Origin: a bacterium
GTDB taxonomy: Bacteria; Patescibacteriota; Minisyncoccia; Phycocordibacterales; UBA2100
Assembly: GCA_030648265.1 (NCBI GenBank)
Contig: JAUSHX010000028.1
Span: forward strand, 249-64,248
Length of the DNA stretch: 64,000 nt
Direction of reading: 5' to 3'
The notes under the pieces: model-generated
The model's database searches: none
Told to the model about the DNA's origin: nothing
The model's input: the letters and a program-made list of their open reading frames with translations, nothing else
Shown here: positions 1 to 64,000 of the stretch, piece after piece
Numbering within the stretch: the first letter of the stretch is position 1
How the letters are laid out: each line of letters begins with the position of its first letter
Made by a program: the position numbers and the translations under genes

Positions 1-68
1 GGGGGAATTCAGAACAGACGGCACTTCGTGCCGACCATATTTTTGCTTCCGAACCCGATTTCGTTTTT

Positions 69-159
69 TGGCGGAGGGGGTGGGATTTGAACCCACGGGG
101 CCTTTTAAAGGGCCCACGGCTTAGCAAGCCGCTCGTTTGAACCGCTCACGCACCCCTCC
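69..159 (-). tRNA. tRNA-Ser (anticodon GCT), class II long variable arm, CCA encoded
   Basis: Reverse complement reads GGAGGGGTG...GCGGC-TTGCTAA-GCCGT...GGGTTCAAATCCCACCCCCTCCGCCA. It has a 7-bp acceptor stem, GCT in a 7-nt loop, a canonical T-loop and a long extra arm. Confidence 0.85.
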
Positions 160-209
160 AACTGGTGCATCGTATCTTATGCTCGGTATCTTTCCAAATG
201 TTTTGATTG

Positions 210-875
210 CTATGCTCGCGCGAGGGCAAGCGCGGAGACTTCCGCCCCCGCTTTCTGAAGCGGCCTCGCGGCTTCCGCAAGCGTGGCGCCCGTGGTGGTA
301 ACGTCGTCTATAAGAAAAACGTGCGTGCCCTGCACCGCCTGAACATCCGGAACGGAAAACGCCCCCTTCACATTTTTCAGCCGTTCGGCGCGCGCGAGCC
401 GCGTTTGTTGTTTTGTTTCGCGCGAACGAATTAGTGCGTGCGGTGCGAATGTTGCAAACGTCCCGTCCAAGAATTCCTCCGGTAATCTTTTGAGCACGAT
501 TTCTATCTGATTAAATCCGCGCTCGCGTTCGCGGGTTTTGAAAAGGGGAACGGGCACGAGCAAAACCGGGCGCGGTGAAAAACTTTTGACTTGCGAAATT
601 TCCTCGCGAAGGTAATCCGCGAGTGTCTCGGAAAGCAGTTCCGCCGAACGGGAAGAGCCGTCGTACTTGAGCGCGCGGATGCAATCTTCAACCGCCGCGT
701 TTCTGTAATCCAAAATTGTTGTGAAGCGCATACCGCACGCCTCGTGTGTGTTTGGAGAAACCGCGAGGTCGTCAATCGCCCAATGCTCCGCGCGCATCGT
801 GCGTTCTTTGCGGGGAAGAATGATATCCAACGCAGAAATAAACAGTTCACGAATCTTTACGATGTTCACACGCAT
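210..875 (-). CDS. comFC: ComF-family phosphoribosyltransferase
   Basis: C-terminal PRTase motif VFLIDDVTTTGATL. Start set at MRVNIV (875) so that it does not overlap the divergent gene starting at 905. Confidence 0.7.
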   Translation of the reverse strand: MRVNIVKIRELFISALDIILPRKERTMRAEHWAIDDLAVSPNTHEACGMRFTTILDYRNAAVEDCIRALKYDGSSRSAELLSETLADYLREEISQVKSFSPRPVLLVPVPLFKTRERERGFNQIEIVLKRLPEEFLDGTFATFAPHALIRSRETKQQTRLARAERLKNVKGAFSVPDVQAVQGTHVFLIDDVTTTGATLAEAARPLQKAGAEVSALALARA

Positions 876-904
876 ACTATAGCGCAAGATGATATAATCC
901 AGGC

Positions 905-1232
905 CATGACCCTTGCCGACAAACACTGCGTTCCCTGCGAAGGAGGCGCGAAGCCGCTGACTGTCCAACAGGCAAAAGAATTATTGCGTCAGGTCGGCGG
1001 TTGGGCGCCCGGCGAGGACGGGAAATGGATTGTGAAGCAATTCAAGTTTGGTGATTTCGTAGAGGCAATGAATTTTGCAAACAAAATAACTCCCGTTGCC
1101 GAAAGGGAAGGCCATCACCCGGATGTGCATATCTCGTATGGCAAGGTAGTCGTGGAACTTTCCACGCACGCCATCAAAGGGCTTTCAGAAAACGATTTTA
1201 TTCTCGCATCCAAAATAGACGCATTGAATTAG
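905..1232 (+). CDS. phhB: pterin-4-alpha-carbinolamine dehydratase (PCD/DCoH)
   Basis: EREGHHPDVHISYGKV motif and about 109 aa. The longer ORF-track version (from 591) is antisense to comF. Confidence 0.75.
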
Positions 1233-1363
1233 CGAGGTTTCGAGGTCTATTTTTGGGTTATCCACTTTCACTGGAAGTTCACCGCGCGTTAGTGTATAAT
1301 TGTGTTTCTAACCCCACTGCCCCTGTAGCAATGCAAGGGCAGTTTTGGTTGTATACTTGTCCG

Positions 1364-1894
1364 ATGGCGGAGAAAGTGACTATCTTTATTGATGGCGGGA
1401 ATCTATATCGGAGATTAAAGGAGTGCGGGGTCTTTCCCGGAAAGAGGTTTGACTACACGAAACTCATTGACGTTCTGCTTCGCGGCCGTTCCTTGTCGTC
1501 AAAGCGATACTACATTGGAACAGTTCGCAATTATGACCAGACCAAAAGGAGTCAAGATATGGTTGAGGCTCAACAGAAATTTCTTAGCACGCTTGAGCTT
1601 CAAGGATTTCTTATCGAACGGGGAAGAATTGTATATGACCACAAAATCAGAGAAAAGGGCGTAGACGTTAAAATTGCCATCGACTTGGTTATAGGGGCGG
1701 TTGAAAATGAATATGATACAGCTGTAATAGTCAGTTCTGACACAGATTTAATTCCAGCAATAAAATACGTCATAAGCAGGGGAAAGAAAGTTGAGTATGC
1801 AGGTTTTGCGGAGCGGCCATCGCTTGGTTTAGCGCGCGAAAGTTCTTTAAGCGTTCTTTTGTTGCCGGATGATATACGCAAGATGGCAAGCTAA
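1364..1894 (+). CDS. NYN/LabA-like (DUF88) domain protein
   Basis: IFIDGGNLY ... VSSDTDLIPAIKY pattern. ATG at 1364 (MAEKV). Confidence 0.65.
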   Translation: MAEKVTIFIDGGNLYRRLKECGVFPGKRFDYTKLIDVLLRGRSLSSKRYYIGTVRNYDQTKRSQDMVEAQQKFLSTLELQGFLIERGRIVYDHKIREKGVDVKIAIDLVIGAVENEYDTAVIVSSDTDLIPAIKYVISRGKKVEYAGFAERPSLGLARESSLSVLLLPDDIRKMAS

Positions 1895-1925
1895 TCGGTG
1901 AAATATCTCGCAATGCGAAAACAAG

Positions 1926-1952
1926 AATGAAAGCAGTCTGACTGCCTTCATT
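1926..1952. repeat. AGCAGTCTGACTGC palindrome copy (terminator-like hairpin after the NYN gene)
   Basis: AATGAAAGCAGTC-T-GACTGCCTTCATT. The same core occurs at 13088-13126 and 47110-47131. Confidence 0.7.
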
Positions 1953-2048
1953 TCCGGTGTGAGATTGAGGATTGAGTTATCCCACAAGTTGTCTGACAGG
2001 AAGAGGAAGGGGGCTATTCTTGGCGCATATTCGTAATCAATTTATCCT

Positions 2049-2630
2049 GTGGCTGAAGAACTTAAATCGAATCACAAACCAGTGGATGAGGATAAATATC
2101 AAGGGTTGAGAAACAGACATCTCTCATCCAAGGCTGAGGATCTTGGGCTAAAAATGTCTGCAGGTGAACTTCAAGAAAGTGCAAATAAGGGAGATAAGAG
2201 GATTTTGGAGCCGATGCACGAAGACGCGCTTCTTTATGATGCCCGGAGAAAAGCAATAAAAGGTGCACCTGAACCCATACCCATATCAAATGAAAACTTG
2301 CAGAGGATATTGAGCCTGCGACTCGACACAGCAGGAGACCTTGTTCTAGATACAATTGACAGCACGATGACGATAGTGCCGTTGGTACCAATAAGAAAAC
2401 CGGAAGACGTTTTGAAGGAGGATATTTCTGTGAGAAATGTGATTAAGCTTCGTTCTAAAGTTGATAATGAGCGCCTACGTCTACGTCCAGGCGAGCAAAT
2501 CGAAATGGACACACCCATGAAGGATGAGTTCCTTAAACAATTTCCCGTGGGCGAGCTGTACAGAGCTTTTCGAGCCGCCGATGAAGAGTTGAAACAGTCC
2601 GGAATCAAGAAAATCGTCAGCGAACTTTGA
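2049..2630 (+). CDS. hypothetical protein (GTG start)
   Basis: 193-aa ORF with no motif that I recognise. Confidence 0.4.
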   Translation: MAEELKSNHKPVDEDKYQGLRNRHLSSKAEDLGLKMSAGELQESANKGDKRILEPMHEDALLYDARRKAIKGAPEPIPISNENLQRILSLRLDTAGDLVLDTIDSTMTIVPLVPIRKPEDVLKEDISVRNVIKLRSKVDNERLRLRPGEQIEMDTPMKDEFLKQFPVGELYRAFRAADEELKQSGIKKIVSEL

Positions 2631-2719
2631 TGAGTTAATACTGTCAACATTTTCCCCGCGCCATCGTATGTGGCCATTCTGCGTGTTTTTCCATGCTACA
2701 ATTTAAGCATGCTGTATTT

Positions 2720-2747
2720 CTCTACGTTCTACGTTCTACGTTCTACG
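2720..2747. repeat. tandem heptamer TTCTACG x4 just upstream of pilM
   Basis: tctacgttctacgttctacgttctacg ends 12 nt before the pilM ATG. Confidence 0.8.
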
Positions 2748-2759
2748 CACTAGTCCCCT

Positions 2760-3911
2760 ATGTCTTTCTCCCTCGGCGGTATTTCAAAATTCTTCAAGTC
2801 CTCATTCGGAGGAAGTTCCGAGGGGAGCATTATCGGCATTGACATCGGTGCGTCGTCCGCGAAAATTGTCCAGTTGCGCGCGTCCCGCGGGACGGCGATT
2901 CTTGAAACGTACGGAGAAATCGCTCTCGGGCCCTACGGAGGCCAGGCAATCGGCAAAGCGGTGAAACTGACTCCGGAAAAAATTGCCGAGGCGCTCAGCG
3001 ATCTCATGCGCGAGGCAAATGTGACCGCCCGTACTGGCGGGCTCTCCATACCCTTTTCTGCGAGTCTCGTGTCGGTGCTTGAAATGCCGAAAGTGGACAA
3101 AGATTCTCTAAAGAGAATGGTTCCGATAGAGGCGCGCAAATATATTCCGCTTCCCGTATCGGAAGTCACTCTTGATTGGTTCGTCATACCGCATGAGGAG
3201 CAGGGGGAGAGCGCGTTTGACCAGGTGGAGGCGCCCAAACCCGTTCACGCGAGAATGCAGGAAATCCTCCTCGTCGCCATACATAATGAAATCCTCCGGG
3301 ACTATCAGAAGATATCAGAGGCAACCGGGCTCAACGTGAGTTTCTACGAGATTGAGATTTTCAGCGCGACTCGTTCCTCAATGGGGCATGGCGCGGCGCC
3401 TGTCTTGGTTGTTGATTTGGGCGCGGCGACGACGAAGATGTATATTGTGGAGCGCGGGATTGTGCGCCTTACCCACCTGCTCACATCCGGCGGACAAAAC
3501 ATGACGGATACGCTGGCGCGCTCGCTCTCATGGGAATTTGAAAAAGCGGAGCGCGTGAAGAGGGAAATCGGACTTGTCAGTTCAACCGCGTACAGCACGG
3601 ATGAGAACGACCGGATAAAGACGGCATTGTTATCAACACTCTCCCGTGTGTTTTCTGAGATAGACCGAGTATTATTAAGCTACGGGCAGCGATATAACAA
3701 AAACGTGTCGAATGTCCTCTTGACTGGAGGAGGGGCATCGCTACCCGGCCTTGCGGAACATGCCAAGGGGTCGTTGCACGCGGAAGTTCTGATTGCGGAT
3801 CCTTTTTCGCGCTCGGAGGCGCCCGCATTTCTCCGAGATGTTCTGCGGCAGATTGGTCCGGGGTTTTCCGTTGCGGTGGGTCTTGCGTTGCGGAATTTGA
3901 AGCAAGGATAA
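2760..3911 (+). CDS. pilM: type IV pilus assembly protein PilM (actin-like ATPase fold)
   Basis: IGIDIGASSAKIVQL N-terminus, 383 aa, first gene of the pilus operon. Confidence 0.8.
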   Translation: MSFSLGGISKFFKSSFGGSSEGSIIGIDIGASSAKIVQLRASRGTAILETYGEIALGPYGGQAIGKAVKLTPEKIAEALSDLMREANVTARTGGLSIPFSASLVSVLEMPKVDKDSLKRMVPIEARKYIPLPVSEVTLDWFVIPHEEQGESAFDQVEAPKPVHARMQEILLVAIHNEILRDYQKISEATGLNVSFYEIEIFSATRSSMGHGAAPVLVVDLGAATTKMYIVERGIVRLTHLLTSGGQNMTDTLARSLSWEFEKAERVKREIGLVSSTAYSTDENDRIKTALLSTLSRVFSEIDRVLLSYGQRYNKNVSNVLLTGGGASLPGLAEHAKGSLHAEVLIADPFSRSEAPAFLRDVLRQIGPGFSVAVGLALRNLKQG

Positions 3912-4022
3912 ATATGTTCCAATCTACGAATCATCCGAATACTACAAATATCTACAAATTCAGGCATTTTTTATTCGTAGACATTCGTTGATTGGCATTC
4001 ATTTGCAGATTGGTACACACAT

Positions 4023-4733
4023 ATGGAAACGGGAATACAAAATACTTTTATACCGCACGATGTCTCGCAACCTGCGCAACGAGAGCGCGCGCGGGAGGGC
4101 GGTATCATGGATCTCGTGATGCTCGTGTCTATTGTTCTCCTGGTTGCGTCTTTGGCTCTTGCGGCAGGGGTTTTTCTGTACCAGCAATATCTGGATACGA
4201 GCAGTAAAAGCAAAATTAATCAACTCAATATTGCCAAGGCGCAGTTTGACCCGGTGCTCATTCAGGAATTTTCACGCTTAGATGACAGGATGCGGGACGC
4301 GGATTTGATTTTGGGCAACCACATCGCCCCGTCCGTATTCTTCCATATGCTGGAGGCAAATACCCTGACCACGGTATCATTTCGTTCCCTTGATTTTCAG
4401 GCGGGAAGCGATGAGGGTATGTCTATAAAAATGGGAGGAATCGCTAAGAGCGTGAATTCCATAGCGCTGCAGGCCGACTTTTTCAGCAAAGTAGGCATTA
4501 TAACGAGCCCGATTTTTTCCAACATTGACCGTCAACTGGACGGGGTGCATTTCAGTTTTTCTGCGCTCGTAAATCCATCCGCAATACGCTACGCGCAATT
4601 GGCGGCAGCGGGAAATGGAGGAAATGCCGTGCCAACGCTTTCTGTGCCCACAGCGCCTTCGGCGGCCCCAACCCCAACCCCGGCTCCCGAATCAGGATTA
4701 TTTCCTTCGCAGCCGGCGAACCAGCAACAATAA
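4023..4733 (+). CDS. PilN-like bitopic membrane protein with Pro/Ala/Thr-rich C-terminus
   Basis: Single N-terminal TM segment (LVMLVSIVLLVASLALAAGVFLY) and position between pilM and pilO. Alternative start at 4107. Confidence 0.45.
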   Translation: METGIQNTFIPHDVSQPAQRERAREGGIMDLVMLVSIVLLVASLALAAGVFLYQQYLDTSSKSKINQLNIAKAQFDPVLIQEFSRLDDRMRDADLILGNHIAPSVFFHMLEANTLTTVSFRSLDFQAGSDEGMSIKMGGIAKSVNSIALQADFFSKVGIITSPIFSNIDRQLDGVHFSFSALVNPSAIRYAQLAAAGNGGNAVPTLSVPTAPSAAPTPTPAPESGLFPSQPANQQQ

Positions 4734-4753
4734 TAAATGAATAGTACAATCCA

Positions 4754-4949
4754 TCCCAGCCCCACTTTTGCAAAACACATTTAGAAAATTATGACAAAAT
4801 TACGCAAGCAGGCATATATATCGGCAACGCGCTCCGCCCAGCAAGGGGAGTCCTATTCGGACACGCACGTTGCATGTAACGTATCGGCAAAAGTGGAGTG
4901 GGACGTAAGAGTTTCTAAGCTCGCTTCGCTCACTAACAAACTCTAACGT
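4754..4949 (+). repeat. hairpin element copy A (central IR plus right-arm hairpin abutting the pilO ATG)
   Basis: IR TCCCAGCCCCACTTTTGC (4754-4771) pairs with GCAAAAGTGGAGTGGGA (4887-4903). Right arm: CGTAAGAGTTTCTAAGCTCGCTTCGCTCACTAACAAACTCTAACGT-ATG. Confidence 0.8.
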
Positions 4950-5549
4950 ATGATTAAAATAATTATTTCCATAGTCAGTCTTGCGATTGCCGGCGGAGTG
5001 TTTTTCATATACACAGAATCTGCCTACAGCAACACGCAACTTCTCCAAACGAATATTGACCGGCATAACCAGGCGTTAGATAAGGCGGCGGAACTTAAGA
5101 AACTGCAGGAGACATTACTCTCGCGGTTCAATGCTTTCAACAAGGACGAAGTTGATAGGTTGCATAAGCTTCTGCCGGACCACGTGGACAATGTGCGCCT
5201 GATACTTGACCTTGACCATCTGGCAAGCACGTTCGGGATGGCGCTTCAGAATGTTGTCATAAGCAGTCCCGCAAGCGAAAGCGCGGGCACGACCGTCATA
5301 GGGTCTATTGGGGCAGGAAAGGAGAAGTATGATTCGCTGACGCTGAGATTTTCCACGCACGGCACGTATGCAAACTTTGTCGCATTCATGGAGAGTCTGG
5401 AATCAAGCTTGCGCATTGTTGACCTCGTAGCTTTGTCTCTCTCTCCGGAAGCGCCGGGTAGCGCCGCTAAGGGAACGAATACGCCGGCGGCCGCGTCTGA
5501 ATCGTCCTACAAATATGACATCACGGTCAGGACGTACTGGCTCAGATGA
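4950..5549 (+). CDS. pilO: type IV pilus assembly protein PilO-like
   Basis: N-terminal TM segment, a coiled-coil, a C-terminal domain, and operon position. Confidence 0.55.
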   Translation: MIKIIISIVSLAIAGGVFFIYTESAYSNTQLLQTNIDRHNQALDKAAELKKLQETLLSRFNAFNKDEVDRLHKLLPDHVDNVRLILDLDHLASTFGMALQNVVISSPASESAGTTVIGSIGAGKEKYDSLTLRFSTHGTYANFVAFMESLESSLRIVDLVALSLSPEAPGSAAKGTNTPAAASESSYKYDITVRTYWLR

Positions 5550-5562
5550 TTTGTATAATTGT

Positions 5563-5940
5563 ATGATGGACATCTTCTCAAAAAATAAGCTTGTGGCGGC
5601 CGCCGCCGCTCTCATCATTGCCGGCGCTGTATGGTATGGGTTTTCCGGCGGCTCGCCGCCGGCGCTGCTCGGAACCGAAAACGCAAACGGCGTGGTGAAT
5701 TCTGAAGACCAGGACCTTGTCGCGACGCTTCTCAAACTTCGGTCCGTAACGCTGACGGGGACAATATTTCAATCGCAGGTATTTCTCGGATTAAAAGATT
5801 TCAGCACAGAGATTACGCAAGAGCCGGTCGGAAGGGTGGATCCATTTGCTCCGATTCCGGTCGGTGTTTCTCAATCTGCCGCTGTTTCTGGGGCAAATAA
5901 TACAGGCGGCGCCGGCCTTTTTAACAAGCCGCAACCGTAA
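5563..5940 (+). CDS. small membrane-anchored pilus-operon protein (function unknown)
   Basis: MMDIFSKNKLVAAAAALIIAGAVWY TM anchor. Start chosen at 5563 within the 5515 ORF. Confidence 0.4.
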   Translation: MMDIFSKNKLVAAAAALIIAGAVWYGFSGGSPPALLGTENANGVVNSEDQDLVATLLKLRSVTLTGTIFQSQVFLGLKDFSTEITQEPVGRVDPFAPIPVGVSQSAAVSGANNTGGAGLFNKPQP

Positions 5941-6095
5941 ATCTTTGCGGTTTTCGTCGTATGCCCAGACACTAAGTTTGTCGTCGCCTTCTTTATGAAT
6001 CAAATCACTGTGGATAATATTCTAACGACAAGTACAAATCTTGACATGTCTAGAATTGTTTCGGCACGAAATTACGGCAAACTTAGTGTACGGGT

Positions 6096-7811
6096 ATGAT
6101 AGATGTAACACAAGCGGGTAACGCCCCCCCTCTCGCCCCCATCCAAACGGCCGCGCCGAGTCGCGCGCTCGGAGACAAAAAAGTTGCCTACGATGTTTTG
6201 CGGCACATTCCCGAAGAATCGGCCGAACACTACAAGCTTGTGCCTCTCGCGGTGGAGGACGGAGTTTTGGAGGTCGGGATGCTGGACCCCGATAATCTGG
6301 ATGGAATAGACGCGCTTAACTTCATCGCCCGCAACACGGGTATGCCATTCAAGGTTTTCCAGGTGTCCGAAGAAGATTTCGGACGCGTCATGAAGATGTA
6401 TCGCGGACTGGGAGGCGAAGTGGACCGGGCAATTTCCGACCTTGAGAGCGAGCAGAGAACGCACACCTCTCAAAATCAGGCAGAGATGTCCAGTTTGGAT
6501 ATTGAGAACCCATCAATACGTGCCGGGGGGAGCAATTTGGAGTCCCTCAACATTCAGGAGGATGCGCCGACAATAAAGATAGTATCCACGATTCTGCGGT
6601 ACGCGATAGACGGGCATGCGAGCGACGTGCACATAGAACCTTTGCCCGCGGGGGTGCGCGTGCGGTACCGCGTGGATGGCGAACTGCACACGAGCGTAAT
6701 CTTGCCCGCCGCCGCCCAGCGCGCGCTCGTGGCGCGCGTTAAGGTTCTCGCATCTATCCGTTTGGACGAACAGAGAAAACCCCAAGACGGGCGCTTCTCC
6801 GCATCCATTGACGGACGGCAAATCGACTTCCGCGTATCAACTTTTCCCTCGTACTACGGCGAGAAAGTGGTGTTGCGAATCTTAGACCGCGACCAGGGAT
6901 TTATCGCTCTTGATAAAATCGGGTTCACGCCGCGCAATCTTGAGCTCATCCGTAGGGCGATTAAGAAACCGCACGGGCTCGTGCTAATTTCAGGCCCCAC
7001 CGGTTCGGGAAAATCAACCACGCTTTATTCCATGCTCGGAGAAATAGACAGAGAGCATAAGAACGTTCTCTCGCTTGAGGATCCGATAGAATATTTCGTT
7101 GATGGCGTAACACAGTCACAAGTGCGCCCGGAGATTGGTTACACATTCGCAAACGGCCTGCGCACGACTCTCCGTCAGGACCCAGACGTCATCATGGTAG
7201 GCGAGATACGCGATGCCGAAACAGCGAAGCTTGCGTTTCAGGCCGCACTCACCGGCCACCTTGTGCTCTCTACGATACACACGAATGATGCGGTGGGGAC
7301 AATTCCGCGCCTTATAGACATGGGAGTAGAGCCGTATCTCATTCCGCCGGTTCTCGTTCTCTCAATGGCGCAACGTCTTGTGCGCACGCTCTGTTCGGAC
7401 GGCGGGAAAGAATCCGAAATTACGGCGAGCGACAGGAAGAACATAGAAACGCAAATTACCACACTGCCGAAACAGTACCGGTTTAAGGTACCGAACATAG
7501 TGTATGAAGCGACGCGGACCCCGACGTGCCCTACCGGCATGCGCGGGAGAATGGCGGTGTTTGAGGCCCTGGAAATGTCCAGCGATATAGAACGCATCAT
7601 TCTGGATAATCCGGTTGAGTCGCGCCTCTGGGCATCGGCGCGCTCGCAGGGAATGCTCACCATGCGCGAGGATGCTATGATGAAGGCGTTCAACAAGCTC
7701 ATTCCTTTTTCTGAAGTCAACACGCTAAGCTCTCTCTTACTCGCGGGGGATGAAGAAGTGAAACCGGTTCTCCCGAAAGGAGAAACGGAAAAAAGCGCAG
7801 TTGCAGAGTAA
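6096..7811 (+). CDS. pilB: type IV pilus assembly ATPase PilB (GspE family)
   Basis: T2SSE N-terminal domain, Walker A GPTGSGKST, 571 aa. Confidence 0.9.
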   Translation: MIDVTQAGNAPPLAPIQTAAPSRALGDKKVAYDVLRHIPEESAEHYKLVPLAVEDGVLEVGMLDPDNLDGIDALNFIARNTGMPFKVFQVSEEDFGRVMKMYRGLGGEVDRAISDLESEQRTHTSQNQAEMSSLDIENPSIRAGGSNLESLNIQEDAPTIKIVSTILRYAIDGHASDVHIEPLPAGVRVRYRVDGELHTSVILPAAAQRALVARVKVLASIRLDEQRKPQDGRFSASIDGRQIDFRVSTFPSYYGEKVVLRILDRDQGFIALDKIGFTPRNLELIRRAIKKPHGLVLISGPTGSGKSTTLYSMLGEIDREHKNVLSLEDPIEYFVDGVTQSQVRPEIGYTFANGLRTTLRQDPDVIMVGEIRDAETAKLAFQAALTGHLVLSTIHTNDAVGTIPRLIDMGVEPYLIPPVLVLSMAQRLVRTLCSDGGKESEITASDRKNIETQITTLPKQYRFKVPNIVYEATRTPTCPTGMRGRMAVFEALEMSSDIERIILDNPVESRLWASARSQGMLTMREDAMMKAFNKLIPFSEVNTLSSLLLAGDEEVKPVLPKGETEKSAVAE

Positions 7812-7813
7812 AT

Positions 7814-8218
7814 ATGTCAGATAACAGCGAAAAACTAAGCATTCTACTGGTAGACGATGACAAGTTCCTCGTGGATATGTACAGCATGAAATTCACGGCT
7901 AAGGGCTACAATGTGAATGCATGCTTGTCGGCCGCGGATGCGCTTCAAGTGCTTCGCGACGGCTTTCTGCCGCAGGCAATAGTTTTTGATTTGGTTATGC
8001 CGGAGCACGACGGATTTTACTTTTTAAAAGCTCTCATTACCGAAAATCTAAAGCGCGGCGCATCGCTCATAGCGTTAACGAACGAGAGCAATGATGATAC
8101 AAAAGCAAAGATTACCGAACTTGGAGCGGACAGGGTCATTGTCAAGGCGACCATGATTCCGTCGGAAGTTGTGGGCACCGTGGAGGAGGAGATTGTCAAG
8201 AAGAAAAAGGAGCGCTAG
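7814..8218 (+). CDS. single-domain response regulator (REC, CheY/PilH-like)
   Basis: ILLVDDDKF ... FDLVMPEHDG receiver motifs. Confidence 0.75.
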   Translation: MSDNSEKLSILLVDDDKFLVDMYSMKFTAKGYNVNACLSAADALQVLRDGFLPQAIVFDLVMPEHDGFYFLKALITENLKRGASLIALTNESNDDTKAKITELGADRVIVKATMIPSEVVGTVEEEIVKKKKER

Positions 8219-8374
8219 CGACTATTTTCGCTTGACCCAGCACCTTTGGCTGGGTGTTGAAAAGTAAGCGTGTATGGGAATGCATAGGGTATACTTATAA
8301 ACGATATGTCGTATGTTGAACAAAAGGTGCTGGGCATAAGAATTTCTAACTCGCTCCGCTCATAACAAATTCTT
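8201..8374 (+). repeat. triple-hairpin intergenic element copy B
   Basis: The left arm overlaps the stop codon. Central IR ACCCAGCACCTTT (8235-8247) pairs with AAAGGTGCTGGG (8323-8334). The right arm, with AGAATTT/AAATTCT stem, ends at the pilT ATG. Confidence 0.8.
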
Positions 8375-9436
8375 ATGGACTATAGCGCCCAACTAAAAAA
8401 GTACATCAACGTGTTAGTGCACGAAGGCGCCTCGGACGCTCATTTCTCCGTCGGCGTGCACCCGACTATCCGCGTTGCGGGGAATCTCTCTCCCATGCTC
8501 AAAGAGCCGGTGTTGACAAAGGAAGACACTCTCGGTTTCTTGACTGCACTCACCACGCCACTGAATCAAAAGCGGTTTTTTTCAGAGCAGGAAATTGATT
8601 TTGCATACGAAACAGAGGACAAAGTCCGTTTTCGCGGGAATGCATTTTACCAGCGCGGCTCGGTGAGCATTGCACTCCGCCTAATCCCCCGAAAAATCAG
8701 CACTATCGCTGAATTGAACCTGCCGGAGATTCTTACGACTTTCGCCCGAAAGTCGCAAGGATTTTTTATCGTTGTCGGACCAGTTGGCCAAGGGAAAACG
8801 ACGACTCTGGCCTCTATGATAGAGCTCATCAACACCGAAAGAATGGAGCACATCGTCACCATTGAAGACCCGATAGAGTATGTTTTTGAGCCGAAGCTGT
8901 CGCTCGTGGAACAGCGCGAAGTACGCATAGACACGAAAGATTTTCCTTCCGCACTTGCCAGCGCGTTCCGCGAGGATATTGATGTGCTCATGGTTGGCGA
9001 GATGAGGGGGCCGGAGACCATGGCAGCCGCTGTCACAGCCGCCGAAACAGGGCACCTGGTTTTCTCTACGCTCCATACGAATGATGCCGCACAAACGATT
9101 GACCGCATTATTGATACATTTCCGGCTTCCCAGCAGGACCAGATACGGCTCCAGCTCGCGTCCTCCATGGCCGGTATTTTTTCGCAACGTCTAATCCCGC
9201 GCATTTCCGGGGGTCTTATTCCTGCGTTTGAACTTCTCATCAACAACAAAGCGGTATCAAACCTGATCCGCGAGAAGCGCACGCATGAATTAAATACGGT
9301 GATAGAGACCAACTCCGAAGAGGGAATGATTGATATGAACCGCTCGCTTGCGGAATTGGTGGCGCGCGGCGAAATCACGGTTGAGAGCGCATACCAGTAT
9401 TCTCTCAATCCGAATATGCTCCAAAAATTGTTATGA
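8375..9436 (+). CDS. pilT: twitching-motility retraction ATPase PilT
   Basis: 353 aa, Walker A GPVGQGKTTT, PilT-type C-terminus. Confidence 0.9.
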   Translation: MDYSAQLKKYINVLVHEGASDAHFSVGVHPTIRVAGNLSPMLKEPVLTKEDTLGFLTALTTPLNQKRFFSEQEIDFAYETEDKVRFRGNAFYQRGSVSIALRLIPRKISTIAELNLPEILTTFARKSQGFFIVVGPVGQGKTTTLASMIELINTERMEHIVTIEDPIEYVFEPKLSLVEQREVRIDTKDFPSALASAFREDIDVLMVGEMRGPETMAAAVTAAETGHLVFSTLHTNDAAQTIDRIIDTFPASQQDQIRLQLASSMAGIFSQRLIPRISGGLIPAFELLINNKAVSNLIREKRTHELNTVIETNSEEGMIDMNRSLAELVARGEITVESAYQYSLNPNMLQKLL

Positions 9437-9627
9437 AAAATAAGGAGCAGAGCGACTATATTTTTCTAACCCCCCACCACTTTAGTATCCCACAACCTTA
9501 TCTTAGATTTGATACTATGTTGAGACGGTCTCGACGAAATCACAAGATTAGAATATGAGAACGGATACTAAAGTGGTGGGGGGTGTAAGATTTTCTAAGC
9601 TCGCTCCGCTCGCTAACAAAATCTAAC
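9437..9627 (+). repeat. triple-hairpin intergenic element copy C
   Basis: Left-arm hairpin AAAAATA..GAGCAGAGCGA..TATTTTT. Central IR CCCCCCACCACTTTAGTATCC (9470-9490) pairs with GGATACTAAAGTGGTGGGGGG (9563-9583). Right arm: TGTAAGATTTTCTAAGCTCGCTCCGCTCGCTAACAAAATCTAAC-ATG. Confidence 0.85.
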
Positions 9628-10839
9628 ATGTCCGTCTTCACCTACACAGCAATGGATGCCGAGGGAAACGAAAGAGCCGGCACCATTGATGCGGTAAACC
9701 TGGATCTTGCCATTATTGCGATACAGCGGCGCGGGCTCGTCATATCCAACATTGAAAGCGCCGATAAACCAGCGTCTAAATTCGGGGGGCGCATTGCATT
9801 TTTTGACCGCGTAAAGAACAGCGATATTGTTATTCTTTCCCGCCAGATTACGACTCTTTTTGAAGCGCAAGTTTCAGCGCTCCGCGCTTTTCAGCTTTTG
9901 GCGTCTGAAGCGCGCACGCCAAAGCTTGCGGAGAAATTAAGCGCTATCGCAAGCGACATACAGAGCGGCAGTACGATATCCACCGCGCTCTCGCATCACC
10001 CGGATGTGTTCACGCCGTTTTACGTGAACATGGTGCGGGCGGGCGAAGAATCGGGGAAACTGGATGAGACGTTTTCCTTTCTTGCCGATTACATGGACAG
10101 AAATTATGAAATCACCCAAAAGGCGAAGAACGCGCTTATCTATCCGGCGTTCGTAATGTCCACATTTATTATCGTGATGATGCTCATGATGACTCTCGTA
10201 GTCCCGAACTTGGCAAGCATGCTTGCCGATGTCGGGCAGAGCGTCCCGATCTACACCAAGGTTGTCATCGCCATGAGTTCATTTGTGTCCAGATACATCC
10301 TGCTTATCATTATTTTGCTCGTTTTTCTGGTTGTATTTTTGGTGCGTTACTCGCAGACCGAGGCCGGGGAGAGGGCGTTATCAAAAGCGCGGATGCAGAT
10401 TCCCTACATCGGGTCCGTGTATCAGAAACTTTTTCTTTCGCGCCTTGCCGACAACCTCTCCACGATGCTCCGTAGCGGTATCCAGATTTTGCGCGGCATT
10501 GAAATAACCGGAACGGTGGTGGGCGACCACGTCTATGAAGATATTCTCAAAGCAGTTTCGTCCGATGTGAAAGGCGGCATGCCGGTTTCGGAAGCATTCA
10601 GGCGGCATCCGGAAATTCCGGGAATCGTCGTCGCAATGATAAAAATCGGCGAGGAGACGGGAAACATGGGAAGCATTCTTGATACAATGGCGAAGTTTTA
10701 CAGACGGGAGGTGAACAGCTCAATTGATACACTCGTCAGTTTGATAGAGCCGTTTATGATAGTCATGCTTGCGGTCGGCGTTGGCGTGCTCCTGTCCGCG
10801 GTTCTTATTCCTATATACAATATAGCTTCTAGCTTCTAA
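9628..10839 (+). CDS. pilC: type IV pilus platform protein PilC (GspF family)
   Basis: 403 aa with two T2SSF repeats and three TM regions. Confidence 0.9.
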   Translation: MSVFTYTAMDAEGNERAGTIDAVNLDLAIIAIQRRGLVISNIESADKPASKFGGRIAFFDRVKNSDIVILSRQITTLFEAQVSALRAFQLLASEARTPKLAEKLSAIASDIQSGSTISTALSHHPDVFTPFYVNMVRAGEESGKLDETFSFLADYMDRNYEITQKAKNALIYPAFVMSTFIIVMMLMMTLVVPNLASMLADVGQSVPIYTKVVIAMSSFVSRYILLIIILLVFLVVFLVRYSQTEAGERALSKARMQIPYIGSVYQKLFLSRLADNLSTMLRSGIQILRGIEITGTVVGDHVYEDILKAVSSDVKGGMPVSEAFRRHPEIPGIVVAMIKIGEETGNMGSILDTMAKFYRREVNSSIDTLVSLIEPFMIVMLAVGVGVLLSAVLIPIYNIASSF

Positions 10840-10953
10840 CCCCTTACCACTTTGATATCCCTCAACACTCTTCAGAACCGATACTTAGTTGAAACGGTCT
10901 CTGCGATGTATTGGATTTGATGTTTCAGGAACGGATGTCAAAGTGGTAAGGGG
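10840..10953 (+). repeat. central-hairpin element copy D (no conserved right arm)
   Basis: CCCCTTACCACTTTGATATCC (10840-10860) pairs with GGATGTCAAAGTGGTAAGGGG (10933-10953). The loop is homologous to the loop of copy C. Confidence 0.8.
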
Positions 10954-11045
10954 TTGTCCACACCCTCTCGTTGAGATGCCGGAAAGAGGTATACAATTGA
11001 GCCACGCGCTTCAAAGTGCCGATTAAAGGTTAATAACGATTAAAC

Positions 11046-11540
11046 ATGAAAGCACGCAGGATGCCCGCTTTGATGGCAGTCAGACTAAAAGGATTCACGC
11101 TCATAGAGCTCTTGGTGGTCATTGCCATCATCGGTATCTTGTCGTCAGTGGTTCTCGCATCACTGAATACTGCGCGGCAGAAGGGCCGCGACTCTCGGCG
11201 CGTTTCCGATTTGAGGCAAATGTCCAACGCAGTCGCACTCCTCGGAGAGACGACCGCGTTTGTCGGTTGTACAACAAGCGGTGTTCTCGCTAGCACATGC
11301 ACCACCCCGGATATTTCGGGGTATACCGATCCATCTTCCTCCACTGTATGCGGGACAGGCGCGCTTTCCGCGGTCTGTAACTATCGCGTGGCCAAAAGAA
11401 GCGCGAGCGGTGCGCCGGCCGCGAACGACTGGCAGGTCTGCGCTTATCTGGAAGTTGGCGCCGGCACGCTTACCTCCGGGGCGGTTCACGTCGGTAGTGA
11501 CACAAGTTATGCGGTAGCGCAAGGCCCTTGCACTTTCTAG
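11046..11540 (+). CDS. type IV pilin (prepilin with class III signal)
   Basis: [36 protein letters not shown]-terminus. Alternative start at 11073 gives a 7-aa leader. Confidence 0.85.
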
Positions 11541-11581
11541 CTGTGTGATATTATTAGGTATTAATTAATAATAATTTAGTT

Positions 11582-12064
11582 ATGAATATGATTAGAATGA
11601 AGAACAAAGGATTCACGCTCATAGAGCTCTTGGTGGTCATTGCCATCATCGGGATTTTGTCGTCAGTGGTTCTCGCATCACTGAATACTGCACGGCAGAA
11701 GGGTCGTGATGCGCGCCGGATTTCCGACGTGAAGCAGATTCAGCTTGCTCTTGAGCTTTATTACGATTCCAACCAGTTCTATCCTCTCACAATAGGAACC
11801 ACGGCAAGCAGTGTCCTGATAACGGGCAGTTACATTTCCAGTATTCCCGTAGACCCGGTGTCTAACGTTACCTATTCATATGCGCCTCTGGCGACGGCTG
11901 GCGCTACCACCGCGGCTACGGCATGTTCCTCATCGTCTGTATGTGCGAGTTACGTTCTACTTGCGACTCTTGAGAATACCACTAACACGGTTCTTAGCTC
12001 TGACGTTGATACCGGTCTCGGGGCTCTTACCTGTACTGACCCCGCATACTGCGTAACTCCGTAG
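11582..12064 (+). CDS. type IV pilin paralog 2
   Basis: [19 protein letters not shown]. The 5' ~130 nt are nearly identical to the neighbouring pilin genes. Confidence 0.85.
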   Translation: MNMIRMKNKGFTLIELLVVIAIIGILSSVVLASLNTARQKGRDARRISDVKQIQLALELYYDSNQFYPLTIGTTASSVLITGSYISSIPVDPVSNVTYSYAPLATAGATTAATACSSSSVCASYVLLATLENTTNTVLSSDVDTGLGALTCTDPAYCVTP

Positions 12065-12110
12065 ATCGGGATTTTATCAGGCATTAATTAGTAATAATTT
12101 AATCATTAGT

Positions 12111-12590
12111 ATGATTCGAATGAAAAGTAAGGGCTTTACGCTCATAGAGCTTTTGGTGGTCATTGCCATCATCGGAATCTTGTCGTCAGTCGTTCTCGCG
12201 TCTCTCAACACCGCCAGGCAAAAGGGCCGTGATGCGCGCCGGATTTCGGATATCAAGCAAATACGAACTGCCATGGACTTGTATTACGATTCTGCGCAGA
12301 CATATCCGCTATCAATCGGCACCGCTTCCAGCAGCGTTCTGGTAACCGGCGGTTACATATCAACGATCCCTACGGACCCTACATCGCTCGCTTCATATTC
12401 GTACGCACCGCTTGAAACTGCCGGAGATGCCCTCGCATCCTCCGCATGTGATTCAACGACTCCGTGCGCAAGTTATGTCATTGCTGCGACCTTGGAAAAT
12501 ACCAGTAACACAGTTCTTTCCTCCGACTCTGACGCAAATACGATTGGGGGACTAAATTGTACGGACCCATTGTACTGTGTGACCCAGTAG
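12111..12590 (+). CDS. type IV pilin paralog 3
   Basis: [17 protein letters not shown]. The C-terminal CTDP-YCVT motif is shared with paralog 2. Confidence 0.85.
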   Translation: MIRMKSKGFTLIELLVVIAIIGILSSVVLASLNTARQKGRDARRISDIKQIRTAMDLYYDSAQTYPLSIGTASSSVLVTGGYISTIPTDPTSLASYSYAPLETAGDALASSACDSTTPCASYVIAATLENTSNTVLSSDSDANTIGGLNCTDPLYCVTQ

Positions 12591-12611
12591 GAAGAGTGAA
12601 TAATCGCACAA

Positions 12612-12659
12612 CCCACCCCACCACTTTTGCCTCTTTAGCGTGGCAAAAGTGGTGGGGGG
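12612..12659 (+). repeat. central-hairpin element copy E (short loop, terminator-like)
   Basis: CCCACCCCACCACTTTTGCC ... GGCAAAAGTGGTGGGGGG. Confidence 0.75.
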
Positions 12660-12676
12660 TGCGATAATACACGCAC

Positions 12677-13501
12677 ATGCTTGCTGTAATGTACGGTTTG
12701 TTCGGTCTTATAATCGGCAGTTTCGTAAATGTTGTTGTATTGCGCTCCGGAGTGCTTTCACTTTCCGGCAAAAGCGGATGTATGTCGTGCGGCGCAAAAA
12801 TCAAATGGTATGACCTTATTCCGGTTCTTTCTTGGCTTGCACTCCGCGGAAGATGCCGCGCGTGCGGAAGCCGCATTTCCGTGCAATATCCAGCGGTGGA
12901 ACTTGGAACGGGGGTTTCTTTCGCGCTTATCGGCGGGGCCTCTTTGCCGCCTCTCGCGACACTCCTCGGGTTGCTTATATGCTCGGTTCTTATCGCAATT
13001 GCAGTCTATGACCTCCGGCATACCATTATTCCGGATGCGTGGGTGTGGAGCTTCAATGCACTAGCTCTTATCTCTATCTTTCTTCCTGAAAGCAGTCTGA
13101 CTGCCTTTAGCAGTCAGACTGCTTTCGATACCATCGCAGGTCCCATTGTCGCCGCTCCGCTTTTCGTTCTATGGCTCGTGTCACGCGGAAAATGGATTGG
13201 ATTGGGTGATTCCAAACTCGCTCTGGGGATCGGCTGGCTTCTAGGTTCGCTTGCAGGCATTAAAGCGGTACTCTTGGCTTTCATTCTCGGAGCGATAATC
13301 GGGCTTGCGCTGATTTTCTTTTCATCTGCCTTGTGGAATAGGATTGTGAAGCAATTTATCCAGCACCACTCATGGCACATGAGTGGTGCTGGGATTACAA
13401 TGAAGAGTGAAATTCCATTCGGACCGTTTTTAATCGCGGCTTGTCTGTTCGTATGGATATCACAGATATATCACATCCCGATTCCTTTTTTATGGCAGTA
13501 A
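12677..13501 (+). CDS. pilD: prepilin peptidase / N-methyltransferase PilD (A24 family)
   Basis: N-terminal CxxC..CxxC domain (CMSCGAKI ... CRACGSRI). Catalytic Asp motifs AVYDL and GLGDSKL. Confidence 0.85.
   Translation: MLAVMYGLFGLIIGSFVNVVVLRSGVLSLSGKSGCMSCGAKIKWYDLIPVLSWLALRGRCRACGSRISVQYPAVELGTGVSFALIGGASLPPLATLLGLLICSVLIAIAVYDLRHTIIPDAWVWSFNALALISIFLPESSLTAFSSQTAFDTIAGPIVAAPLFVLWLVSRGKWIGLGDSKLALGIGWLLGSLAGIKAVLLAFILGAIIGLALIFFSSALWNRIVKQFIQHHSWHMSGAGITMKSEIPFGPFLIAACLFVWISQIYHIPIPFLWQ
13088..13126. repeat. 39-nt perfect inverted repeat inside the pilD CDS, in frame
   Basis: GAAAGCAGTCTGACTGC-CTTTA-GCAGTCAGACTGCTTTC encodes ESSLTAFSSQTAF in a loop between TM segments. Confidence 0.85.
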
Positions 13502-14343
13502 CCCCTTACCACTTTTCCTATGTCTACATTCTGAACAGTATGCGGTTTCCACGACGAATATATATTGGTTTTACAAACAATCTTAGAAAACGCTTCGGTC
13601 AACACAACGACGGGGAAGTAATCTCGACAAAGCAATATGCACCATGGGAATTACTTTATTATGAAGCGTTTTCTAAGGAGCGATTCGCGCGCCAACGTGA
13701 GTTGCATCTCAAGAATAATGGCAACCCTATGCGCGAGTTGAAAAAACGTATCGGCTTTGATTCCGTTAGGAAAAGTGGTAAGGGGGGCTTCACCCTCATG
13801 GAGCTTATTGTTGTCACTGGTATCATTGTTGTCATCACATCCGTTGTCCTTGCAAACAATAACAGATACGGCGGGTCGGTTCTTCTGCAAAACCTGGCGT
13901 ATGACATCGCACTTTCAATACGGCAGGCGCAAGTATACGGAATATCGGTGCGCGGTCTCGGTGCGAGCAATTTCAGCATTGGATACGGAATGCATTTTGC
14001 AATGAACGACTCTACGCACTATGAGCTTTTTTCGGATGCGGACAACAACGGATTATTCAGTGATGCTTCCGAAAATGTCTCTCCATCGCCGTATGTAATC
14101 GGTCGCAATTATTACATCGCGAAGCTTTGCGCGCCCGCCGGCACAAAATTATCTGACAATTCCTATGAATGTACTTCCGTCACCCAGCTTGATGTGCTGT
14201 ACAAACGCCCCGAACCGGATGCAGCCATTCGCATTCCCGGGACATCATCCTTGCAGGACAGCGCACGCATTATAGTTGAATCCCCGCGCGGGGATATTTT
14301 GAGCATCGTCGTTGATGCAACAGGGCAGATATCGGTACAGTAG
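13492..14343 (+). CDS. continuous ORF: GIY-YIG nuclease domain fused in frame to a minor (pseudo)pilin
   Basis: MAVTPYHFSYVYILNS..RIYIGFTNNLRKRFGQH..LLYYEAF (GIY, YIG, R and E all present) runs without a stop into RKSGKGG-FTLMELIVV. An internal ATG at 13729 would give an ordinary 20-aa prepilin leader. The ATG at 13492 overlaps the pilD stop. Confidence 0.7.
   Translation: MAVTPYHFSYVYILNSMRFPRRIYIGFTNNLRKRFGQHNDGEVISTKQYAPWELLYYEAFSKERFARQRELHLKNNGNPMRELKKRIGFDSVRKSGKGGFTLMELIVVTGIIVVITSVVLANNNRYGGSVLLQNLAYDIALSIRQAQVYGISVRGLGASNFSIGYGMHFAMNDSTHYELFSDADNNGLFSDASENVSPSPYVIGRNYYIAKLCAPAGTKLSDNSYECTSVTQLDVLYKRPEPDAAIRIPGTSSLQDSARIIVESPRGDILSIVVDATGQISVQ
13501..13787 (+). mobile_element. hairpin-bounded GIY-YIG module (full-length copy F)
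   Basis: IR ACCCCTTACCACTTTT (13501-13516) pairs with AAAAGTGGTAAGGGG (13771-13787) around the GIY-YIG coding region. The IR core is the same as in copy D. Confidence 0.6.
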
Positions 14344-14345
14344 TT

Positions 14346-15020
14346 ATGACCCCTTACCACTTTTTTCATGAACGTGAGCTGAATCTCAAAAACAGCGCTA
14401 ACCTCGTGCAAAAGTCGCAAAGACGCAGTAGTCACGATTCCGTTAGGAAAAGTGGTAAGGGGGGCTTCACCCTCGTTGAATTGATTGTCTCGGTTGGGCT
14501 TTTTGCTATCGTCATGCTTATTTCGGTCGGCGCTCTCCTGGCTCTTACGGGAGCCAATCGTAAAGCGCAGGCGCTCCAATCTGTTATGAACAATCTGAAT
14601 ATCGCTTTAGACGGCATGGTGCGTTCTATCCGCATGGGAAGCAATTTTCATTGCGGGTCGGGCGTATTTAACGGCACAAACAATCTTGACGACTGTCCGA
14701 ACGGCAATACGGTGCTCGTATTTAAACCGTTCGGAGGGAATCTGAATCAGCGGGGTTATCTGTTTGATACCGGCGGTACATACTGCGGCCAAAATCGGAT
14801 TTGCAAATCTGCAGATGGCGGGGCGCATTATGTCGCTCTCACGTCTCCGGAGGTGACGATAGACAGCATGAAATTTTATGTACAAGGGAGTACGCCGGGC
14901 GATACGGAACAACCGAAGGTCGTCATTACCGTAGAGGGCACGGCGGGTGCGGCAAATATGAAAACAAAGACGACGTTCAGCATTCAGGCGACGGCCGTAC
15001 AACGGCTCTTAGACCTATGA
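14346..15020 (+). CDS. minor (pseudo)pilin with 40-aa element-derived leader
   Basis: MTPYHFFHERELNLKN...RKSGKGG-FTLVELIV. Alternative GTG start at 14406. Confidence 0.75.
   Translation: MTPYHFFHERELNLKNSANLVQKSQRRSSHDSVRKSGKGGFTLVELIVSVGLFAIVMLISVGALLALTGANRKAQALQSVMNNLNIALDGMVRSIRMGSNFHCGSGVFNGTNNLDDCPNGNTVLVFKPFGGNLNQRGYLFDTGGTYCGQNRICKSADGGAHYVALTSPEVTIDSMKFYVQGSTPGDTEQPKVVITVEGTAGAANMKTKTTFSIQATAVQRLLDL
14349..14464 (+). mobile_element. internally deleted GIY-YIG module (copy G)
   Basis: Same IRs (14349-14364 and 14448-14464). It retains only the PYHF and ERELNLKN ends of the GIY-YIG ORF. Confidence 0.6.
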
Positions 15021-15658
15021 CCCCTTACCACTTTTTCCATGAACGTGAGCTGAATCTCAAAAACGGTGCTAATCTCATGCAAAAGTCGCAAAGATGCAGT
15101 AGTCACGATTCCATTAGAAAAAGTGGTAAGGGGGGCTTTACTCTTGTGGAAACGCTGGTAGCGATTTCGTTGCTCACAATCGCGATTGTTGCTCCGATGA
15201 CTCTTACGACACAAAGTCTTGGAAGCGCCTATTATGCCCGCGACCAAATAACGGCTTTCCACATCGCGCAGGAGGCGATTGAGTCCGTACGGCATGCGAG
15301 AGACCGTAACGTCCTGAAAAATGCGCTCGGTACAACAGTGAATCTGCTTGATGGTTTTCCCGCTTTGAACGGCGACCCATTTACGGTTGATACGACCAAC
15401 GGTGACGCCATGGAACTGTGCTCCGGTACGTGTCAAGCTTTGAGAAAAAGCAACGAAGGGCTGTATGGCTATAATCCCGCATGGAATAAGACTTATTTTA
15501 CTCGTACCGTCAACGCAACATTCGTACCCGAAAGCAATAATGATGAGGTTAATGTTTCCGTAACAGTTTCCTGGCAGACAGGAAGTTTCAACAGCCGCTC
15601 TTTCACGATTTCGGACAATCTTTTCAGGTGGGTGAACGACGGAAGCGCGTCGCAATAA
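15017..15658 (+). CDS. minor (pseudo)pilin with 40-aa element-derived leader
   Basis: ATGA overlap with the previous gene. MTPYHFFHERELNLKN...RKSGKGG-FTLVETLVA. Alternative ATG at 15077. Confidence 0.75.
   Translation: MTPYHFFHERELNLKNGANLMQKSQRCSSHDSIRKSGKGGFTLVETLVAISLLTIAIVAPMTLTTQSLGSAYYARDQITAFHIAQEAIESVRHARDRNVLKNALGTTVNLLDGFPALNGDPFTVDTTNGDAMELCSGTCQALRKSNEGLYGYNPAWNKTYFTRTVNATFVPESNNDEVNVSVTVSWQTGSFNSRSFTISDNLFRWVNDGSASQ
15020..15135 (+). mobile_element. internally deleted GIY-YIG module (copy H)
   Basis: About 93 percent identical to copy G over 122 nt by manual alignment. Identity collapses right after GGGGGGCTT. Confidence 0.6.
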
Positions 15659-15665
15659 AAATACT

Positions 15666-16240
15666 ATGAAAAAGTTTACAGTTTACAGTTTACAGTTTAC
15701 GGAATGGACGCGGCGAGTATTCCGCTGTCAACTGTCAACTGTCAACTGTCAACCGCGCGAGCGCGGTTTTACCCTTCTCCTTGCCGCGCTTGTTTCTTCC
15801 GTCGTCCTTGCCCTTGGCGTTTCAATATTTGAAATTGCTCTAAAACAAGTTAGTCTTTCGTCCATGGGGCGCGAATCGCAGTTCGCTTTTTATGCCGCCG
15901 ACACCGGCGCAGAATGCGCTCTCTATTGGGATGTTCGATGGAATTATTTTGCTACGACGACGCCGTCAAGCGTTGTGCCGCCGCAACCGAAATGCGCCAC
16001 GCAATCACTCAATGCGCTCGGACGCCCGACATCCCCCACGGACCCGTATACGATGACTTTCCAGTTTGACCCGAGCAACAAGTGCGCGCAAGTCAGTATT
16101 AAGAAATGCGCTGCCGTTGGTCTCTGCGATCCGGAGAACCCGCAAATTCATACGGTCATTCATGCCGACGGCTTCAATACATCCTGTGCGACTATAAGCA
16201 CGAGCGCACGTGCGCTTCAGCGTTCTGTGGAAATACAATA

Positions 16241-16244
<4 letters not shown>
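15666..16244 (+). CDS. minor (pseudo)pilin with heptamer-repeat-encoded leader
   Basis: ...CQPRERG-FTLLLAALVSSVVLAL. There is no in-frame ATG, GTG or TTG between the repeat and GFTLL. Confidence 0.65.
15674..15753 (+). repeat. heptamer-array inverted repeat (GTTTACA)n / (CTGTCAA)n
   Basis: Left arm 15674-15702 and right arm 15722-15753. Each 7-nt register has 6 complementary positions and 1 mismatch. Confidence 0.8.
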
Positions 16245-18700
<2,456 letters not shown>

Positions 18701-18719
18701 GGTATAGCCATTAGAATAT

Positions 18720-20144
18720 ATGGATTTAAAATCATTGACAATTAAAGAGGCGCGCAAATCGCTTGATGCAAAAGAGTATTCCGCGCTTGAACTTACTGAT
18801 GCATATTTGAAAGCGATTCACGAGCGCGATGGGGAAATACACGCCTATCTGGAAGTGTGGGAAAAAACAGCGCGAGAGGAAGCAAAAGAAGCCGACGAAA
18901 TGATTGCACGCGGAGAATCGCAATCTCTCACTGGCATTCCGATTGCGGTCAAGGATAATATTTTGATTGATGGCCGCATTGCGAGCGCCGGTTCAAAAAT
19001 GCTTGAGAACTACACGGCTTCATACGACGCGACTGTCATAACAAAACTGAAGAGCCAAGGCGCGGTTTTTCTCGGACGCACGAACATGGATGAATTCGCG
19101 ATGGGAAGTTCCACCGAGAATTCTGCATTTGGCCCGAGTAAGAATCCCATAGATATTAAACGTGTTCCCGGGGGGTCATCCGGCGGGTCTGCCGCAGCTG
19201 TCGCCGGTGACTTGGCCCTCGCCGCTTTGGGCAGTGATACCGGCGGCTCTATCCGACAGCCGGCGTCTTTAACAGGCCTTGTTGGGCTTAAGCCGACATA
19301 TGGTGCAGTCTCCCGATACGGCTTGATTGCGATGGGCTCATCATTGGATCAAATTGGCCCGCTTACGAAGACCATTGACGATGCAAGAATTATCTTTGAC
19401 GCCATATGTGGCAACGACAAAAATGACAGCACATCATTGCCAAATTCTCCAAGGTCCGACCTTGGGAATTCAAAAGGTCGGACCTTGAAAATCGGAGTTC
19501 CGCGCGTCTTTCTAGCAAGTGGAGTGAATTCTGACGTCTTGGCAAATTTCGAGAAGACACTTTCGCGTTTAGAAAAGAATGGGCACAAGATTAAAGATGT
19601 TGATTTGCCAAGCCTTCCATCTGCGCTTGCTGTCTACTACATAGTTATGCCCGCAGAAAGTTCTACCAATCTCGCGCGATTTGATGGAATTCGTTACGGC
19701 CTTTCAGTTCCTGCTCTTAATATTCAAGAAGTGTATGCAAAAACGCGCGGACAAGGGTTTGGCCCTGAAGTACGGCGCAGAATTCTTCTCGGCACCTTTG
19801 TGCTTTCATCCGGCTACGCAGATGCATACTATCGTAAAGCTCTCGCAGTGCGGGAGATAATTCGGGCGGACTTTGCACGCGTCCTTGGTTCAGTTGATGC
19901 GATAGTCACGCCCACAACGCCGGGGCCTGCATTTAAATTTGGAGAGAAGTCCGACCCGCTTGCGATGTATCTTGAAGATATTTTTACTGTTCCCGTGAAT
20001 CTTGCAGGCGTGCCGGCGCTGTCCGTTCCTATGGGCACTGTCGCGCGCGAAGGGAAAGATTTGCCGGTAGGATTCCAGATAATCGGTCCACACGGCAATG
20101 AAGAAATGTTGTTCCAAATAGGTAACGATATTGAGAGGGAATAG
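18720..20144 (+). CDS. gatA: Asp/Glu-tRNA amidotransferase subunit A (amidase)
   Basis: Amidase signature GGSSGGSAAAVA, 474 aa. Confidence 0.9.
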   Translation: MDLKSLTIKEARKSLDAKEYSALELTDAYLKAIHERDGEIHAYLEVWEKTAREEAKEADEMIARGESQSLTGIPIAVKDNILIDGRIASAGSKMLENYTASYDATVITKLKSQGAVFLGRTNMDEFAMGSSTENSAFGPSKNPIDIKRVPGGSSGGSAAAVAGDLALAALGSDTGGSIRQPASLTGLVGLKPTYGAVSRYGLIAMGSSLDQIGPLTKTIDDARIIFDAICGNDKNDSTSLPNSPRSDLGNSKGRTLKIGVPRVFLASGVNSDVLANFEKTLSRLEKNGHKIKDVDLPSLPSALAVYYIVMPAESSTNLARFDGIRYGLSVPALNIQEVYAKTRGQGFGPEVRRRILLGTFVLSSGYADAYYRKALAVREIIRADFARVLGSVDAIVTPTTPGPAFKFGEKSDPLAMYLEDIFTVPVNLAGVPALSVPMGTVAREGKDLPVGFQIIGPHGNEEMLFQIGNDIERE

Positions 20145-20271
20145 CAAGCCCCGAGATGACAGGACCATTTTTCGGGCCCCGCCTCCAAGATAAATCCTAA
20201 ACAAGTCTATTTACGGGGCGAGCCCCGTGGAGAACCGATGCGCGGTTCTCTTTACGGGGTATAATCTCCCC

Positions 20272-20979
20272 ATGGACGGAGGAGCTTCATTCAGCACGGT
20301 ATTTTCAAATATATTCTGGTTTATCGGCGAGGTCGCGTTCAAACTCGTGCCGGCTACTGTCGCCACGATTACCGGGGCTGAAAGTTCAGGCACTGGTCCG
20401 ATTTCGGCGGGATTTACTCCCATCACACAACCAGTGACCGCTGGCAGCATAGTTTCTTTTTTGGAGCAGATATCTTCACCGGAGGAATTCAGCTCTTTTG
20501 TTCACCGGTGGGATGTATTCGTCGCGATTTCAATGACCATCTGCCTCATTCTGGCAACGGGCATCATCTACTGTGTCATCCGCATCAGGCAGGTTAGGCA
20601 TCTTGAGCGCATGAAATTCCAGGCCGCGGAACATTCTGTCACTGCAGAAGATGTGCCGCGCACGCAATTGCGCTGGAGCAAAGTTCTTGAGCAGGTGAAT
20701 TCCGATTCCGAACAACACTGGCGTCTCGCCATCCTTGAAGCGGATATCATGCTGAATGAATTACTGGATCTTAGAGGCTACAAGGGAGACACCATGGCTG
20801 ATAAAATGAAACAAGTTGAGCGGGCGGATTTCAACTCAATTGATGAGGCGTGGGAGGCGCATAAAGTTCGTAATCTAATTGCGCACGAAGGTGCATCCTA
20901 CCAAATCAACAATCGCGAAGCCCGCCGGATTATCAGTTTGTACGAAAAAGTATTCAGGGAGTGCAAAGTCATTGAATAA
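20272..20979 (+). CDS. hypothetical membrane protein
   Basis: One central TM segment. The C-terminal domain ends ..AWEAHKVRNLIAHEG. The ORF track opens at GTG 20227. Confidence 0.45.
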   Translation: MDGGASFSTVFSNIFWFIGEVAFKLVPATVATITGAESSGTGPISAGFTPITQPVTAGSIVSFLEQISSPEEFSSFVHRWDVFVAISMTICLILATGIIYCVIRIRQVRHLERMKFQAAEHSVTAEDVPRTQLRWSKVLEQVNSDSEQHWRLAILEADIMLNELLDLRGYKGDTMADKMKQVERADFNSIDEAWEAHKVRNLIAHEGASYQINNREARRIISLYEKVFRECKVIE

Positions 20980-21104
20980 TCTGCCTTGAGATTTTATCGC
21001 GTCGTTTTTCCCGCGCATAGCCACGTGACAAAATGACGCCAACGCAAGCGCTACTTTGTTTTTACGTGGTTGCGAGAGTTGGAAATTTGCAGTATATTCA
21101 CGCG

Positions 21105-21179
21105 AGCGGGGTGGAGCAGTAGTAGCTCGCAAGGCTCATAACCTTGAGGTCGCAGGTGCAATTCCTGTCCCCGCAACCA
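21105..21179 (+). tRNA. initiator tRNA-Met (CAT), CCA encoded
   Basis: AGCGGGGTGGAGCAG...GGCTCATAACC...CCCCGCAACCA. There is a 1:72 mismatch and three G-C pairs in the anticodon stem, as in bacterial tRNA-fMet. Confidence 0.85.
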
Positions 21180-21188
21180 CGTAAAACG

Positions 21189-21213
21189 AAAACCCCGCCA
21201 TTGGCGGGGTTTT
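21189..21213 (+). terminator. rho-independent terminator after tRNA-fMet
   Basis: AAAACCCCGCC-ATTG-GCGGGGTTTT. Confidence 0.7.
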
Positions 21214-21327
21214 CGTCACGTGGCTTGCGCCAGCAGGACATGTGTGAGCGAAGCGATTTACGTGGTTGAGCCGCGTGGTGAACGGAGTGAGCTTTACGCG
21301 GCAACTTATTCACGTAAGAATGTGTAC

Positions 21328-21591
21328 ATGTACCATGTTTACCTTTTAGAAAACCAAGACGACAAAAGTTGGTATATCGGCTACAGCGCCAATCTCAAAC
21401 AACGAATCGAGCGGCATCAAAAGGGTGATGGCGCTCGCACAACAAGTAGAAAGGAAAACTGGGATTTGATTTACTATGAAGCCTACAAAAACGAACAAGA
21501 TGCAAAAGGACGCGAGCGCTTCCTTAAAAGCGGGTCTGGCAGAAAGTTCCTAAAAAAACAGCTCGCACACTATTTGGTTAGTGAATTGTGA
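21328..21591 (+). CDS. stand-alone GIY-YIG nuclease (YhbQ/UPF0213-like)
   Basis: MYHVYLLEN..SWYIGYSANLKQRIERH..LIYYEAY..RERFLKSGSG. Confidence 0.75.
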   Translation: MYHVYLLENQDDKSWYIGYSANLKQRIERHQKGDGARTTSRKENWDLIYYEAYKNEQDAKGRERFLKSGSGRKFLKKQLAHYLVSEL

Positions 21592-21843
21592 CGCCATTTC
21601 CTGCCCCTGCAACACGGTTGTGACGCCAGGGAACCACATTCCCACAGGCGTCGAAAGTGCAAGAAGTCGGTACGGTACCGACTCCCATGGTCGGCTATAA
21701 AAGCGCATGAAACCACGCGAGTGGTTTTTGCGCATGCAATGTTCTCAACGTATTTTTGGTGCAATTCCAATTCTCGTGCAAATCAGTGATGTGTGTTGAA
21801 ATCGTGAAAATAGGCGTATTTCCTAAGTAATTCACGATTATGC

Positions 21844-21871
21844 TTGACTAAATCGTGAAAATCAATATACT
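21844..21871 (+). promoter_or_regulatory. sigma70-like promoter of fic with repeated AAATCGTGAAAAT boxes
   Basis: TTGACT-16 nt-TATACT. The box lies in the spacer (21850-21862), again at 21799-21811, and inverted at 21829-21840. Confidence 0.45.
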
Positions 21872-21898
21872 TTAGCGGACACAGAGAACAAATCGTAT

Positions 21899-22771
21899 AT
21901 GACAAAGACTCCTCAAACACTCAGCCAGATTAAATTGCTCCGCGAGCGCTACTATAAGGCGCTGCCGGGCAAAGAGTTGCTCATCAAGATTATCAATGAG
22001 TCGGAAATTCCCGAGCACGTTTATAATTCAAACGCTATAGAAAATAGCACGCTCACCCTAGAGGAGACCGAAAAAATTCTCCTCCAGATTGATCTTGGCC
22101 GATATGTAAACGAGCGGGAAATTTTTGAAGCGAGGAATCTCGCGCGCGTTGTTGAATATATAGAAACGAAAGCAAAAGAAGCCGAGCTCTCTTTGTCCGG
22201 CATATGCCTGCTTCATAAAATGCTTATTGCCAATATCCGCGACGATGTCGCCGGCAGGTTCCGTCAGACTGGCGAGTGGGTGCGCGTCGGCGCACACATG
22301 GGAGCAGACCCGAAAGACATTGAGCATCTTCTGACAAAAATGCTCACGACATACCACGCAAGCTCGCACGAGCATATTGTGAAGCGCATTGCCTGTCTTC
22401 ATCTCGCCATTGAACACATTCATCCATTTGTTGACGGCAACGGGCGAATCGGCCGCGTCATTAACAACTATGCACTCATTAGGGAGGGGTACGTGCCGAT
22501 TAATATCGCGTTCGTGAATCGCGCCCGCTATTATGATGCGTTCAAAGAGTCTGATGCGAGCGGCGCAACCTCGATTATGGAAGAGGTCGTTGGCCGTGCG
22601 CTTGCCACGAGCTACCACAAGCGCTTGGCATATCTTGAAGGCAAACACATCATCACTCTTGCCGAGTATGGCAAACAAAAAAAACTTTCTCACTCAAATC
22701 TCATTAACAAAGCTCACCGCCAGACCATCCCTGCCTTTCTTGAGAAAGGTGTATGGAAAATCGGAGTGTAG
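21899..22771 (+). CDS. Fic/DOC family protein
   Basis: Fic motif HPFVDGNGRIGR. Confidence 0.85.
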   Translation: MTKTPQTLSQIKLLRERYYKALPGKELLIKIINESEIPEHVYNSNAIENSTLTLEETEKILLQIDLGRYVNEREIFEARNLARVVEYIETKAKEAELSLSGICLLHKMLIANIRDDVAGRFRQTGEWVRVGAHMGADPKDIEHLLTKMLTTYHASSHEHIVKRIACLHLAIEHIHPFVDGNGRIGRVINNYALIREGYVPINIAFVNRARYYDAFKESDASGATSIMEEVVGRALATSYHKRLAYLEGKHIITLAEYGKQKKLSHSNLINKAHRQTIPAFLEKGVWKIGV

Positions 22772-23014
22772 TATTCGTGTAGTAAATACCCTCATAAACC
22801 CTTGCGTTCATCATATAAGCTTGTAGTTAGCTGTTAATCTACAAGCACAAGGAATGACGCAACCCCCGCTGTGAGCCCCGAGGCGAGCAGAGCGAGCTTT
22901 TCGGGGTGAGTCCAGACCTGTTCCGACGCCCCTAGTTGATAAGAAAATCCTTTAAAATAGAGCACGTAATATCGGCAGTATCAAAAAATTAAGATTTGTG
23001 GGATGATTTGATTG

Positions 23015-23677
23015 ATGAAGATTAAAGCACTTCCTGCGCACGAGAGGCCGCGAGAAAAACTCATGGAGAAAGGTGCGGAGAATCTGACCGATGTTGAGTT
23101 ACTCGCAATTCTTTTGCGCACTGGTCGCGCAGGAAAGAGCGCGCTTGATATTGCGGAAAGTATTCTCACAAAGTACTCAAAGAAAAGAATATTAGATATT
23201 ACGTTAGCCGACCTTAGAGCGATCAAAGGCATTGATGCGGGCAAGGCATGCACCTTGCTTGCGGCATTTGAGTTCACAAAACGTGCGACGGGCGCGCATA
23301 AAAATGGAAGGCCAATTATACAAAGCACTGAAGACGCACTGGCACAACTGCATGATGTTCGCTCGCATAAAAAAGAGCATTTCGTTGCGCTTTACTTAAA
23401 TGCTCGCAACGAGCTTGTGCATCGCGAAGATATTTCAGTTGGAACAGTAAACGCAAGCATCGTACATCCGCGCGATGTATTTGCCCCTGCGCTTGAGCAT
23501 AATGCTACGGTCGTCATAGTCGCTCACAATCACCCCTCCGGCAGTCCTGACCCATCGCCAGAAGATTACGATGTTACTGCTCGCCTTAAAGACGCGGGGA
23601 AGCTTATCGGGGTCCAGCTTCTCTACCACCTTATCCTCACCAAAGACGGTCATGCGACGATTCATCAGAACCCGTAA
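23015..23677 (+). CDS. radC: RadC-like JAB/MPN domain protein
   Basis: HNHPSGSPDPSPED JAMM motif and an N-terminal HhH region. Confidence 0.8.
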   Translation: MKIKALPAHERPREKLMEKGAENLTDVELLAILLRTGRAGKSALDIAESILTKYSKKRILDITLADLRAIKGIDAGKACTLLAAFEFTKRATGAHKNGRPIIQSTEDALAQLHDVRSHKKEHFVALYLNARNELVHREDISVGTVNASIVHPRDVFAPALEHNATVVIVAHNHPSGSPDPSPEDYDVTARLKDAGKLIGVQLLYHLILTKDGHATIHQNP

Positions 23678-23880
23678 TGCTAACTTTGTTTAGTTTCACT
23701 CCTCGAATGTGAAAAAACTAGGCTAGTTTGTTTAATGAGAAGCCCGCAATTATCACCCACTCAATTACTTAAGAATTGGTTAAATATCACTTAAGTTTAA
23801 GTAATCTGCATATTTGGGCTAGGAATTTCCACATGCAGTATTGACAAGTATTTCACATATGATACACTATTGTCATAGTT

Positions 23881-24501
23881 ATGAAAAGCGCTAAGAATCT
23901 ACTCGAGCAGCTCAAATCCTTGCCTTATTTCACCAAGGAGTCTGTTTTGCAGCTTAGCAGACCGTACGGCCTTGCAAAAACAACGGTTGACACATACATC
24001 AGCCGCTCCATGAAGCGCAAAGACATCCTTTCGCTAAGGAGGGGGCTATATGTATCTGCCGACTTTTACAACAAGAACAAGAGTGACACCTCGTATCTTT
24101 TCTTCCTTGCAAATGTTATCCGCAAGCCTTCCTATGTAAGTTCGTGGGCGGCGTTGCAGTACTATGGTCTTGCGACGGAAGCAATCCACACCATTACGTC
24201 CGTTACTTCCAAGGTGACGCGTACATACGTTACAAAGGCAGGCAACTTTGTCTACTCGTCGATAAAGGACGAACTATTTTCTGATTCAGTCTTGATAAAA
24301 GGAAAGTTCGACTTCTTTATCGCCACTCCGGCAAAGGCTTTGTTTGACCTGTTGTATGCTAAGACTCGTCAGTTTCAGGGAGTTGCGTTCGAGCATATTC
24401 CAAGACTCGTCGAAGAGCTACGCATCGATATTGATGAAATGGACAAATCAGAAAGAGAGAAATTTTATATGATGGTAAAGAAATATACGCACCATGGATA
24501 A
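23881..24501 (+). CDS. AbiEi-like antitoxin / transcriptional regulator
   Basis: wHTH-type N-terminus, SYVSSWAALQYYGL motif, 8-nt overlap with the downstream NTase gene. Confidence 0.5.
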   Translation: MKSAKNLLEQLKSLPYFTKESVLQLSRPYGLAKTTVDTYISRSMKRKDILSLRRGLYVSADFYNKNKSDTSYLFFLANVIRKPSYVSSWAALQYYGLATEAIHTITSVTSKVTRTYVTKAGNFVYSSIKDELFSDSVLIKGKFDFFIATPAKALFDLLYAKTRQFQGVAFEHIPRLVEELRIDIDEMDKSEREKFYMMVKKYTHHG

Positions 24502-25780
24502 TCAGATTCTCAGCGTGCTTAAGCAGAGACTCCAGGAAGTTGTCGCGTTGGGCGTTGCCGATGCCGAAACACAGCGCAATGCACTGAAAGAGGAGCTTCA
24601 GTACTATGTACTCGATTTTATCTATCACCACCAGGAATACAAAAGATGGGTGATGTACGGCGGTTCCGCGTTGCGTATTTGTCACGGCTTGGACCGAATG
24701 TCTGTCGACCTTGACTTCGAGGTTGAACATCCCATTACTGATGCATTTCTCACAGACCTACAGAATGAAATCGGAGAGCATTTTTCAAGCGCTTACAATG
24801 TTGGTTCGGAATCGTTGACGGTAAAAACCAATCATGGCCGTGGACTAACGCTCCGCTTTATCATCGGCGACGAACTGGGGTTTGGCCACACATCCAATCA
24901 GGTACATGTGAAGATAGACCTCAATAATTTCATGGCCCCCAAGACGGTTATCGAGCGCCGGCCAATCAACCACAACCAGCTTTCATTCGTTATCGTGACC
25001 TACAATATGTCAGCGCTCATGGCGAGCAAGATTGCCGCCATATTCTTGTGCGGTCGGCGGGGTATCGGAGAAGCGGTGTATGAAGAGAAAGGCAGAGACA
25101 TCTACGATTTACTCTGGTACATGGGCAAGAAGACTGTGCCTGACCTTGATTATCTGAACGCAAAGAAAGTTGAAGAAGCTAAAGACATCCGCACGCTTTT
25201 CACTAAGCTCACGATACAGATGAACAAAGTGAACAATGAAAATCTGAAGCAGGATCTCACGCCGCTTTTCACCAACCAGGGATTCATCACTCACTGGCTT
25301 GAAAACTGGCGCGAGAGTTTTTTCCACTTCATGGATGCTTATAAGATTCGTACCGTAACAAAGCTTGAAGGTGTGCGGGTGTTTGAGGATTTCAACTCCG
25401 ACGTATTTTCATTTGTGTACGCATACTCCACGGCAGAGGGAGATTCGGTGCGGGTTGCGTACCTCATCAGTGACTACTGGATGGACTTCAAGGACGGCGA
25501 TATCCCGACGGTCATAGATAACTTTGTAGACGAGCATATCGAATTTGCCGCAAATGGCGTATCAAGTCGACCCGCATCACAGAAAAAGCTCAAACAGTAC
25601 GCAACTATGTTTTATGCTAAAACCGAAGCGTATTTCAAAAAGACCGGACGCATCATGATAGGCGATACTATCGCGACAAAGCTCATCCGCATGACTGCCG
25701 ATAAACTGAACCAGAAAGAGCAGATTGTGCTCAACAAATCCGCCTTGTTGTCATGCGAGCTTGACGACCTGCTAAGATAG
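24494..25780 (+). CDS. AbiEii/AbiGii-family nucleotidyltransferase toxin with long C-terminal extension
   Basis: GGSALRICHGLDRMSVDLDFEV NTase motif. At 428 aa it is longer than the size I recall as typical for this family. Confidence 0.6.
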   Translation: MDNQILSVLKQRLQEVVALGVADAETQRNALKEELQYYVLDFIYHHQEYKRWVMYGGSALRICHGLDRMSVDLDFEVEHPITDAFLTDLQNEIGEHFSSAYNVGSESLTVKTNHGRGLTLRFIIGDELGFGHTSNQVHVKIDLNNFMAPKTVIERRPINHNQLSFVIVTYNMSALMASKIAAIFLCGRRGIGEAVYEEKGRDIYDLLWYMGKKTVPDLDYLNAKKVEEAKDIRTLFTKLTIQMNKVNNENLKQDLTPLFTNQGFITHWLENWRESFFHFMDAYKIRTVTKLEGVRVFEDFNSDVFSFVYAYSTAEGDSVRVAYLISDYWMDFKDGDIPTVIDNFVDEHIEFAANGVSSRPASQKKLKQYATMFYAKTEAYFKKTGRIMIGDTIATKLIRMTADKLNQKEQIVLNKSALLSCELDDLLR

Positions 25781-25785
25781 AAGGT

Positions 25786-25887
25786 ATGCGCTACACACTT
25801 TTTGAACAACTGAAGAAGGTCTTGGAAAAGGACGAGCGATTGGTGGCCGAGGGGGAATTAAATCGAGCGACATTCTCACATTCTTGA
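25786..25887 (+). pseudogene. 33-codon ORF stub truncated by the first palindrome
   Basis: MRYTLFEQLKKVLEKDERLVAEGELNR.. then a stop inside hairpin 1. The resemblance to N-termini of some RM-type proteins comes from memory only. Confidence 0.25.
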
Positions 25888-26006
25888 GAATGTGAGAATG
25901 TCGTGGGAGGGGGAGAATCTATTCTAGTATTTTGCAAAATACTAGAATAGATTGGGAAGGGCGACGGGGCGGGTCATTTCAATGTTTTGCAAAACATTAG
26001 AATGAC
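25869..26006. repeat. array of three AT-rich palindromes separated by G-tracts
   Basis: Hairpin 1 at 25869-25902 (15-bp stem), hairpin 2 at 25916-25953 (perfect 38-nt palindrome), hairpin 3 at 25973-26006 (2 mismatches). The linkers include GGGAAGGGCGACGGGGCGGG. Confidence 0.85.
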
Positions 26007-26057
26007 GGGGGATAGAAAATAACGGGGGGGAGGGATAGGGAAAAAGGAACATTATTA

Positions 26058-26421
26058 CGCTTAATAATCGTTTGACACCTGTTTCTGTGCCTGTTGCCCG
26101 ACTACGCTGGAGCTCCGCTGGACCGTCTACAGGTGCCTATCATGACCGATAGGCCTGCGATTTGTATCCACGCTACGCGCGGACAAATCGGGAGCCTGAC
26201 ACCTGGTGTTTGTTTACGTCGAAACGGTACCGTCTACAGGCGAATTAACAAATTCGTGGCTCGGCCATAAACTTTGCTGACCGATAGACTCCATTTCGAC
26301 GCGATCTTTACTGGCGACGTAGAGCGAGTGTGATGCGGAAGCGCAGCTTCCGCATCACCGAGCCGAGGAGTCAGAAACCGTCAGCCGGTTTTCGCTTAAT
26401 AATCGCCTACCACCTGCTTCT
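26058..26421 (+). repeat. non-coding segment bounded by 29-nt imperfect direct repeats with internal repeated boxes
   Basis: CGCTTAATAATCG..ACCTG.TTCT occurs at 26058-26086 and 26393-26421. Inside, TGACACCTG, CCGTCTACAGG and TGACCGATAG each occur twice. Confidence 0.6.
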
Positions 26422-26478
26422 TTTGAGGAGTACAATGAGCCCTAACGTTTTTGAGTACTGAATTTATAAACGCAGAAT

Positions 26479-27072
26479 ATGAATCAAATTGTCTACATCT
26501 TAATAAATGAGTCTATGCCTGAATTTGTGAAGATAGGCTTTACTCATGGTGATGTAAACGAAAGAATCAGGCAGTTAGATCGGACAGGCGTACCTCTTCC
26601 GTTTGAAGTTTACTACGCTGCAACAGTGGAAGACGCAGAAAAAGAAGAAAAATGGTTGCATTCTATTTTTGCTGATCGTCGGGCACGGGATAGCCGAGAA
26701 TTTTTCAAGATGAATCCTGAATATGCGGCGCTTGCATTAAAACGAGTAGAAATTAGAGAAACTAAGATTTATAGCGTACTGACCCCAGAACAGGAAAAGG
26801 AAGTCGATCAAGTAAAAGAAAGACGCTCAAGATTTCATTTCGCACAGTACGGAATTCCAGTCGGATCTAAACTTACTTTTACGAGAGATTCGGATATTGT
26901 TGCCGAAGTAGTAGAAAACGACAAAATAAAGATTGGAGACAAGGTTGATTTTCTATCAAATGTGGCCCGTGATTTATTGGGATACAGGCGAAGACCTCAA
27001 GGCACTTTGTATTTTGAATTTGAGGGCGAGATCTTAGATGATAGACGCAGAAGAATGGAGGAAGAAGATTAG
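26479..27072 (+). CDS. T5orf172 / GIY-YIG-like domain protein
   Basis: VYILINESMPEFVKIGFT...ERIRQL...PLPFEVYY...EKWLHSIF...REFF pattern. Confidence 0.65.
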   Translation: MNQIVYILINESMPEFVKIGFTHGDVNERIRQLDRTGVPLPFEVYYAATVEDAEKEEKWLHSIFADRRARDSREFFKMNPEYAALALKRVEIRETKIYSVLTPEQEKEVDQVKERRSRFHFAQYGIPVGSKLTFTRDSDIVAEVVENDKIKIGDKVDFLSNVARDLLGYRRRPQGTLYFEFEGEILDDRRRRMEEED

Positions 27073-27173
27073 ACAGGAGGCGGCGGCGCGGCAGGTTTCC
27101 CGGAAATGAGGATTTGTGGGATGATGTTCTGGCGATGGTAAACAATGGACTGGATGTTGCAACAAGGATTCAG

Positions 27174-28055
27174 TTATCTGTAATAATTCAGTAGGACTTC
27201 GAGGGTCAGGTCTACGCCTCTTGTGCGGAGTTCTTTAATTACTTTTCCAGTGTAAAGCTTTTTAAGCATTTCACTTTTTGACGCATCTTCCGCATTGTGT
27301 ATTTTTCTGTGACAATTTGGACATAAAGGCACAATGTTTACTGGAACATCAATACTGTGCGGGAAGTCTTCCTGATTAGAGATGGGTATTATATGATGCA
27401 TTTCAACGTATTGCCCCTCGAGTGTGGGGCTAAAAAAGGTCTTGTGCGATGGATCATAAGTACAGAGGTTGCCAGATAAAATAAGTGCGAGTTTAGCTAT
27501 CCTTGGGTTGCCCCGATACCCAGTAGATGAATTTTTTGTCTGTTTTCTAGGCTTTGCGATTGGTCCCTCCGGCAATGGTTCAATCGGATCCGCGATGCGC
27601 ACTGCAGTCTGGAACATCTCATCAGTTGTGTCTATGACGGACTCCCCCCTTTCTATTGCGGAGATGATTCGCTGAGCCTCCTCAATGGTGACTGTGTCTG
27701 ACGCTGCAAGACCGGAGAGGTCTTTCAGCCTGTATTCGTGACCAGTGCCGTTAGGAGATTCGAATACACGATGTGCCAATCTGCCATCCCCCTGGTTAAG
27801 CTCACTCCGATATTGCGCTGTCCAGTTACTGCCGTGATGAAACTCGTGCCTCCAAAGTTCTGAAAAGGGGTTGGATCTGAAATTCTCGATAGGTAAGTAT
27901 TTCCCAGGTTTTGCGATGGACAATGCCGAAAGAATTATTGCAAATGAGAGGCGGGTGCTATCTTTATATTGGAAAACCTCGGCTAACTCACTGGCGGTCA
28001 TTTCAGAAATCATAGCTGTATAGTTATACACATCCGAAAATAAGTAAAGCACCAA
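27174..28055 (-). CDS. HNH endonuclease (candidate restriction nuclease)
   Basis: C-terminal YVEMHHIIPIS...NIVPLCPNCHRKIHN. Divergently transcribed from the methyltransferase fusion. Confidence 0.7.
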   Translation of the reverse strand: MVLYLFSDVYNYTAMISEMTASELAEVFQYKDSTRLSFAIILSALSIAKPGKYLPIENFRSNPFSELWRHEFHHGSNWTAQYRSELNQGDGRLAHRVFESPNGTGHEYRLKDLSGLAASDTVTIEEAQRIISAIERGESVIDTTDEMFQTAVRIADPIEPLPEGPIAKPRKQTKNSSTGYRGNPRIAKLALILSGNLCTYDPSHKTFFSPTLEGQYVEMHHIIPISNQEDFPHSIDVPVNIVPLCPNCHRKIHNAEDASKSEMLKKLYTGKVIKELRTRGVDLTLEVLLNYYR

Positions 28056-28130
28056 TCTTAGTGCATAATATGCATGTTACTGCTCGTATTGGTTGATTAA
28101 TTTACCACCTACACTCAATTGGTCGAATTC

Positions 28131-31031
28131 ATGGTCTATATATCAACGAAAAAAGCCTCAGATATTTTGGGAGTATCTCCAACAACCATGAGACGATATG
28201 CGGATGCTGGGAGTTTGCCCGTTGTTCGCTTGTCGCAATCGAGGCACCGCCGTTTTGCCGTATCTGACGTTAGTAAGTTGTTGACGGACCTTTCAGTAAG
28301 AGGCGATGAGAATGGGTTCCACAAGAAGAATAGTCCATCTTTCGCCAAACCGCATCCTTCTCACTATCTATTACATAAATATTGGGGCAGAAAGGCCCAT
28401 AATATTGTCGAGAACTATGTTAAGCGATACACCCGAAAAGGAGATGTGGTACTTGATCCGTTCATGGGGAGTGGCGTTGTATTAATTGAATCGGCGAAAG
28501 CACATCGTAAGGCTATTGGAATCGACATTAACCCTTTGTCGAAGTTCATTGTTGACGGTACTACGCAGAAAGTTAACCCCGAGGAACTCGCCGAGGTCTT
28601 TGGAAACATTCTGTCTCAGTTGGAGGCAGCATTTGAATACTACAATATGACAAAATGTTTGCACTGTAGACTCGATTCAACCATAGAAACTACGGTATGG
28701 AATGAGACGGAGCCAGCAGTCATCAGATTCCGCTGCCCCGTTCACGGCGTCGGTGTTAAAGTCCCGTCCCAAAGTGATAAGAGGGTTATTAGAGAGGCAC
28801 GCACTCTGTTTGAAGATCTTGAGGCGGCACACGAATTACAATACCCCAAGGATGAGATTTTAAAATATGTAAAAAGAAGTGGAGTATCGACTATAGATGC
28901 GCTCTTTACATCCCGGGCGTTAGTGCAGTTGTCCCACCTGCTTATCCTAATAGAAAAAGTGGAAGTCCAGTCTGTCCGCGACACTTTAAAATTAATATTT
29001 AGTTCAATGTTACCGAACGTCTCGAAGATGATACCTGGCGATATTGAAAAAGGAACGTATAAGTCTGGTTGGGTCATCAGCAAATTTTGGGTTCCCAAAA
29101 TACATACGGAACGCTCCGTGTTGCATTGCTTGAAACTCCGATTCCAATCTGTTTTCAAAGGGAAAAAAGAGTTAAAAGATTTAGACGAGAGCTTAATTCA
29201 ATCGCACATAGCAGATAGTAAGAAACTGGCTCTCGATGATAATTCAGTCGATTATATTTTTACTGACCCGCCTTATGGAGAGAGTATTGCATACCTCGCC
29301 TTGAGTCATTTTTACAATGCCTGGTTTAAAATGCTACCTGAATATTCTAATGAGATTATTATCGATCCATATAGAAAGATTTCGAAAGAAGATTTTGCAA
29401 GAAATATCCAAAAATGTTTTGGAGAGATGTATAGGGTTCTTAAACCAAATAGGTTTCTATCCTTCACCTTTCACAATAGGAATTTGGATGTGTGGAAGAC
29501 TATCCTAGAGGCATGCCTAAAGTCGGGATTTACACTTAAGGACATTGTCTTTCAGCCACAGGCAGTTTCGTCGGGAACACAGGGTATCAACAGAAAGAAT
29601 ACCTTATACGGGGATTTCATCTATACATTTCAAAAACCTAAGAAAAAGAAGATTCATGAGGGGTTCAAATACTTCGATAACGCCTACGGTTTTCTGGTTA
29701 ATACAATAAATTCTCTATTAGTATCAAAAGGGCAGGTTTCTACGGCTGAATTGTATGAGCATATAATACCTATTATTGTGAAGAATCACGCATATCTGGA
29801 TAAGGATGGGAAAATTATCGATTTGGAGACATTGATCAGTAATAATTTTGAGTATAAGAAGACAGAGAAAGGTGATCGGTGGCGTGCCCTTTCCAGAGTT
29901 GCCAACACATCACGTTTCACGGTCGTGGACTTATTTGCGGGGGCGGGCGGTTTTTCTGAGGGATTTAAACACGCGGGGTTTGACATTGCTGTTGCGGTTG
30001 AAAATGACTCACGTCATAGCGAAACGTATGTGCACAATCACCCAAATACTAGATTGATAGTGGACGGAGTTGAAAACATCTCAACATCAAAGAGGCGGGG
30101 GAGGTTCTCAATTTCAGAGTTTCTAAGGGAGAATCATAAATCTTGCAACATCATCATTGGAGGTCCTCCATGTCAGGGATTCAGCATGGCAGGTTCGCGA
30201 ATTAGAAGAAAAAGAAGATTCTTATCGGATAGACGAAATACCCTGTTTCTTGAATACGTAAATTTGGTTGAAGATTTAAATCCAGAAGTATTTATACTGG
30301 AAAATGTACCGGGAATACTCAACTATGATAACGGAGCCGTAAAAGAAGAGATCATATCGAAATTCGCAGAGCTTGGATATGATGTGCATGCTGAAATCTT
30401 AGACGCAAGTAAGTATGGTATTCCTCAATCTAGAAAGCGGGCTTTTTTCATTGGGAACAGATTGGGCATTCCGTCGAAAACTCTATTTCCGAATTCACAA
30501 TGTGATAACGAAACTGTGTCAGTATGGGATGCGATTAGTGACCTTCCTCAAATTATGAGCGGTGAAGGAGGTCAGGTTATAAAAAACAATATGATGGTAC
30601 CTCAGTCACATTATCAGCAAATAATGCGATTGGAAAACGAGGACTGTATTTTCAATCATGAAGCGCCAACGCATAGTCAGGCCACTCTAGATGTTATGAA
30701 ACTCATAAAACCAGGTAAGGGATTGAAGGATCTACCTAAGGAATTTCACACAAGATCGGTTCATAGTGGTGCATATGGTCGAATGGAAAAGGATAGGCCA
30801 GCGTTCACCTTAACGACTCGTCTAAACACTCCATCGGTTGGAAGAATTACGCACCCAGTACTGCATAGAACGATCACGCCTCGAGAGGCTGCCAGGTTAC
30901 AGAGTTTCTCTGATTCGTATCGATTCTTCGGTGACGTGACAACTCAGGGAATTCAAATTGGCAACGCAGTACCTCCACTCCTGGCTGAATTAATTGCCAA
31001 AGAGATTATGAAAAAAGCTTTTGATCGGTAG
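28131..31031 (+). CDS. fusion protein: excisionase-type HTH + N4/N6 DNA methyltransferase + C5 cytosine methyltransferase
   Basis: HTH: ASDILGVSPTTMRRYA. N4/N6 domain: motif I VLDPFMGSGV, then about 270 aa later motif IV FTDPPYG. C5 domain: DLFAGAGGFSEGF, GGPPCQGFS, ENVPG, QSRKR, GNAVPP. Confidence 0.8.
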   Translation: MVYISTKKASDILGVSPTTMRRYADAGSLPVVRLSQSRHRRFAVSDVSKLLTDLSVRGDENGFHKKNSPSFAKPHPSHYLLHKYWGRKAHNIVENYVKRYTRKGDVVLDPFMGSGVVLIESAKAHRKAIGIDINPLSKFIVDGTTQKVNPEELAEVFGNILSQLEAAFEYYNMTKCLHCRLDSTIETTVWNETEPAVIRFRCPVHGVGVKVPSQSDKRVIREARTLFEDLEAAHELQYPKDEILKYVKRSGVSTIDALFTSRALVQLSHLLILIEKVEVQSVRDTLKLIFSSMLPNVSKMIPGDIEKGTYKSGWVISKFWVPKIHTERSVLHCLKLRFQSVFKGKKELKDLDESLIQSHIADSKKLALDDNSVDYIFTDPPYGESIAYLALSHFYNAWFKMLPEYSNEIIIDPYRKISKEDFARNIQKCFGEMYRVLKPNRFLSFTFHNRNLDVWKTILEACLKSGFTLKDIVFQPQAVSSGTQGINRKNTLYGDFIYTFQKPKKKKIHEGFKYFDNAYGFLVNTINSLLVSKGQVSTAELYEHIIPIIVKNHAYLDKDGKIIDLETLISNNFEYKKTEKGDRWRALSRVANTSRFTVVDLFAGAGGFSEGFKHAGFDIAVAVENDSRHSETYVHNHPNTRLIVDGVENISTSKRRGRFSISEFLRENHKSCNIIIGGPPCQGFSMAGSRIRRKRRFLSDRRNTLFLEYVNLVEDLNPEVFILENVPGILNYDNGAVKEEIISKFAELGYDVHAEILDASKYGIPQSRKRAFFIGNRLGIPSKTLFPNSQCDNETVSVWDAISDLPQIMSGEGGQVIKNNMMVPQSHYQQIMRLENEDCIFNHEAPTHSQATLDVMKLIKPGKGLKDLPKEFHTRSVHSGAYGRMEKDRPAFTLTTRLNTPSVGRITHPVLHRTITPREAARLQSFSDSYRFFGDVTTQGIQIGNAVPPLLAELIAKEIMKKAFDR

Positions 31032-31078
31032 TATGGGGAATAGGGTGTCAGGTGCCATTTTTGCGTTAGAATTGGAAC

Positions 31079-31405
31079 ATGCCCGACGAAACCCAGGCCC
31101 CTGCGACCGAGCCAGAAACACTGAATGAGCCAGTGGCTAGTAGCCAGCAGCCCGTAGCAATACCAGAAACAGACGTATCAAGTCCTGCGGGCGATATTTC
31201 AAGCACCGAAACCCCGCCTGCGCCCCAAAACGGCCCTGGGGACATCGCGACCCCGGTTCCTGTTAAAGATGCAAATTCGGAGCCGAATTTGGCTGAGAGC
31301 AGTGGCGAAAATACGGAAAAACAGCCTGAAATCGGAGCCGCGGGAGCGGCCGCTACTGCGGTTGCTCCCGCGGCTTCATCCCCCTCGTTTATCGGCGATT
31401 TTTGA
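31079..31405 (+). CDS. low-complexity Pro/Ala/Glu-rich ORF (doubtful)
   Basis: 108 aa with no fold-like segment. Its stop overlaps the TTG of the next ORF. Confidence 0.25.
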   Translation: MPDETQAPATEPETLNEPVASSQQPVAIPETDVSSPAGDISSTETPPAPQNGPGDIATPVPVKDANSEPNLAESSGENTEKQPEIGAAGAAATAVAPAASSPSFIGDF

Positions 31406-32310
31406 AAGATAACGGTCTCGCTGTTGGCCAACCAGGAAGATTTGAATTAACAAAAGCGGGCGTGTTGTTGTTTGGTAAAAATCCTTCCATTGCACTTAAA
31501 AATAAGTGTGGAATTAAAATCTCTCATTATTATGGAACAAAACCGAGCCATACCGGAAAACCAAATTTCGTTACTCGTCCGTTTACGGTTGAAGGGCCTT
31601 TGTTGAAGCAGATTGAGCAGGCAATTGAGTACTTCAGGAATATTGTAAAGAATTCGCCACCAAAACTTAGCGGTGCGTCTTTTAACCCTACTTTTTTGGT
31701 TCCGGAATGGGCATTCCAAGAAGCCATAACAAATGCGGTTATCCACAGAAACTATTTTGTCCAAGACGATATACAAGTCAGGTTTTTTGACGATCGCGTT
31801 GAAATCGAAAGCCCCGGAACATATCCAGGCCATATTACTGTTGAAAATATCAGGACCGAACGGTTTGCGAGAAATCCGCTGATTTTGCGAACTCTCAATC
31901 GTTTTCAAATTGCCCCTAACTTGGATATTGGCGAGGGCGTAGATCGCATGTTTAAAGTTATGAAAGAGCAAAACCTGTATGAACCACTTTTCTTTCCGCC
32001 CACGATACGTCCCAATTCTGTTTTATTGTTTTTGCTTAATATTCAGAAAGTTGAGTATTGGGACACTGTCGGTAAGTATTTAGATAAAAATTATCGCATC
32101 TCTAACAAAAGAGCGCGCGAGATAACCAGTGTGCAAGATATTTTGAAAATGTCTCGACTGTTACATAATTGGGTTGAAAAAGGATTATTGGAGAAAATGG
32201 GCAAAGCCAAGAAGGACTGCTATTACCGTAAACCAGGACAGGAAATCCCCAAGGGTTTATTTTCAATGGGGGGTGATAATAAAACCGGCAAAGGGAATTT
32301 ACACCCTTAA
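31402..32310 (+). pseudogene. 5'-truncated AlbA_2/HATPase_c_4-type putative DNA-binding protein
   Basis: It begins near the end of the AlbA_2 domain (LTKAGVLLFGKNP), then QEAITNAVIHRNY ... IESPGTYPG ... RNPLI ... IGEGVDRMF. It opens with TTG and lacks the N-terminal ~100 aa. Confidence 0.5.
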
Positions 32311-32364
32311 AATAGGCATATTTTGGTAGGCCTTATTCTCACAGACACATTAAAGGAAGAAATT

Positions 32365-34158
32365 ATGTCAACGCCGCAATCTGAAAATTCATATATTGCC
32401 AATGAAATCTTGCCTCTCTTGGCAAGTGGTTTTGGCTATCCGATTCACGATTCTGTCAGGGTAAAAATCAACGATGTCCCGATTTTCCGGCCGAGTGGTG
32501 GTCGAGCAGGCACTATGGATATTGTCTACTATCACAATGGTGAGCCAGTACTACTCGTAGAAGCTAAGAGAAAACACAAATCGCATGATGCGGCATTGCA
32601 AGAGGCCCTTAAATATTTACTTAATTTTCCCGTTAAACGTGAAGAGTTCGCTCCATCCGGCATACCCCCGAAATTTTTGGCAACAACTGTCGGCAAAGAA
32701 ATAAAGTTTTATAAATGGTCGTACGATTATTCTCATCAGATACCGGATTTTTTGACAGAAGAAGTTGAGATTCTGTCGTTTAATAGACTTCTTGAGTATT
32801 ACGGTTTAAACGAAAAGTATCAGGCACGTATTTTGGATGTGAGAGGATTTAAGACAGATTTTTTTGACGAATTAGTAGCAATTTTTAAAACAGATGCGAA
32901 GGAGGAAAGAATCACCGCAGATATTATCAAGAAGGTTTCACTGCAGATTCTTAATTTTTTGGCTTATGGAGATAAGTTTGCCGGTCAGCTGCCCTATACC
33001 GGTTTGTCTATACAGGGACAAAAGGCAGTGCGTGACTTGTTTGACCGCTTTAATCTAACATCCTCGCTTGGACCGGAAGCCGCCAGAGAGTTCCGCAGAG
33101 CAATTCTACGCTCCTTTCAGGGTGGCGGATTTAACCAGTATCTTACAGAACAGTGCGTGATTGCTTTCATGGTCGGTCTAGTAGGGGGTTTTAGACCGGA
33201 AACCACGGTGCTTGATTTCGAGTGCGGAAGCGGTGGATTCTTAGCAGCCGCTGTTGAGCTTGGCGTCGGTTTGGAAAATATACGCGGCATAGATATCGAG
33301 GAATTACCTTGTATTGTTGCCAAGACCTATTTAGCTCTATATTTCAAGAAAACGGGTGAATGGATTGATGCTCTACCAGTGAAAAAAGATAACGGCCTGC
33401 TCGACCAAGGGAGTAATTGGGATGTTGTAATCGGCAATCCAGCTGGTGGGAATAAATACGAGCACGGAGGTTTAGTAAAAATTGGAAGTCACCTTGACCG
33501 AGACTTGGATAGAAACGGTCGGCTGGACGACAATCTTTCCGAGTATAACCTTTCCATTCAGCAGGCCGTGATGAGTACAAAGATTGGCGGAAAAATCTGC
33601 CTGATTTTGCCGGAAGGATTTTTTTCGAACTCACAGGATGAGTTTCTGCGCAAATTTGTGGCCAAGCATTGTAAAGTGTTGGCGATTGTTAGTCTGCCGC
33701 GCGGTGTCTTCAAGAAAGGGACCTCAACGCGTCGACTAAGGGGTGGTGCGCAAACCGCCTCTATGAAAATGTCTATTTTTTGTGCAGAGAAAGTGAAAGA
33801 GATTGATAAGGAAGATCTGATTGGCACCGACGATTCTTCTACCGTGAGTTATCCAGTATTTCTTGTGAGCGTAAACGAACCAACATCAACAAGCGGGTCG
33901 GTTTGTGACTGGCTTGAACCGCGCCTCGTTGCCGTATTAGAGCAGTGGGAAGTATGGCGCAGCAGCGAGCATCTTGAAGCAAAGCCGATTACCAAAATCG
34001 CCGCATTAGTAAGTGAAAAGAGAAAGAAACATTTGCCCGCCGTGCCGTTACCTTTCGCACAAAGTCCAGATGCCGATACCAAGTCGGCGCGCAAACGAGC
34101 ACAGCCGAAGACGCAGACCAAGGTCAACAAAGATTTGGACGATATTTTCTCGCAATAA
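32365..34158 (+). CDS. PD-(D/E)xK nuclease-like N-terminus fused to an N6-adenine-MTase-like domain with atypical motif IV
   Basis: MDIVYYHNGEPVLLVEAK (D...EAK), motif I LDFECGSGGFL, and VIGNPAGG where NPP[FYW] is expected. SD AAGGAAG lies upstream of the ATG. Confidence 0.6.
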   Translation: MSTPQSENSYIANEILPLLASGFGYPIHDSVRVKINDVPIFRPSGGRAGTMDIVYYHNGEPVLLVEAKRKHKSHDAALQEALKYLLNFPVKREEFAPSGIPPKFLATTVGKEIKFYKWSYDYSHQIPDFLTEEVEILSFNRLLEYYGLNEKYQARILDVRGFKTDFFDELVAIFKTDAKEERITADIIKKVSLQILNFLAYGDKFAGQLPYTGLSIQGQKAVRDLFDRFNLTSSLGPEAAREFRRAILRSFQGGGFNQYLTEQCVIAFMVGLVGGFRPETTVLDFECGSGGFLAAAVELGVGLENIRGIDIEELPCIVAKTYLALYFKKTGEWIDALPVKKDNGLLDQGSNWDVVIGNPAGGNKYEHGGLVKIGSHLDRDLDRNGRLDDNLSEYNLSIQQAVMSTKIGGKICLILPEGFFSNSQDEFLRKFVAKHCKVLAIVSLPRGVFKKGTSTRRLRGGAQTASMKMSIFCAEKVKEIDKEDLIGTDDSSTVSYPVFLVSVNEPTSTSGSVCDWLEPRLVAVLEQWEVWRSSEHLEAKPITKIAALVSEKRKKHLPAVPLPFAQSPDADTKSARKRAQPKTQTKVNKDLDDIFSQ

Positions 34159-34173
34159 ATTGCAGGTACTGTC

Positions 34174-34305
34174 ATGGACGAGGAACTCTTCGAACTCGCA
34201 AAAGATAACGACCTAACGCTTGATGAGGCCCAGGAGGTTCAGGATTTGGCTGATGAGACGGGTCTGGATCTCAACGAAGCATTGGAAATTTGGCAGGCAC
34301 AATAA
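34174..34305 (+). CDS. 43-aa highly acidic small ORF
   Basis: MDEELFELAKDNDLTLDEAQEVQDLADETGLDLNEALEIWQAQ. It is absent from the ORF track because it is shorter than 60 aa. Confidence 0.3.
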   Translation: MDEELFELAKDNDLTLDEAQEVQDLADETGLDLNEALEIWQAQ

Positions 34306-34672
34306 TAGCAGCCCTGAAACCAGCTGTTGGTAACTCGCTTCGCAACTCGCTAATACTAAGCTAGGGTGCTCAACGATAGCCAAAAGTGCTATCATGTTCT
34401 GTACACCACCAATATCGGCTCGAAAGAGCGTCGACCTAAACTATTCGCAAGAGTGGCATGGTCGAGAAGACCCAATCACGATACTGAACCCGCCTGTTTG
34501 GGCTGTCCCCACTTCTTGCGAATTTCATCTTGACCATGTATACTGCTACGCATAAACACCTTGTCGTAGCTTCGGTTACGGTAAGTCAACGAAAGGGGGC
34601 TTAGGCCCCCTTTTGTTATGTATGGTATTCTTGAATCCATGGTATTCTGAACTTCAGATTCACACTTTCTAT

Positions 34673-35173
34673 ATGGCAACGAAAATAAACCAAGCAAAGT
34701 ATCGCAACGCCATCCTGTTTTTTGCGAGTAGGATTCAAAATGGCACGCTCGGCAAGTTGAAGCTAATGAAGCTTCTCTACTATTTCGATTTCGATTTCTT
34801 CGAGAAATATGGGCGCTCGGTTACAGGTGATAAATACCTACGTTTCGAGAATGGTCCCGTGCCACGTATGGCAGAGAAGATTATAAAGCAGATGGATGGC
34901 AAAGAAATCAAGATTTCGAGGCGAAAGGTAGCTGATGGCTATAAAGACCAGATGCATATAGAAGCTCTTGTGGCCTTTGATATTAGTGTTTTCGAAAAAG
35001 AAGAAATCCTTCTTCTCGAGGAACTTGCGTCCAAATGGGAACGCTTTAGCGGTGCCGAAATGAAAAGTGCGACTCATGGTGAAGCACCATGGATTGCCAC
35101 CGAAGCGAATGGCGTCATCGATTACAATCTCGCCTATTATCGAGACACATACGGCGAAATGGCAAAGGTCTAG
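34673..35173 (+). CDS. DUF4065 (Panacea/SocA-like) antitoxin-type protein
   Basis: LGKLKLMKLLYYFDFDFFEKYGRSVTGDKYLRFENGPVP pattern. Confidence 0.65.
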   Translation: MATKINQAKYRNAILFFASRIQNGTLGKLKLMKLLYYFDFDFFEKYGRSVTGDKYLRFENGPVPRMAEKIIKQMDGKEIKISRRKVADGYKDQMHIEALVAFDISVFEKEEILLLEELASKWERFSGAEMKSATHGEAPWIATEANGVIDYNLAYYRDTYGEMAKV

Positions 35174-35184
35174 CGGAGAACCTC

Positions 35185-35523
35185 ATGGATCTTTGTCGTC
35201 ACGAAGATATCGAGAAAGATTTTCATGCGCTGAAACGCTTTGCTGCGCCACAAGCTTCACTTGAAGCGTGGGAGCGACTCTTTTCACTCAAAGGTCTCAA
35301 AGAAACACCGGGAATTGATGCGTTTCCTGGTTTTGGGGGTGCGAAGATATATAAAGGTCGCGTGGTTCCTCTCAAAGAGAATGTTGGTAAGTCAAAGGGT
35401 TACCGGGTGATTTTTGAATTGCAGGAAGAACAGCGCTATCGCATCGTAGTTTTCTCACGACATGGGATTTATCATGACGAACAAGATTTGATAAATCTTG
35501 TCAGGATCAGACTCAAGCGTTGA
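35185..35523 (+). CDS. RelE/ParE-superfamily-like toxin
   Basis: KIYKGRV...GKSKGYRVIFEL...YRIVVFSRH pattern, 112 aa, 11 nt after the DUF4065 gene. Confidence 0.5.
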   Translation: MDLCRHEDIEKDFHALKRFAAPQASLEAWERLFSLKGLKETPGIDAFPGFGGAKIYKGRVVPLKENVGKSKGYRVIFELQEEQRYRIVVFSRHGIYHDEQDLINLVRIRLKR

Positions 35524-35599
35524 TTTCCGGTACGGTACCGCTCGGCCTCTTCGGCCTTCGAAATGCGCCGAAAGTCGTCGAATACTCTTTGAACTGACC

Positions 35600-35721
35600 C
35601 ATACCGACAGGCATCGCTCGGGCGTACTATAGAGAGGTGAAAGAACCTTTGGTTTGCTTACTGGGTGGGGTAGGGTACCGCCAAGGGCAACAGAAAAACC
35701 GCCCGTATGGCGGTTTTTCTG
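35600..35721 (+). promoter_or_regulatory. possible T-box-like leader plus terminator upstream of ilvD
   Basis: AGAGAGGTGAAAG (35631-35643) and CTGGGTGGGGTAGGGTACCGCC (35661-35682, compare the T-box GGGTGGTACCGCG). The terminator CAGAAAAACCGCC-CGTAT-GGCGGTTTTTCTG (35691-35721) has a 3' strand that can alternatively pair with ACCGCC of the box. Confidence 0.3.
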
Positions 35722-35772
35722 TTGGAGGATTGAACTTATTATCCAACGCGGGTATACTTCCACCACGTATAT

Positions 35773-37467
35773 ATGGCCAAGTCTGTTAATCTAAAGCCCC
35801 GCAGTTCGGTGATGACGGAAGGTGATGGGCGCGCTCCAAATCGTGCCATGCTTCGCGCGACCGGATTTACCGATGCGGATTTCAAGAAGCCGATAATCGG
35901 CATAGCGAGCACGTGGAGCGAGGTGACGCCGTGCAACATGCATATCAACAAGCTTGCCGAGCACGTGCACGCGGGTTGCCGCACGGCCGGCCTCGTCCCA
36001 CAGACATTCGGCACAATCACCGTAAGCGACGGCATCTCAATGGGACATGAGGGCATGAAATATTCTCTGGTGAGCAGGGAAGTCATCGCCGACTCCATAG
36101 AAGTTGTCGCCGGAGCGGAGAGATTTGACGGCCTTATAACAATCGGCGGGTGCGATAAGAATATGCCCGGCTGTATGATGGCGATTTCGCGCGTGAACAC
36201 GCCGAGTATTTTTATCTACGGCGGCACAATTATGCCAGGCAAGTTGCACGGCAAAAACATTGACATCGTGAGTATTTTTGAAGCGGTGGGGCAATTTCAG
36301 GCAAACAAAATTAGTGCGAAAGAACTGAAGGCAGTTGAGTGCAATGCGTGTCCGGGTCCCGGTTCATGCGGTGGCATGTACACGGCCAACACAATGTCTG
36401 CCGCGATAGAAGCGATTGGAATGTCACTCCCGTATGGCGCGACGACTCCGGCAATCAGCAAGCAAAAAGCCGACGAGTGCGAAGTGGCAGGTCGTCAAAT
36501 AAAAAATTTGTTGAAGCTCCGACTGCGCCCGAGCGATATCATGACTCGGAGCGCATTTCTGAATGCGATTACGGTCGTTATGGCTGTGGGCGGCTCCACC
36601 AATGCAGTGCTCCATCTTCTCGCTATGGCAAAGGCGGCGAATGTAAATTTGACGATGAAAGATTTCAACACGATTTCCGACCGCACGCCTTTACTTGTGG
36701 ATATGAAACCGGGCGGTAAATATGTGACGGTGAATTTGCATAACGCGGGAGGAATTCCCGGAGTTATGAAAGAGCTTTTGGATGCCGGGCTTCTGAACGG
36801 CGATTGCATGACAATAACAGGGCGTACTGTCGCGGAGAATTTGAAAGGCGTGAAAAGAAAGAACTCGCTCCATCCTGTCATTCACACGGTTAAATCTCCG
36901 GTGAAGAGTCGCGGGCAAATCGTCATCCTCCATGGAAATCTTGCGCCCGAGGGCGGTGTTGCGAAGATTAAGGGCATCAAATCTCTGAAGCACAAAGGGC
37001 CTGCAAAGGTCTTTGAAGACGAGGAAGAGGTTTTCACCGCGCTCAAAAAAGGTTCAATAGTCGCGGGCGACACTATCGTCATCCGCAACGAAGGCCCCAA
37101 GGGAGGCCCAGGTATGCGGGAAATGCTTTCAGTAACCTCGGCTATCATAGGACAAGGGCTCGGCGATTCCGTGGCACTTATAACGGATGGACGATTTTCA
37201 GGAGGCACATACGGATTGGTTGTGGGACACGTTGCACCGGAGGCGTACGTGGGCGGCCCCATAGCGCTCGTCAAGAATGGCGATATCATTACGCTTGATG
37301 TGGAAAAAAAGACGATGTCTGTTGCTGTTTCGGATGCCGAATTCAAGCGCAGGCGAGGCGTATGGAAACAGCCGAAGCCCAGATACAAGAGCGGGGTGTT
37401 GCGAAAATACATAGAGTTGGTTTCATCGGCGAGCCAAGGCGCAGTAACAGATAATTTTGATTTATGA
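35773..37467 (+). CDS. ilvD: dihydroxy-acid dehydratase
   Basis: 564 aa, IlvD/Edd family motifs ([21 protein letters not shown]). Confidence 0.9.
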
Positions 37468-37787
37468 AACTTGGAATTGTCCTGCAATCAAATGGAGCAG
37501 AACGTGCGTGGAATACACTCCGCCTTGGAATTACTTCGCTTAAGGCGGGTCATAAAGTGGATATCTTTTTAATGAGCGAGGGATCAGAACTTGACGCTAT
37601 TCCCGACAGCGAGAATTTTGATATCTCCGCGAAGGTGAAAGAATTCAAAGGGCTGAACGGAGACATCTATGCGTGCGGCACTTGTCTTAAAGTGCGCGGC
37701 AAGCAGGAAAGCAAGGTATGCCCTGTTTCCACAATGGCAGATTTGCTGAAAATGGTTGAGGGTTCGGATAAATTACTAGTTTTTTGA
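37464..37787 (+). CDS. DsrE/DsrF-like family protein
   Basis: [22 protein letters not shown], 107 aa, 4-nt overlap with ilvD. Confidence 0.55.
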
Positions 37788-37901
37788 TAAAGAAGTTGTT
37801 ATGAGCGAAGCGAATTACAAATTCTTTACCCAGCACCTTTCGCGAAAGGTGCTGGGTGTAAGATTTACTAAACTCATTATCATTCGTTAAGAAAATCTAA
37901 C
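37785..37901 (+). repeat. triple-hairpin intergenic element copy J
   Basis: Left arm ..ATGAGCGAAGCGAATTACAAATTCTTT. Central perfect 30-nt palindrome ACCCAGCACCTTTCGCGAAAGGTGCTGGGT (37828-37857). The right arm ends at the ilvC ATG. Confidence 0.85.
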
Positions 37902-38960
37902 ATGGCAAAAATTAATTTCGGCGGAGTGGTAGAAGATGTGATAACGCGCGAAGAATTCTCGCTAGATAAAGCGCGGGAGGTTTTAAAGAACGAAGTCGTA
38001 GCCGTCTTGGGCTACGGCGTACAGGGTCCTGCACAGTCCTTGAACATGCGCGACAACGGCATCAACGTTATCATCGGCCAGAAATCCGGAAGCTCTTCGT
38101 ACGATAAAGCAGTTAAGGACGGGTGGGTTCCCGGCAAGACGCTTTTCTCGCTTGAGGAAGCCGCGGAGAAGGGCACCATCATCCAGTATCTCGTTTCGGA
38201 TGCGGGACAAATGATGATATGGCCGAAAATAAAACCGCATCTCACGAAGGGCAAAGCACTGTATTTTTCTCACGGTTTTGGAATGGTGTTCAACGACCAG
38301 ACCGGCATTGTGCCGCCGAAAGATATTGACGTGATACTGGTGGCGCCGAAAGGTTCCGGCCGGAGCGTGCGCATCAATTTTCTCAATGGCAGCGGAATCA
38401 ACGCGAGCTACGCTATAGAACAGGATGCGACAGGGCACGCGCGTGAACGCGCAATTGCTCTCGGCATCGCGCTCGGCGCCGGCTACCTTTTCCCCACGAC
38501 ATTCGCCAACGAAGTAAACAGCGACCTCACCGGTGAACGCGGGATTCTCATGGGCGCACTCGCAGGCGTCATGGAAGCGCAATACAACGAACTGCGCAAA
38601 CATGGCCACTCTCCCAGTGAGGCGTTTAACGAAACAGTAGAGGAGCTCACGCAGAGTCTTATCCGCCTTGTCGGCGAAAACGGCATGGATTGGATGTACG
38701 CCAACTGTTCAACGACCGCCCAGCGGGGTGCCTTGGACTGGAAGCCCCGTTTCAGAAAGGCGGTAGAACCTGTTTTCAAAGATTTGTACGAAAGCGTGAA
38801 AACGGGAAATGAGGCGCGCATCACGCTCAAGGCCAACAGCCAGCCGGATTACAAAGAGAAACTTGCGGTGGAACTCGCGGAAATCCACGATTCTGAAATG
38901 TGGCAGACAGGCGCGGCGGTTCGTTCGTTACGACCGGAGAATTGGAAGAGAAATGCCTAA
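37902..38960 (+). CDS. ilvC: ketol-acid reductoisomerase (class I)
   Basis: VLGYGVQGPAQSLNMRDNG Rossmann motif, 352 aa. Confidence 0.9.
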   Translation: MAKINFGGVVEDVITREEFSLDKAREVLKNEVVAVLGYGVQGPAQSLNMRDNGINVIIGQKSGSSSYDKAVKDGWVPGKTLFSLEEAAEKGTIIQYLVSDAGQMMIWPKIKPHLTKGKALYFSHGFGMVFNDQTGIVPPKDIDVILVAPKGSGRSVRINFLNGSGINASYAIEQDATGHARERAIALGIALGAGYLFPTTFANEVNSDLTGERGILMGALAGVMEAQYNELRKHGHSPSEAFNETVEELTQSLIRLVGENGMDWMYANCSTTAQRGALDWKPRFRKAVEPVFKDLYESVKTGNEARITLKANSQPDYKEKLAVELAEIHDSEMWQTGAAVRSLRPENWKRNA

Positions 38961-38962
38961 AC

Positions 38963-40447
38963 GTGCATACGTCAAAGCCATTTATAACCCTTGAAGACGC
39001 AACCGTCCGATTGGACGGACACATTCTATTCAAGAATCTTAACTGGGAAATACGCAACGACCAGCAGTTGGCAGTTATTGGGCCAAATGGCTCGGGGAAA
39101 TCCGCGCTCATGAAAGTGCTGGCTGGCATTTTGCCTGCGGTCGGGGGTCGCATCGCCTATCATTTTTTGGATAAAGGGGAAGTGCCGCATGAACACATCA
39201 CATACGTGTCATTTGAGGAGCAGAGGGAGGCGCTTGGCCCCGAGGCATATCTTCAAGACCGTTGGAATGTGGGATTAAGTGAAGAAGCGCCGACTGTTTC
39301 TGATTTACTTTCGGAAAGTGGCGTAAAACACATGAACCCATTCGTTGTCGCACATGAAAAAGCGGATGCGACATTCTCCGGACGCAGACAAAAAATCATG
39401 CGGCAACTCGGTTTGAAACCGCTCTTGAAACGCACGCTCATGCAACTTTCCAACGGTGAGCGGCGCAAAGTTACTATCGCGCGGGCGCTTCTCAAAAATC
39501 CGTGTCTTCTCATTTTGGACAATCCGTTTGAGGGATTGGACGTGAGCTTCCGCGCGACACTGAAGAAGAATCTTGAAATCCTAATGAAAGGCGATATGCG
39601 CTTGATTATCGTGGGAACCGGCCGCGAAGAAATACCCGCGGGAATTACACACGTTCTGTGCATTAACGAAAATCATGAGGTTGCAACGGGAACGCGGAGA
39701 GAAATGCTGGAAAAGTTAAACATCGAAGGCAAGGAAAATATATCAAAGAAAGGTGCGCTGAAAAACATAAAGAAGAAAACGCGCCCGATATTGGTGCAGA
39801 TGAAAAATGTGAACATTACGTACAATCAAGTGCCAATTCTGCGAAAACTAAACTGGACGATACATGAGGGGGAGAGGTGGGCGCTCTTCGGCCCGAACGG
39901 CGCGGGGAAGACCACGCTTCTCTCTCTCATTCTCGGAGACAATCCGCAGGCATACGCCAACGACATAACGCTCTTCGGCAAGAAACGCGGGAGCGGCGAA
40001 AGCATCTGGGAAATCAAAAGAAAAATCGGTTGGGTTTCACCGGAGTTGCAATTGTATTATCCACCGGACGCGACATGTTTTGATGTGGTGTGCTCCGGAT
40101 TCTTTGACACAATCGGATTGTATAAAAGATGCACATCATCGCAACAAAAAACTGCGCGCTCGTGGCTCAAAGAACTTGTCCTCGGCGAGCTCGAAAAGAT
40201 TCCGTTCAAAGATATCTCGGAGGGAGAGGAACGGCTCGTGCTTCTCGCGCGCGCACTTGTAAAGAATCCCGCGCTTCTCGTCTTGGATGAACCGTGTCAG
40301 GGGCTTGATGCTGGAAACCGCGACCGCGTTCTTACGGCGGTTGATTTGGCGTGCAAAGATGTAACGGCGACGATGATTTATGTAACGCACCGCACCGACG
40401 AACTCCCGAAAGGCATCACCAACAAACTAGTCTTAAAGAAACGGTGA
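38963..40447 (+). CDS. ABC transporter ATP-binding protein with two NBDs (ModF-like)
   Basis: Two Walker A motifs (GPNGSGKS, GPNGAGKT) and two signature motifs (LSNGERRK, ISEGEERL). GTG 38963 is chosen to avoid overlap with ilvC. The ORF track opens at 38900. Confidence 0.75.
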   Translation: MHTSKPFITLEDATVRLDGHILFKNLNWEIRNDQQLAVIGPNGSGKSALMKVLAGILPAVGGRIAYHFLDKGEVPHEHITYVSFEEQREALGPEAYLQDRWNVGLSEEAPTVSDLLSESGVKHMNPFVVAHEKADATFSGRRQKIMRQLGLKPLLKRTLMQLSNGERRKVTIARALLKNPCLLILDNPFEGLDVSFRATLKKNLEILMKGDMRLIIVGTGREEIPAGITHVLCINENHEVATGTRREMLEKLNIEGKENISKKGALKNIKKKTRPILVQMKNVNITYNQVPILRKLNWTIHEGERWALFGPNGAGKTTLLSLILGDNPQAYANDITLFGKKRGSGESIWEIKRKIGWVSPELQLYYPPDATCFDVVCSGFFDTIGLYKRCTSSQQKTARSWLKELVLGELEKIPFKDISEGEERLVLLARALVKNPALLVLDEPCQGLDAGNRDRVLTAVDLACKDVTATMIYVTHRTDELPKGITNKLVLKKR

Positions 40448-40568
40448 AAAACCGCGAAAGCAAACAGGAAAGCGCAATCTCACGTCCCAAAATTAGTGCC
40501 CCATCATGCAATTAAGTATACCACCATGGATTGCGTGCCGCTAAAGAACGGTGTGTATATCTCGATAG

Positions 40569-40658
40569 CTATCCCATTACGACCTGTAACGTCTATGACG
40601 CTAGCTTATGCGGCCGCACTAGCTAGCGTTATATGTTGAATAGATAATGATGGGATAG
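40569..40658. repeat. 90-nt nested palindrome upstream of the ATP-grasp gene
   Basis: Outer stem CTATCCCAT/ATGGGATAG. Inner stem ACGCTAGCTTATGCGGCCGCACTAGCTAGCGT. Confidence 0.7.
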
Positions 40659-40703
40659 GTCTACACATCTCTCTATATGGTGTAGCATTAAGCGCACTTC
40701 ATC

Positions 40704-41888
40704 ATGAAAAAACAATGCCCGCACTGCGGCAACAACCCTGTTTCGCACTTTGCCGCTTGGGTGAACAACTCTTTCAGTGTTCCGGCGAACCGTTTCTACC
40801 TTGCTGTGTTCGGAAAGCTAGAACAGAAATTTGCCGGTTACCTGGTCAAACATGCATTTAATATATTCATCGCCACATTCCGCTTTTTCGGATTGATTAA
40901 GACTTACGACGACCCCCTCAAAGCTGGCACGACCCGCGGGAGAGTTTTGTGGGAAGAAGCACGGCGCCGCGGCATAGACATGAGAGGCCTCCTTTTCTTA
41001 GGACATCAAACCGATTCGTACATCGCGCGGGTGGCGGGACGAAAAATTTATTTTTCCGGCCTTCCGCGACCTGTTTACACGCGCTCCGGTTCCGATTGGT
41101 GGTTGGACGACAAAGCGATGCTGAAGGAGAAACTCGCGAGTGCTGGCATACCGGTGCCGGCAGGCGGAAGTTACTCGAGATACGATGCGCTCACTGCTAA
41201 ATTTGACGAGCTGAAAAAGCCGGTCGTCGTAAAACCGCAGCTCGGTTCTCGCGGAAGGCACACAACAACGCACATCTATACCAAAGAACAGTTGCGCACG
41301 ACATTCAATATTGCCAAGCAAATTTGTTTCTGGGTCGTCACGGAAGAGCATTTAGGAGGGAGCGTGTATCGGGCGACAATGATAGGAGGAAAACTCATCG
41401 GCGTGTTGCGCGGCGACCCGCCGCGCGTGAGAGGGGACGGCGTCCGCACCATCTCTCAGCTGGTGGAGGAGAAGAATAAAATACGGCATGAGAAAGTCTC
41501 TGAAATCGTTTTAGACGAGCGGCATCAGGATTTTCTCGCCCGTACCGGGCGCGACATTACAACGGTCCCTGCTTCCGGCGAAATCGTTGACCTTCTTGCA
41601 TCCATCGGCGTCGGCTATGGCGGACATAGCGCGGAAGTGACAGCAAAGACCAACGCCGAAACGAAAAAGATCTTGGAAATGGCGGCGGATGTCGTAGTGG
41701 ACCCGATGATCGGGTTTGATTTTATTATTCCCGATATTCAGGGTTCGCCCTCGGGGCAGCGCTGGGGAATCATTGAATGCAATTCAACGCCGTTCATCAA
41801 CCTGCATCACGACCCGGTAGAAGGGGAGCCAATCAACATCGCCAAGTATGTGTGGGATTATGTGGAAGGGAATCTTGATCGATATTAG
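40704..41888 (+). CDS. ATP-grasp enzyme (cyanophycin-synthetase/RimK-like) with N-terminal CxxC and hydrophobic region
   Basis: CPHCGNNP N-terminus. The VVVKPQLGSRGRHTT ATP-grasp pattern runs through to a C-terminal IECNSTP. Confidence 0.55.
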   Translation: MKKQCPHCGNNPVSHFAAWVNNSFSVPANRFYLAVFGKLEQKFAGYLVKHAFNIFIATFRFFGLIKTYDDPLKAGTTRGRVLWEEARRRGIDMRGLLFLGHQTDSYIARVAGRKIYFSGLPRPVYTRSGSDWWLDDKAMLKEKLASAGIPVPAGGSYSRYDALTAKFDELKKPVVVKPQLGSRGRHTTTHIYTKEQLRTTFNIAKQICFWVVTEEHLGGSVYRATMIGGKLIGVLRGDPPRVRGDGVRTISQLVEEKNKIRHEKVSEIVLDERHQDFLARTGRDITTVPASGEIVDLLASIGVGYGGHSAEVTAKTNAETKKILEMAADVVVDPMIGFDFIIPDIQGSPSGQRWGIIECNSTPFINLHHDPVEGEPINIAKYVWDYVEGNLDRY

Positions 41889-41922
41889 GATTCGGAGATT
41901 GTTTCGGTGGTATAGTAATTCC

Positions 41923-42927
41923 ATGGCGTTACGCACAGTGGGGCTCATTCCGGTTGTGTCGGCGATTGTCGGCAACGCTTTAGTCACGTTCATAAAAACG
42001 GGCGCAGCTCTCGTCAGTGGTTCAAGCGTCATGTTTTCCGAGGCGATACACAGTCTTGCCGACACGCTTAACCAGCTTTTTCTTCTTATTGGAGTCAAAC
42101 GTTCGTATAAAAAGTCTGATGATGCCTTTGGATACGGATATGGGCAAGAACGTTTTTTCTGGTCGCTTCTCTCGGCGTGCGGTATTTTTTTCGTTGGTGC
42201 TGGCGTCACTCTCTACAGCGGAATCGCTTCACTTATTCATCCTGAACCGATTGAAATACACCCGCTGGTTTTTTTTGTGCTTGCCGCATCGTTTGTAATT
42301 GAATCTTTGACGTTATGGATAGCGGCGCGCGGGCTGAAGAATTCGTACCCAAATGCAGCTTGGCGCGAACGGCTCGTACTTGCCGACCCCTCAACGCTCG
42401 CGGTTTATCTTGAAGATGGAGTCGCTCTCTTGGGTGTCGGCGTCGCGGCTTTGAGCATCGGCGCGTCCTACTATACGGGCAATGTTTTTTGGGATGGACT
42501 CGGTTCTATTCTCATCGGCATTCTTCTGGCCGCAACCGCAGTTATACTTATAAGGAAAAATCGCTCGTATATTCTAGGCCGTTCAATTCCCGAAGAGGAT
42601 CGCGAAGAAATAATCGCGGCGCTTGTAGCGGAGCCGTCTATAGAACGCGTACTTGATTTCAAATCAACAGTGCTCGGCATCGGCGTGTACCGCATTAAGT
42701 GCGAAGTAGAATTTAACGGCCCCGCACTCTTCAAAGAGGCATACCAGCGCAAATATCTGAAAGAGCAGTACGAAGAGGTGAAAAATGATTACGAAGCGTT
42801 CAAGCGCTTTTGCGTTGATTATGCCGACCGGATTCCGCGTCTCATGGGAAAGAAAATAGATGAGATTGAAATAATGCTCAAGAAACGTTTTCCTTCAGTA
42901 CGCCACATAGACATTGAGATTAATTGA
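41923..42927 (+). CDS. cation diffusion facilitator (CDF) transporter
   Basis: SSVMFSEAIHSLADTLNQ motif, six TM segments, and a C-terminal cytoplasmic domain. Confidence 0.75.
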   Translation: MALRTVGLIPVVSAIVGNALVTFIKTGAALVSGSSVMFSEAIHSLADTLNQLFLLIGVKRSYKKSDDAFGYGYGQERFFWSLLSACGIFFVGAGVTLYSGIASLIHPEPIEIHPLVFFVLAASFVIESLTLWIAARGLKNSYPNAAWRERLVLADPSTLAVYLEDGVALLGVGVAALSIGASYYTGNVFWDGLGSILIGILLAATAVILIRKNRSYILGRSIPEEDREEIIAALVAEPSIERVLDFKSTVLGIGVYRIKCEVEFNGPALFKEAYQRKYLKEQYEEVKNDYEAFKRFCVDYADRIPRLMGKKIDEIEIMLKKRFPSVRHIDIEIN

Positions 42928-42947
42928 AGTAGAATTTTCATATCCAC

Positions 42948-43352
42948 ATGTTCATCTTAAATCTTTTGACAATTCTTTTTGCGGGAATAATTTCCGCCCT
43001 CATAGGTTTTGTGTGGTATCACCCGCGTGTTTTCGGAGGTGCTTGGATGCGGTTGTCCAGTCTGACGCCGGAAGTGGTTGAGCGGGGGAAGCGTCGTATG
43101 CACGCGGATGAAATTCTGGCGCTGCTCGCTAGTATTCTTGCTGCGTTTGTATTGTTTTCGCTTGAGACAAAGCTCGGCATATACGATGCGAGAGGTGCCG
43201 TACAGCTCGGATTATTGGCGTGGGCCGGATTTGTTGTCCCGGCTCTTTCAGGGACGGTCTTATGGGAGCAAAGACCGATATCACTGTACATCATCAATGT
43301 TGGCTATTGGCTTGTTGCGTTCGTAACTATGGCTGTTATTGTAATCCTATAG
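42948..43352 (+). CDS. DUF1761-like membrane protein
   Basis: FVWYHPRVFGGAWMRL pattern, four TM segments. Confidence 0.55.
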   Translation: MFILNLLTILFAGIISALIGFVWYHPRVFGGAWMRLSSLTPEVVERGKRRMHADEILALLASILAAFVLFSLETKLGIYDARGAVQLGLLAWAGFVVPALSGTVLWEQRPISLYIINVGYWLVAFVTMAVIVIL

Positions 43353-43419
43353 AGATAGAGATGAAAATTGCAAATTTACCCTACTCCGCTAAAGCTACAG
43401 AAGGGCACGGTGCAGAATC

Positions 43420-43887
43420 ATGAATTGGAAACATACATTTCAGACGGTTCTCGTCCTCGCGGCGGCTGTAGTCATTATCGCGTCCATTTCACCGCACAAC
43501 GTCATTCCGGTTCCCGTGCCATCCGCAGAAACCGGCGCACGGATCATAAGGCTCGCGGGACAAGACGTTCGCGTATCGGTGGTTTCAACTCCTGAAGCGA
43601 GAACAAAGGGTCTTAGCGGACGAACGGGACTTGCAAGAGGCGAAGGAATGCTATTCATATTTAACTTGGACGCGAAATACGGGTTCTGGATGAAGGACAT
43701 GCTCTTCCCAATAGACATTCTATGGCTTTCCTCTGAAGGAAGGGTCGTGGATATGAGAGAGAGCGTCTCTCCGGCGACATATCCGGCTGTTTTCACCCCA
43801 AACTTGGGCGCGCGTTATGTTTTGGAGCTTTTTGCAGGGTTCGCCAGTGCTCATAATGTAAAAATAGGTGATTTTGTAGACCTATAA
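43420..43887 (+). CDS. DUF192-like secreted protein
   Basis: RTKGLSGR..GMLFIF...FWMKDMLFPIDILWL pattern with a signal anchor. Confidence 0.6.
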   Translation: MNWKHTFQTVLVLAAAVVIIASISPHNVIPVPVPSAETGARIIRLAGQDVRVSVVSTPEARTKGLSGRTGLARGEGMLFIFNLDAKYGFWMKDMLFPIDILWLSSEGRVVDMRESVSPATYPAVFTPNLGARYVLELFAGFASAHNVKIGDFVDL

Positions 43888-44009
43888 TCGCATACGGGAT
43901 CACCTTTTGGGTTTCTTGGTTGTGAGTCAGGAGTTGTCCACAGTTGTTGCTGGAAACATGGCCGCGGGATGCGCGATACAATTAACTTCTCTAACAAAAC
44001 GGATTCATT

Positions 44010-46391
44010 ATGCGCATGACGAATCAAAAAACGACAGTAAGAGTTGCAAGAAATGCGACTCGGGTTTCTATTTCTGCGAAAGCGGGAGCGGGCGGAGGAG
44101 CGGCTCTTCGCGTGTATAAAAAATATCTTCCTAACGTTCAAAAAAGAGACGGCCGTATCGTGCCGTTTGAATTTGACAAGGTGGTAAATGCTATTTACAA
44201 GGCGATGCTTGCGACGAATGAGGGCTCGGAAGACGAAGCAGTAGTGGTGGCGCACAAAGTTGCGGGCGAAATGATGCGGATTGCCAAAACGTATAAGAAC
44301 TTCCTGCCTACGGTTGAAGGATGCCAAGACGAAGTTGAACGCCAGCTCATTCTTGCCGACTACGCCGCCGCGGCGAAAGCATATATTCTCTATCGCGCGG
44401 AGAGAGCCAAGGTTCGCAAAGAGCAGGGAGCGGTGCCGGAGCATGTCCGTGCGCTCGCTGCAGAAAGCAAAAAGTATTTCAAGAATAATCCGCTCGGAGA
44501 ATTCGTGTATCTGCGTACGTACGCTCGTTGGATTGAAAGCGAGCAGAGGCGCGAGACGTGGATAGAGACAGTGGACAGATACGTCGGATTCATGAAAGAA
44601 AATCTCGGCGATAAACTCACGAAAAAAGAATATGCGGAAATCCGCGAGGCGATATTGAAACAGGAAGTCATGCCGTCAATGCGCGCGATGCAATTCGCCG
44701 GCGCTCCGGCGAAGAAGTGCAACACGTGTTTCTATAATTGTTCCTTCACTGCCCCTGTGAAATTGGAAGATTTCTCAGAAATAATGTATCTCTCAATGCA
44801 GGGATGTGGCGTGGGCTATGCAGTGGAAAGCCAGAATATTCAGCAGCTTCCGCAGATAGAAAAACAGACCGGAGAGAAGCTTGCGACCCACATTGTCGCC
44901 GACAACAAAGAGGGCTGGTGCGACTCGCTCACGCTCGGGCTCCGCACATGGTATTCGGGAAAGGACGTTGATTTTGATTTCTCTGTGATCCGTCCTGCGG
45001 GCTCGCGCCTGAAGACAATGGGCGGGAAAGCTTCCGGTCCGGAGCCGCTTCGCTCGTTGCTCGCATTTGCGCGCGAGCGGATATTAAGACGCCAAGGGCG
45101 ACGGCTTCGCAACATAGATGCGCACGACATCATTTGCAAAATCGGAGAGTGCGTAGTTGCCGGGGGCGTACGCAGAACCGCCATGATTTCTCTGTCGGAT
45201 TTGGATGACGTGGAGATTCGAGACGCTAAAAAAGGCCAGTTTTTCCTCACGGATCCGTACCGTTCAGTCGCCAACAACTCCGCCGTCTATGAGGTGAAGC
45301 CATCAAATGCGGAGCTCATGGATGAATGGGTGGCTCTGATGAAGAGCGGGACGGGAGAGCGCGGGATTTTCAATCGCGGCTCGCTTGAGAAAACGATGCC
45401 GGAACGCCGACAGAAGTTATTGCACAAAAAATACGGGAAACGTGGGAATTCTATCGGACAAGTCGGTACGAATCCTTGCGGAGAAATAATTCTGCAGTCC
45501 AAACAGTTCTGCAATCTATCGGAAGTTATTGCCCGCGCTGACGACACGGAAAAGACGCTTCTTCGCAAGGCGCGCCTCGCTACACTTCTCGGAACCTATC
45601 AGTCAACGCTCACAAATTTCAATTACATTTCCAAAGATTGGCAGAACAATTGTGAGGCGGAAAGGCTTCTCGGCGTATCAATCACGGGCCAGTGGGATTC
45701 TCCGGTGGTTCGCGATGCAAAAGTAATGCGCAAGATGCGTGCAGTTTCAATTAGGACGAATGCAACATACGCGAAGCGCTTCGGTATCAATGCTTCAACG
45801 TCTATCACGTGCGTGAAGCCTTCGGGTACTGTCTCGCAGACATTTAACTGCTCGTCGGGCATTCATCCGCGACACTCGCAGTACTACATTCGCCGTGTCC
45901 GCATCTCGGCGACCGATTCGCTCTACAAGATGATGCGTGACCAGGGCGTGCAAGCTTTCCCTGAAGTAGGGCAGAATGCGAATGAAGCGACGACGTTTGT
46001 TTTGGAATTTCCGGTTAAAGCCCCCAACGGTTCTCTCTACAAGAACGACCTAACGGCGATGGAACAGTTGGAGTATTGGAAAATGGTGAAATTGAATTTT
46101 ACCGAGCACAATCCCTCGGCAACGATTTCAGTAGGGGACGAGGAATGGGTTGCGGTCGTCGCGTGGATTTCCGACAACTGGGACATCATCGGCGGACTCT
46201 CATTCCTACCGCGCGAGAATCACGTGTATCGCCTCGCTCCGTACGAAACGATTGACAAGAAAACCTACGAAGCGCTCGCATCGAAATTCCCCGTCATTGA
46301 TTATTCAAAATTGATTATCTACGAGCGGACAGACGAGACCGAACAGGCGAAGGAATTGGCATGTGCCGGAGGGACGTGCGAGATTGTTTAG
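44010..46391 (+). CDS. nrdJ: adenosylcobalamin-dependent (class II) ribonucleotide reductase with ATP-cone
   Basis: ATP-cone VQKRDGRIVPFEFDKV, catalytic TNPCGEI, 793 aa. Confidence 0.8.
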   Translation: MRMTNQKTTVRVARNATRVSISAKAGAGGGAALRVYKKYLPNVQKRDGRIVPFEFDKVVNAIYKAMLATNEGSEDEAVVVAHKVAGEMMRIAKTYKNFLPTVEGCQDEVERQLILADYAAAAKAYILYRAERAKVRKEQGAVPEHVRALAAESKKYFKNNPLGEFVYLRTYARWIESEQRRETWIETVDRYVGFMKENLGDKLTKKEYAEIREAILKQEVMPSMRAMQFAGAPAKKCNTCFYNCSFTAPVKLEDFSEIMYLSMQGCGVGYAVESQNIQQLPQIEKQTGEKLATHIVADNKEGWCDSLTLGLRTWYSGKDVDFDFSVIRPAGSRLKTMGGKASGPEPLRSLLAFARERILRRQGRRLRNIDAHDIICKIGECVVAGGVRRTAMISLSDLDDVEIRDAKKGQFFLTDPYRSVANNSAVYEVKPSNAELMDEWVALMKSGTGERGIFNRGSLEKTMPERRQKLLHKKYGKRGNSIGQVGTNPCGEIILQSKQFCNLSEVIARADDTEKTLLRKARLATLLGTYQSTLTNFNYISKDWQNNCEAERLLGVSITGQWDSPVVRDAKVMRKMRAVSIRTNATYAKRFGINASTSITCVKPSGTVSQTFNCSSGIHPRHSQYYIRRVRISATDSLYKMMRDQGVQAFPEVGQNANEATTFVLEFPVKAPNGSLYKNDLTAMEQLEYWKMVKLNFTEHNPSATISVGDEEWVAVVAWISDNWDIIGGLSFLPRENHVYRLAPYETIDKKTYEALASKFPVIDYSKLIIYERTDETEQAKELACAGGTCEIV

Positions 46392-46586
46392 CATTTGCCC
46401 GCGCGTAAGCGCGGATGCAAATACTTAACCCGTTCACCATTTTCAGCGTGCGAACAGATTCAGAACGCCCACTGCCGATTGCGGTTTCTTAGACCAATAT
46501 TTATCAGCAAGATAGAAAGTGAGGAAATGGTGTCGGGTTTAAACAGGTTGTGGGGAATAGCTTCTAGCTGCTAGGAGGAAATACGA

Positions 46587-46634
46587 AAAGAGAAAGCCCG
46601 GTGAACCGAGTCTTTTTTCTCTCGATTCCTCCCG
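46587..46634. terminator. cassette terminator repeat, copy 1
   Basis: AAAGAGAAAGCCCGGTGAACCGAGTCTTTTTTCTCTCG. It is about 96 percent identical to 47165-47214. It lies directly 3' of the minus-strand ORF at 46640-46924. Confidence 0.6.
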
Positions 46635-46639
46635 GGCAG

Positions 46640-46924
46640 TCAGGGTAGAAGGTGCGAATAACCACCAACCCACCATGATGATCCGCGCATTGAATGTTCG
46701 CCGTCATCGATAATCAACAGAGTGTCACGACTCCGCAGTTTGCGGCCGCCGTCTTTTTCGCGGTCCATACGAGTACCATTCACGAATACCCGCAATGCCC
46801 TCGTCAAGCCAGTCCCCTTCTTTTTGAGGATCTCGTTAACCACTTTTCCCAATGTCCATGGAGCTTTCCGCTGGAAGCTGATGCTACCACCTTCTTGCGG
46901 CACGAACGTTGTGTTCTCTCTCAT
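46640..46924 (-). CDS. cassette ORF A, 94 aa, unknown function
   Basis: SD GGAGA lies 8 nt upstream of the ATG. It is flanked by the shared promoter/5'UTR and the shared terminator. Its tail ...SSWWVGG-YSHLLP is noted. Confidence 0.45.
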   Translation of the reverse strand: MRENTTFVPQEGGSISFQRKAPWTLGKVVNEILKKKGTGLTRALRVFVNGTRMDREKDGGRKLRSRDTLLIIDDGEHSMRGSSWWVGGYSHLLP

Positions 46925-46981
46925 GATTTTTATCTCCTGTGCGAAATAGCTCGACTAACCAGATGGTCTAGCCGTGTCGGC

Positions 46982-47010
46982 GCTATCTCAAAACGCAGAG
47001 AGAAAGTCAA
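46982..47010 (-). promoter_or_regulatory. cassette promoter A (TTGACT-17-GATAGC)
   Basis: The promoter plus ~60-nt 5'UTR is about 75 percent identical to the 47440-47468 region. Confidence 0.5.
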
Positions 47011-47104
47011 TCAAAAGAAAAAAGAGCCCTTTGGGGGCTCTTTTTTCATGTTCTGCGCAATAAGCCGGATTCTGTCGGGGACAGTCATTTATCTGGGATG
47101 ATTG
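47010..47104 (-). repeat. inverted duplicate of the rnpB 3' end (47061-47104) plus its terminator (47010-47057)
   Basis: Reverse complement CAATCATCCCAGATAAATGACTGTCCCCGACAGAATCCGGCTTA matches 47876-47919 with 1 mismatch. GCGCAGAACATGAAAAAAGAGCCCCCAAAGGGCTCTTTTTTCTTTT matches 48024-48069. Confidence 0.85.
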
Positions 47105-47109
47105 TAAAT

Positions 47110-47131
47110 TCTAGCAGTCTGACTGCTAAGA
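47110..47131. repeat. AGCAGTCTGACTGC palindrome copy
   Basis: TCTAGCAGTC-T-GACTGCTAAGA. Confidence 0.7.
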
Positions 47132-47164
47132 TTCCATTGTATCAAACCTTAGAAAGAAAAGGGA

Positions 47165-47214
47165 AAAAGAGAAAGCCCGGTGAACCGAGTCTTTTTTCTC
47201 TCGTTTCCTTCCGG
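47165..47214. terminator. cassette terminator repeat, copy 2
   Basis: See 46587-46634. It lies directly 3' of the minus-strand ORF at 47229-47390. Confidence 0.6.
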
Positions 47215-47228
47215 ACTTTTTTGCACCG

Positions 47229-47390
47229 TCATTTTTTCTTCGCAGGCGGACGCCGCCGCCGCGAAAAGATGCGGGACATCTCCCTCACCGTCTCGATTGA
47301 GGGGGGTGGAAGCGCTTTTGCATCTCGCATGGCCTCTTCCAGATCAACAGCATCAACGGCGGGTAACCGCCTTGGTTTGTTACGCTTCAT
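47229..47390 (-). CDS. cassette ORF B, 53 aa basic protein, unknown function
   Basis: MKRNKPRRLPAVDAVDLEEAMRDAK...RRRRPPAKKK. SD GAGGAG lies upstream. The ORF-track version (to 47468) runs into the promoter. Confidence 0.4.
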   Translation of the reverse strand: MKRNKPRRLPAVDAVDLEEAMRDAKALPPPSIETVREMSRIFSRRRRPPAKKK

Positions 47391-47439
47391 CGCAATCTCC
47401 TCAAATAACTCGACCAACCGATTGATTGACCGTGTCGGC

Positions 47440-47468
47440 AGTATCGCAAGTTGCAGAGAGAGAGTCAA
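47440..47468 (-). promoter_or_regulatory. cassette promoter B (TTGACT-17-GATACT)
   Basis: Paralogous to 46982-47010. Confidence 0.5.
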
Positions 47469-47538
47469 TCAAATGAAAAAGTACCGCAGCAGAACCCACG
47501 AGGTTTCACCTCGTGGGTTCTCAGACATCCAGACACAC

Positions 47539-47567
47539 TTGATATATTTGTCAACCTTTGATACACT
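47539..47567 (+). promoter_or_regulatory. candidate rnpB promoter (TTGATA-17-TACACT)
   Basis: The -10 hexamer ends 6 nt before the predicted P1 5' strand. Confidence 0.45.
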
Positions 47568-47573
47568 ACATAC

Positions 47574-47928
47574 CTGCGTTAGGCAGTCGCTGGTCCGCAA
47601 GGGCTAGAGGAAAGTCCGGACACGCCCACGTTTCGTAAGATATGTGGAGCACGGTAGCGGGTAACGCCCGCCGGGGTAATCCTAGGGATGCGAACAGAGA
47701 CGGTTTTTTGCGAGAGCAAAAAACCGCCCCGTGAAATCGCGAAAGCATATTTCACTGGGGCGAGATTGAGCAGTTAAAGGCTCAAGGTGCAACGGCAAAA
47801 ATCCTACCTGCGTGCAAGGTCGTATCAAATCGTGCCATCGGTACGGTTAGAAGAACCGCTTGAGGTGATTGGCAACAATCATCCCAGATAAATGACTGTC
47901 CTCGACAGAATCCGGCTTACAAATGCAG
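47574..47928 (+). ncRNA. rnpB: RNase P RNA (bacterial type A)
   Basis: GAGGAAAGTCCGGAC (P4 5' strand), GGTAACGCC, ACAGAATCCGGCTTA (P4 3' strand), P2 GGCAGTC/GACTGTC, P1 CTGCGTT/AAATGCAG. Ends accurate to within about 5 nt. Confidence 0.85.
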
Positions 47929-48035
47929 CGAAATGAGCGGAGCGAAAAAGCTTCGCTTTTTCGTTTCCGAATGAGAAAATTTGCACGAAGTTGGGCGCAG
48001 TGCAGCCGAGCGCAGCGAGTACTGCACAGAACATG

Positions 48036-48069
48036 AAAAAAGAGCCCCAAAAGAGCTCTTTTTTCTTTT
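48036..48069 (+). terminator. terminator downstream of rnpB
   Basis: AAAAAAGAGC-CCCAAAAGA-GCTCTTTTTT followed by CTTTT. Confidence 0.65.
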
Positions 48070-48160
48070 CTTCAATACCCCCAAATCCACACCCATCCCT
48101 TGCGGTACTTGCGCACTTCGTATGCTACACTTCCAACATATTAGTCAGATAAATATTATT

Positions 48161-50524
48161 ATGGAAAACAGCATATCAAAGCTAGATCGGATTGCACAGT
48201 GGTGCATGGTGCTTCTCATCGGACTTCTTCCGATTTTCTTCATACCTATACTATGGATAACAACCGTACAAGTTAAAGCATTTCTTGTCGCGGTTCTTCT
48301 TATAATCGCGACGGTGACGTGGGCCATCGCGCGGTTCAAAGAGGGCAGCATAAGAGTGCCCAATAATTTAATTCTTGCGGCGGGACTCCTCATGCCGCTT
48401 GTGTACGCAATTTCGGTTGCGATATCAGGCTTGAGCCAGGTCTCTCTGGTCGGTACCGGAGTTGAACAGGACACCCTTGCGTTCACATGTATCTTGTATG
48501 CGGCCCTCGTTCTATCCGCTCTTATATTCTCCGGCCCGCCTGCGGAGGCCCCCGCCTACGCCGAAGCTTCGGCGGGCAGGTCGGCGCAAGCAGGCGCATC
48601 ACGCAAAAGCATTACGGCAATACGGGGTCTTTTTGTCGGCGGCTTTGCGCTCATCTTTCTTGAGATTGTTCATTTTGTGTTTCCAGGTTTGAGTTTGGGC
48701 GGCGTTCTTGCCGGACAAACAGGAAATGCGTTTGGCAACTGGAATGAATTTGCGATTTTGCTGGGACTTTTCGTTGTTCTTGGAATTGCCCTTAGGCATA
48801 CCGAGGTAGCCCAAGGAAAGTGGAAATACCTTCTTGACGCGGTAGCTCTGATATCCGCACTTCTTTTGATTATCGCGAATTTCTTTGATGTGTGGACGGC
48901 GGTAGGAATTGCAGGCCTTATCGCGCTTCTCGTGCAACATTTCGCATCGCGAGCGCAATCAGGAGATTCCGCCCCTCAACTGGGCACAAAACGTGTTTGG
49001 ATAACCCTTGTTATCATCGCACTTTTCTTTATGCTCTTTGGCGCTTTGGTAAACAACGTACTGTCTGCGCGAATACGTGTGGCGAATATAGAAGCGCGTC
49101 CCTCGCTCCAGGGAACGATTGCAATCGGGCAACAGGCTCTCACACAGCCGGCGTCTCTCTTCTTCGGCGTTGGTCCGAATACGTTCAGTCATGAGTGGGG
49201 ACTCTATAAACCAACGACCATAAATCAATCCGCCTATTGGAATACAGACTTTACCTCCGGAGTCGGAACCATTCCGACGTCGTTCGTAACGACCGGAATT
49301 TTCGGCATCATTGCATGGATTTTGTTCGCCATCGCGCTCGTATTGACTGTTATACGCGCGCTTGTGCGATATGGAAAAGGGGAACAGGGGAATCTCTATG
49401 CCTCCTCTTTTGGCATCGCTTCGGTTTTCTTGCTCTCATTCTACTTGCTCTATGTTCCAGGGCCCGCGCTAAGTACACTTGTATTTCTCTGTATAGGATT
49501 GCTCGTGGCGTTTTCTGCACAGGCGGGGTTCACCGGCACGCATAACGTTATTTTACGCGGGAACGGATGGAAGGGCATGGCTTCAGTAGCCGGGCTGGTG
49601 TTCTTTGCAGTTGTGACGGTGGTATCTTCCATAGGCATATCGCGCGTACTTTTGGCAGAAATGATTTTAAACCGTGGAGTTGTCACGTATAATAATACGC
49701 AGGACATAGGAGCCGCCACTGGTTATATCTCGTCCTCGCTCGCCGTATATCCATCAAATGCCAGAGCGCATCGTGTTGGAATTCAGCTCGGTCTTGCCCA
49801 GTTACAACAGTTGATAGCCAAAGCTGACCCGAAGGATGAAAAAGCACGCGCGGAATTGCAGGATGTTTTGAAACAGACCATCCAGCACGGCCTAGATGCG
49901 GTCGCAATAAACGGGACTGATTATCAGAATTGGCTTGAACTGGCCGGGCTTTATCAGCAACTTGCCGGTGTGAAGGTGGCTGGTGCGTTTGAAAATGCAC
50001 GCGCCGCCTACGAGCGTGCTCGCAAGGAAAATCCATTGAGTCCTCTGCCGCTCCTGCAATTGGCACAGCTTGAGGTTATTCAGGGCAACACCGATGTTGC
50101 ACTGCAGGATCTTGCTGCCGCAGTTCAGCTGAAACCCGACCTTGCCGCCGCCTATTACATGGCGTCGCAGATTTACGCCTCCAAGAAGGACTTTAAAAAT
50201 GCGATTCCCGCAGCCACGCAGGCGGCACAATATGGGCAGAATGATCCTTTGGGTTGGTACAACCTTGGGGCGATTTCCTATGCCGGAACTGATTACACAA
50301 CTGCCGCCGCTGCGGAAGAGCGGGCACTCACACTGAATTCGCAGTACGCCAACGCAATGTATATTCTTGGTCTCTCGTACTATGAACTTAAGCGTCCGGA
50401 CGATTCGTTAAAAGTATTTAACGCGCTTAACCAGCTTTCTCCCGGTCAGCAAGTGGTCGCGGATATTCTCGCGAACCTGAACGCAGGTAAACCGCCGCTC
50501 TCAACGACATCTGCGGGCAGATAG
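48161..50524 (+). CDS. polytopic membrane protein (O-antigen ligase/Wzy-like) with C-terminal TPR repeats
   Basis: More than 10 predicted TM segments, then TPR-like repeats (AAYYMASQIYASKKDFKNAI..., AMYILGLSYYELKRPDDSL). ATG at 48161 (MENSISK). Confidence 0.5.
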   Translation: MENSISKLDRIAQWCMVLLIGLLPIFFIPILWITTVQVKAFLVAVLLIIATVTWAIARFKEGSIRVPNNLILAAGLLMPLVYAISVAISGLSQVSLVGTGVEQDTLAFTCILYAALVLSALIFSGPPAEAPAYAEASAGRSAQAGASRKSITAIRGLFVGGFALIFLEIVHFVFPGLSLGGVLAGQTGNAFGNWNEFAILLGLFVVLGIALRHTEVAQGKWKYLLDAVALISALLLIIANFFDVWTAVGIAGLIALLVQHFASRAQSGDSAPQLGTKRVWITLVIIALFFMLFGALVNNVLSARIRVANIEARPSLQGTIAIGQQALTQPASLFFGVGPNTFSHEWGLYKPTTINQSAYWNTDFTSGVGTIPTSFVTTGIFGIIAWILFAIALVLTVIRALVRYGKGEQGNLYASSFGIASVFLLSFYLLYVPGPALSTLVFLCIGLLVAFSAQAGFTGTHNVILRGNGWKGMASVAGLVFFAVVTVVSSIGISRVLLAEMILNRGVVTYNNTQDIGAATGYISSSLAVYPSNARAHRVGIQLGLAQLQQLIAKADPKDEKARAELQDVLKQTIQHGLDAVAINGTDYQNWLELAGLYQQLAGVKVAGAFENARAAYERARKENPLSPLPLLQLAQLEVIQGNTDVALQDLAAAVQLKPDLAAAYYMASQIYASKKDFKNAIPAATQAAQYGQNDPLGWYNLGAISYAGTDYTTAAAAEERALTLNSQYANAMYILGLSYYELKRPDDSLKVFNALNQLSPGQQVVADILANLNAGKPPLSTTSAGR

Positions 50525-50533
50525 TGTGCGGGT

Positions 50534-52237
50534 ATGATGAATCGCGTACTACGACGGCTCCTCTCTTTTGAGGTGCGCGGAATTCAATCTGCCGTGTACG
50601 TGCTGGCCGCGTTTGCATTATTGTCCTCTCTTCTTGCGCTTTTTCGCGACCGGCTCTTGGCGGGTGAATTTGGAGCGGGTACCGAACTGGACCTCTATTA
50701 TGCGGCGTTTCGAATACCCGACTTCGTCTTTGTGGCATTGGGAGCACTTGTCTCGGTGTATGTTCTTATTCCGGAGCTTGCGCGCCGCGACACAAGTGCA
50801 CAAAGAAATTACATAGACACCGTGGTTTTAGGATTCTCGGCTCTCGCGATTTGCGCAGGCTCTGTCACGGCGCTTTTTGCACCGCGATTGCTGTCATATC
50901 TTTTTCCACAATTTGTTGAAGCAGGATTTCTGCCTGTCCTTGTTTCACTGACCCGCATAATGCTGCTTCAGCCCATTTTGCTTGGATTCTCCAACATCTT
51001 TGCCGCAATTACGCAGACAAAATACAGATACATGCTCTACGCGTCATCACCATTATTCTATAACTTCGGAATAATTCTTGGAATTGTTGTTTTATATCCC
51101 ATATGGGGCATGCCCGGCCTTGCATGGGGAGTTGTTATAGGTGCCTCACTTCATGCCGGCATACAAATTCCCTCAATTATAAGTGACGGATTTTTCAGGA
51201 AATTACCGCGCCTTGGAGATATCCGTGTGCTGTTTCGTACGGCGGCAGTGTCCGTGCCGCGCGCCCTCGCCTTGTCTATGAATCAGGTGACGTTCATCGG
51301 CCTTACCGCACTCGCAGGCACGCTCGCAGTCGGTTCAATATCCGTATTCATGTTTGCTTTTAATCTCTACAGCGTGCCTCTCGCTATAATCGGCGCATCG
51401 TACTCCGTCGCAGCGTTTCCGGTACTCGCACTTTCCCTGGCAAAAGGCAGGCAATCGGAATTTATAGAAAATATTGCAAATGCCGCACGGCACATATTTT
51501 TCTGGTCATTGCCGGCCACTGCTCTCATTATAGTATTGCGCGCGCATATCGTCCGGGTTGTTTTGGGAAGCGGCTCTTTTGACTGGACAGACACGCGCCT
51601 TACGGCCGCATCGCTCGCGGTGCTCTCGCTTGCGCTCGTCGGGCAGGGTCTCATGCTGCTCTTGGTGCGCGGATATTACGCCGCAGGGCGGACTTTTACG
51701 CCGTTTCTTGTGTCATGCGGCATTGCTTTGGGCACAATCGGATTGGGCGCAATTCTCATCCGCATTATGGAGAATGCGGCGACCCTTTCCTTCATTCAGG
51801 TGCTGTTGCGCGTGGAAGATATACAGGGAAGCAACATGCTCGCGCTTGCAATCGCCTACGCTCTCTCAACGCTTATAGGCACGGCGTTTCTGGCGGTTTA
51901 TTTTGAACTCCGTTTCAGGGGCTTTTTTACACGCATCGGAAGGTCTTTTGCAGAAGGAACGGTGGCGGCATTCACCGGAGGGGTATCTGCATACGCGACG
52001 CTTGCAATAATAGGCCCGCTTACGCTCTCCTCCACGTTAGCGTCCGTTTTAATCAAAGGATTTGTAGCGGGTGCGGCGGGAATTATAGTTGCGGGGCTCG
52101 TATATGCGTTTCTGGGAAACCGCGAATTTTTAGAGACAGTTGCGGAAATTCGCGGGAGGTTGTGGCGCGGCTTTATAAAGGAAGAGGGCGGTACGGAGAT
52201 TGTTGTGTCGGCGGAGGAAGCGGCGGAACTTAAGTAG
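50534..52237 (+). CDS. murJ: lipid II flippase MurJ (MviN family)
   Basis: FRDRLLAGEFGAGTELDLYYAAFRIPDF N-terminal pattern, 14 TM-type profile, 567 aa. Confidence 0.8.
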   Translation: MMNRVLRRLLSFEVRGIQSAVYVLAAFALLSSLLALFRDRLLAGEFGAGTELDLYYAAFRIPDFVFVALGALVSVYVLIPELARRDTSAQRNYIDTVVLGFSALAICAGSVTALFAPRLLSYLFPQFVEAGFLPVLVSLTRIMLLQPILLGFSNIFAAITQTKYRYMLYASSPLFYNFGIILGIVVLYPIWGMPGLAWGVVIGASLHAGIQIPSIISDGFFRKLPRLGDIRVLFRTAAVSVPRALALSMNQVTFIGLTALAGTLAVGSISVFMFAFNLYSVPLAIIGASYSVAAFPVLALSLAKGRQSEFIENIANAARHIFFWSLPATALIIVLRAHIVRVVLGSGSFDWTDTRLTAASLAVLSLALVGQGLMLLLVRGYYAAGRTFTPFLVSCGIALGTIGLGAILIRIMENAATLSFIQVLLRVEDIQGSNMLALAIAYALSTLIGTAFLAVYFELRFRGFFTRIGRSFAEGTVAAFTGGVSAYATLAIIGPLTLSSTLASVLIKGFVAGAAGIIVAGLVYAFLGNREFLETVAEIRGRLWRGFIKEEGGTEIVVSAEEAAELK

Positions 52238-52250
52238 GGGGGAACGGTTC

Positions 52251-52339
52251 ACAGTCTACAGTTTACAGTGCACAGAAAGTCGTTAGAAATTTCGGTTTGT
52301 GATTTTCTCTGTCAACTGTAAACTGTCCACTGTCTACTA
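52251..52339. repeat. heptamer-array inverted repeat, intergenic copy (murJ-lepA)
   Basis: CACAGTCTACAGTTTACAGTGCACAG ... CTGTCAACTGTAAACTGTCCACTGTCTACT. Same ACAGT/ACTGT register as 15674-15753. Confidence 0.8.
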
Positions 52340-52357
52340 ACGGCACCATTGACCACT

Positions 52358-54142
52358 ATGTCCTCCAACATACGAAACTTCAGTATCATTGCCCACATAG
52401 ACCATGGCAAGAGTACCTTGGCGGACCGTATGCTTGAGATGACGGGTACCATAGAGGCGCGGGATATGCAGGAGCAGGTTCTAGACAGAATGGACCTGGA
52501 ACGCGAACGCGGAATCACCATAAAAATGGCCCCCGTCCGCATGAACTACACGCTAAACGCTACTCGCTATACGCTCAATCTAATTGACACTCCCGGCCAC
52601 GTAGATTTTGCCTATGAAGTATCGCGCGCGCTATCCGCCGTGGAGGGAGTCATTCTTCTTGTAGATTCCACGCAGGGCGTAGAGGCGCAGACACTTTCGG
52701 TTCTCGGAGTTGCAAAGAGTCTTGGGCTCGTCATCATTCCCGTAGTTTCCAAGATAGATTCGCCGAACGCGAGAATCGCGGACATTACAAGCGAACTTGC
52801 CCTATTGCTCGGGTGCCCCGAGTCGGATGTTCTTCCTGCTTCCGGGAAAACGGGAGATGGCGTGAAAGAGATATTGAATGCTGTCGTTGCAAGGATCCCG
52901 GCTCCGAAAGCTTCCGGCGGTAATCTGCAGGCGCTTGTGTTTGATTTCGGATATTCCGACCACCGCGGCGTCATCGTGTACGCGCGTATATTCGGCGGAC
53001 ACATCGCAAAGGGTGACAACCTGCGTCTGGTCGCCGCTCACGCCGATTTTATTGCTCTTGAGGTGGGAGTGATGAAGCCTGGCGAAACCCCGGTGGATAC
53101 CCTGAACGAAGGGGAAATCGGCTACATTGTTACAGGCATCAAGAAGCCCGGGCTGGCGTCTGTCGGCGATACCGTGACGACAGTACGCAATCCGGCACCC
53201 GCGCTACACGGGTATCGCTCACCCGCGCCGGTTATTTGGGCGAGCGTATATCCGGAGAATCAGGACAACTTGGTGCTTCTCCGTCAATCGCTTGCGCGCC
53301 TGCATCTGTCGGATTCATCGCTCTCGTATGAGGAAGAATCGTCCGGTGTTATGGGGAAAGGCTTCCGGTGCGGATTCCTTGGCATGCTTCACTTGGAGAT
53401 TATTATTGAGCGCCTGCGGCGCGAATTTGCGCTTAATCTTGTGGTGACGATGCCGACGACGGTGTATGAAGTAACGTACCAAAACGGAAAAGTTGAAGAG
53501 ATTTATGCGCCCGCCCGACTGCCCGACGATGGCACCGCAAAGCGCCTGCGCGAGCAGTGGTCGGAAGTTTCCGTCATATCTCCGCCGGAGTACCTCGGCG
53601 TCATTTCACAGTTGCTCTATGATCACGAAGCGATAATAGGGGATACGGAAACATTGCCCGACGGCAAGGCAAAACTCTCTTCGCAGATGCCTCTGCGCGA
53701 ACTCATGCGGGGGTTCTTTGATAAGTTGAAGAGCGTCTCATCGGGTTTTGCGTCGCTCTCCTATGAAATAATCGGCCTGCGCGATGCGGATGTGGTGCGT
53801 CTTGATGTGCTCGTCGCGGAGGAAATTATGCCGGCATTTTCTAGAATTGTCAGCCGCAGGCGCGTGCGGACTGAAGCTGAAGCGATTGTAGAAAAATTGG
53901 AAAAGATTTTACCCCGCCAGCAGTTCGTTTTAAAAATTCAGGCAAAAGCGATGGGAAATATCATAGCAGCTCGCCGTGTCTCTGCCCTGCGCAAAGATGT
54001 AACTGGCTATCTCTACGGCGGAGACATCACCCGAAAAATGAAACTATTGGAGAAACAGAAGAGGGGAAAGAAGAAAATGCTCGCGCGCGGGAAAGTTGAT
54101 ATCCCGCACGATGTTTTCTTGAAGGTCATTCGTGATAGCTAG
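52358..54142 (+). CDS. lepA: translation elongation factor 4
   Basis: IRNFSIIAHIDHGKSTLADR G1 motif, DTPGHVDF, LepA C-terminal domain. The ORF track opens at TTG 52349. Confidence 0.9.
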   Translation: MSSNIRNFSIIAHIDHGKSTLADRMLEMTGTIEARDMQEQVLDRMDLERERGITIKMAPVRMNYTLNATRYTLNLIDTPGHVDFAYEVSRALSAVEGVILLVDSTQGVEAQTLSVLGVAKSLGLVIIPVVSKIDSPNARIADITSELALLLGCPESDVLPASGKTGDGVKEILNAVVARIPAPKASGGNLQALVFDFGYSDHRGVIVYARIFGGHIAKGDNLRLVAAHADFIALEVGVMKPGETPVDTLNEGEIGYIVTGIKKPGLASVGDTVTTVRNPAPALHGYRSPAPVIWASVYPENQDNLVLLRQSLARLHLSDSSLSYEEESSGVMGKGFRCGFLGMLHLEIIIERLRREFALNLVVTMPTTVYEVTYQNGKVEEIYAPARLPDDGTAKRLREQWSEVSVISPPEYLGVISQLLYDHEAIIGDTETLPDGKAKLSSQMPLRELMRGFFDKLKSVSSGFASLSYEIIGLRDADVVRLDVLVAEEIMPAFSRIVSRRRVRTEAEAIVEKLEKILPRQQFVLKIQAKAMGNIIAARRVSALRKDVTGYLYGGDITRKMKLLEKQKRGKKKMLARGKVDIPHDVFLKVIRDS

Positions 54143-54251
54143 AAATCACCTGTATTTGAGCCATTTATCAAAGTTTGACATAGATTGCAACGCCATGAGC
54201 AGGAAGCAAATGTTCCTGTCTGGGTGGCGTTGTTCTTAACAGGAGACGAAG

Positions 54252-54437
54252 ATGGCCCACAAGCCTGAGCTAGAGAGAAAAATGTCCGAATTCATCCGCA
54301 GAGTGGATGACAGGGCAGTGATTTTTTCTCGGCAAATTGATGATGCTGCGAGAGCCCTCGGGATTGAATCCGTTGAACTCAAGCGAATCGTCAAACCGTT
54401 GCTGCAAGCACTGTTGGATAAACACCTCGGTGAATAA
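54252..54437 (+). CDS. hypothetical 61-aa protein
   Basis: SD AGGAGA lies 7 nt upstream. Hairpin terminators lie downstream. Confidence 0.4.
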   Translation: MAHKPELERKMSEFIRRVDDRAVIFSRQIDDAARALGIESVELKRIVKPLLQALLDKHLGE

Positions 54438-54623
54438 CAGCAGGCAATCGTAGAGACCTGGCAGGGTCTAAATCTTCCCGACTGTTTATGGTTCCGTCGT
54501 TAATTGAACCTGTCTTTTTCCAATCACACTATTGGAAAAACAAGTTTTCATTTCTAAAACTCAATTTTAGAAATGAGAACTAACCGGTAGCGCCTATGCG
54601 TTGCCGGTTTTCTCTTTTTAATT

Positions 54624-54758
54624 TTAATAGTTTCCCGAAAGCATGGCAACAAGCCCCGGTGCGAAGAACAGCACCATACTGATGATAACGAGGACGGCCA
54701 CGACGCCCCAAAAATACTTGAGGGCTTTTTTCGTGTTGCGGTGGAAAAGGAAAGACAT
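54624..54758 (-). CDS. 44-aa small membrane protein (not in ORF track)
   Basis: MSFLFHRNTKKALKYFWGVVAVLVIISMVLFFAPGLVAMLSGNY. Its ATG is directly preceded by a right-arm hairpin of the element family. Confidence 0.45.
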   Translation of the reverse strand: MSFLFHRNTKKALKYFWGVVAVLVIISMVLFFAPGLVAMLSGNY

Positions 54759-54893
54759 GTTAGATTTTGTTAGAGAATGAAATGAGCTTAGAAAATCTTA
54801 CACCCTGTTAAATGCGACTCCGTCGCCCCGCCTACGGCGGGATTTAACAGGGTCAAGAATCTGTAATTCGCTGCGCTCATAACAATATTCTAG
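54759..54893 (-). repeat. triple-hairpin intergenic element copy K (minus orientation)
   Basis: Reverse complement: left arm TTGTTATGAGCGCAGCGAATTACAGATTCTT, central ACCCTGTTAAAT...ATTTAACAGGGT with two inner hairpins, right arm GTAAGATTTTCTAAGCTCATTTCATTCTCTAACAAAATCTAAC-ATG. Confidence 0.8.
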
Positions 54894-54911
54894 ATGCTAA
54901 GATTATAGCGT

Positions 54912-55286
54912 ATGAGTACATTTGAGCAACGTCGGGACCCCCTGCACCTGTTCGGCAAACGTCTGTTTCTCGCCTTACTCGTCCTGCTTATTGCCGTGGC
55001 GATATCGGGGGTGTGGAAAGCCTATCGCAAAGAGCAGGAGTCCCTCTCACTCCGCCGGGAGGCGGAAGTTCAGCTTGCAGACCTCGCAAAGAGGAAAGCC
55101 CAACTGGAAACCGATATCTCAAAATTGAACACTCCACGCGGAATGGAAGACGCTCTGCGCGAGCAGTATCTTCTTGCAAGAAGTGGAGAGAATCTCATAA
55201 TAATTGTAGATTCTCCGACTCCAACGCCCATAGAAGCGACCTCATCAATGATGCAATGGTTCCAAAAGACGTTTTGGAGCTGGTAG
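54912..55286 (+). CDS. ftsB: septum formation initiator (FtsB/DivIC family)
   Basis: N-terminal TM segment plus coiled-coil ..LADLAKRKAQLETDISKLNTPRGMEDALREQY. Confidence 0.7.
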   Translation: MSTFEQRRDPLHLFGKRLFLALLVLLIAVAISGVWKAYRKEQESLSLRREAEVQLADLAKRKAQLETDISKLNTPRGMEDALREQYLLARSGENLIIIVDSPTPTPIEATSSMMQWFQKTFWSW

Positions 55287-55410
55287 TCACTACTGATGTA
55301 TTCAAGATGGCCCGAGTCAAGGAGCTCCTAGCGTTTCCTTATAGGCTAATTCGCACGAATTGGCCTATAAGGATTTGTTGAGATAGTGAAATAATTACAA
55401 AACCTTTGTT

Positions 55411-55484
55411 GGTGCGGATACGGAGAATCGAACTCCGATCTAATGCTTGGGAAGCACTCGTTTTACCACTAAACTATATCCGCA
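55411..55484 (-). tRNA. tRNA-Gly (CCC), CCA encoded
   Basis: Reverse complement GCGGATATAGTTTAGTGGTAAAACGAGTGCTTCCCAAGCATTAGATCGGAGTTCGATTCTCCGTATCCGCACCA. Confidence 0.85.
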
Positions 55485-55532
55485 GGTATGGCATGAGAAT
55501 ACCCTATATTTTCCGATATAACAAAAACCGTT

Positions 55533-55886
55533 TCAGAGATATTTCTTTCCGTAAGCGCGCATTGCGTTGATTACTCCCCGCAGGGCGGCGCCTTTTTTGG
55601 TCAATGTATATTCCACACGCGGGGGCTCGCTCAATTCTTTTCGCCGTACCAACATCTCACCCTCAAGCAGTTTCAGTTTATTGGAAAGGGTGCGCGTGCT
55701 GATGCCCGAAAGGGAGTTCTGCAGGTCGCAAAATCGCCGCGGCTTCAGAAGCAGGTCGCGCAGAACAAGAAGGGAGCAGGAATCACCCAAAAGGTCCGCC
55801 ACGCGGGCGACGGGGCAGGAACTGCAGAGAGTTTTTCGCTGTTGCGCTGTCCGTAGCATCATGGTGTACAGTGTAGCATCCCGCAA
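55533..55886 (-). CDS. HxlR-family transcriptional regulator
   Basis: CPVARVADLLGDSCSLLVLRDL...FCDLQNSLSGISTRTLSNKLKLLE. Confidence 0.8.
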   Translation of the reverse strand: MRDATLYTMMLRTAQQRKTLCSSCPVARVADLLGDSCSLLVLRDLLLKPRRFCDLQNSLSGISTRTLSNKLKLLEGEMLVRRKELSEPPRVEYTLTKKGAALRGVINAMRAYGKKYL

Positions 55887-55918
55887 AACACTTTACAATG
55901 TAAAGCATCGGCTCTATA

Positions 55919-56545
55919 ATGAACACATTAAAAATAACTATAAAACACATGACTGATGCAAATGTTCTGAAGGTCAAAATTATTCTGGGAAGCACGCGCC
56001 CAACTCGTTTTAGCGAATATGCGGGAGGTTGGATATTAGAACAAGCAAAGAAAATTACAGGGATTGAGCCCGAAATATTGGACTTGCGGGATTACGTGAT
56101 GCCGTTTTTCAACGAGCCGGTGAGTCCGTCGTACAAGCAAGAGCCGTATAAAAATGAAGCGGTCGCGCGCTTTACTTCAAAAATCGCGGAAGGGGACGCC
56201 TTTATCATTATTACGCCGGAGTACAATCACGCGACATCCGGAGTGCTCAAAAACGCGCTGGATTGGGTTTATCAGGAATGGAACAACAGGCCTGTTGGCT
56301 TTGTCGCATACGGCAGTGTTGGAGGAGCTCGCGCGGTTGAACAATTACGATTAGTAGCTGTTGAACTTCGAATGGTGCCCGTCAGAAATGCGGTTCATAT
56401 TAACTCGCACTGGATGCTTCTTGATGAGAAAGGCGTTCTCAAAACCGGTGCGCTTGATTCCTACCAAGGCGCAGCCGAGGGGTTACTGACCCAGTTGGTA
56501 TGGTGGGCAAAGGCGCTCCAAGCGGCACGCAGTACACAGGCCTAG
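55919..56545 (+). CDS. NAD(P)H-dependent FMN reductase
   Basis: ILGSTRPTR ... FIIITPEYNHATSGVLKNALDW. Divergent from the hxlR-family gene. Alternative start at 55949. Confidence 0.75.
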   Translation: MNTLKITIKHMTDANVLKVKIILGSTRPTRFSEYAGGWILEQAKKITGIEPEILDLRDYVMPFFNEPVSPSYKQEPYKNEAVARFTSKIAEGDAFIIITPEYNHATSGVLKNALDWVYQEWNNRPVGFVAYGSVGGARAVEQLRLVAVELRMVPVRNAVHINSHWMLLDEKGVLKTGALDSYQGAAEGLLTQLVWWAKALQAARSTQA

Positions 56546-56600
56546 ATTGATTATGGTATACTCTCAAAAATAATTATAAAGAAATAATTGATAGTACTGT

Positions 56601-56843
56601 ATGGCTGCACAAGCAAAGGTAACAATTTACTCAACGCCGACCTGTCATTTTTGCCACGCGGCAAAGGATTTCTTCACGGCAAATAATGTAAAGTTCACCG
56701 ATTACAATGTAGCAACAGACCTAGCCAAAAGGAAGGAAATGATTGAGAAAAGCGGGCAGATGGGCGTTCCTGTAATATACGTCGGCGATGAAGTGATAGT
56801 CGGCTTTGACGAGGCGCAGCTACGCACTCTACTGAAGGTTTAG
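56601..56843 (+). CDS. glutaredoxin-like protein (NrdH/YruB type)
   Basis: VTIYSTPTCHFCHAAKDFF CxxC motif, 80 aa. Confidence 0.75.
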   Translation: MAAQAKVTIYSTPTCHFCHAAKDFFTANNVKFTDYNVATDLAKRKEMIEKSGQMGVPVIYVGDEVIVGFDEAQLRTLLKV

Positions 56844-56955
56844 GTACCGGCGTTTTTTCCGCCAAGGGGCGCATATGCTAAAGTGCATATGCGCCCCCGT
56901 AGTTTCCTCCCAAGGAGGATCCGCCTTGGGCGGACAATGGGCACTGTACTTTTAA

Positions 56956-57027
56956 GCTCTCGTAGTTCAACGGATAGAACTTCGCACTCCTAACGCGAGA
57001 ATCCAAGTCCGACTCTTGGCGAGGGCA
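56956..57027 (+). tRNA. tRNA-Arg (CCT), no encoded CCA, atypical T-loop
   Basis: GCTCTCG-TA-GTTC..GAAC-T-TCGCA-CTCCTAA-CGCGA..CCAAG-TCCGACT-CTTGG-CGAGGGC-A. There is one A-C mismatch closing the anticodon stem and C at T-loop position 55. Confidence 0.55.
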
Positions 57028-57180
57028 CATAGTGAATGCAATGAACGGCGTGCCCTCGCCAGGGGAAGGGGCCGGGAAACGGGAGTTTCCCGCGGAGGAA
57101 GGAATGGGAAAACCGTGGGTTTCCCAGGCGGCGAAGGGCACAGATGGTATAATGCGTTTGTGATAGAAGCAGACCGCCAA

Positions 57181-57471
57181 ATGCAGGAAGAAATCCTTCG
57201 CCTTGAAAAGGATAATAATCGCATGCTTCATAGCATGCGTCGCACCGCATTCTGGGGCGGCGTATTTAAGCTCATCCTATGGGCTGGCCTTATTGCGGCG
57301 CCAATCTGGCTCTATGCAACATACCTCGCGCCAATCGTTCAAAGTGTTCAGCAGACGGTGAATCAGGTTCAGAACACAGGCACAAATGCGCAGGCACAGG
57401 TGAACGGTTTTGGGGACGCGCTCCAGCAATTTGAAACAAAATTTATGTCCATGTTCCAGGGGAAGAAGTGA
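57181..57471 (+). CDS. hypothetical small membrane protein
   Basis: MQEEILRLEKDNN.. plus one TM segment. The upstream part of the ORF-track entry (57016) overlaps tRNA-Arg. Confidence 0.4.
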   Translation: MQEEILRLEKDNNRMLHSMRRTAFWGGVFKLILWAGLIAAPIWLYATYLAPIVQSVQQTVNQVQNTGTNAQAQVNGFGDALQQFETKFMSMFQGKK

Positions 57472-57505
57472 AAAATTAGTTCTAATATGGTAGATTGTCC
57501 AGACT

Positions 57506-57581
57506 GCTTGGGTAGCTCAGTTGGTAGAGCGCGGCCCTGAAGAGGCTGAGGTCCCCGGTTCGATCCCGGGCCCAAGCACCA
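57506..57581 (+). tRNA. tRNA-Phe (GAA), CCA encoded
   Basis: GCTTGGGTAGCTCAGTTGGTAGAGCGCGGCCCTGAAGAGGCTGAGGTCCCCGGTTCGATCCCGGGCCCAAGCACCA. Confidence 0.9.
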
Positions 57582-57586
57582 AAATT

Positions 57587-58168
57587 TCAGAACCCAAGCG
57601 TGTAGGTGAGAGCGCTTCCGTTTCCTTTTAGCCACTTTGAAGTGTCTAACTTTACTTCGCGCACTTTGCCCAGTTCGCTGTACCTTACGTGTCCGTTCGC
57701 CAGCGCGTAATCAAATAATTCTCGCGTAATCTCCACATCCTTCAGACAGTATTTCCGGACTTTATCAACTTCGCCTGCCCGCCACCATTTAAGCGATTGC
57801 GCGCCGTCTGCAGACTTCTTCTTTCCCAAAGTTCCGTCAGCAATCGCATCCAGCCGCAGACGGCGTCCCACGACGTCCTGAACTTCTTTCATGATGTCCA
57901 GGCTCCGTATGCGGGTCAAATCGCCCGGATAATATTTGTTGAGGAGGGGAATGTCAAAATGGTCGGAATTATAACCCACAAGAAGGTCGGTACGCTCCAG
58001 TATTTTCCACAGCTGCGGCAATTCCGGCTCAAGAAAGCTTTTGTACTCGCCGGTTTCGGAATCGTGAATACACACGAGTGCAATGGTGAGGTCCGCGGGT
58101 TGGGAGGTACCGACATCCGACATCCAGTTCGCCGTTTCAATGTCAAAAGTAATGATGCGCATGCTCAA
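57587..58168 (-). CDS. DEDD-type 3'-5' exonuclease (RNase H-like fold)
   Basis: IITFDIET ... GYNSDHFDIPLL ... YCLKDVEIT. Confidence 0.65.
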   Translation of the reverse strand: MSMRIITFDIETANWMSDVGTSQPADLTIALVCIHDSETGEYKSFLEPELPQLWKILERTDLLVGYNSDHFDIPLLNKYYPGDLTRIRSLDIMKEVQDVVGRRLRLDAIADGTLGKKKSADGAQSLKWWRAGEVDKVRKYCLKDVEITRELFDYALANGHVRYSELGKVREVKLDTSKWLKGNGSALTYTLGF

Positions 58169-58238
58169 GGTGACAGGTGTCAGGTGATAGGTTATAGAAG
58201 ATCCTTATAATTTGCGTTGTGCCTGGCACCTGAAACCT

Positions 58239-59549
58239 CTAACCTAATGAGCTGAACAAATGTTCTGCAATTCTGTCAGATGGCAGGGTGAGCTCGTTGC
58301 CGGTGGCGAGATTCTTTATCGTGTAGCGCCCGGATTCTCTCTCTTGCGCTCCAATAGCGATAACGAACGGCACCTTCATTTTATCGGCTTGGCGTATCTG
58401 GTCGCCGATGCGTTTTCCGGAGAAGTTCACGGCGACATTTACATCTTCTCTCCGCAGTTCTTGGGCGAGGCGCATAGCGTGCGGGAGGGCCGCGGTATCT
58501 ACAACGCACAACATGAGTTCTGTCGCCGGAGCATACACGGGTAACAGGTTATGCGCCTCAAGGAAATCGCGCGCGGTGACATCGCCCATTCCAAAACCGA
58601 CGGCCGGAATAGAAGAGCCACCTCCGCCAGAGGCGGATCCTCCTCCGGAGGAGAAGAGCGAAAGCAGGTTGTCGTATCGCCCTCCGCCGAAAATTGACCT
58701 CCTGTTATTTTCGTCGGTGTCATAAACCTCAAACACCATGCCCGTGTAGTAGTCAAATCCGCGCGTTATTTTCGTGTCTACAACCATGTTGTGCACGCCC
58801 ATCGATTCAAGCTGCGTGCGCAATTCTTCCAGATATGCCGTGCTCGTCGTGCGCTCCAAAAGTTCCAATAGTTGTTCTGCTTTCTTGTTGCCCACCAGTG
58901 CCGGAAGTTTCTTATTAAAATCGGGACTTTTCCCGCGCGTGTCCAGGAGCCGCGTCAGTTGAGCACGAATCTCCGCATCAATCTCCACAGAATCATAAAT
59001 TGAATCAATAATCCGGCGGTCGGAAACGCGTATCTCAAAATTCCGCTCATCGGCTCCGAGCGAACGCATAACGCTGTGCGCGAGCGTGATGATTTCCGCA
59101 TCCGCTTCAACGCCGGAGGCACCCACTATATCGGCGTTCAACTGCCAGTGTTCGCGCAGGCGCCCGCGCTGCGGCCGTTCATAGCGGAACATGTTTGCGA
59201 TTGAGTACCACCGGGCTGGAAGTGATATTTCCCGCGCCTTGCTTGCCACCATGCGTGCGAATGTCGGAGTCATTTCAGGCCTCAGGGTTACCTCGCGGTC
59301 GCCGCGGTCTTTAAATGTATACGTCTGGTCATTGACTATTTCCTCGGAAGTCTTGCCACGATAGAGCTCACTCGGTTCCAATACGGAAGCGCTGTACTCC
59401 TCATAGCCAAAAAGCTCGCAGACGCGCTCCATGTGTTCAAAGAGGTAGCGTAAAACAAATTGGTCTTCGGGGTAAAAATCGCGGACGCCCTTGTATGGTT
59501 CAGAAGAAAGTTTCTCACCTCGTTTAGCCATTGGCATATTATGCACCAA
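58239..59549 (-). CDS. hisS: histidyl-tRNA synthetase (with Gly/Ser-rich insertion)
   Basis: GVRDFYPED, class II aaRS motifs, RYERPQRGR, a GGGSASGGGGSS insert and a C-terminal anticodon-binding domain. Confidence 0.9.
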   Translation of the reverse strand: MVHNMPMAKRGEKLSSEPYKGVRDFYPEDQFVLRYLFEHMERVCELFGYEEYSASVLEPSELYRGKTSEEIVNDQTYTFKDRGDREVTLRPEMTPTFARMVASKAREISLPARWYSIANMFRYERPQRGRLREHWQLNADIVGASGVEADAEIITLAHSVMRSLGADERNFEIRVSDRRIIDSIYDSVEIDAEIRAQLTRLLDTRGKSPDFNKKLPALVGNKKAEQLLELLERTTSTAYLEELRTQLESMGVHNMVVDTKITRGFDYYTGMVFEVYDTDENNRRSIFGGGRYDNLLSLFSSGGGSASGGGGSSIPAVGFGMGDVTARDFLEAHNLLPVYAPATELMLCVVDTAALPHAMRLAQELRREDVNVAVNFSGKRIGDQIRQADKMKVPFVIAIGAQERESGRYTIKNLATGNELTLPSDRIAEHLFSSLG

Positions 59550-59701
59550 AAATGCGTACGGGGAAGTGTAATGGACAATAGCAATTTGTTTTCGTCGAAA
59601 ATCTCCTGATTTTCGACGCGATTTTTGCTCCTTGGATTACCAAGGAAAAAATCGTTTGCAAAATGGCTTTAATACGATATAGTCTTGGGCACAAACCAGA
59701 T

Positions 59702-59809
59702 ATGTCGCAGGATCAACTTTTTAAACTCGCGTGTGCAAAGTGCGGCTGTATTAATGCCGACGTTACAGTCGGCACCCCGACCGCAGAGCGCGTCGGGGCT
59801 ATTGGCTAA
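59702..59809 (+). pseudogene. duplicated 5' fragment of rpmG (first 18 codons) followed by two hairpins
   Basis: MSQDQLFKLACAKCGCIN.. against the genuine MSQDQLFKLACTKCGRIN. Then GCCGAC-GTTACA-GTCGGC and CCCCGAC-N10-GTCGGGG. Confidence 0.55.
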
Positions 59810-59819
59810 CTTTTATCGT

Positions 59820-59978
59820 ATGTCTCAAGATCAACTTTTCAAATTAGCCTGCACAAAGTGTGGAAGAATAAATTATTGGTCGCGCAAAAACCGCAAGCTT
59901 GTCACGCGCAAAATTGAACTGAAGAAGTACTGCAAATGGTGTCGCGCTCATATTAAGCACAAGGAGGCGAAAAAGTAG
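59820..59978 (+). CDS. rpmG: 50S ribosomal protein L33 (Zn-ribbon form)
   Basis: 52 aa, CTKCG...CKWC. Confidence 0.85.
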   Translation: MSQDQLFKLACTKCGRINYWSRKNRKLVTRKIELKKYCKWCRAHIKHKEAKK

Positions 59979-60115
59979 CTTCTAGCGACTAGGGGCTAGG
60001 TGATAGGAGAAAGAAGGTATGTTCCTTGGTTTGCCCAAAAAGGTAACCCGGTTGTGGACAACTGACCGTGTTAGTCCAACGATAAGGTATAATGTAACCG
60101 TAGATGTAGGTTCGT

Positions 60116-60784
60116 ATGCTCGCCAAAACATCGGAGAAGGAAAAAGCCATAAAGTTGCGGTCACGGGGTCATTCTTTGAATGAGATTTCTGATTTGCTCA
60201 AAATCTCGAAATCATCGGCCTCACTTTGGTTACGCGACGTACCTTTGTCCGAACAAGCAAGGAAAATAATCTTCCAGAAGCGCGAGCACGCTCGACTCAA
60301 ATCTGCACTAACGCACCACGCCCAGTTGCGGAAGCGACTTGATGAAGCTGAAGCATTTGCAGACGAGACTGTATCAACAATAAAGTTGGACAAGGCAATG
60401 TCTCGGGTAATGTGTTCGATATTGTATTGGTGCGAGGGCGAAAAAACCAACACGGACAAAACTCTAACATTTGCCAACTCTGACCCTAAACTTATTGCAA
60501 CATTCCTGGCTATGTTAAGGAAAGGTTTCGAGATTAACGAGAAAAAGCTTAGGGTGTGCCTGCATCTCCATGATTATCATGACGAAAAGCGGCAAATCGC
60601 ATTCTGGTCACGGATAACTGGTATACCGGCTACTCAATTCTCGAAAACGTATAACAAGCCACATACGGGCAAACGTACAAAGGAAGGATATGCAGGATGT
60701 GCAAGTATACGGTATTATGACACTCGAATCGCTCGGCAGGTGCAAGCCACGGCGCGAGCGTTTCTAAGGAAAACGGGCCTATAG
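60116..60784 (+). CDS. HTH protein with possible LAGLIDADG-like homing-endonuclease core
   Basis: N-terminal HTH (GHSLNEISDLLKISKSSASLWLRD), then ILYWCEGEK ... FANSDPKLIATFLAMLRKGF ... IAFWSRITGIP. The family assignment is from memory and unverified. Confidence 0.35.
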   Translation: MLAKTSEKEKAIKLRSRGHSLNEISDLLKISKSSASLWLRDVPLSEQARKIIFQKREHARLKSALTHHAQLRKRLDEAEAFADETVSTIKLDKAMSRVMCSILYWCEGEKTNTDKTLTFANSDPKLIATFLAMLRKGFEINEKKLRVCLHLHDYHDEKRQIAFWSRITGIPATQFSKTYNKPHTGKRTKEGYAGCASIRYYDTRIARQVQATARAFLRKTGL

Positions 60785-60846
60785 TTCAATGGCTAGAATT
60801 TCTCTCTCCAAAAGAGAAGATCAAGGTTCGAATCCTTGTGGGCCCG
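60775..60846 (+). tRNA. tRNA-Trp (CCA anticodon), no encoded CCA tail
   Basis: GGGCCTATAGTTCAATGGCTAGAATTTCTCTCTCCAAAAGAGAAGATCAAGGTTCGAATCCTTGTGGGCCCG. The first 10 nt overlap the end of the preceding CDS. Confidence 0.8.
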
Positions 60847-60850
60847 CAAT

Positions 60851-61453
60851 ATGAATGAAAAAGAATATTGGAAAAATCGCTGGGTTACAGGTGAGAGGAA
60901 TCCCCCTAATCCTTTTGCGAAAAAGGCTTATGCCCTAATAAGAAAAAGGAATTATATAACCTTGCTTGATATTGGCTGTGGTGATGGCAGAGATTCACTA
61001 TATTTTGCGGAAAAAGGTCTAAGGGTTAGCGCGCTCGATTTCTCGAAAAACGGCGTTACAAACCTCAAGTCACTGAATTCGAATATCAAAACGTATGTTG
61101 GCGATATCAGAAAAATGCCATTCGGGCAAAACTCATTCGATATTGTTTATGCACATCTGAGTTTGCATTATTTCGATGACAAGGAGACTGATAAAATATT
61201 TGAGAATCTTTATCGTATTCTGAAGAAGGGCGGATTGATTTTTGTGAAATGCAAATCTACGGACGATGCGCTGTATGGTAAGGGAGAGAAACGCGGTCCC
61301 GACATGTATCGCGATGGACATTTGCGGCATTTTTTCTCAAAAGAGTACATGGCCAGTAAGATGAAGAAGTTCAAGATACTTAAACTCCGTAAGACATCGT
61401 CTGTTTACGACCTTTATAAGTCGTCCTTTATTGAGGCGATTGCTACAAAGTAA
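60851..61453 (+). CDS. class I SAM-dependent methyltransferase
   Basis: LLDIGCGDGRDSLYFAEKGLRVSALDFS motif I/II. Confidence 0.75.
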   Translation: MNEKEYWKNRWVTGERNPPNPFAKKAYALIRKRNYITLLDIGCGDGRDSLYFAEKGLRVSALDFSKNGVTNLKSLNSNIKTYVGDIRKMPFGQNSFDIVYAHLSLHYFDDKETDKIFENLYRILKKGGLIFVKCKSTDDALYGKGEKRGPDMYRDGHLRHFFSKEYMASKMKKFKILKLRKTSSVYDLYKSSFIEAIATK

Positions 61454-61508
61454 CATTTCAACGTCATAGCATCCAACTTGCTAGACTTATACCTTATAAT
61501 GCAAGGCG

Positions 61509-61832
61509 ATGCTTCACCTTCATTTACGCAAACGACTGATGGGTGCTATTGAGCCGTACCCCGCGCGTACTTTCGGGAAAAGGTTTCTTGATATCGCAGT
61601 ATATGTTGCCGGCATATTGGGTCCGGTCATGTCCCTGCCGCAAGTTATCCTCGTGTATGTCGGTCAGGATGTGGCGGGTATTTCAGTCATTTCCTGGCTT
61701 GGGTGGGCAATGCTTGATGTCCCATTCATTATCTACGGCTTTGCACATAAGGAGCGCCCGATAATAATTACGTATACGCTCTGGATGCTGATTAATTTCT
61801 CCGTGGCAATCGGGGCTGTTATTTACGGATAA
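61509..61832 (+). CDS. three-TM PQ-loop (SemiSWEET-like) membrane protein
   Basis: About 100 aa, LPQ motif in TM1 (GPVMSLPQVILVY). Confidence 0.4.
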   Translation: MLHLHLRKRLMGAIEPYPARTFGKRFLDIAVYVAGILGPVMSLPQVILVYVGQDVAGISVISWLGWAMLDVPFIIYGFAHKERPIIITYTLWMLINFSVAIGAVIYG

Positions 61833-61866
61833 ATATCTGCAGCCTTAAACCTACCGAAAACATTCT

Positions 61867-61904
61867 CATATTCTTAAGAATATGAGAATGTTTTTAGACC
61901 AAAT
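61867..61904. repeat. perfect 38-nt palindrome related to hairpin 1 of the 25.9-kb array
   Basis: AAAACATTCTCATATTCTT/AAGAATATGAGAATGTTTT compared with GACATTCTCACATTC..GAATGTGAGAATGTC. Confidence 0.85.
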
Positions 61905-61936
61905 GCGCAATTCAATGGAGGGCGTATAATGTTTGG

Positions 61937-62653
61937 ATGAAGCGGGTACTGGTTGTCGGCGGGTCTGAAGAGTATTCGGGGGCTGTATTCCTTGTTGGAA
62001 TTGCCGCCCTACGCTCGGGCGCCGAATCGGTGGTTGTGATGGCGCCGAAAAAAGTCGCCTGGGCACTGAACGCACTTTCGCCGGATTTGGTAACCCGGAA
62101 ATTGAAGGGGGAATATCTTTCGCTTTCGCACAAAATGCAGATTCTTCGCCAGCTCAAAACAGCAGATGTGCTCGTGATAGGGAACGGTACTACGACTCGG
62201 CCGGCTACAGCCGCTTTGATGCGCGCTCTGTGCGCGTGGCCCGGGAAGAAGGTGATTGACGCGGATGCGCTCAAAGTGCTTCGCGGAAACAAGACTTCAA
62301 ATGCGATTCTTACGCCCAATGCGGGCGAATGGAAATTACTGGAGAAGAACCGTGATATCAAGAAACTTCTCGCACAGAACATTGTCATTATAAAAAAGGG
62401 AATGCCGACGAAGATTATTTCCAAAACACAAACGTTTCGGCAGAAGCAAACGAACCGTGGATTGGATAAGGCCGGCACCGGCGACGTGCTTGCCGGCCTG
62501 TGCGCCGGATATCTGGCGCTGGGGCTTTCCTTATGGGATGCAGCAAAGCAGGCTTGCGAGACAGGAAATACGATTGCAGAACTTCTTACAAAGAAAAAGA
62601 AAGGGTACTATTTCCTCGCTAGCGATATTGTGCAGGAATTAAAGAAGAGTTAA
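61937..62653 (+). CDS. nnrD: ADP-dependent NAD(P)H-hydrate dehydratase (YjeF C-terminal type)
   Basis: VLVVGGSEEYSGAVFL ... GTGDVLAGL. Confidence 0.75.
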   Translation: MKRVLVVGGSEEYSGAVFLVGIAALRSGAESVVVMAPKKVAWALNALSPDLVTRKLKGEYLSLSHKMQILRQLKTADVLVIGNGTTTRPATAALMRALCAWPGKKVIDADALKVLRGNKTSNAILTPNAGEWKLLEKNRDIKKLLAQNIVIIKKGMPTKIISKTQTFRQKQTNRGLDKAGTGDVLAGLCAGYLALGLSLWDAAKQACETGNTIAELLTKKKKGYYFLASDIVQELKKS

Positions 62654-62670
62654 ACGTTCTCCCAATTTCT

Positions 62671-62712
62671 AATATTCCATATCCTACGCCATGGCGTAGG
62701 ATATGGAATATT
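62671..62712. terminator. 42-nt perfect palindrome, bidirectional terminator between convergent genes
   Basis: AATATTCCATATCCTACGCCA/TGGCGTAGGATATGGAATATT. Confidence 0.7.
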
Positions 62713-63613
62713 ATTTTTGTAGCCAATTGATTACTCGGCCAGAAATTCTATTCGTTTCCTTCGGATTTAACCATTTAATTGCTTTATTACGTCGCCAGTA
62801 AGTAATTTGCCTCTTTGCATAACGCATGCTCTCGCGCACCAACATTTCGTCAAATTCTTTGCGCGAGATTTTCTTCTGCAAAAGGAGGGCTAGAAATTTG
62901 TAATCAAGACCTAGAGATTCCATTTTTTTGTACGACAGACCTTTTTTGTGCAGAGACCTTGCCTCCGCTATCATACCTAGTCTAATTCGCGCGAATAAGC
63001 GAATAGTGATTCTCTCTTCCAATTTTTTCATAGGTAGCGCGATACCTATCCACAGCACATCATACCAAGGACCGTCCTTGGTATTGGATACATGGATATA
63101 GCCCAAAGCGGAGGCAATTTCAAGAGCACGGACAAGACGCCGTTTGTTGTGCCTGTCTATTTCTTTGGCTCGCCGGGGGTCGCGTTTTTTCAGGAGCGCG
63201 AATAATTTCTCCGCAGTCATTTTCTCAAGCTGTTCCCGAAGCTTGATGTTCATGGGTACATTTGGCAGAGCAATCCGGCCAAGCAAGGCGTCAATATAGA
63301 ATCCCGTGCCTCCGGCAACTATGGGTAATTTACCCCTACACGCAACTCGGACGGCCGTCCGAGTTGCGTGTGTTACGAAATCATGAGCAGTGAATATCCG
63401 TTTTGGAGAGACAACATCTAACAAGTGATGAGGGACGCCCCTCATTTCTTGTTTTGTTATTTTTCCCGTTCCTAAGTCCAGTCCTTTGTATACTTGCCGC
63501 GAATCTGCGGAAATGATTTCGCCCCCGAATTTGCGAGCGAGCTCAACAGCCAAGGCGCTTTTGCCGGATGCCGTAGGGCCGACAATAACAAGCACCTTTT
63601 GCCTCTTTTGCAT
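62711..63613 (-). CDS. miaA: tRNA dimethylallyltransferase
   Basis: VIVGPTASGKSALAVELA P-loop, 300 aa. Confidence 0.9.
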   Translation of the reverse strand: MQKRQKVLVIVGPTASGKSALAVELARKFGGEIISADSRQVYKGLDLGTGKITKQEMRGVPHHLLDVVSPKRIFTAHDFVTHATRTAVRVACRGKLPIVAGGTGFYIDALLGRIALPNVPMNIKLREQLEKMTAEKLFALLKKRDPRRAKEIDRHNKRRLVRALEIASALGYIHVSNTKDGPWYDVLWIGIALPMKKLEERITIRLFARIRLGMIAEARSLHKKGLSYKKMESLGLDYKFLALLLQKKISRKEFDEMLVRESMRYAKRQITYWRRNKAIKWLNPKETNRISGRVINWLQK

Positions 63614-63731
63614 GGGCTCTACAGTACAGGAACGGACAGATAAGTGCCAATATCCTGCGCAGTTGGTGGCTTGCGTATGGTTAAGCGCACCATATAATTA
63701 GATTTAATCTTAATAATTTAGAAATAACCGC

Positions 63732-64000
63732 ATGGCGTCACCAGAAAGACCAACAAGACGAGATTTTCTCAAGGGTGCTAGCGCTCTTGTGCTTGGGGCA
63801 ATAGTTCCCAAGGGAGCAAAAAGTGCAGAATCTGAACCCAAGCAAACAGAGCATAAAGAAAGTCCAGAACAGTTGAAAGACAGAAATACAACAATTGGAC
63901 TTGAGATAGGCATACTCAATTCGTTTGATGAAACTGACATAGAGCTTCTTATAAAGGAGGGGAAGTTGCCGGTTGACAAGATATTTCAATTTACCAAGGG
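63732..64000 (+). CDS. partial CDS (3' end outside window) with twin-arginine signal peptide
   Basis: MASPERPTRRDFLKGASALVLGAIVP. It is open to the end of the window and is not in the ORF track because it has no stop. Confidence 0.55.
   Translation, partial: MASPERPTRRDFLKGASALVLGAIVPKGAKSAESEPKQTEHKESPEQLKDRNTTIGLEIGILNSFDETDIELLIKEGKLPVDKIFQFTK

Follow-up and report, generated by a model that had tools for sequence, protein, structure and literature searches.

The window, by which we mean the whole 64,000-nt stretch of DNA that was analysed, contains a defence island extending from a tRNA-Met gene (21105) to ilvD (35773), with genes for Fic, RadC, the AbiE pair, a T5orf172 protein, an HNH protein, a fused N4/N6 + C5 methyltransferase, a type IIG-like enzyme, and SocA/Panacea. 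In the intergenic DNA downstream of abiEii, three palindromes are stacked with G-rich purine linkers between them, and the stack heads a noncoding leader of ~600 nt that is closed, just 5′ of the T5orf172 nuclease-like gene, by the conserved sequence AGGAGTACAATG (Table 1). The original prediction had described three consecutive palindromes at this site, and our measurements confirmed them, hairpin 2 exactly as the perfect 38-mer that had been claimed. Hairpin 1 is likewise a palindrome, but its extent differs from the predicted 25869-25902, and a relative of it, predicted at 61867-61904, does exist, although at the coordinates given in the table.

Table 1. Features of the palindrome stack and its surroundings, and the solo type-A palindrome, in window coordinates
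Feature	Position	Strand	Description
AbiEii gene	24494-25780		Upstream of the array; Pfam E = 1e-20
ORF stub, 33 codons	25786-25887	+	5′ remnant of a DNA methyltransferase-like gene
Hairpin 1	25868-25903	.	Perfect 17+2+17 palindrome; type A; putative wHTH-A operator
G-rich linker 1	25904-25915	+	TGGGAGGGGGAG, 12 nt
Hairpin 2	25916-25953	.	Perfect 38-mer; type B; putative wHTH-B operator
G-rich linker 2	25954-25972	+	GGGAAGGGCGACGGGGCGG, 19 nt; carries the four-tract G4 motif 25954-25973
Hairpin 3	25973-26006	.	Degenerate type B; 17-nt arms with two mismatches, 88% complementary
Purine-rich linker 3	26007-26046	+	40 nt, G or A at 36 of 40 positions; G4 motif 26024-26040
Unit 1, CCGTCTACAGG + hairpin	26122-26155	+	Relatives in L244, L210, and L010
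Unit 2, CCGTCTACAGG + CGAAT...TCGTGGCTnGGCC	26229-26266	+	Relatives in L159 (two copies) and L219
Leader end AGGAGTACAATG	26426-26437	+	Reads as Shine-Dalgarno + ATG
8-codon ORF	26435-26461	+	Follows the leader end AGGAGTACAATG
T5orf172/MUG113 (GIY-YIG-like) domain gene	26479-27072	+	Downstream of the leader
Solo type-A palindrome	61857-61894	.	Perfect 38-mer with AAAA...TTTT flanks; relative of hairpin 1

Within hairpin 1 (palindrome TTCTCAnATTCTnnAGAATnTGAGAA) lies a 12-2-12 core, TTCTCACATTCTTGAGAATGTGAGAA, with the architecture TTCTCACATTCT-TG-AGAATGTGAGAA and the type-A centre ATTCT-nn-AGAAT. Hairpins 2 and 3 keep this register and have GC at the centre; hairpin 2, whose core is ATTCTAGTATTTTGCAAAATACTAGAAT, has the consensus type-B centre RTTTT-GC-AAAAY, and the left arm of hairpin 3 reads ATTTC where ATTCT is expected. 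As had been claimed, the centre TTTTGCAAAA is present in both, and the irregular arm of hairpin 3, TCATTTCAAC, is also found in the related locus L181 (loci in other contigs are numbered with L). The window holds nine stems of at least 14 bp compared to none in 40 first-order Markov simulations of it, which excludes a chance origin of the hairpins. When folded as single-stranded DNA, the stretch 25860-26050 is predicted to reach -39.3 kcal/mol (z = -12.6). Rfam gave no relevant match, either at gathering thresholds in the window and six related loci or at E ≤ 5 in 25700-26550.

The G-runs lie on the same strand and read as originally written. A search for the four-tract quadruplex pattern (tracts of at least three G, loops of 1-7 nt) matched GGGAAGGGCGACGGGGCGGG, which begins in linker 2 and confirms the second of the claimed G-runs as such a motif, and GGGGGGGAGGGATAGGG in linker 3; of the three four-tract motifs that the + strand of the window contains, two lie in the array. 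The intergenic stretch 25781-26093 has 11 runs of at least three G and no such run of C. No part of the window is denser in G-runs, and the count here is the highest among its intergenic stretches, over which G-runs and C-runs of this kind each average ~10 per kb. A second G-run-rich stretch (56866-57137) surrounds the tRNA-Arg gene and includes a G4 motif (57062-57083) and two hairpins.

Further along the leader, 33 nt of unit 1 (26123-26155) are identical to L164 from position 3019. The combination of CCGTCTACAGG with a variable hairpin is a dispersed element, seen in the window, L159, L164, L210, L219, and L244, with no Rfam match; in L219 it lies directly against the start of a gene on the opposite strand. 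The closing sequence AGGAGTACAATG is invariant in the window, L159, L181, L210, and L253.

Palindrome families and their winged-helix partners

The type-A palindrome was found at at least 120 loci in a search of one genome per species (GTDB), nearly all of them in Patescibacteria, and the exceptions among the matches listed are a few Planctomycetota, Verrucomicrobiota, and Gammaproteobacteria MAGs. Type A occurs in L037, L038, and L060 (Planctomycetota contig JBGLNR010000001.1) and in L025 (Gammaproteobacteria MAG), in the last of these together with a winged-helix (wHTH) gene; its presence under labels other than Patescibacteria may be due to contamination during binning, to transfer, or to a distribution that extends beyond this group. 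Across the family the pentamers ATTCT and AGAAT are fixed, while the free positions and outer stems vary yet stay complementary, and the wider form is ATTCY-N3-RTTCT-N2-AGAAY-N3-RGAAT. Type B, ATTCTnnnRTTTTGCAAAAYnnnAGAAT, was found in at least 120 metagenome contigs, and the most frequent type-B core is that of hairpin 2 (48 of 127 among the matches listed). Elsewhere the palindromes are mostly single and not arrayed, and contigs of 200-900 kb each gave one to a few loci among the matches listed. Neither pattern had a match in 2.9 million viral contigs, and a phage reading was rejected. The solo palindrome of the window is flanked on one side by the stop codon of a small membrane ORF and on the other by the gene for NAD(P)HX dehydratase.

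Palindromes of either family lie on both sides of genes for a winged-helix protein of 88-91 aa with the ArsR/SmtB fold, and each family is paired with a protein subfamily of its own. When loci were chosen by palindrome only, ~20 of the 121 type-A loci carried the gene of an 88-aa wHTH with a family palindrome on each side, and 27 of the 120 type-B loci carried a palindrome-flanked wHTH-B gene, the product of which is 33-43% identical to wHTH-A. When loci were chosen by protein (L123, L124, L127, L129, and L132), all five had family palindromes on both sides of the wHTH gene, and no other family palindrome was found in L123 (8.4 kb), L124, or L127 (20 kb each), which were scanned in full. The upstream palindrome lies 8-52 nt 5′ of the wHTH start codon (51 genes tabulated) and the second copy at or over the stop codon; a site before the gene's own start and a second one at its stop are the signature of an autoregulated repressor. 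The type-B downstream palindrome overlaps the last ~11 codons of the wHTH-B gene. In L174, L189, L200, L209, L235, and others, the wHTH-B tail ILVFCKTLE-stop is encoded by the palindrome ATTCTAGTGTTTTGCAAAACACTAGAATAG, putative operator DNA being at the same time coding DNA.

The wHTH family comprises more than 200 clusters at 90% identity, none of which is characterised, and the organism names given for these clusters are Patescibacteria wherever a lineage is specified, with a few saying only 'bacterium'. Using Foldseek with an AF2 model (pLDDT 91), we found CadC, HlyU, CzrA, ArsR, and SmtB as the top matches (TM 0.83-0.89), and no catalytic domain was found in the 88-aa protein. The curated cut-offs are missed, with a Pfam HTH_5 score of 21 bits compared to 22, for one protein only, and NCBIfam HTH_metalloreg scores of 34-39 bits compared to 55. 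Across 51 loci, wHTH subfamily and palindrome type change together, and the types A, B, and GTTCT segregate with the protein. Proteins with 53% identity or more to the type-A query are paired exclusively with ATTCTnnAGAAT centres, and for proteins 33-43% identical to it all detected flanking palindromes but one (L248) have the RTTTTGCAAAAY centre; L248 (43%) and L077 (48%) pair with GTTCTnnAGAAC. The recognition helices differ as well, NfKTiSeHT in wHTH-A compared to GYeNASDH in wHTH-B. This co-variation of subfamily and type, to which no locus with a detected flanking palindrome runs counter, is the strongest argument for the palindromes as cognate binding sites.

The upstream palindromes often lie directly ahead of a -10 box (tgtgTATAAT in L127, TATAAT in L086, TATACT and TATAAT in L129). 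A -10 box after the palindrome was rejected as a discriminating sign, being ~2-fold over background whatever the gene orientation. Among 94 genes with 5′ ends facing a palindrome no family occurred more than four times, and no coherent regulon emerged from them, which counts against the operator reading discussed below. A tblastn search of the 64-kb window with both wHTH queries (E ≤ 1e-3) found no homologue, a further point against it, so the presence of the factor in the source genome is assumed. Literature searches on the palindrome sequences and on operators or terminators of Patescibacteria found no description of this palindrome/wHTH system.

The truncated gene and homologous arrays

A 33-codon ORF had been noticed directly after abiEii and was said to end in the first palindrome, and its stop codon indeed falls in the loop of hairpin 1. 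A phmmer search of 1.84 billion representatives with this stub gave three matches, all N-terminal (P0121, E = 1e-7). The suggestion that the stub is the N-terminus of a longer protein was borne out in L135/L136, where a longer version sits after a Fic gene and its sequence runs on, past a stop, into a further region that we take to be typical of type III Mod-like methyltransferases. The homology covers the first ~25-27 codons and ends at ~25860-25866, the left edge of hairpin 1. In L137 the stub (10001-10114) is cut after the same codon as in the window (25786-25860), at ..AEGEL, with unrelated genes behind; this shared cut in otherwise unrelated DNA may mark a hot spot of recombination or go back to an old truncation common to both. 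An element terminus or a recombination or replication site had been proposed here. The end of homology at hairpin 1 and the cut in L137 partly uphold a rearrangement, and nothing supports a replication site. L001 (Logan SRR13727527), the only public contig with an identical AbiEii gene, ends inside hairpin 1 (window position 25896), probably as a short-read assembly break at the palindrome.

Arrays of palindromes and purine linkers homologous to that of the window were found in four other contigs, L181, L159, L210, and L253, which also have the downstream leader in common. The 38-mer of hairpin 2 is present in identical form in L181, L210, and L253. In L181, a type-A palindrome is followed by a G-rich linker, a type-B palindrome with the TCATTTCAAC arm and a 60-nt insert inside, the linker TCGTGGGATGGGGGGAAGGGATGG (the counterpart of linker 1), directly 5′ of the identical 38-mer, and a purine-rich tract. 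L159, L210 (4433 onward), and L253 have type-B palindromes and then homologous GGGGGA(A)TAAAGA... linkers. The predicted alternation of hairpins and G-tracts therefore recurs in this handful of composite arrays but is not a general property of the palindromes: across 236 sites the association with G-runs, in outward and one-strand counts, is weak and not significant, and at least four G-runs on one strand occur at 6-11% of sites compared to 6% of background. Inserts of 20-60 nt were seen exactly at the type-B GC centre in L181 (reverse complement 4440-4790), L210 (6290-6340), and L159 (2570-2620), and one recurrent insert in type-B centres is CCCTCCAGAGGCGGGC.

Weighing the operator reading

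We consider, with moderate confidence, that the three palindromes are a stack of cognate putative repressor operators at a broken gene in the defence island. This reading is favoured because each palindrome family flanks its own ArsR-fold wHTH gene and both change together. A protein-binding array had been one of the options in the original prediction, and it is the one that the comparative evidence, with type-specific wHTH genes beside putative sites in dozens of other genomes, favours. ArsR/SmtB repressors classically bind 12-2-12 inverted repeats. Two subfamilies of a Patescibacteria-specific, 88-91 aa repressor with the ArsR/SmtB fold would bind the palindromes, hairpin 1 being a type-A site, hairpin 2 a consensus type-B site, and hairpin 3 a decayed type-B site. 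We infer that repressor dimers encoded elsewhere in the genome would occupy the stack, and that they would repress or insulate transcription passing from the abiE operon to the next defence module, or transcription starting at the stack itself. The stack was probably brought to this place when a rearrangement deleted the methyltransferase-like gene except for its first ~25 codons, and the G-tracts are a conserved part of the composite module.

Some of the data do not sit easily with operators. The palindromes show near-perfect covariation at their free positions and in their outer flanks, which is unexpected for independent operator half-sites and points to a hairpin or cruciform constraint or to template-switch homogenisation. 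A central insert, as in L181 and L210, would break a dimer site but not the base of a hairpin and also counts against operators; where type-B copies have them, such inserts speak for a hairpin base or for decay. In family A, T is enriched at +3 to +8 of the outward flanks, which gives the appearance of a hairpin between an A-tract and a T-tract, and convergent contexts outnumber divergent ones (21 compared to 9), with the stop codon a median of 40 nt away, both of which are terminator-like; the solo copy, with its AAAA...TTTT flanks, sits after a stop codon. Together with the perfection of the palindromes, the compensatory changes at free positions, the variable but complementary outer stems, and the very stable predicted fold, these features speak for nucleic-acid hairpins acting as bidirectional terminators or as RNA-processing or stability elements, here as three successive stops shielding the abiE toxin operon from the next module. 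We regard this as possible though unlikely, as G-tracts and not T-tracts follow all three array hairpins, a consensus terminator scan gave no match at the array, and separate, canonical GC-rich terminator hairpins often lie just upstream of the palindrome at other loci. Such hairpins would also leave unexplained both the tracking of palindrome type with the adjacent wHTH subfamily and the invariance of ATTCT/AGAAT across phylum-level lineages. A terminator or hairpin role may nevertheless exist alongside the operator role. An intrinsic terminator in the sense of a G+C-rich stem with a T-run was rejected for the array, the stems of which have 21-42% G+C and are followed by G-runs; the flanks of other family-A copies are T-rich.

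The exact start of the array at the end of the truncated gene's homology, with the same codon cut and different DNA behind it in L137, would also suit selfish or recombinogenic elements, either REP/BIME-like or hot spots, with the array marking the end of an element or a breakpoint and not a site of regulation. Several kinds of dispersed short element make up the leader as a mosaic (palindromes of types A and B, CCGTCTACAGG units, and AGGAGTACAATG), other contigs have insertions at type-B centres, and the palindrome-gene-palindrome layout resembles REP-RAYT-REP. We hold this to be improbable, however, because copy number looks low among the matches listed, the flanked gene encodes an 88-aa DNA binder (by its predicted fold) without a catalytic domain, the defence island of the window has no integrase or transposase, and the viral contigs were without a match. 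It is very unlikely that the G-tracts are the functional part, with G-quadruplex- or triplex-prone purine tracts, spaced by cruciform-prone palindromes, blocking replication or transcription. The two canonical four-tract motifs, the one-strand G-runs without C-runs, and the purine-rich linkers kept beside the same palindromes in L181, L159, L210, and L253 would agree with such a barrier, but G-run enrichment is only weak across the 236 palindrome sites, the G-tract pattern of the linkers differs between homologous arrays, and the quadruplexes are sequence predictions. To a guide-RNA array, CRISPR-like or of the TIGR stem-loop kind, we give almost no credence. TIGR stem-loop arrays with variable palindromes do occur in Patescibacteria (PMC12045711), but the 12 and 19-20 nt between the palindromes are too short for two 8-12-nt spacers plus box C/D motifs, the vicinity encodes neither a Nop/Tas nor a Cas protein (the neighbours being AbiEii, T5orf172, the HNH gene, and the methyltransferase), the palindromes are mostly single elsewhere, and Rfam gave no match. 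Both TIGR and CRISPR were rejected on the linkers, which are G-rich and 12, 19, and 40 nt long compared to spacers of 8-12 nt (TIGR) or ~30 nt (CRISPR); irregular G-rich linkers and the absence of a nearby Cas gene agree with the original statement that the arrangement is not CRISPR-like.

As putative operators, the palindromes are closest in kind to those of the ArsR/SmtB autorepressors (SmtB, CzrA, CadC, HlyU, and NolR), with which the system shares the fold, the 12-2-12 layout, a site covering the regulator's own promoter, and the co-variation of site and protein. It differs from them in the minimal size of a wHTH that scores below the Pfam and NCBIfam cut-offs, in sites on both sides of the gene, the second of which encodes the protein's C-terminus in subfamily B, and in perfect palindromes of up to 44 nt; the window, in addition, stacks three sites of two specificities, with the gene not in the window. 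REP/BIME elements of enterobacteria and their RAYT genes likewise combine intergenic palindromes, which in some cases form clusters together with conserved linker motifs, and a palindrome-flanked gene, but they number hundreds per genome whereas copy number here is apparently low among the matches listed, RAYT is a Y1 transposase whereas the gene flanked here encodes a predicted DNA binder, and the pentamers here are conserved across a superphylum. The inverted DUS pairs in Neisseria terminators also place a short conserved sequence in gene-end hairpins, in a lineage for which reliance on DNA uptake is assumed; in contrast, the density here is orders of magnitude lower than that of DUS/USS, which have no counterpart of the cognate wHTH link. 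The defence-island regulators BrxR/CapW share a conserved wHTH and palindrome module ahead of variable cargo, but the protein family here is distinct and without a WYL sensor domain, and in the window the regulator gene is not adjacent.

A larger scheme, which we consider quite doubtful, is that the palindromes, purine linkers, CCGTCTACAGG units, and AGGAGTACAATG start form a portable operator-leader cassette of ~600 nt that Patescibacteria would reuse with changing cargo genes, in which the conserved ends and retained 5′ stubs, that of the methyltransferase-like gene among them, would serve as recombination anchors for the swapping of defence genes, and two mini-repressors, one with its C-terminus encoded by its own operator, would be in control. 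To our knowledge, Patescibacteria have very few recognisable regulators and their transcription control is almost unknown. If the operator reading is true, it would mean a repressor-operator pair conserved across the superphylum, with at least two matched specificities, and regulated sites would become predictable in thousands of uncultured genomes. For the window, it suggests that expression is regulated or insulated at a junction within the defence island.

Two further palindromes and an RNA gene were observed in the window. The NAD(P)HX dehydratase and miaA genes converge on a perfect 44-nt palindrome, TAATATTCCATATCCTACGCCATGGCGTAGGATATGGAATATTA (62670-62713), which falls exactly between them and fits neither of the two types. 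Beside a tRNA-Gly gene is another palindrome (55336-55373), nearly perfect and centred on ATTCG-nn-CGAAT, and relatives that share this centre in L032, L107, L116, and L137 suggest a further subfamily. The RNase P RNA (47571-47935) scores 113.6 bits compared to a gathering score of 100, a low value that fits a divergent lineage such as Patescibacteria.

Follow-up and report, generated by a model that had tools for sequence, protein, structure and literature searches.

A non-coding segment of ~365 bp, at positions 26055–26421 of the 64,000-nucleotide stretch of DNA analyzed here (the window), carries two successive sets of repeated sequence boxes, and these repeats are real and non-random. The segment is probably an island-junction or intergenic repeat remnant, decayed but partly constrained. 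The reading that we favor, tentatively and at somewhat below even odds, is that it consists of two tandem, diverged copies of a boundary element, which would mark the junction between accreted gene cassettes and would now serve as a terminator and spacer. By itself, the segment matters little, being an orphan spacer of a single genome. Its value is as a pointer to a variable CPR island that is linked to tRNA-Met and carries an undescribed family of elements, E1 and E2, at its edges and junctions. This family, together with the cassette organization beside tRNA-Met, is a more interesting by-product of the analysis than the segment.

The host resembles Kaiserbacteria among the CPR bacteria, judged by its GatA, which has 84%–85% identity to proteins of Ca. 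Kaiserbacteria. The island spans 14 kb (21.7–35.5 kb) between tRNA-Met (21105) and ilvD (35773), and its defense-type genes are Fic, RadC, AbiE, methylases, and a SocA-type antitoxin. The segment occupies the right half of a 698-nt intergenic gap in this island. AbiEi/AbiEii (23881–25780) lie to the left of the gap, and a T5orf172/GIY-YIG-like gene (26479–27072) lies to its right, followed by a minus-strand HNH gene and then by a 970-aa HTH-N4/N6-C5 methylase, the HTH domain of which is N-terminal. PADLOC matched the entire T5orf172 protein to PDC-S57, a candidate family of single-gene defense systems (E = 2e-60). No integrase, other recombinase, rep, or par gene was found in the island (21–36 kb). 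Relatives have LigA-GatC-GatA-tRNA-Met in common and diverge thereafter: the relatives L096–L103 are without this part of the island, and the contigs of closer relatives (GatA 82%–85%) stop before the part that holds the segment or differ in it.

The segment begins and ends with copies of a 32-nt direct repeat, which are identical at 26 of 32 positions (81%), enclose 335 bp, and share an exact 13-nt core, CGCTTAATAATCG. The repeat with 24 of 29 identical positions that a preliminary description of this DNA had reported at 26058–26086 is part of this longer one. Three boxes (A, B, and C) are duplicated in two successive units, as that description had also claimed, and the T5orf172 ATG lies 57 nt downstream of the second repeat copy. 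The features of the segment are as follows.

26055–26086, plus strand: direct repeat copy 1, which includes box A of unit 1 and lies within the imperfect palindrome AACATTATT-ACGCTT-AATAATCGTT
26073–26081 (unit 1) and 26197–26205 (unit 2), plus strand: box A (TGACACCTG, 9 nt), exact duplicate
26122–26133 (unit 1) and 26229–26240 (unit 2), plus strand: box B (ACCGTCTACAGG, 12 nt), exact duplicate
26143–26152 (unit 1) and 26278–26287 (unit 2), plus strand: box C (TGACCGATAG, 10 nt), exact duplicate
26158–26190, plus strand: 8-bp hairpin (CGATTTGT/ACAAATCG) with a 17-nt loop, which closes unit 1
26217–26301, plus strand: core of unit 2, with an 11-bp long-range helix (arms 26217–26227 and 26291–26301)
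26330–26358, no strand assigned: perfect 13-bp hairpin with a 3-nt loop (arms GTGATGCGGAAGC/GCTTCCGCATCAC; -23.3 kcal/mol)
26374–26392, plus strand: weak intrinsic-terminator-like hairpin with A-tract, stem, and T-tract (-6.5 kcal/mol)
26390–26421, plus strand: direct repeat copy 2, which opens a truncated third unit and has a degenerate box A (TACCACCTG) at 26408–26416

Each box is present in exactly two copies, and the order of the boxes is kept in both units. In the 64-kb window, the repeat core and box B had two matches each at ≤1 mismatch (0.12 and 0.15 expected, respectively), and box C had two exact matches (0.08 expected). When the 367-nt segment was shuffled 5000 times, the probability of obtaining at least four exact direct repeats of at least 9 nt was 0.0002. 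The boxes are thus more frequent than chance allows; a frequency as expected by chance was the outcome that the preliminary description had weighed against its own proposal. The distance from copy to copy is 124, 107, and 135 nt for boxes A, B, and C, respectively. The spacers have different lengths in unit 1 and unit 2 (40 vs 23 nt between boxes A and B, and 9 vs 37 nt between boxes B and C), and no similarity was detectable between the spacers of the two units, whereas the box positions are identical at 31 of 31. Because the identical boxes stand beside spacers that cannot be aligned, the boxes appear to be under current or recent constraint; decay alone does not account for the 31 identical positions.

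Box C of unit 1 lies inside a local hairpin (26135–26154), and the long-range helix of unit 2 encloses box B, two small hairpins, and box C. The strong hairpin that had been noted after the two units proved to be longer than described, with perfect arms of 13 bp. The terminator-like element that had been placed behind it is present at 26374–26392, but it is weak and did not pass the terminator scan. Local terminators share its A-tract/stem/T-tract style, and a spacer or terminator role of the segment between the two modules is therefore plausible.

There is no credible ORF in the segment, in agreement with the preliminary description. Each of the six frames is interrupted by stops, and no ORF exceeds 58 aa, the length of one that opens with TTG. 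Neither 124 nor 107 nt, the copy-to-copy distances of boxes A and B, is divisible by 3, and the reading frame of box B differs between units 1 and 2. A 64-aa stop-free stretch of the segment had no relative among 5.8 billion predicted proteins, and tblastn of its six frames against all loci returned nothing. A coding or pseudogene origin was rejected on account of the stops, the frame shift of box B, and the empty protein searches. At the nucleotide level, a distant-mode blastn search of phage and plasmid collections with the 698-nt gap as query also returned nothing. Exact-pattern scans for boxes B and C together gave no match in viral contigs (IMG/VR) or in genome contigs (GTDB species representatives), and a scan for the repeat core gave none in viral contigs (IMG/VR). 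Three matches to boxes A and B in JGI metagenome contigs were shown to be chance, and a literature search for sequence strings of the segment retrieved unrelated primers only. One Logan assembly also contains this organism, and its contig breaks 150 bp to the left of the segment, at a set of palindromes (25868–26006). The segment is known from one genome only and has no homologue in the collections searched.

The elements with which the segment was compared flank the island. Both carry a palindrome, P (GGTACGGTACCG), a degenerate form of which may be present in unit 2.

21595–21740, plus strand: E1, which adjoins the 3′ end of tRNA-Met and forms the left island boundary; P at 21669–21680
35526–35694, plus strand: E2, ~165 nt, which forms the right island boundary; P at 35529 and 35669
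26221–26234, plus strand: candidate degenerate P (GAAACGGTACCGTC, 11 of 14 vs GGTACGGTACCGCC), which overlaps box B of unit 2

E1 contains a hairpin, GCGTCGAAA, P, a second hairpin, and a terminator. In its hairpin GACGCC/GGCGTC, pairing survives C-to-U changes by way of G-U pairs, and does so only on the plus strand. E1 follows the 3′ end of tRNA-Met in three genomes (5480–5640 in L097 and 11830–11950 in L099). E2 runs from P through the core CTTTGAACTGACCCATACCGACAGG to a second P with AAGGGCAAC and then to a strong intrinsic terminator; its invariant core is CTTTGAAMTGACCCRTAYCGACAGG. The E2 of the window is 82% identical to a copy in L097, where copies lie at 8675–8841 and 8118–8225; L102 has a copy on the minus strand, at 1727–1895. 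In three genomes, E2 is located at the edges of variable gene cassettes, and it was also found in an IMG/VR contig beside a transposase and a methylase. In L097, P/E2 copies at 5552, 8121, 8679, and 8816 delimit a TPR cassette and a ParDE cassette; the copies that separate these cassettes are E2a, which is partial, and E2b, which is full.

Across genomes with different cargo, E1 and E2 have ~70%–85% nucleotide identity. The terminators after them vary in sequence among genomes, and their position is kept. Neither element is in Rfam, and the consensus fold of E2 is weak (-14 kcal/mol, with little covariation). At ≤3 mismatches, P has nine matches in the 64-kb window against 2.6 expected, and these include 21669, 35529, 35669, and 26221. 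E2 may be a small RNA or a site of recombination.

Unit 2 of the segment resembles E2 at the level of short motifs. From the palindrome to the core, the region 26223–26290 is colinear with E2, and the alignment reads ACGGTACCG ... CAGGC ... AAATTCG ... CTTTG-CTGACC.ATA-GAC. In this alignment, box B appears to match the 3′ half of P followed by TCTA-CAGG, and box C appears to match the first part of the E2 core, TGACC(C/G)ATA, with CTTTG before it. In unit 2, CTTTG-CTGACCGATAGAC lies 37 nt downstream of the palindrome, compared to about 45 nt for the core in E2. About 14 of the first 17 core positions are kept, and the CGACAGG part is missing. The equivalent of P in unit 1 is GGACCGTC only. Box A of unit 1 resembles TGACGCCAG of E1 at 7 of 9 positions, with the same upstream distance of 40 nt, and the succession of GCGTCGAAA and CGGTACCG was found in E1 and unit 2 only.

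Smith–Waterman alignment of unit 2 gave z = 2.2–4.7 (p = 0.001–0.04) against four E2 copies and p = 0.014 against E1 of the same genome, and colinear k-mer chains agreed (p = 0.005 against E2_W); all these p-values are uncorrected across about a dozen comparisons. No Smith–Waterman signal was obtained with the controls (four intergenic pieces), with unit 1 alone, or with the tail against E1/E2. The nhmmer profiles of E1 and E2 did not match the units of the segment at E ≤ 10, and the 5′-E2 profile gave only a reverse-strand, core-like match at 25967–25984. Unit 2 shares with E2 the position at a cassette boundary, the plus-strand orientation, and the terminator that follows. On these sequence comparisons, the kinship of unit 2 with E2 is probable but not established.

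According to the boundary-element reading, the segment would comprise two copies and the start of a third of a lineage-specific family of island-boundary elements, all strongly diverged. The junction that it marks would join the RadC-AbiEi/AbiEii cassette on the left and the T5orf172(PDC-S57)-HNH-methylases cassette on the right. Cassettes may have been added by recombination at or near boundary elements, each addition leaving a partial copy of the element behind, and the segment would be such a leftover that was duplicated once. The boxes would have stayed identical as the blocks that are kept by the family, either as sites for recombination proteins or as RNA motifs. At present, the segment would act as a spacer that includes a hairpin and a weak terminator, such that transcription from the abiE side would end before the promoter region of T5orf172. 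From genome to genome, toxin-antitoxin and restriction-type cassettes are exchanged in this island, with no integrase to be seen. If E1 and E2 are a recombination platform or a small-RNA family, they would help to explain how defense islands are assembled in tiny CPR genomes.

Among known systems, internal remnants of att sites or boundary repeats in tandemly accreted islands at tRNA genes share several traits with this locus: the island lies beside a tRNA gene, conserved elements surround variable cargo, partial boundary copies stand between cassettes (E2a in L097, and unit 2 here), and the modules are bounded by short direct repeats. Direct repeats around an insert, as in attL/attR pairs, are present (32 nt, 81%, with the 13-nt exact core), whereas a cognate integrase or recombinase gene was not found in 21–36 kb. 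The integrase gene of such islands is absent here. Moreover, the repeated element is not a tRNA 3′ end, but the ~165-nt element with terminal GGTACGGTACCG palindromes, and the similarity of the segment to this element is weak.

A possible but rather doubtful alternative is that the segment encodes one or two small RNAs on the plus strand, paralogues of the E2 type for which the 13-bp hairpin together with the weak terminator would form the end; to the same doubtful degree, the boxes would then be conserved single-stranded or protein-binding motifs. The intrinsic terminators kept in position after both E1 and E2, and the C-to-U changes in the E1 hairpin that preserve pairing on the plus strand only, are consistent with this explanation. 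So are the G+C content of the segment, at 56% compared to 40%–47% in its neighbors, and the invariant boxes with spacers of variable length, a pattern typical of RNA families. The segment as a whole also folds better than shuffled sequences (plus strand, z = -3.5; minus strand, z = -4.9). However, sliding windows over the two units, which are the box-bearing part, gave z of -0.6 to -2.8 only, and the fold signal was traced to the 13-bp hairpin and to the 11-bp long-range helix in unit 2.

The two units cannot take the same fold. The MFE architecture of unit 2 consists of the closing helix, a 5-bp helix between boxes B and C, and inner hairpins; when this fold was imposed on unit 1, the energy was 12–20 kcal/mol above the MFE of unit 1 itself. 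The boxes are therefore not explained by a common fold. Rfam 15 returned nothing for the whole window at gathering thresholds or for the segment region at E ≤ 10. The best match in 25600–26700 was Ms_IGR-8 (20.3 bits vs a threshold of 44, E = 0.1), and it spans the 13-bp hairpin only. The promoter scan showed no convincing promoter, the empty homologue searches left no test set for covariation, and the weak consensus structure of E2 further argues against a small RNA. The structured non-coding RNA that the preliminary description had suggested is thus not supported for the box region, given the missing Rfam match, the weak z-scores, and the lack of a common fold; a small transcript that ends at the hairpin/terminator is possible. 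A tandem riboswitch or other cis-regulatory leader was rejected because the two units do not have the same conserved fold. A hammerhead-like succession, CUGACAC...GAAAC...GUC, was ruled out by eye, as the essential G8 and A9 positions do not fit.

It is unlikely that the boxes and the core of the repeat function as DNA sites at present, either as operators through which a regulator would control the T5orf172/methylase module or as sites for a recombinase acting in trans. In the recombinase version, which we likewise consider unlikely, the 335 bp between the direct repeats would be excisable. Boxes that are exact while the spacers are unrelated would suit protein binding, and the adjacent methylase with its N-terminal HTH domain would suit a regulator. 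Repeat copy 1 lies in a palindrome with arms of 9–10 bp and a 6-bp spacer, and this is the layout of tyrosine-recombinase core sites. A second direct repeat, of 22 nt with 20 of 22 positions identical, occurs at 22986–23007, just upstream of radC, and at 27104–27125, which is 32 nt past the T5orf172 stop codon. Considering this repeat together with that of the segment, the T5orf172 cassette is abutted on both sides by second repeat copies. On the other hand, three different boxes with irregular spacing are hard to fit to a rigid protein–DNA array, no recombinase, rep, or par gene was found nearby, and the boxes are absent from other T5orf172/methylase loci. Of the iteron-like array that had been proposed earlier, the non-random and apparently constrained nature of the boxes held, but the three different sequences, the irregular spacing, and the lack of a rep gene and of origin features did not fit. 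Plasmid-type iterons, in which one sequence of 17–22 bp recurs several times at regular spacing beside a rep gene and an AT-rich/DnaA-box region, were rejected (three different boxes, each twice, irregularly spaced, with the rep gene absent).

A more far-reaching explanation, which we regard as improbable, is that E1, E2, and the box units belong to an unrecognized, integron-like cassette-accretion system, either as its recombination sites or as small RNAs of a guide-like or structural kind. In such a system, the integrase would not be encoded in cis, the site would lie next to tRNA-Met in Kaiserbacteria-like CPR bacteria, and, with equally low probability, the segment would be a live internal site, with its invariant boxes recognized by the machinery. 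The likeness to integron arrays, in which attC sites lie between promoterless cassettes, is that cassettes are parted by imperfect, partly palindromic elements of ~100–170 nt with conserved blocks and variable spacers. In contrast to integrons, IntI, attI, and R″-L″/L′-R′ core sites (GTTRRRY) are absent here, and the cassettes consist of several genes with their own terminators.

That the segment is a remnant of a mobile element that brought T5orf172 is very improbable and largely refuted. The T5orf172 protein has hundreds of homologues with 80%–89% identity in CPR bacteria, Caldatribacteriota, and Woesearchaeota, and the gene has 77%–81% nucleotide identity across distant phyla. By this comparison, the T5orf172 gene is clearly horizontally mobile, and repeat copy 2 lies only 57 nt upstream of its start. 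However, in five independent contexts that were compared (L002, L003, L006, L012, and L014), nucleotide homology was essentially confined to the gene: it begins 1 nt before the ATG and stops at the stop codon or within about 25 nt of it. The upstream regions of these homologues are 4–250 nt long and unrelated, and the boxes and the direct repeat are absent from all five contexts. The segment, as far as these alignments tell, is not a component of the T5orf172 gene. Co-occurrence with homologous T5orf172 genes had been suggested as a check, and no conservation was found next to them, so the link to T5orf172 fails. Of the earlier suggestion that an inserted element had delivered this gene, only the word "remnant" still fits. 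In the five contexts, T5orf172 lies directly upstream of DNA methylases or restriction-modification genes, and in L002–L014 its neighbors are always DNA methylase or restriction genes, and a 68-aa HTH gene sometimes precedes it.

A link to the AbiE genes was not found either, as blastn, nhmmer, and box searches detected no similarity to the segment at 80 AbiEii loci of GTDB genomes. In a Zixibacteria genome (L044), AbiEi/AbiEii form an insertion between the copies of a ~75-bp duplication (2935–3010 and 5850–5922), and the duplicated sequence comes from a protein-coding gene, of which it is the 3′ end. AbiE modules thus move as cassettes with long direct repeats. An apparent match to the E2 core beside abiE in L044 was this duplicated protein-coding 3′ end and is unrelated to E2.

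That the repeats are chance matches or an assembly artifact is hardly credible, as the probability of 0.0002 for four exact repeats of at least 9 nt speaks against chance and repeats of 9–13 nt would be too short for de Bruijn graph loops, even though the contig comes from a MAG and the Logan assembly, made independently from this sample, is interrupted at the neighboring palindromes.

The segment was also compared with other repeat classes. Like BIMEs/REP clusters and the pneumococcal BOX, it is non-coding and modular, lies between convergent or tandem genes, contains hairpins and conserved boxes with variable linkers, and has three REP-like palindromes immediately to its left (25868–26006). 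Unlike them, it is of low copy number, as the boxes are unique in the 64 kb and absent from the collections searched, and no RAYT-type transposase gene was seen here. The order of tandem units, hairpin/terminator, and nuclease-family gene is reminiscent of type III toxin-antitoxin systems (ToxI-like). However, the units here, of 124 and ~195 nt, are for the most part unrelated, compared to the near-identical ~36-nt repeats of ToxI, and the downstream gene is GIY-YIG/T5orf172 (PDC-S57) and not a ToxN/AbiQ endoribonuclease, with homologues that have no array. A type III antitoxin array was rejected because the spacers are unrelated and near-identical short repeats are absent. A MITE or IS insertion was rejected as well, since the inner ends of the 335 bp have no inverted repeat and the 32-nt imperfect duplication is not IS-like. 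A DGR was rejected on the absence of adenine-specific mismatches and of a reverse transcriptase, and an oriT or sso on the absence of rep and relaxase genes.

The palindromes in the left half of the gap (25868–26006) are three perfect, AT-rich palindromes with 16–19-bp arms; the linkers between them are rich in G and contain about eight GGA motifs. Their fold signal (z = -5 to -13) far exceeds any other in the area, and a related palindrome, followed by a T-run, is located at 61860–61891. These AT-rich palindromes may be REP-like repeats or a terminator family. A 33-codon ORF, MRYTLFEQLKKVLEKDERLVAEGELNRATFSHS (25786–25887), begins right after abiEii and enters the first palindrome; it has no Pfam match and presumably resembles the N-terminus of a methylase or restriction gene. 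On the other side of the segment lies an upstream ORF of eight codons, MSPNVFEY (26435–26461), the ribosome-binding site of which, GAGGAG, is perfect. This ORF stops 17 nt upstream of the start codon of T5orf172, and that start codon has no Shine–Dalgarno sequence. The T5orf172 genes of the window and of L002–L014 never have such a sequence. Translational coupling of the MSPNVFEY ORF with T5orf172 is possible.

At the left edge of the island, the tRNA-Met of relatives contains a group I intron in its anticodon loop (Rfam RF00028, 54.8 bits), which lies at 5221–5422 inside the tRNA-Met (5190–5498) of L097 and at ~11534–11810 of L099. The tRNA-Met copy of the window (21105–21179) is intron-less. 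A small GIY-YIG gene (21328–21591; Pfam E = 1e-17) is located between this tRNA-Met and E1, and it is bracketed by the tRNA 3′ end (21157–21181) and a second copy thereof (21586–21610). The stretch 21173–21259, which follows the tRNA in the window, is placed after E2 in L097, and this shifted stretch suggests that the block from E1 to E2 moved as a unit.

Follow-up and report, generated by a model that had tools for sequence, protein, structure and literature searches.

The window analysed here, a stretch of 64,000 nucleotides from a bacterial genome, contains two divergently oriented genes, one encoding a putative restriction nuclease and the other a fused DNA methyltransferase (MTase). The features of this locus are listed below, with residues of the MTase numbered according to the 970-aa form.

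27174..28013, minus strand: restriction nuclease gene, joining a winged helix (wH) to an HNH domain, 279 aa (public model P0121, ATG at 28013, 100% identical)
27174–28055, minus strand: longest open reading frame (ORF) of the nuclease, TTG at 28055, 293 aa
27639..28013, minus strand: winged-helix module 'X' and long helix, residues 1–125 of the 279-aa protein
27174..27608, minus strand: McrA-like HNH (beta-beta-alpha-Me) nuclease domain, with zinc site and catalytic residues
28014..28130, no strand: divergent intergenic (promoter/operator) region of 117 bp, the sequence between the R and M genes
28080..28096, plus strand: candidate operator for the helix-turn-helix (HTH) of the MTase, CTGCTCGTATTGGTTGA, an instance of the conserved 17-nt element STGHHCGHHTTGRWYGR
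28131..31031, plus strand: fused HTH, amino-MTase and C5-MTase gene (public model P0001, ATG start, 966 aa, 100% identical)
28119–31031, plus strand: longest ORF of the MTase, TTG start, 970 aa
28137..28286, plus strand: HTH_17/MerR-type helix-turn-helix, residues 7–56 (Pfam HTH_17 E = 8e-9, MerR 1.3e-5)
28371..29885, plus strand: amino-MTase module, residues ~85–589 (PADLOC MTase_II PDLC03319; Pfam N6_N4_Mtase, UPF0020 and MethyltransfD12)
28455–28475, plus strand: amino-MTase motif I, DPFMGSG, residues 113–119
28656–28745, plus strand: Cys3-His zinc ribbon (C180, C183, C206, H209) inside a ~240-aa insert of the amino-MTase
29265–29276, plus strand: DPPY, residues 383–386
29910..31031, plus strand: C5-cytosine MTase module, residues ~598–966 (PF00145, TIGR00675 and PDB matches)
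30168–30176, plus strand: PCQ motif of the C5-MTase

The original prediction described the MTase as one polypeptide combining an excisionase-type HTH, an amino-MTase and a complete C5-cytosine MTase, and this composition was confirmed by Pfam domains and motifs. The HTH_17 match reached 36 bits (Pfam cut-off of 27), and profile matches were obtained to the excisionase-like and MerR-like DNA-binding chains 6amk, 6ama and 8jbs. The term 'excisionase-type' was retained as a family name only, the TIGR01764 score of 23 bits being under its cut-off of 28.8. The C5 module was complete, with PF00145 (DNA_methylase) aligned on residues 600–965 over profile positions 1–324 of 324 (E = 2e-67; 228 bits, cut-off 22), a TIGR00675 score of 202 bits (cut-off 100.65) and PDB matches to DNMT1, M.HaeIII and M.HhaI. 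Its motifs I to X followed the canonical order: FAGAGG (motif I) at 606, PCQ at 684, ENV at 728, QSRKR at 770, TPREAARLQ at 920 and GNAVP at 948.

The PADLOC profile MTase_II PDLC03319 aligned over positions 1–498 of 503 to the amino-MTase module, and N6_N4_Mtase (PF01555) scored 81.2 bits, split in two stretches (gathering cut-off 26.7). Motif I lies 270 residues ahead of DPPY, as had been proposed, and the permutation relative to the beta class also stood up: the family profile aligned with its halves swapped to beta-class enzymes, including M.MboIIA, DpnA, CcrM, M.RsrI and an N4C-MTase. Residues ~361–453, on the motif IV side, matched the N-terminal part of these enzymes and residues 109–147, around motif I, their C-terminal part. 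The order found was not that of the beta class (motif IV DPPY, target-recognition domain, motif I FxGxG) but alpha-type; motif I followed by motif IV has long been known as the alpha-type linear order. This module was very highly conserved (66% mean column identity) among Clostridia, archaea, Campylobacterota and others. Because DPPY is invariant, N6-methyladenine is the most likely product, N4-methylcytosine being less likely.

About 45 full-length homologues of the fused MTase (homologous clusters in public data, 43–68% identity) were found in several phyla, some of them in complete Aestuariibaculum and Peribacillus genomes. Nearly all of these homologues retain an intact motif I, DPPY, C5 motif I and PCQ, so that the catalytic motifs of both halves, located by domain searches and motif positions, are conserved in the family. 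In all of them a short common junction follows the conserved '...YKW' with which the amino-MTase ends, and in split relatives the overlap between the two genes fell at this same point. Adjacent, overlapping methylase genes were a far commoner form than the fusion, and the amino-MTase was fused to, or immediately preceded, a C5-MTase in 26 of the 27 close genome loci. An assembly or frameshift artefact was ruled out, because the frame is continuous and conserved fused homologues come from independent isolates and assemblies. The suggestion that this is an uncommon restriction–modification (RM) architecture did not survive: double MTases and HTH-bearing MTases are documented, the exact three-part fusion occurs in the ~45 clusters, and, as a type, the architecture has precedents.

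Amino-MTases fused to an m5C-MTase are known as 'DoubleMTases' in Type IIS systems with asymmetric sites, such as Esp3I/BsmBI (PMC3874165). The protein described here likewise unites both MTases in a single chain, each with its catalytic motifs complete; in Esp3I/BsmBI, as in Alw26I/BsmAI, the two halves serve the two strands of an asymmetric site (PMC3874165). In both cases the partner is an HNH-superfamily restriction endonuclease (REase) (PMC3874165, PMC5714182). The amino-MTase of Esp3I/BsmBI belongs, however, to the gamma class, whereas the one found here has a beta-class-like sequence in alpha-type order, with the 240-aa zinc-ribbon insert. Their C5 domain is circularly permuted (PMC5944983), whereas here it runs canonically from I to X; their REase is RE_Alw26IDE (PF09665), whereas here a McrA-like PF01844 domain lies behind a winged helix. 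The N-terminal HTH present here is also absent from the described Esp3I/BsmBI composition (PMC3874165 Table 3). Judged by sequence, the cassette is therefore analogous, not homologous, to the Esp3I/BsmBI DoubleMTase, since a gamma-class MTase, a permuted C5 domain and a PF09665 REase were not what was found.

The two genes kept their divergent arrangement in loci L004, L005, L006, L047, L049 and L051, with ~80–270 bp between called genes. In each of 8 loci, a single 17-nt element was present 9–37 nt ahead of the MTase start; the pattern was counted in the loci from which it had itself been derived. The 8 loci represent two lineages in which the rest of the intergenic DNA was unalignable. The element was restricted to MTase 5' ends among 51 loci, and its single match in the 64-kb window compares with 0.03 expected. 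Ahead of it lie a −10-like CATAAT (28064–28069) and a GTTACT (28076–28081); the latter was found just after the −10-like box in 7 loci. As a restriction target, GTTACT was unsupported (18 occurrences in the window versus 16.4 expected). A consensus promoter/terminator scan of the intergenic region found no sigma-70-type promoter, and its short palindromes were not conserved at other loci.

In the SsoII and Ecl18kI systems, an N-terminal HTH regulator on the MTase faces a divergent R gene (PMC3978073, PMC2760811). The same layout was observed here, with an N-terminal HTH_17 and R and M genes 117 bp apart. M.SsoII and M.Ecl18kI are nevertheless single C5-MTases with a different N-terminal region, whereas the HTH_17/MerR-type domain described here is carried by a double MTase, and operator binding is in this case inferred from the conserved element. 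The HTH probably binds this element, located at the 5' end of the gene that encodes it, and we propose that the HTH acts as an autoregulator.

An HNH nuclease had been predicted as the partner of the MTase, and this held. For the divergent wH-HNH protein, 16 full-length homologues were found (40–63% identity). Its ~200-aa N-terminal region, previously left without assignment, is a winged-helix domain followed by a helical linker, according to an AlphaFold2 model (mean pLDDT 89.5, pTM 0.81). The fusion of this wH domain to an HNH nuclease domain is assigned at the fold level only. The module bears an invariant motif, NWxAQYRSELNQGxxRLAxRVF, in helices 64–73 and 79–83, with the invariant W, R, E, N, Q, R and R gathered on the helix at the recognition-helix position and polar or basic as in DNA-contacting helices. 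We propose that it is the target-site reader. The C-terminal domain has the features of McrA-like His-Me finger group 1, namely a beta-beta-alpha-Me core, the catalytic HH...N...H residues (His/Asn/His) and a C-H-C-C zinc site (C184, H190, C231 and C234 in the 279-aa numbering). Pfam HNH was located on residues 215–254, and the Pfam matches of the nuclease were limited to PF01844 and PF13391. No relative of the nuclease was found in the phage records searched; in plasmid records, we found HNH-domain matches only, plus one AAA_5 protein with the wH module annotated 'hypothetical protein'. No curated enzyme name was obtained.

Seven distinct wH-HNH loci had usable flanks, and in every one an HTH-amino-MTase(-C5) gene was divergently adjacent, the surroundings being otherwise unrelated (UvrD, a TraG/integrase element, polA, tRNA synthetase genes, phage tail genes). 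The T5orf172/PDC-S57 gene (26479–27072) was ruled out as a second nuclease partner, as it adjoins the cassette in no other locus. The cassette had a GC content of 39–43%, versus ~50% in its flanks, and lies in an island holding AbiE, PDC-S57 and SocA genes. Apparently decayed genes were also seen in this island, at 31079–32310, and at 32323–34158, where an MTase has a degenerate motif IV.

Such decay, together with the frequency of orphan MTases, would fit a pair that no longer works as an RM system, in which an orphan epigenetic or regulatory MTase, with its HTH as a transcription factor, accompanies an inactive HNH gene or a selfish homing-type HNH nuclease. This is hardly probable, however: both ORFs are full-length, every catalytic and zinc-binding residue is conserved in both, and the two-gene unit is maintained at 40–68% identity in many lineages, while no intron or intein context is present for a homing-type nuclease.

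The wH module was rare, with 26 representatives in 1.84 billion proteins, and was found nowhere but in wH-HNH proteins and in AAA_5 proteins whose genes, together with a DUF2357/PDDEXK_7 McrC-like gene, neighbour this same MTase family. In the genome-annotation set, 10 of the 11 AAA_5 loci had the module next to this MTase family in a fixed divergent arrangement. The HTH was carried by all MTases linked to wH-HNH proteins and by most of those linked to AAA_5 proteins; 18 loci lacked it on the MTase, 13 of which have an upstream helicase. Clostridium cellulovorans Clocel_4005–4008 (PMC11779793), considered as a characterised member, was not used as a homologue, since a scan of species-representative genomes with family-specific peptide patterns returned no record for this species.

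The AAA_5 loci resemble LlaJI, in which a McrBC-like nuclease with two MTases restricts unmethylated DNA and specificity is determined by the McrB-like subunit alone (PMC1459862). The LlaJI layout of two MTases, a McrB-like R1 and a McrC-like R2 was seen in sister loci where this MTase family occurs (L001–L003, L010–L015, L033 and plasmid pSpe), which, as in LlaJI, combine two MTase activities for an asymmetric site with an AAA_5 GTPase-like specificity subunit and a PD-(D/E)XK subunit. Both LlaJI MTases are m5C enzymes, in contrast to the amino and C5 pair found here, and R1 has an N-terminal DNA-binding domain, whereas the wH of the sister AAA_5 proteins follows the P-loop core (~residues 145–265). 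An AAA+ GTPase specificity subunit and a McrC-like subunit were present in sister loci L001–L003, L010–L016, L033 and L052 but absent from the ORFs and Pfam matches of the 64-kb window, which has a single-chain wH-HNH nuclease in place of the two-subunit motor nuclease.

The confinement of the wH module to this one MTase family, and its presence in two unrelated nuclease engines, are also what a common adaptor would show. It might then be a docking or non-specific DNA-binding module, with specificity provided by an MTase that recruits or licenses the nuclease in a Type I/III-like complex, and with the ~240-aa zinc-ribbon insert and the C-terminal region of the MTase as target-recognition domains. 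We consider this quite improbable, given the clustering of invariant polar and basic residues on the recognition-position helix and the role of the McrB-like subunit as sole specificity determinant in LlaJI. Both the wH module and the target-recognition regions of the MTase were unusually conserved, as would be expected if both read one fixed sequence.

The solved relatives of the HNH domain are limited to methyl- or phosphorothioate-dependent Type IV enzymes, with EcoKMcrA and ScoMcrA the closest, and mREase_IV was the sole PADLOC match for the nuclease. The domain grammar is also that of HhiV4I, SruGXI and HtuIII (wH-HNH, PUA-wH-HNH and wH-NTPase Type IV enzymes), with a wH before a McrA-like HNH in ~280 aa; wH-HNH proteins (224–283 aa in length) depend on Dam methylation, as do PUA-wH-HNH proteins, and wH-NTPase and McrC pairs are putative Type IV systems (Helbrecht et al. 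2024, PMC11037411). This joining of a wH to a McrB-like NTPase paired with McrC parallels the sister loci, and GATC is strongly depleted in the window. The HNH protein might thus be a Type IV nuclease reading methylated DNA (e.g., fully methylated 6mApT, as DpnI does), next to an MTase whose own mark differs from that one and does not conflict with it; the pair would then be neighbours in the defence island, not cognate R and M genes. Several observations make this main rival reading unlikely. The wH Type IV enzymes stand alone and need Dam m6A, whereas, in 7 of 7 wH-HNH and 10 of 11 AAA_5 loci, the divergent layout is fixed and pairs the wH with this one MTase family. By the criterion of Helbrecht et al., 87% of whose wH nucleases had no MTase nearby, linkage to an MTase leads one to expect that a wH nuclease is not modification-dependent. 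Sequence and profile searches detected no similarity between the wH module and the wH domains of DpnI or HhiV4I, or any solved chain, and the NTD-wH-NTPase order of the Type IV proteins differs from the P-loop-wH-rest order of the sister AAA_5 proteins. Moreover, a methyl-dependent nuclease joined to an m6A and m5C double MTase would risk self-restriction, and in the LlaJI precedent a McrBC-like machine beside two MTases attacks unmethylated DNA.

We therefore favour a mobile two-gene Type II RM cassette located in a defence island, probably Type IIS-like with an asymmetric site; the obligatory pairing of amino-MTase and C5-MTase (26 of 27 loci) is what asymmetric-site systems need (PMC3874165). 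The amino-MTase half would modify one strand of the target and the C5-MTase half the other, protecting host DNA, while the HTH, on the 17-nt element of the 117-bp divergent region, would balance the expression of M against that of R, as is the case for SsoII/Ecl18kI. The wH domain of the nuclease would read the unmethylated target, and the McrA-type HNH, tied to it by the long helix and linker, would cut the DNA, probably beside the site. If this reading is right, the locus encodes a compact Type IIS-like RM system, presumably of new specificity, whose 279-aa two-domain nuclease could be used as a reagent or engineering scaffold.

The same methylase pair and small wH recur with either an HNH or a McrBC-like motor nuclease, suggesting that engines are exchanged around a fixed specificity. 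The wH may be a portable reader of the double methylase's unmethylated target, plugged into two unrelated engines, namely the single-chain HNH nuclease described here and a McrB-like AAA+ motor (wH after the P-loop core) with its McrC-like nuclease, with a helicase as third engine for the HTH-less relatives; we hold this tentatively, at slightly below an even chance. If true, one specificity would drive three engines, forming a matched set for simple versus NTP-driven coupling of a recognition module, and the wH would break an emerging rule, by which prokaryotic fusions of a wH to a nuclease are Type IV enzymes dependent on m6A. In annotation, the recurrence of the pair and the wH with different engines cautions against taking wH-HNH or McrA-like HNH proteins as Type IV by default. 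Nothing here upsets what is at present understood about RM systems: the cassette belongs to a known kind and is fairly ordinary, apart from one modular twist.

Besides GATC, the sites TCGA and CTCAG were depleted in the 64-kb window. These k-mers, considered as guesses at the target, were unassignable to the cassette, as further MTases are encoded on the contig and 64 kb is a short stretch for this purpose. Finally, one relative with the same HNH domain and a different N-terminus adjoins two C5-MTases.

An ORF search placed both genes of the cassette where the original prediction had put them, every motif that it named was found in the methylase, and its three-domain methylase and HNH nuclease were recovered by Pfam and NCBIfam. 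The features, with domain assignments from these two databases, are as follows:
27174–28055, reverse strand, nuclease (wH-HNH) ORF, 293 aa from a TTG start
from the ATG at 28013, reverse strand, public gene model of the nuclease, 279 aa (protein record P0121, 100% identical)
28119–31031, forward strand, fused methylase ORF, 970 aa
from 28131, forward strand, public gene model of the methylase, 966 aa (protein record P0001)
methylase residues 7–56, HTH_17/MerR-type helix-turn-helix (HTH)
methylase, N6_N4_Mtase, matched in two separate stretches
methylase residues 113–119 (DPFMGSG) and 383–386 (DPPY), amino-methyltransferase motifs
methylase residues 600–965, full-length C5 DNA_methylase
methylase residues 606, 684, 728, 770, 920, and 948, C5 motifs I, IV, VI, VIII, IX, and X, respectively
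nuclease residues 215–254, HNH motif

In the amino-methyltransferase (MTase), the family profile puts the motif-IV half on the N-terminal part of solved beta-class enzymes (M.MboIIA, DpnA, CcrM, and M.RsrI), and aligns the motif-I segment to the C-terminal part of the same structures. Because both halves thus align in swapped places, the earlier description of the domain as permuted relative to the beta class is literally true; the order of motif I, insert, and motif IV is the alpha-type order, which has been known for long. A conserved Cys3-His zinc ribbon lies inside the insert, which is ~240 aa in length.

Full-length fused homologues formed about 45 clusters (43–68% identity) from independent assemblies, and were present in complete genomes (Aestuariibaculum lutulentum and a Peribacillus) as well as in MAGs of Omnitrophota, Ruminococcus, Pseudoalteromonas, Photobacterium, and others. 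Motif I, DPPY, C5 motif I, and PCQ were kept in nearly all of them, with NPPY for DPPY in one, and a short junction between the MTase halves was common to all. These fused proteins were far outnumbered by ~606-aa proteins that comprise the HTH and the amino-MTase without the C5 half; in such non-fused relatives, the C5-MTase has a gene of its own, which overlaps the amino-MTase gene at the 3′ end of the latter. Among the species-representative genomes scanned, 26 out of 27 close loci had a C5-MTase directly downstream (24 split, 2 fused). The two methylases thus make up an obligatory unit, from which the fusion is derived. An artefact, which had been named as a possible refutation, is ruled out by these loci together with the conserved fused homologues in independent assemblies, and the fusion is real.

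The nuclease was modelled with AlphaFold2 from a 16-sequence alignment, and the model was confident (pLDDT 89.5, pTM 0.81). The best-conserved stretch of the family in this alignment, NWxAQYRSELNQGxxRLAxRVF, corresponded to helices 64–73 and 79–83, in the recognition-helix place of a winged helix (wH), beyond which a long helix (residues 104–121) and a linker lead to the HNH domain. The position of these conserved helices points to a wH DNA-binding domain, so that the N-terminal region, left unassigned when the HNH domain was correctly recognized, consists, in this model, of this domain, the long helix, and the linker.

The wH module (residues 1–125) shared 36–57% identity with AAA_5 (McrB-like) proteins over their residues ~145–265, just past the P-loop core (L002 4298–5932, L003 4210–5859, L010 5125–6861, and relatives). 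When 1.84 billion representative proteins were scanned exhaustively with HMMER, only 26 had the module, nearly all of them of wH-HNH or AAA_5 architecture. That one putative winged-helix reader occurs both with an HNH nuclease and within a McrB-like motor is modestly interesting; that the module instead serves for docking seems quite improbable to us. Weak phmmer matches to the module in multiple stretches were also observed in three giant proteins (P0151, 3636 aa; P0159, 2066 aa; P0163, 2805 aa), where a related winged helix may be present in several copies, unless the matches are spurious.

An HTH-MTase gene divergently adjoined every wH-HNH gene with examinable flanks (7 out of 7 distinct loci), and the MTase was fused in all 6 loci in which its 3′ end was visible; the surroundings of these loci were otherwise unrelated and included a conjugative element and a prophage. 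The cassette is likely a classical restriction-modification (RM) system, of Type II or Type IIS-like, with a fused double MTase; its target sequence, methylated bases, cleavage position, and operator binding are properties that we infer. A decayed cassette, or an orphan MTase, is very improbable. We also weighed whether the nuclease is a modification-dependent Type IV enzyme. Its HNH domain is McrA-like, its sole PADLOC match is mREase_IV, and Helbrecht et al. 2024 (PMC11037411) showed wH-HNH, PUA-wH-HNH, and other wH-nuclease fusions to be Dam-m6A-dependent Type IV enzymes, and gave wH-NTPase+McrC pairs as putative systems of this type. However, according to the criterion of the same study, modification-dependent enzymes stand alone (87% of theirs had no nearby MTase), against which the wH-HNH family is MTase-linked in all 7 loci. 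Moreover, sequence and profile searches against solved structures detected no similarity between the wH of this family and the wH domains of DpnI or HhiV4I, and LlaJI provides a direct precedent for an MTase-linked, McrBC-like enzyme that restricts unmethylated DNA, with its specificity determined by the McrB-like subunit (PMC1459862). The Type IV assignment is thus unlikely, and wH-HNH proteins should not be called Type IV by default.

The same methylase family was also found with other partners. Downstream of the genes of the AAA_5 wH proteins lies a DUF2357/PDDEXK_7 (McrC-like) gene, with a homologous MTase divergently alongside, which is the LlaJI plan. This layout was observed in Aestuariibaculum, Peribacillus, several Clostridia, Alkaliphilus, Acetivibrio, Pseudolactococcus, and Streptococcus mitis, and on plasmid pSpe of Thiospirochaeta; the plasmid carrying this system in Thiospirochaeta perfilievii (locus L052) is 32.8 kb in size. 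McrB and LlaJI.R1 have their DNA-binding place at the N-terminus, whereas the AAA_5 partners have the wH module after the P-loop core, and ~280 further residues without a domain match. HTH-less MTase pairs from Patescibacteria, Pelagibacterales, SAR86, and SAR116 (loci L017–L035) were without the wH module, but the genes around them were conserved: 13 loci had a ~820–870-aa ResIII/SF2 helicase upstream, and 9 had, downstream, a NOV_C (PD-(D/E)XK-like) protein of ~450 aa that includes an RE_AlwI-like region (for example, L022 4438–6909 and 9653–11002). The helicase and NOV_C genes would make up a third kind of restriction engine to accompany this methylase pair. Finally, a 367-aa protein with the same HNH domain (42% identity) and another N-terminus adjoins two C5-MTase genes and a GmrSD gene (L007 1104–4396), and is probably part of another asymmetric-site RM system built on this nuclease domain.

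The original prediction of an RM pair stands in this reading, but the architecture is not uncommon as had been claimed, since precedents exist for the fusion, the HNH partner, and the N-terminal regulator; the differences are in detail. [quoted passage not shown] The HNH superfamily includes the restriction enzymes of the Alw26I/BsaI/BsmBI group, as well as MnlI (PMC5714182). In SsoII and Ecl18kI, the N-terminal DNA-binding region of the MTase binds an operator between the divergent R and M genes (PMC3978073, PMC2760811). Unlike in Esp3I/BsmBI, the amino-MTase of the cassette is not of the gamma class and the nuclease falls outside PF09665; the C5 domain has its motifs in canonical order, whereas that of M.Esp3I and M.Alw26I is circularly permuted (PMC5944983). 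The cassette is therefore analogous to the Esp3I/BsmBI family, and not a member of it.

The R–M intergenic gap, of 117 bp, contains a 17-nt element, CTGCTCGTATTGGTTGA (28080–28096; pattern STGHHCGHHTTGRWYGR). This element occurred once per locus in 8 loci, each time 9–37 nt in front of the MTase start; the loci belong to two lineages, and their intergenic DNA was otherwise unalignable. The pattern, which was derived from the very sites counted, occurred once in the window (0.03 expected) and had no site beyond those upstream of MTases in 51 loci. The HTH was present in all wH-HNH-linked MTases and most AAA_5-linked ones; 18 loci were HTH-less, 13 of these with the upstream helicase. From the conserved element and the distribution of the HTH, we infer an SsoII-like autoregulation by the methylase HTH, with the 17-nt element as candidate operator.

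The cassette, with a GC content of 39–43% compared with about 50% for the flanks, is part of an island spanning ~21.9–35.2 kb, between ligA/gatA upstream and ilvD/ilvC downstream. The other island features are:
21899–22771, Fic
23012–23677, RadC/JAB
23881–25780, AbiEi/AbiEii
26479–27072, T5orf172, PADLOC candidate system PDC-S57
31079–32310, forward strand, 108-aa Pro/Ala/Glu-rich ORF running straight into a 302-aa ORF
32323–34158, forward strand, 611-aa mad2-like MTase with an HSDR_N-like N-terminus and a gamma-type N6_Mtase/Eco57I-like domain
34613–35173, SocA/Panacea antitoxin-like gene

The 302-aa ORF has HATPase_c_4 as its sole domain and a weak PADLOC match to pAgo-associated regions; the 31079–32310 stretch resembles an AlbA_2/HATPase_c_4-type gene that has been disrupted or has lost its N-terminal part. 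The 611-aa MTase, whose match to mad2 from the MADS defence system was weak (62 bits versus a cut-off of 720), may be catalytically inactive, because its motif IV reads GNPAGG in place of NPP[YFW]. Compared with Markov expectations, the window was strongly depleted in GATC (138 observed versus 478 expected, strands pooled), TCGA (228 versus 456), and CTCAG/CTGAG (22 versus 74). This depletion, which is assignable to no gene of the window, suggests that RM systems targeting these sequences have acted on the DNA over a long time. At other loci, the cassette is borne on mobile or defence elements or lies next to them; its neighbours included a Hachiman pair (HamA and a DEAD helicase; L001 838–4925), a phage tail tape-measure-like gene (L049 8195–9803), and TraG, SSB, and integrase genes (L005 1–1606 and 7004–7954).

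Follow-up and report, generated by a model that had tools for sequence, protein, structure and literature searches.

The stretch of DNA analyzed here, 64 kb in length and referred to as the window, carries a gene that we call X, followed by a short gene for an acidic microprotein (Table 1). We place the start of X at the ATG at 32365, which has AAGGAAG just 5' of it and at which both the homologs of X and the NCBI model (P0001, 597 aa) begin; the product therefore has 597 residues, and the stop codon occupies positions 34156 to 34158. The 611 residues given for this protein in the initial annotation were counted from an upstream TTG at 32323. A family search with X returned 311 matches, each of about 590 to 600 residues, and the 121 homologs that were aligned all come from uncultured bacteria.

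Table 1. Positions, strand and main characteristics of the features discussed in the text
Feature	Position in window	Strand	Characteristics
c3', 5'-truncated AlbA_2/HATPase_c_4/wHTH gene	31402..32310	+	Pfam HATPase_c_4; directly upstream of X, as in locus L002
Gene X	32365..34158	+	597 aa: HSDR_N-type PD-(D/E)xK nuclease, HsdM-like helical domain, N6-methyltransferase-like fold with NPAG, basic tail
Nuclease catalytic motif D52...E66-A-K68, MDIVYYHNGEPVLLVEAK	32515..32568	+	D in 121/121, E in 121/121, K in 120/121 homologs
Methyltransferase-like (N6_Mtase/Eco57I) fold	33121..33717	+	Pfam PF02384 E 1.8e-10, PF07669 E 1.4e-6
SAM-binding motif I, LDFECGSGGFL	33211..33243	+	D, C, G, S, G and F invariant (n = 121)
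Degenerate motif IV, GNPAGGNKY, NPAG in place of NPP[YFW]	33433..33459	+	N 121, P 121, A 120, G 121, Y 121 of 121
Conserved C-terminal helix WLEPRL..LEQW..W	33910..33957	+	W, L, E, W, W invariant or near-invariant; helix 513-534 in model
Disordered basic tail, terminal peptide TKVNKDLDDIF at 34117-34149	33982..34155	+	pLDDT below 50
Acidic microprotein gene, 43 aa	34174..34305	+	15 D/E (7 D + 8 E), 1 K, predicted three-helix bundle

A nuclease fused to a methyltransferase fold

Our data show that X joins a PD-(D/E)xK nuclease to a gamma-class N6-methyltransferase fold, that is, to a complete HsdM-like body. Several claims of the initial annotation about this protein are borne out by the family alignment and the predicted model. 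The HSDR_N-like D...E-A-K nuclease signature is present and invariant or nearly so (n = 121), and the Pfam model HSDR_N itself gives a marginal match (E 4.4e-5, 23.8 bits, slightly below the 25.1-bit cutoff). The SAM-binding motif I, which had been described as intact, is near-invariant in the family and aligns with DPACGTGGFL of StySJI M, while the methyltransferase-like region shares 35% identity, over the second half of the fold, with the C-terminal half of M, the methyltransferase encoded beside X in homologous operons. Past the methyltransferase fold, the chain lacks a target-recognition domain: the model has nothing more there than two strands, a helix and a disordered tail, the last comprising the final 58 residues, with 13 K+R and a pI of about 10. 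The conserved helix may serve to dock X to the coiled coil of an S subunit.

The initial annotation had also pointed out that the catalytic motif IV of X reads GNPAGG (nucleotides 33433 to 33450), with neither the second proline nor the aromatic residue. This turned out to be a property of the whole family rather than a local defect. The motif aligns column for column with NPPF of StySJI M, and since NPAG stays in register with NPPF across the 121 sequences, an NPPY motif displaced by a few residues can be dismissed. The partner M in homologous operons carries a canonical GNPPYGG, which, together with the NPAG of X, fits an altered or lost methylation chemistry in X. To our knowledge, all characterized N6 or N4 methyltransferases retain the second proline, the aromatic residue or both, which counts against an active X. 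Judging from these motifs, the HsdM-like body has probably kept SAM binding and lost methylation.

It is nevertheless conceivable that X transfers methyl groups, as the Asn and first Pro of motif IV are retained and an invariant Tyr (121/121) lies 7 residues past the Asn. In this scenario, X would be a fully active bifunctional restriction and modification subunit like the type IIB A subunit, with NPAGxxKY methylating beside M, perhaps on the second strand or on a different base. The conserved SAM motifs would be consistent with such an activity, as would the best full-length structural match, the BsaXI RM subunit, which is the top match to X both in PDB sequences and in Foldseek. Some known Type I restriction systems use two distinct M subunits, and PacII M1M2S is among the structural matches of X. 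However, nearly all operons already encode a methyltransferase with canonical NPPY, leaving a second methylase unneeded, and no paper with NPAG as a whole word turned up among those listed by our literature search. We therefore regard an active X as improbable.

Operon partners and known restriction systems

The usual gene order at X loci is SNF2 helicase, M, half-size S and X. In 35 of the 37 assessable homologous loci, X is the last gene of an operon that also encodes a separate M and a half-size HsdS, and most of these include the SNF2 gene too. M is an N6-adenine methyltransferase with NPPY (about 330 to 380 aa), and S, a half-size HsdS of about 272 aa with one recognition domain, matches type I S models. 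The DrmD-like SNF2 partner, of about 977 aa, has DrmD as its best model (E 1e-181), with a score of 605 bits that is under the family cutoff of 950, and no nuclease domain was detected in its chain. At seven loci, M, S and X occur without SNF2, and the motor is thus not obligatory. Presence of the terminal motif of the X tail, K[ST]xTKISxxL[ED]D[IL]F, is associated with that of the SNF2 gene (22/2/2/7 table, Fisher p 2.6e-4). Operons of the SNF2-M-S-X type occur widely in uncultured phyla.

We consider it fairly probable that X serves as the endonuclease subunit in a hitherto undescribed ATP-dependent restriction-modification system, orphaned in the window, and that the acidic ORF is a separate entity. 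In such a system, the HsdM-like body of X would act as a SAM-binding adaptor that does not methylate and that positions the nuclease on the recognition complex of S and M, in analogy to METTL14 with METTL3. M would protect the host DNA, the SNF2 motor, recruited via the C-terminal peptide of X, would reel in DNA, and X would cleave DNA that is unmodified. Co-occurrence and analogy suggest the contacts between X and S and between the tail and SNF2. METTL3-METTL14 combines an active DPPW subunit with an inactive EPPL subunit, the paralog with the degenerate motif IV being a scaffold, and thereby offers a functional analogy to M and X. It is, however, a eukaryotic RNA enzyme without a nuclease, and its homology with the X system is limited to the shared fold.

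Comparison with characterized systems sets this gene set apart. Type I enzymes (HsdR/HsdM/HsdS, e.g., EcoKI and EcoR124I) share with it separate M and S proteins, an HsdR N-terminal-type nuclease motif and an SF2 motor. HsdR, however, carries nuclease and motor on one chain, whereas here the nuclease resides on the HsdM-like pseudo-subunit X and the motor is SNF2/DrmD-like on a chain of its own; in addition, S is half-size with one recognition domain, and there are two unlike M-fold proteins, one with NPPY and one with NPAG. The type IIB RM subunits (BcgI A; RM.BsaXI, PDB 8w0p) resemble X in joining an N-terminal PD-(D/E)xK nuclease to a gamma-class methyltransferase fold on a chain that lacks a recognition domain, and in both systems specificity comes from a separate S protein. 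In type IIB, the same chain methylates through a canonical motif IV, and there is neither a helicase nor an extra M gene, whereas the X system has NPAG, a separate NPPY M and usually SNF2. The type ISP enzymes LlaGI and LlaBIII match the X system in their activities, namely a nuclease, an SF2 motor, an N6-methyltransferase fold and a recognition domain, but carry them on one polypeptide with an active methyltransferase instead of over four genes.

The suggestion of the initial annotation that X is a type IIG/IIL-style enzyme whose methylation is altered or lost holds in part. The fusion and the altered chemistry fit; a self-contained single-chain enzyme does not, since X, although its nuclease residues are present, has NPAG in motif IV and no recognition domain of its own; in homologous operons, that domain is on a separate 272-aa HsdS-like protein and X is part of a multigene system. 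The likeness to DISARM class 1 (DrmD, DrmMI) consists in the best model of the SNF2 partner being DrmD and in its position beside an N6 methyltransferase. DISARM itself was rejected, as the X gene maps contain no DrmA, DrmB or DrmC and the DrmD-like helicase scores below its cutoff; unlike the X system, DISARM is also without HsdS and without a nuclease-HsdM fusion. MADS was likewise discarded, as X scores 62 bits against the MAD2 methyltransferase, whose cutoff is 720, a generic methyltransferase similarity. Gene content excludes the BREX-related systems of PMC12839542. PADLOC and NCBIfam models name X, M and S no further than by generic methyltransferase and specificity-subunit matches, and literature searches (NPAG; SNF2 with HsdM/HsdS; restriction in CPR bacteria) brought up no description of X or the microprotein. 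Plasmid and IMG/VR records gave no match to X, and phage records yielded nothing beyond generic methyltransferase-domain matches.

Should this model of X be right, a restriction enzyme can arise by transfer of the nuclease from the motor to an inactive copy of the methyltransferase. M and X would then be an active/pseudo-enzyme pair in bacteria, and to the wirings of the same four activities seen in type I, type IIB and type ISP they would add a fourth.

The X copy in the window

In the window, X is an intact orphan. The HsdM and half-size HsdS genes found beside X homologs are absent from the 64 kb, and tblastn recovered no SNF2, M or S gene there. With neither a recognition domain nor a motor of its own, X makes sequence-specific restriction by this locus unlikely. 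Directly upstream, c3' corresponds to residues 188 to 491 of a 491-aa protein at locus L002 (95.7% identity), with an abrupt onset of homology at about 31394. Integration repeats for a tRNA-Met-linked island were looked for, and none were found.

A possible, though in our judgment doubtful, explanation is that the window X is a functionless remnant of a deleted SNF2-M-S-X operon, heading for decay, and that it lies next to the acidic ORF by chance. The missing partner genes agree with this, as do the upstream neighbor cut off at a breakpoint and the SNF2-associated tail peptide, retained though SNF2 is absent from the window; a deletion in the gene order of locus L033 (c3, SNF2, M-S, X) would yield c3-X. 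However, the 597-aa frame is intact with every invariant residue kept, and there is no acceleration of rate: the nonsynonymous distance to the outgroup L041 is 0.228 for the window X and 0.216 to 0.227 for the eight other copies compared, seven of them operon linked, and thus gives no sign of relaxed selection. The partners could also sit elsewhere in the genome, the search having covered the 64-kb window. Finally, the c3-X junction recurs in L002, which argues for an old and retained arrangement and implies that X may have a life outside the operon. We thus favor viewing X as an orphaned endonuclease subunit over viewing it as decaying.

The acidic microprotein

The acidic ORF begins 15 nt past the stop codon of X. 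Two details in its initial description required correction: a recount gave 15 Asp/Glu residues instead of 18 of 43, and the ORF, described as unannotated, has an NCBI entry as hypothetical protein Q7S08_03845. At least 228 homologs, of 42 to 43 aa, were found. Substitutions in the gene are nearly all synonymous, with 20 of the 22 differences between the window and L045 at third codon positions, and the flanking sequence is unrelated from the start and stop codons outward. This substitution pattern indicates that the ORF is a genuine microprotein under strong purifying selection. Since the differences fall at third positions and the conservation ends at the start and stop codons, a conserved DNA or RNA element is excluded; nor does the similarity between the peptides stem from composition alone, as the Smith-Waterman score is 68 versus 30.5 +/- 5.5 for 5000 shuffles. 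The AF2 model predicts three helices (pLDDT 91), placing a net charge of about -14 on a confidently predicted folded scaffold. Searches of Pfam, PHROGs, PDB sequences and PDB folds with the microprotein gave nothing significant; matches to Geminin, EF-Ts and UBA-like domains were at noise level.

The expectation that the small ORF would be conserved beside X homologs failed: the microprotein gene lies 3' of X at only 1 of the 43 other X loci, which excludes a dedicated antitoxin or mimic partner of X. It does, however, directly follow Type I, Type III, PLD-SNF2/MmeI-like and X-type restriction genes at no fewer than 14 independent Patescibacteria loci. Microprotein and upstream restriction gene are on the same strand in 14 of 14 loci, and the gap between them is 1 to 45 nt in 13 of these, the exception being L066 with 55 nt to the conserved module. 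Hence, of the original idea that the ORF is a DNA mimic or small antitoxin, the tie to restriction genes in general stands and the private partnership with X falls. A type II antitoxin with one cognate toxin family was rejected, as the partner genes encode unrelated Type I, Type III and MmeI-like enzymes. A phage anti-restriction gene was set aside as well, there being no microprotein match in GenBank phages or IMG/VR.

We tentatively suggest that the microprotein is a shared accessory of ATP-dependent restriction systems that differ in mechanism (Type I, Type III, PLD-SNF2/MmeI-like and SNF2-M-S-X), a built-in and host-encoded brake or assembly factor of the DNA-mimic type for translocating enzymes, and that, separately, SNF2-M-S-X may be a new architecture in which a pseudo-methyltransferase subunit delivers the nuclease. 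It is, with comparably low confidence, possible that the microprotein is unrelated to restriction and is a small conserved gene flanking a hotspot for the insertion of defense cassettes. In three related genomes, L049/L051, L074-L078 and L079 share a tyrS...trpS-aspS-scpA neighborhood with three different restriction systems upstream of the microprotein, many of its loci lie in prophage-like or island contexts, and its extreme degree of conservation points to a cellular partner that is itself conserved. An insertion hotspot is harder to reconcile with a microprotein that keeps its place 3' of restriction genes across five or more unrelated neighborhoods, on a constant strand and, with one exception, at the short distance given above. 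Likewise, the sequences on either side are unrelated up to its start and stop codons, and the genes downstream vary, also in orientation.

For an accessory shared among restriction systems, our favored guess, offered as speculation, is that the microprotein may act as a DNA-mimic-like polyanionic governor of translocating restriction enzymes. Like the DNA mimics T7 Ocr, ArdA and T7 gp5.9, and host DinI, it is small, helical, strongly acidic and linked to restriction enzymes. Unlike phage- or plasmid-encoded mimics, however, the microprotein is encoded by the restriction operons themselves; it shows no sequence or fold similarity to the known mimics and is far smaller and far more conserved than these. 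We consider it the weightier of the two finds, as a protein of 43 residues under very strong purifying selection behind many unrelated restriction systems points to an undescribed common step of control or assembly, or to a common cellular partner, and as annotation routinely overlooks or disregards genes of this size. In distant relatives, the microprotein module occurs as a fusion to membrane anchors, an arrangement that is not suggestive of DNA mimicry.

The X family and its operon

The forward-strand ORF of X, which pairs a PD-(D/E)xK nuclease with an N6-methyltransferase-like fold, has two candidate starts, TTG 32323 (611 aa) and ATG 32365 (597 aa). Since the latter follows AAGGAAG and agrees with the start of every homolog and with the NCBI protein model, we assign X a length of 597 aa, instead of the 611 aa of the initial annotation. 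The nuclease motif, SAM motif I, and GNPAGG described there were all found in X (see table). With respect to Pfam, X matches N6_Mtase and Eco57I, and HSDR_N only marginally. In a PDB sequence search, DVVIGNPAGG of X aligned with DVILANPPFG of the StySJI M protein, which places NPAG at the exact position of motif IV.

Searching 5.8 billion proteins for relatives of X yielded 311, the best 120 of which (the window's own protein aside) are 450 to 606 aa long, are 50% to 84% identical, and all originate from metagenomes or MAGs. Across the 121 aligned sequences, NPAG shows no variation at N, P, or G and keeps its A in 120; in the nuclease motif, D and E never vary and K is present in 120; D-x-x-C-G-S-x-G-F of motif I is essentially invariant; and an invariant Tyr lies 7 residues past the Asn of NPAG. 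Judging from this alignment, NPAG is a trait of the whole family and not damage, and the original reading of motif IV as GNPAGG rather than NPP[FYW] is upheld.

In the AF2 model (pLDDT 77, pTM 0.76), X falls into four parts. An alpha/beta nuclease domain at the N terminus is followed by a helical domain, then by a methyltransferase fold of Rossmann type, and last by a long conserved helix with a disordered basic tail. X is thus a nuclease of HsdR type joined to a complete HsdM-like body, and, as the initial annotation had noted, it carries no recognition domain.

For 35 X loci from species-representative genomes and 9 with the closest homologs, ORFs were called and neighbors clustered. In 35 of the 37 loci with usable upstream sequence, X closes a block of genes that run in one direction, after a 330- to 380-aa methyltransferase (M) and a 270-aa protein (S), which are sometimes fused; in 24 loci, a 960- to 990-aa SNF2 helicase lies 5′ of this block. 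S has just one recognition domain, and its matches are to type I specificity subunits. M carries a canonical GNPPYGG and is 35% identical to X across the second half of the methyltransferase fold, so that each operon encodes one orthodox methylase and a nuclease-bearing paralog with a broken motif IV.

X has a putative role like that of a restriction subunit, and it has parts in common with type I, type IIB, and type ISP enzymes but falls within the definition of none. The best model for the SNF2 helicase is DISARM DrmD (E = 1e-181, under the family cutoff), and such a DrmD-like helicase does not make the X system DISARM; a MAD2 identity for X was rejected as the match is generic. In text searches, NPAG methyltransferase-like proteins, the SNF2-M-S-X operon, and the acidic microprotein encoded 3′ of X were nowhere described, an absence that is no proof of novelty; we rate the operon as a new form of restriction-modification and the microprotein as an undescribed family.

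X proteins of 588 to 611 aa end in a lysine-rich, disordered tail with a terminal K[ST]xTKISxxL[ED]D[IL]F (TKVNKDLDDIF in the window), which those of 529 to 563 aa lack. The tail tracks the SNF2 gene, which is present in 22 cases and absent in 2 with the tail, and present in 2 and absent in 7 without it (Fisher p = 2.6e-4). We infer that the terminal peptide may recruit the SNF2 motor. The tails also contain a Qxx[LM]F-like element (RQKSLF, SQKTLF, SLPLF) similar to the bacterial sliding-clamp-binding motif; through it, the system could be linked to replication forks. In another clade, a conserved basic ORF that matches no family (MKKDxKTIGITIRFFTN...FWTCGNVHL) comes after X, of about 95 aa in L004 (11667-11948) and L006 (11785-12081) and with a shorter 50-aa match in L003 (8590-8742). 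A DUF3800 gene is inserted 5′ of X in L007, L022, L023, and L024.

Features of the window around X
Feature	Position	Strand	Remark
HNH nuclease, 293 aa	27174-28055	-	divergent from 970-aa fusion
970-aa fusion: HTH_17, N4/N6 methyltransferase, C5 cytosine methyltransferase	28119-31031	+	
Pro/Ala/Glu-rich low-complexity ORF	31079-31405		ends exactly where L002 c3 homology begins
Truncated c3 gene, 302 aa, HATPase_c_4	31402-32310		5′ of X
X	32365-34158	+	
Nuclease motif MDIVYYHNGEPVLLVEAK	32515-32568	+	located in X
SAM motif I LDFECGSGGFL	33211-33243	+	located in X
GNPAGG	33433-33450	+	located in X
VPLPF	34042-34056		Qxx[LM]F-like element of X tail
Microprotein ORF	34174-34305	+	
Strong terminator-like hairpin	34592-34614		between microprotein and Panacea/SocA-type genes
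Panacea/SocA-type antitoxin gene	34613-35173		overlaps 144-aa ORF
144-aa ORF	35089-35523		no family match

The orphan copy and its surroundings

The closest relatives of the window X (75% to 78% identical) all belong to full four-gene operons. In the 64 kb, tblastn gave no match to SNF2, M, or S, save a weak match of M to the methyltransferase fold of X itself; X is an orphan within the window. The c3 gene 5′ of it encodes a product 95.7% identical to residues 188 to 491 of a 491-aa AlbA_2/HATPase_c_4 protein that is also directly 5′ of X in L002, a locus from a Sungiibacteriota MAG. Because homology to L002 starts abruptly at 31394, we conclude that the window c3 has lost its AlbA_2 domain, and the breakpoint marks a rearrangement junction. 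Full-length c3 relatives are also found alongside X operons at four further loci, and a deletion within an order like that of L033 (c3, SNF2, M-S, X) would yield the c3-X arrangement.

No relaxed selection was seen in the sequence of the window X, which keeps every invariant residue and has a nonsynonymous distance to an outgroup copy of 0.228, versus 0.216 to 0.227 for eight other copies, seven of them operon linked. Between window 31394-33920 and L002 855-3382, divergence is discordant between the adjacent genes: c3 has 96% protein identity and a dS of 0.69, against 75% identity and a saturated dS for X. The L002 X is 94% identical to the operon-linked X of L044. These values suggest recombination at the c3/X gene boundary.

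The HNH nuclease and the 970-aa fusion probably form a separate type II restriction system, and the Panacea/SocA-type gene and the 144-aa ORF are a candidate toxin-antitoxin pair. The defense island (~21100-35700) starts past tRNA-Met (21105-21179), has ilvD after its end, and contains GIY-YIG, Fic, RadC, AbiEii, and T5orf172 genes; no flanking direct repeat was found. GC falls to 0.39 to 0.43 at 28 to 33 kb.

The acidic microprotein

The 43-aa microprotein ORF begins 15 nt past the X stop and encodes 15 acidic residues, rather than the 18 first counted, and 1 lysine. The initial annotation had let its proposal depend on conservation of this ORF beside X homologs, which fails: a homolog is found in just 1 of the 43 other X loci, L001 (42 aa, 9 nt past the stop codon; alignment score 68 versus 30.5 ± 5.5 in shuffles). 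A profile of these two peptides retrieved at least 228 proteins of 42 to 43 aa, which fall into two subtypes with about 90% conservation at almost all positions within each. Flanking sequences are unrelated between loci right up to ATG and stop. The window copy differs from that of L045 at 22 nucleotides, 20 of them third positions, with 19 synonymous codon changes and 1 nonsynonymous, and three 42-aa copies show 11 to 12 synonymous and 0 nonsynonymous changes. Unrelated flanks and mostly synonymous differences identify the ORF as a genuine coding gene, the product of which is under very strong purifying selection.

The predicted AF2 structure of the microprotein is a compact bundle of three helices (pLDDT 91), with no significant match in Pfam, PHROGs, PDB sequences, or PDB folds and none in GenBank phages or IMG/VR. 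Among 1.84 billion representatives searched, the module occurs in 285 clusters, mostly of 42 to 76 aa, and is always C-terminal. A few proteins of 100 to 205 aa have membrane helices N-terminal to it; the small database proteins P0286, P0293, P0365, P0368, and P0334 begin with membrane helices, have an acidic linker, and end in a distant relative of the acidic module.

The independent loci in which the microprotein lies 3′ of restriction genes number at least 14 and represent five or more kinds of system. Upstream of it are type III Mod-Res (L045, L050, L074); methyltransferase, AlbA_2, and ResIII (L049); type I (L048, L054, L073, L079) or type I S remnants (L071); PLD-SNF2 with an MmeI-like methyltransferase (L047, L057, L071) or the latter by itself (L066); SNF2-M-S-X (L001); and X alone (window). 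Nearly all these systems include an SF2 motor. On a few short contigs, the upstream genes are other defense genes or unassigned. The microprotein shares its strand with the gene before it in every informative locus, at a gap of 1 to 45 nt (the exception being L066, with 55 nt to the conserved module), and downstream genes vary in identity and orientation.

In favor of a functional link between the microprotein and restriction are its unvarying orientation, the tiny gaps, and an association that holds in unrelated neighborhoods; such a role, if real, would be new. As a rival reading, the microprotein might mark an insertion hotspot, since its position (tyrS...trpS-aspS-scpA) is shared by three related genomes in which the upstream system differs each time. 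Given a functional link, conservation this extreme among unrelated enzymes would point to a target shared by them all. This target could be a conserved host factor, but we tentatively prefer the DNA-binding grooves, where the microprotein would act as a DNA-mimic-type brake.

In L050 (6865-7167) and L074 (9126-9434), a 100- to 102-aa winged-helix gene overlaps the 42-aa microprotein gene by 4 nt, downstream of a type III system in two unrelated neighborhoods; the three may form a mobile unit. Restriction cassettes (L036, L037, L039, L047, L048, L071, L073), both X operons and microprotein-bearing ones, often have as neighbors a terminase-like gene, a ParB_N-N6_N4 methyltransferase, and a large serine recombinase, and such cassettes may be cargo of prophage-like Patescibacteria elements.
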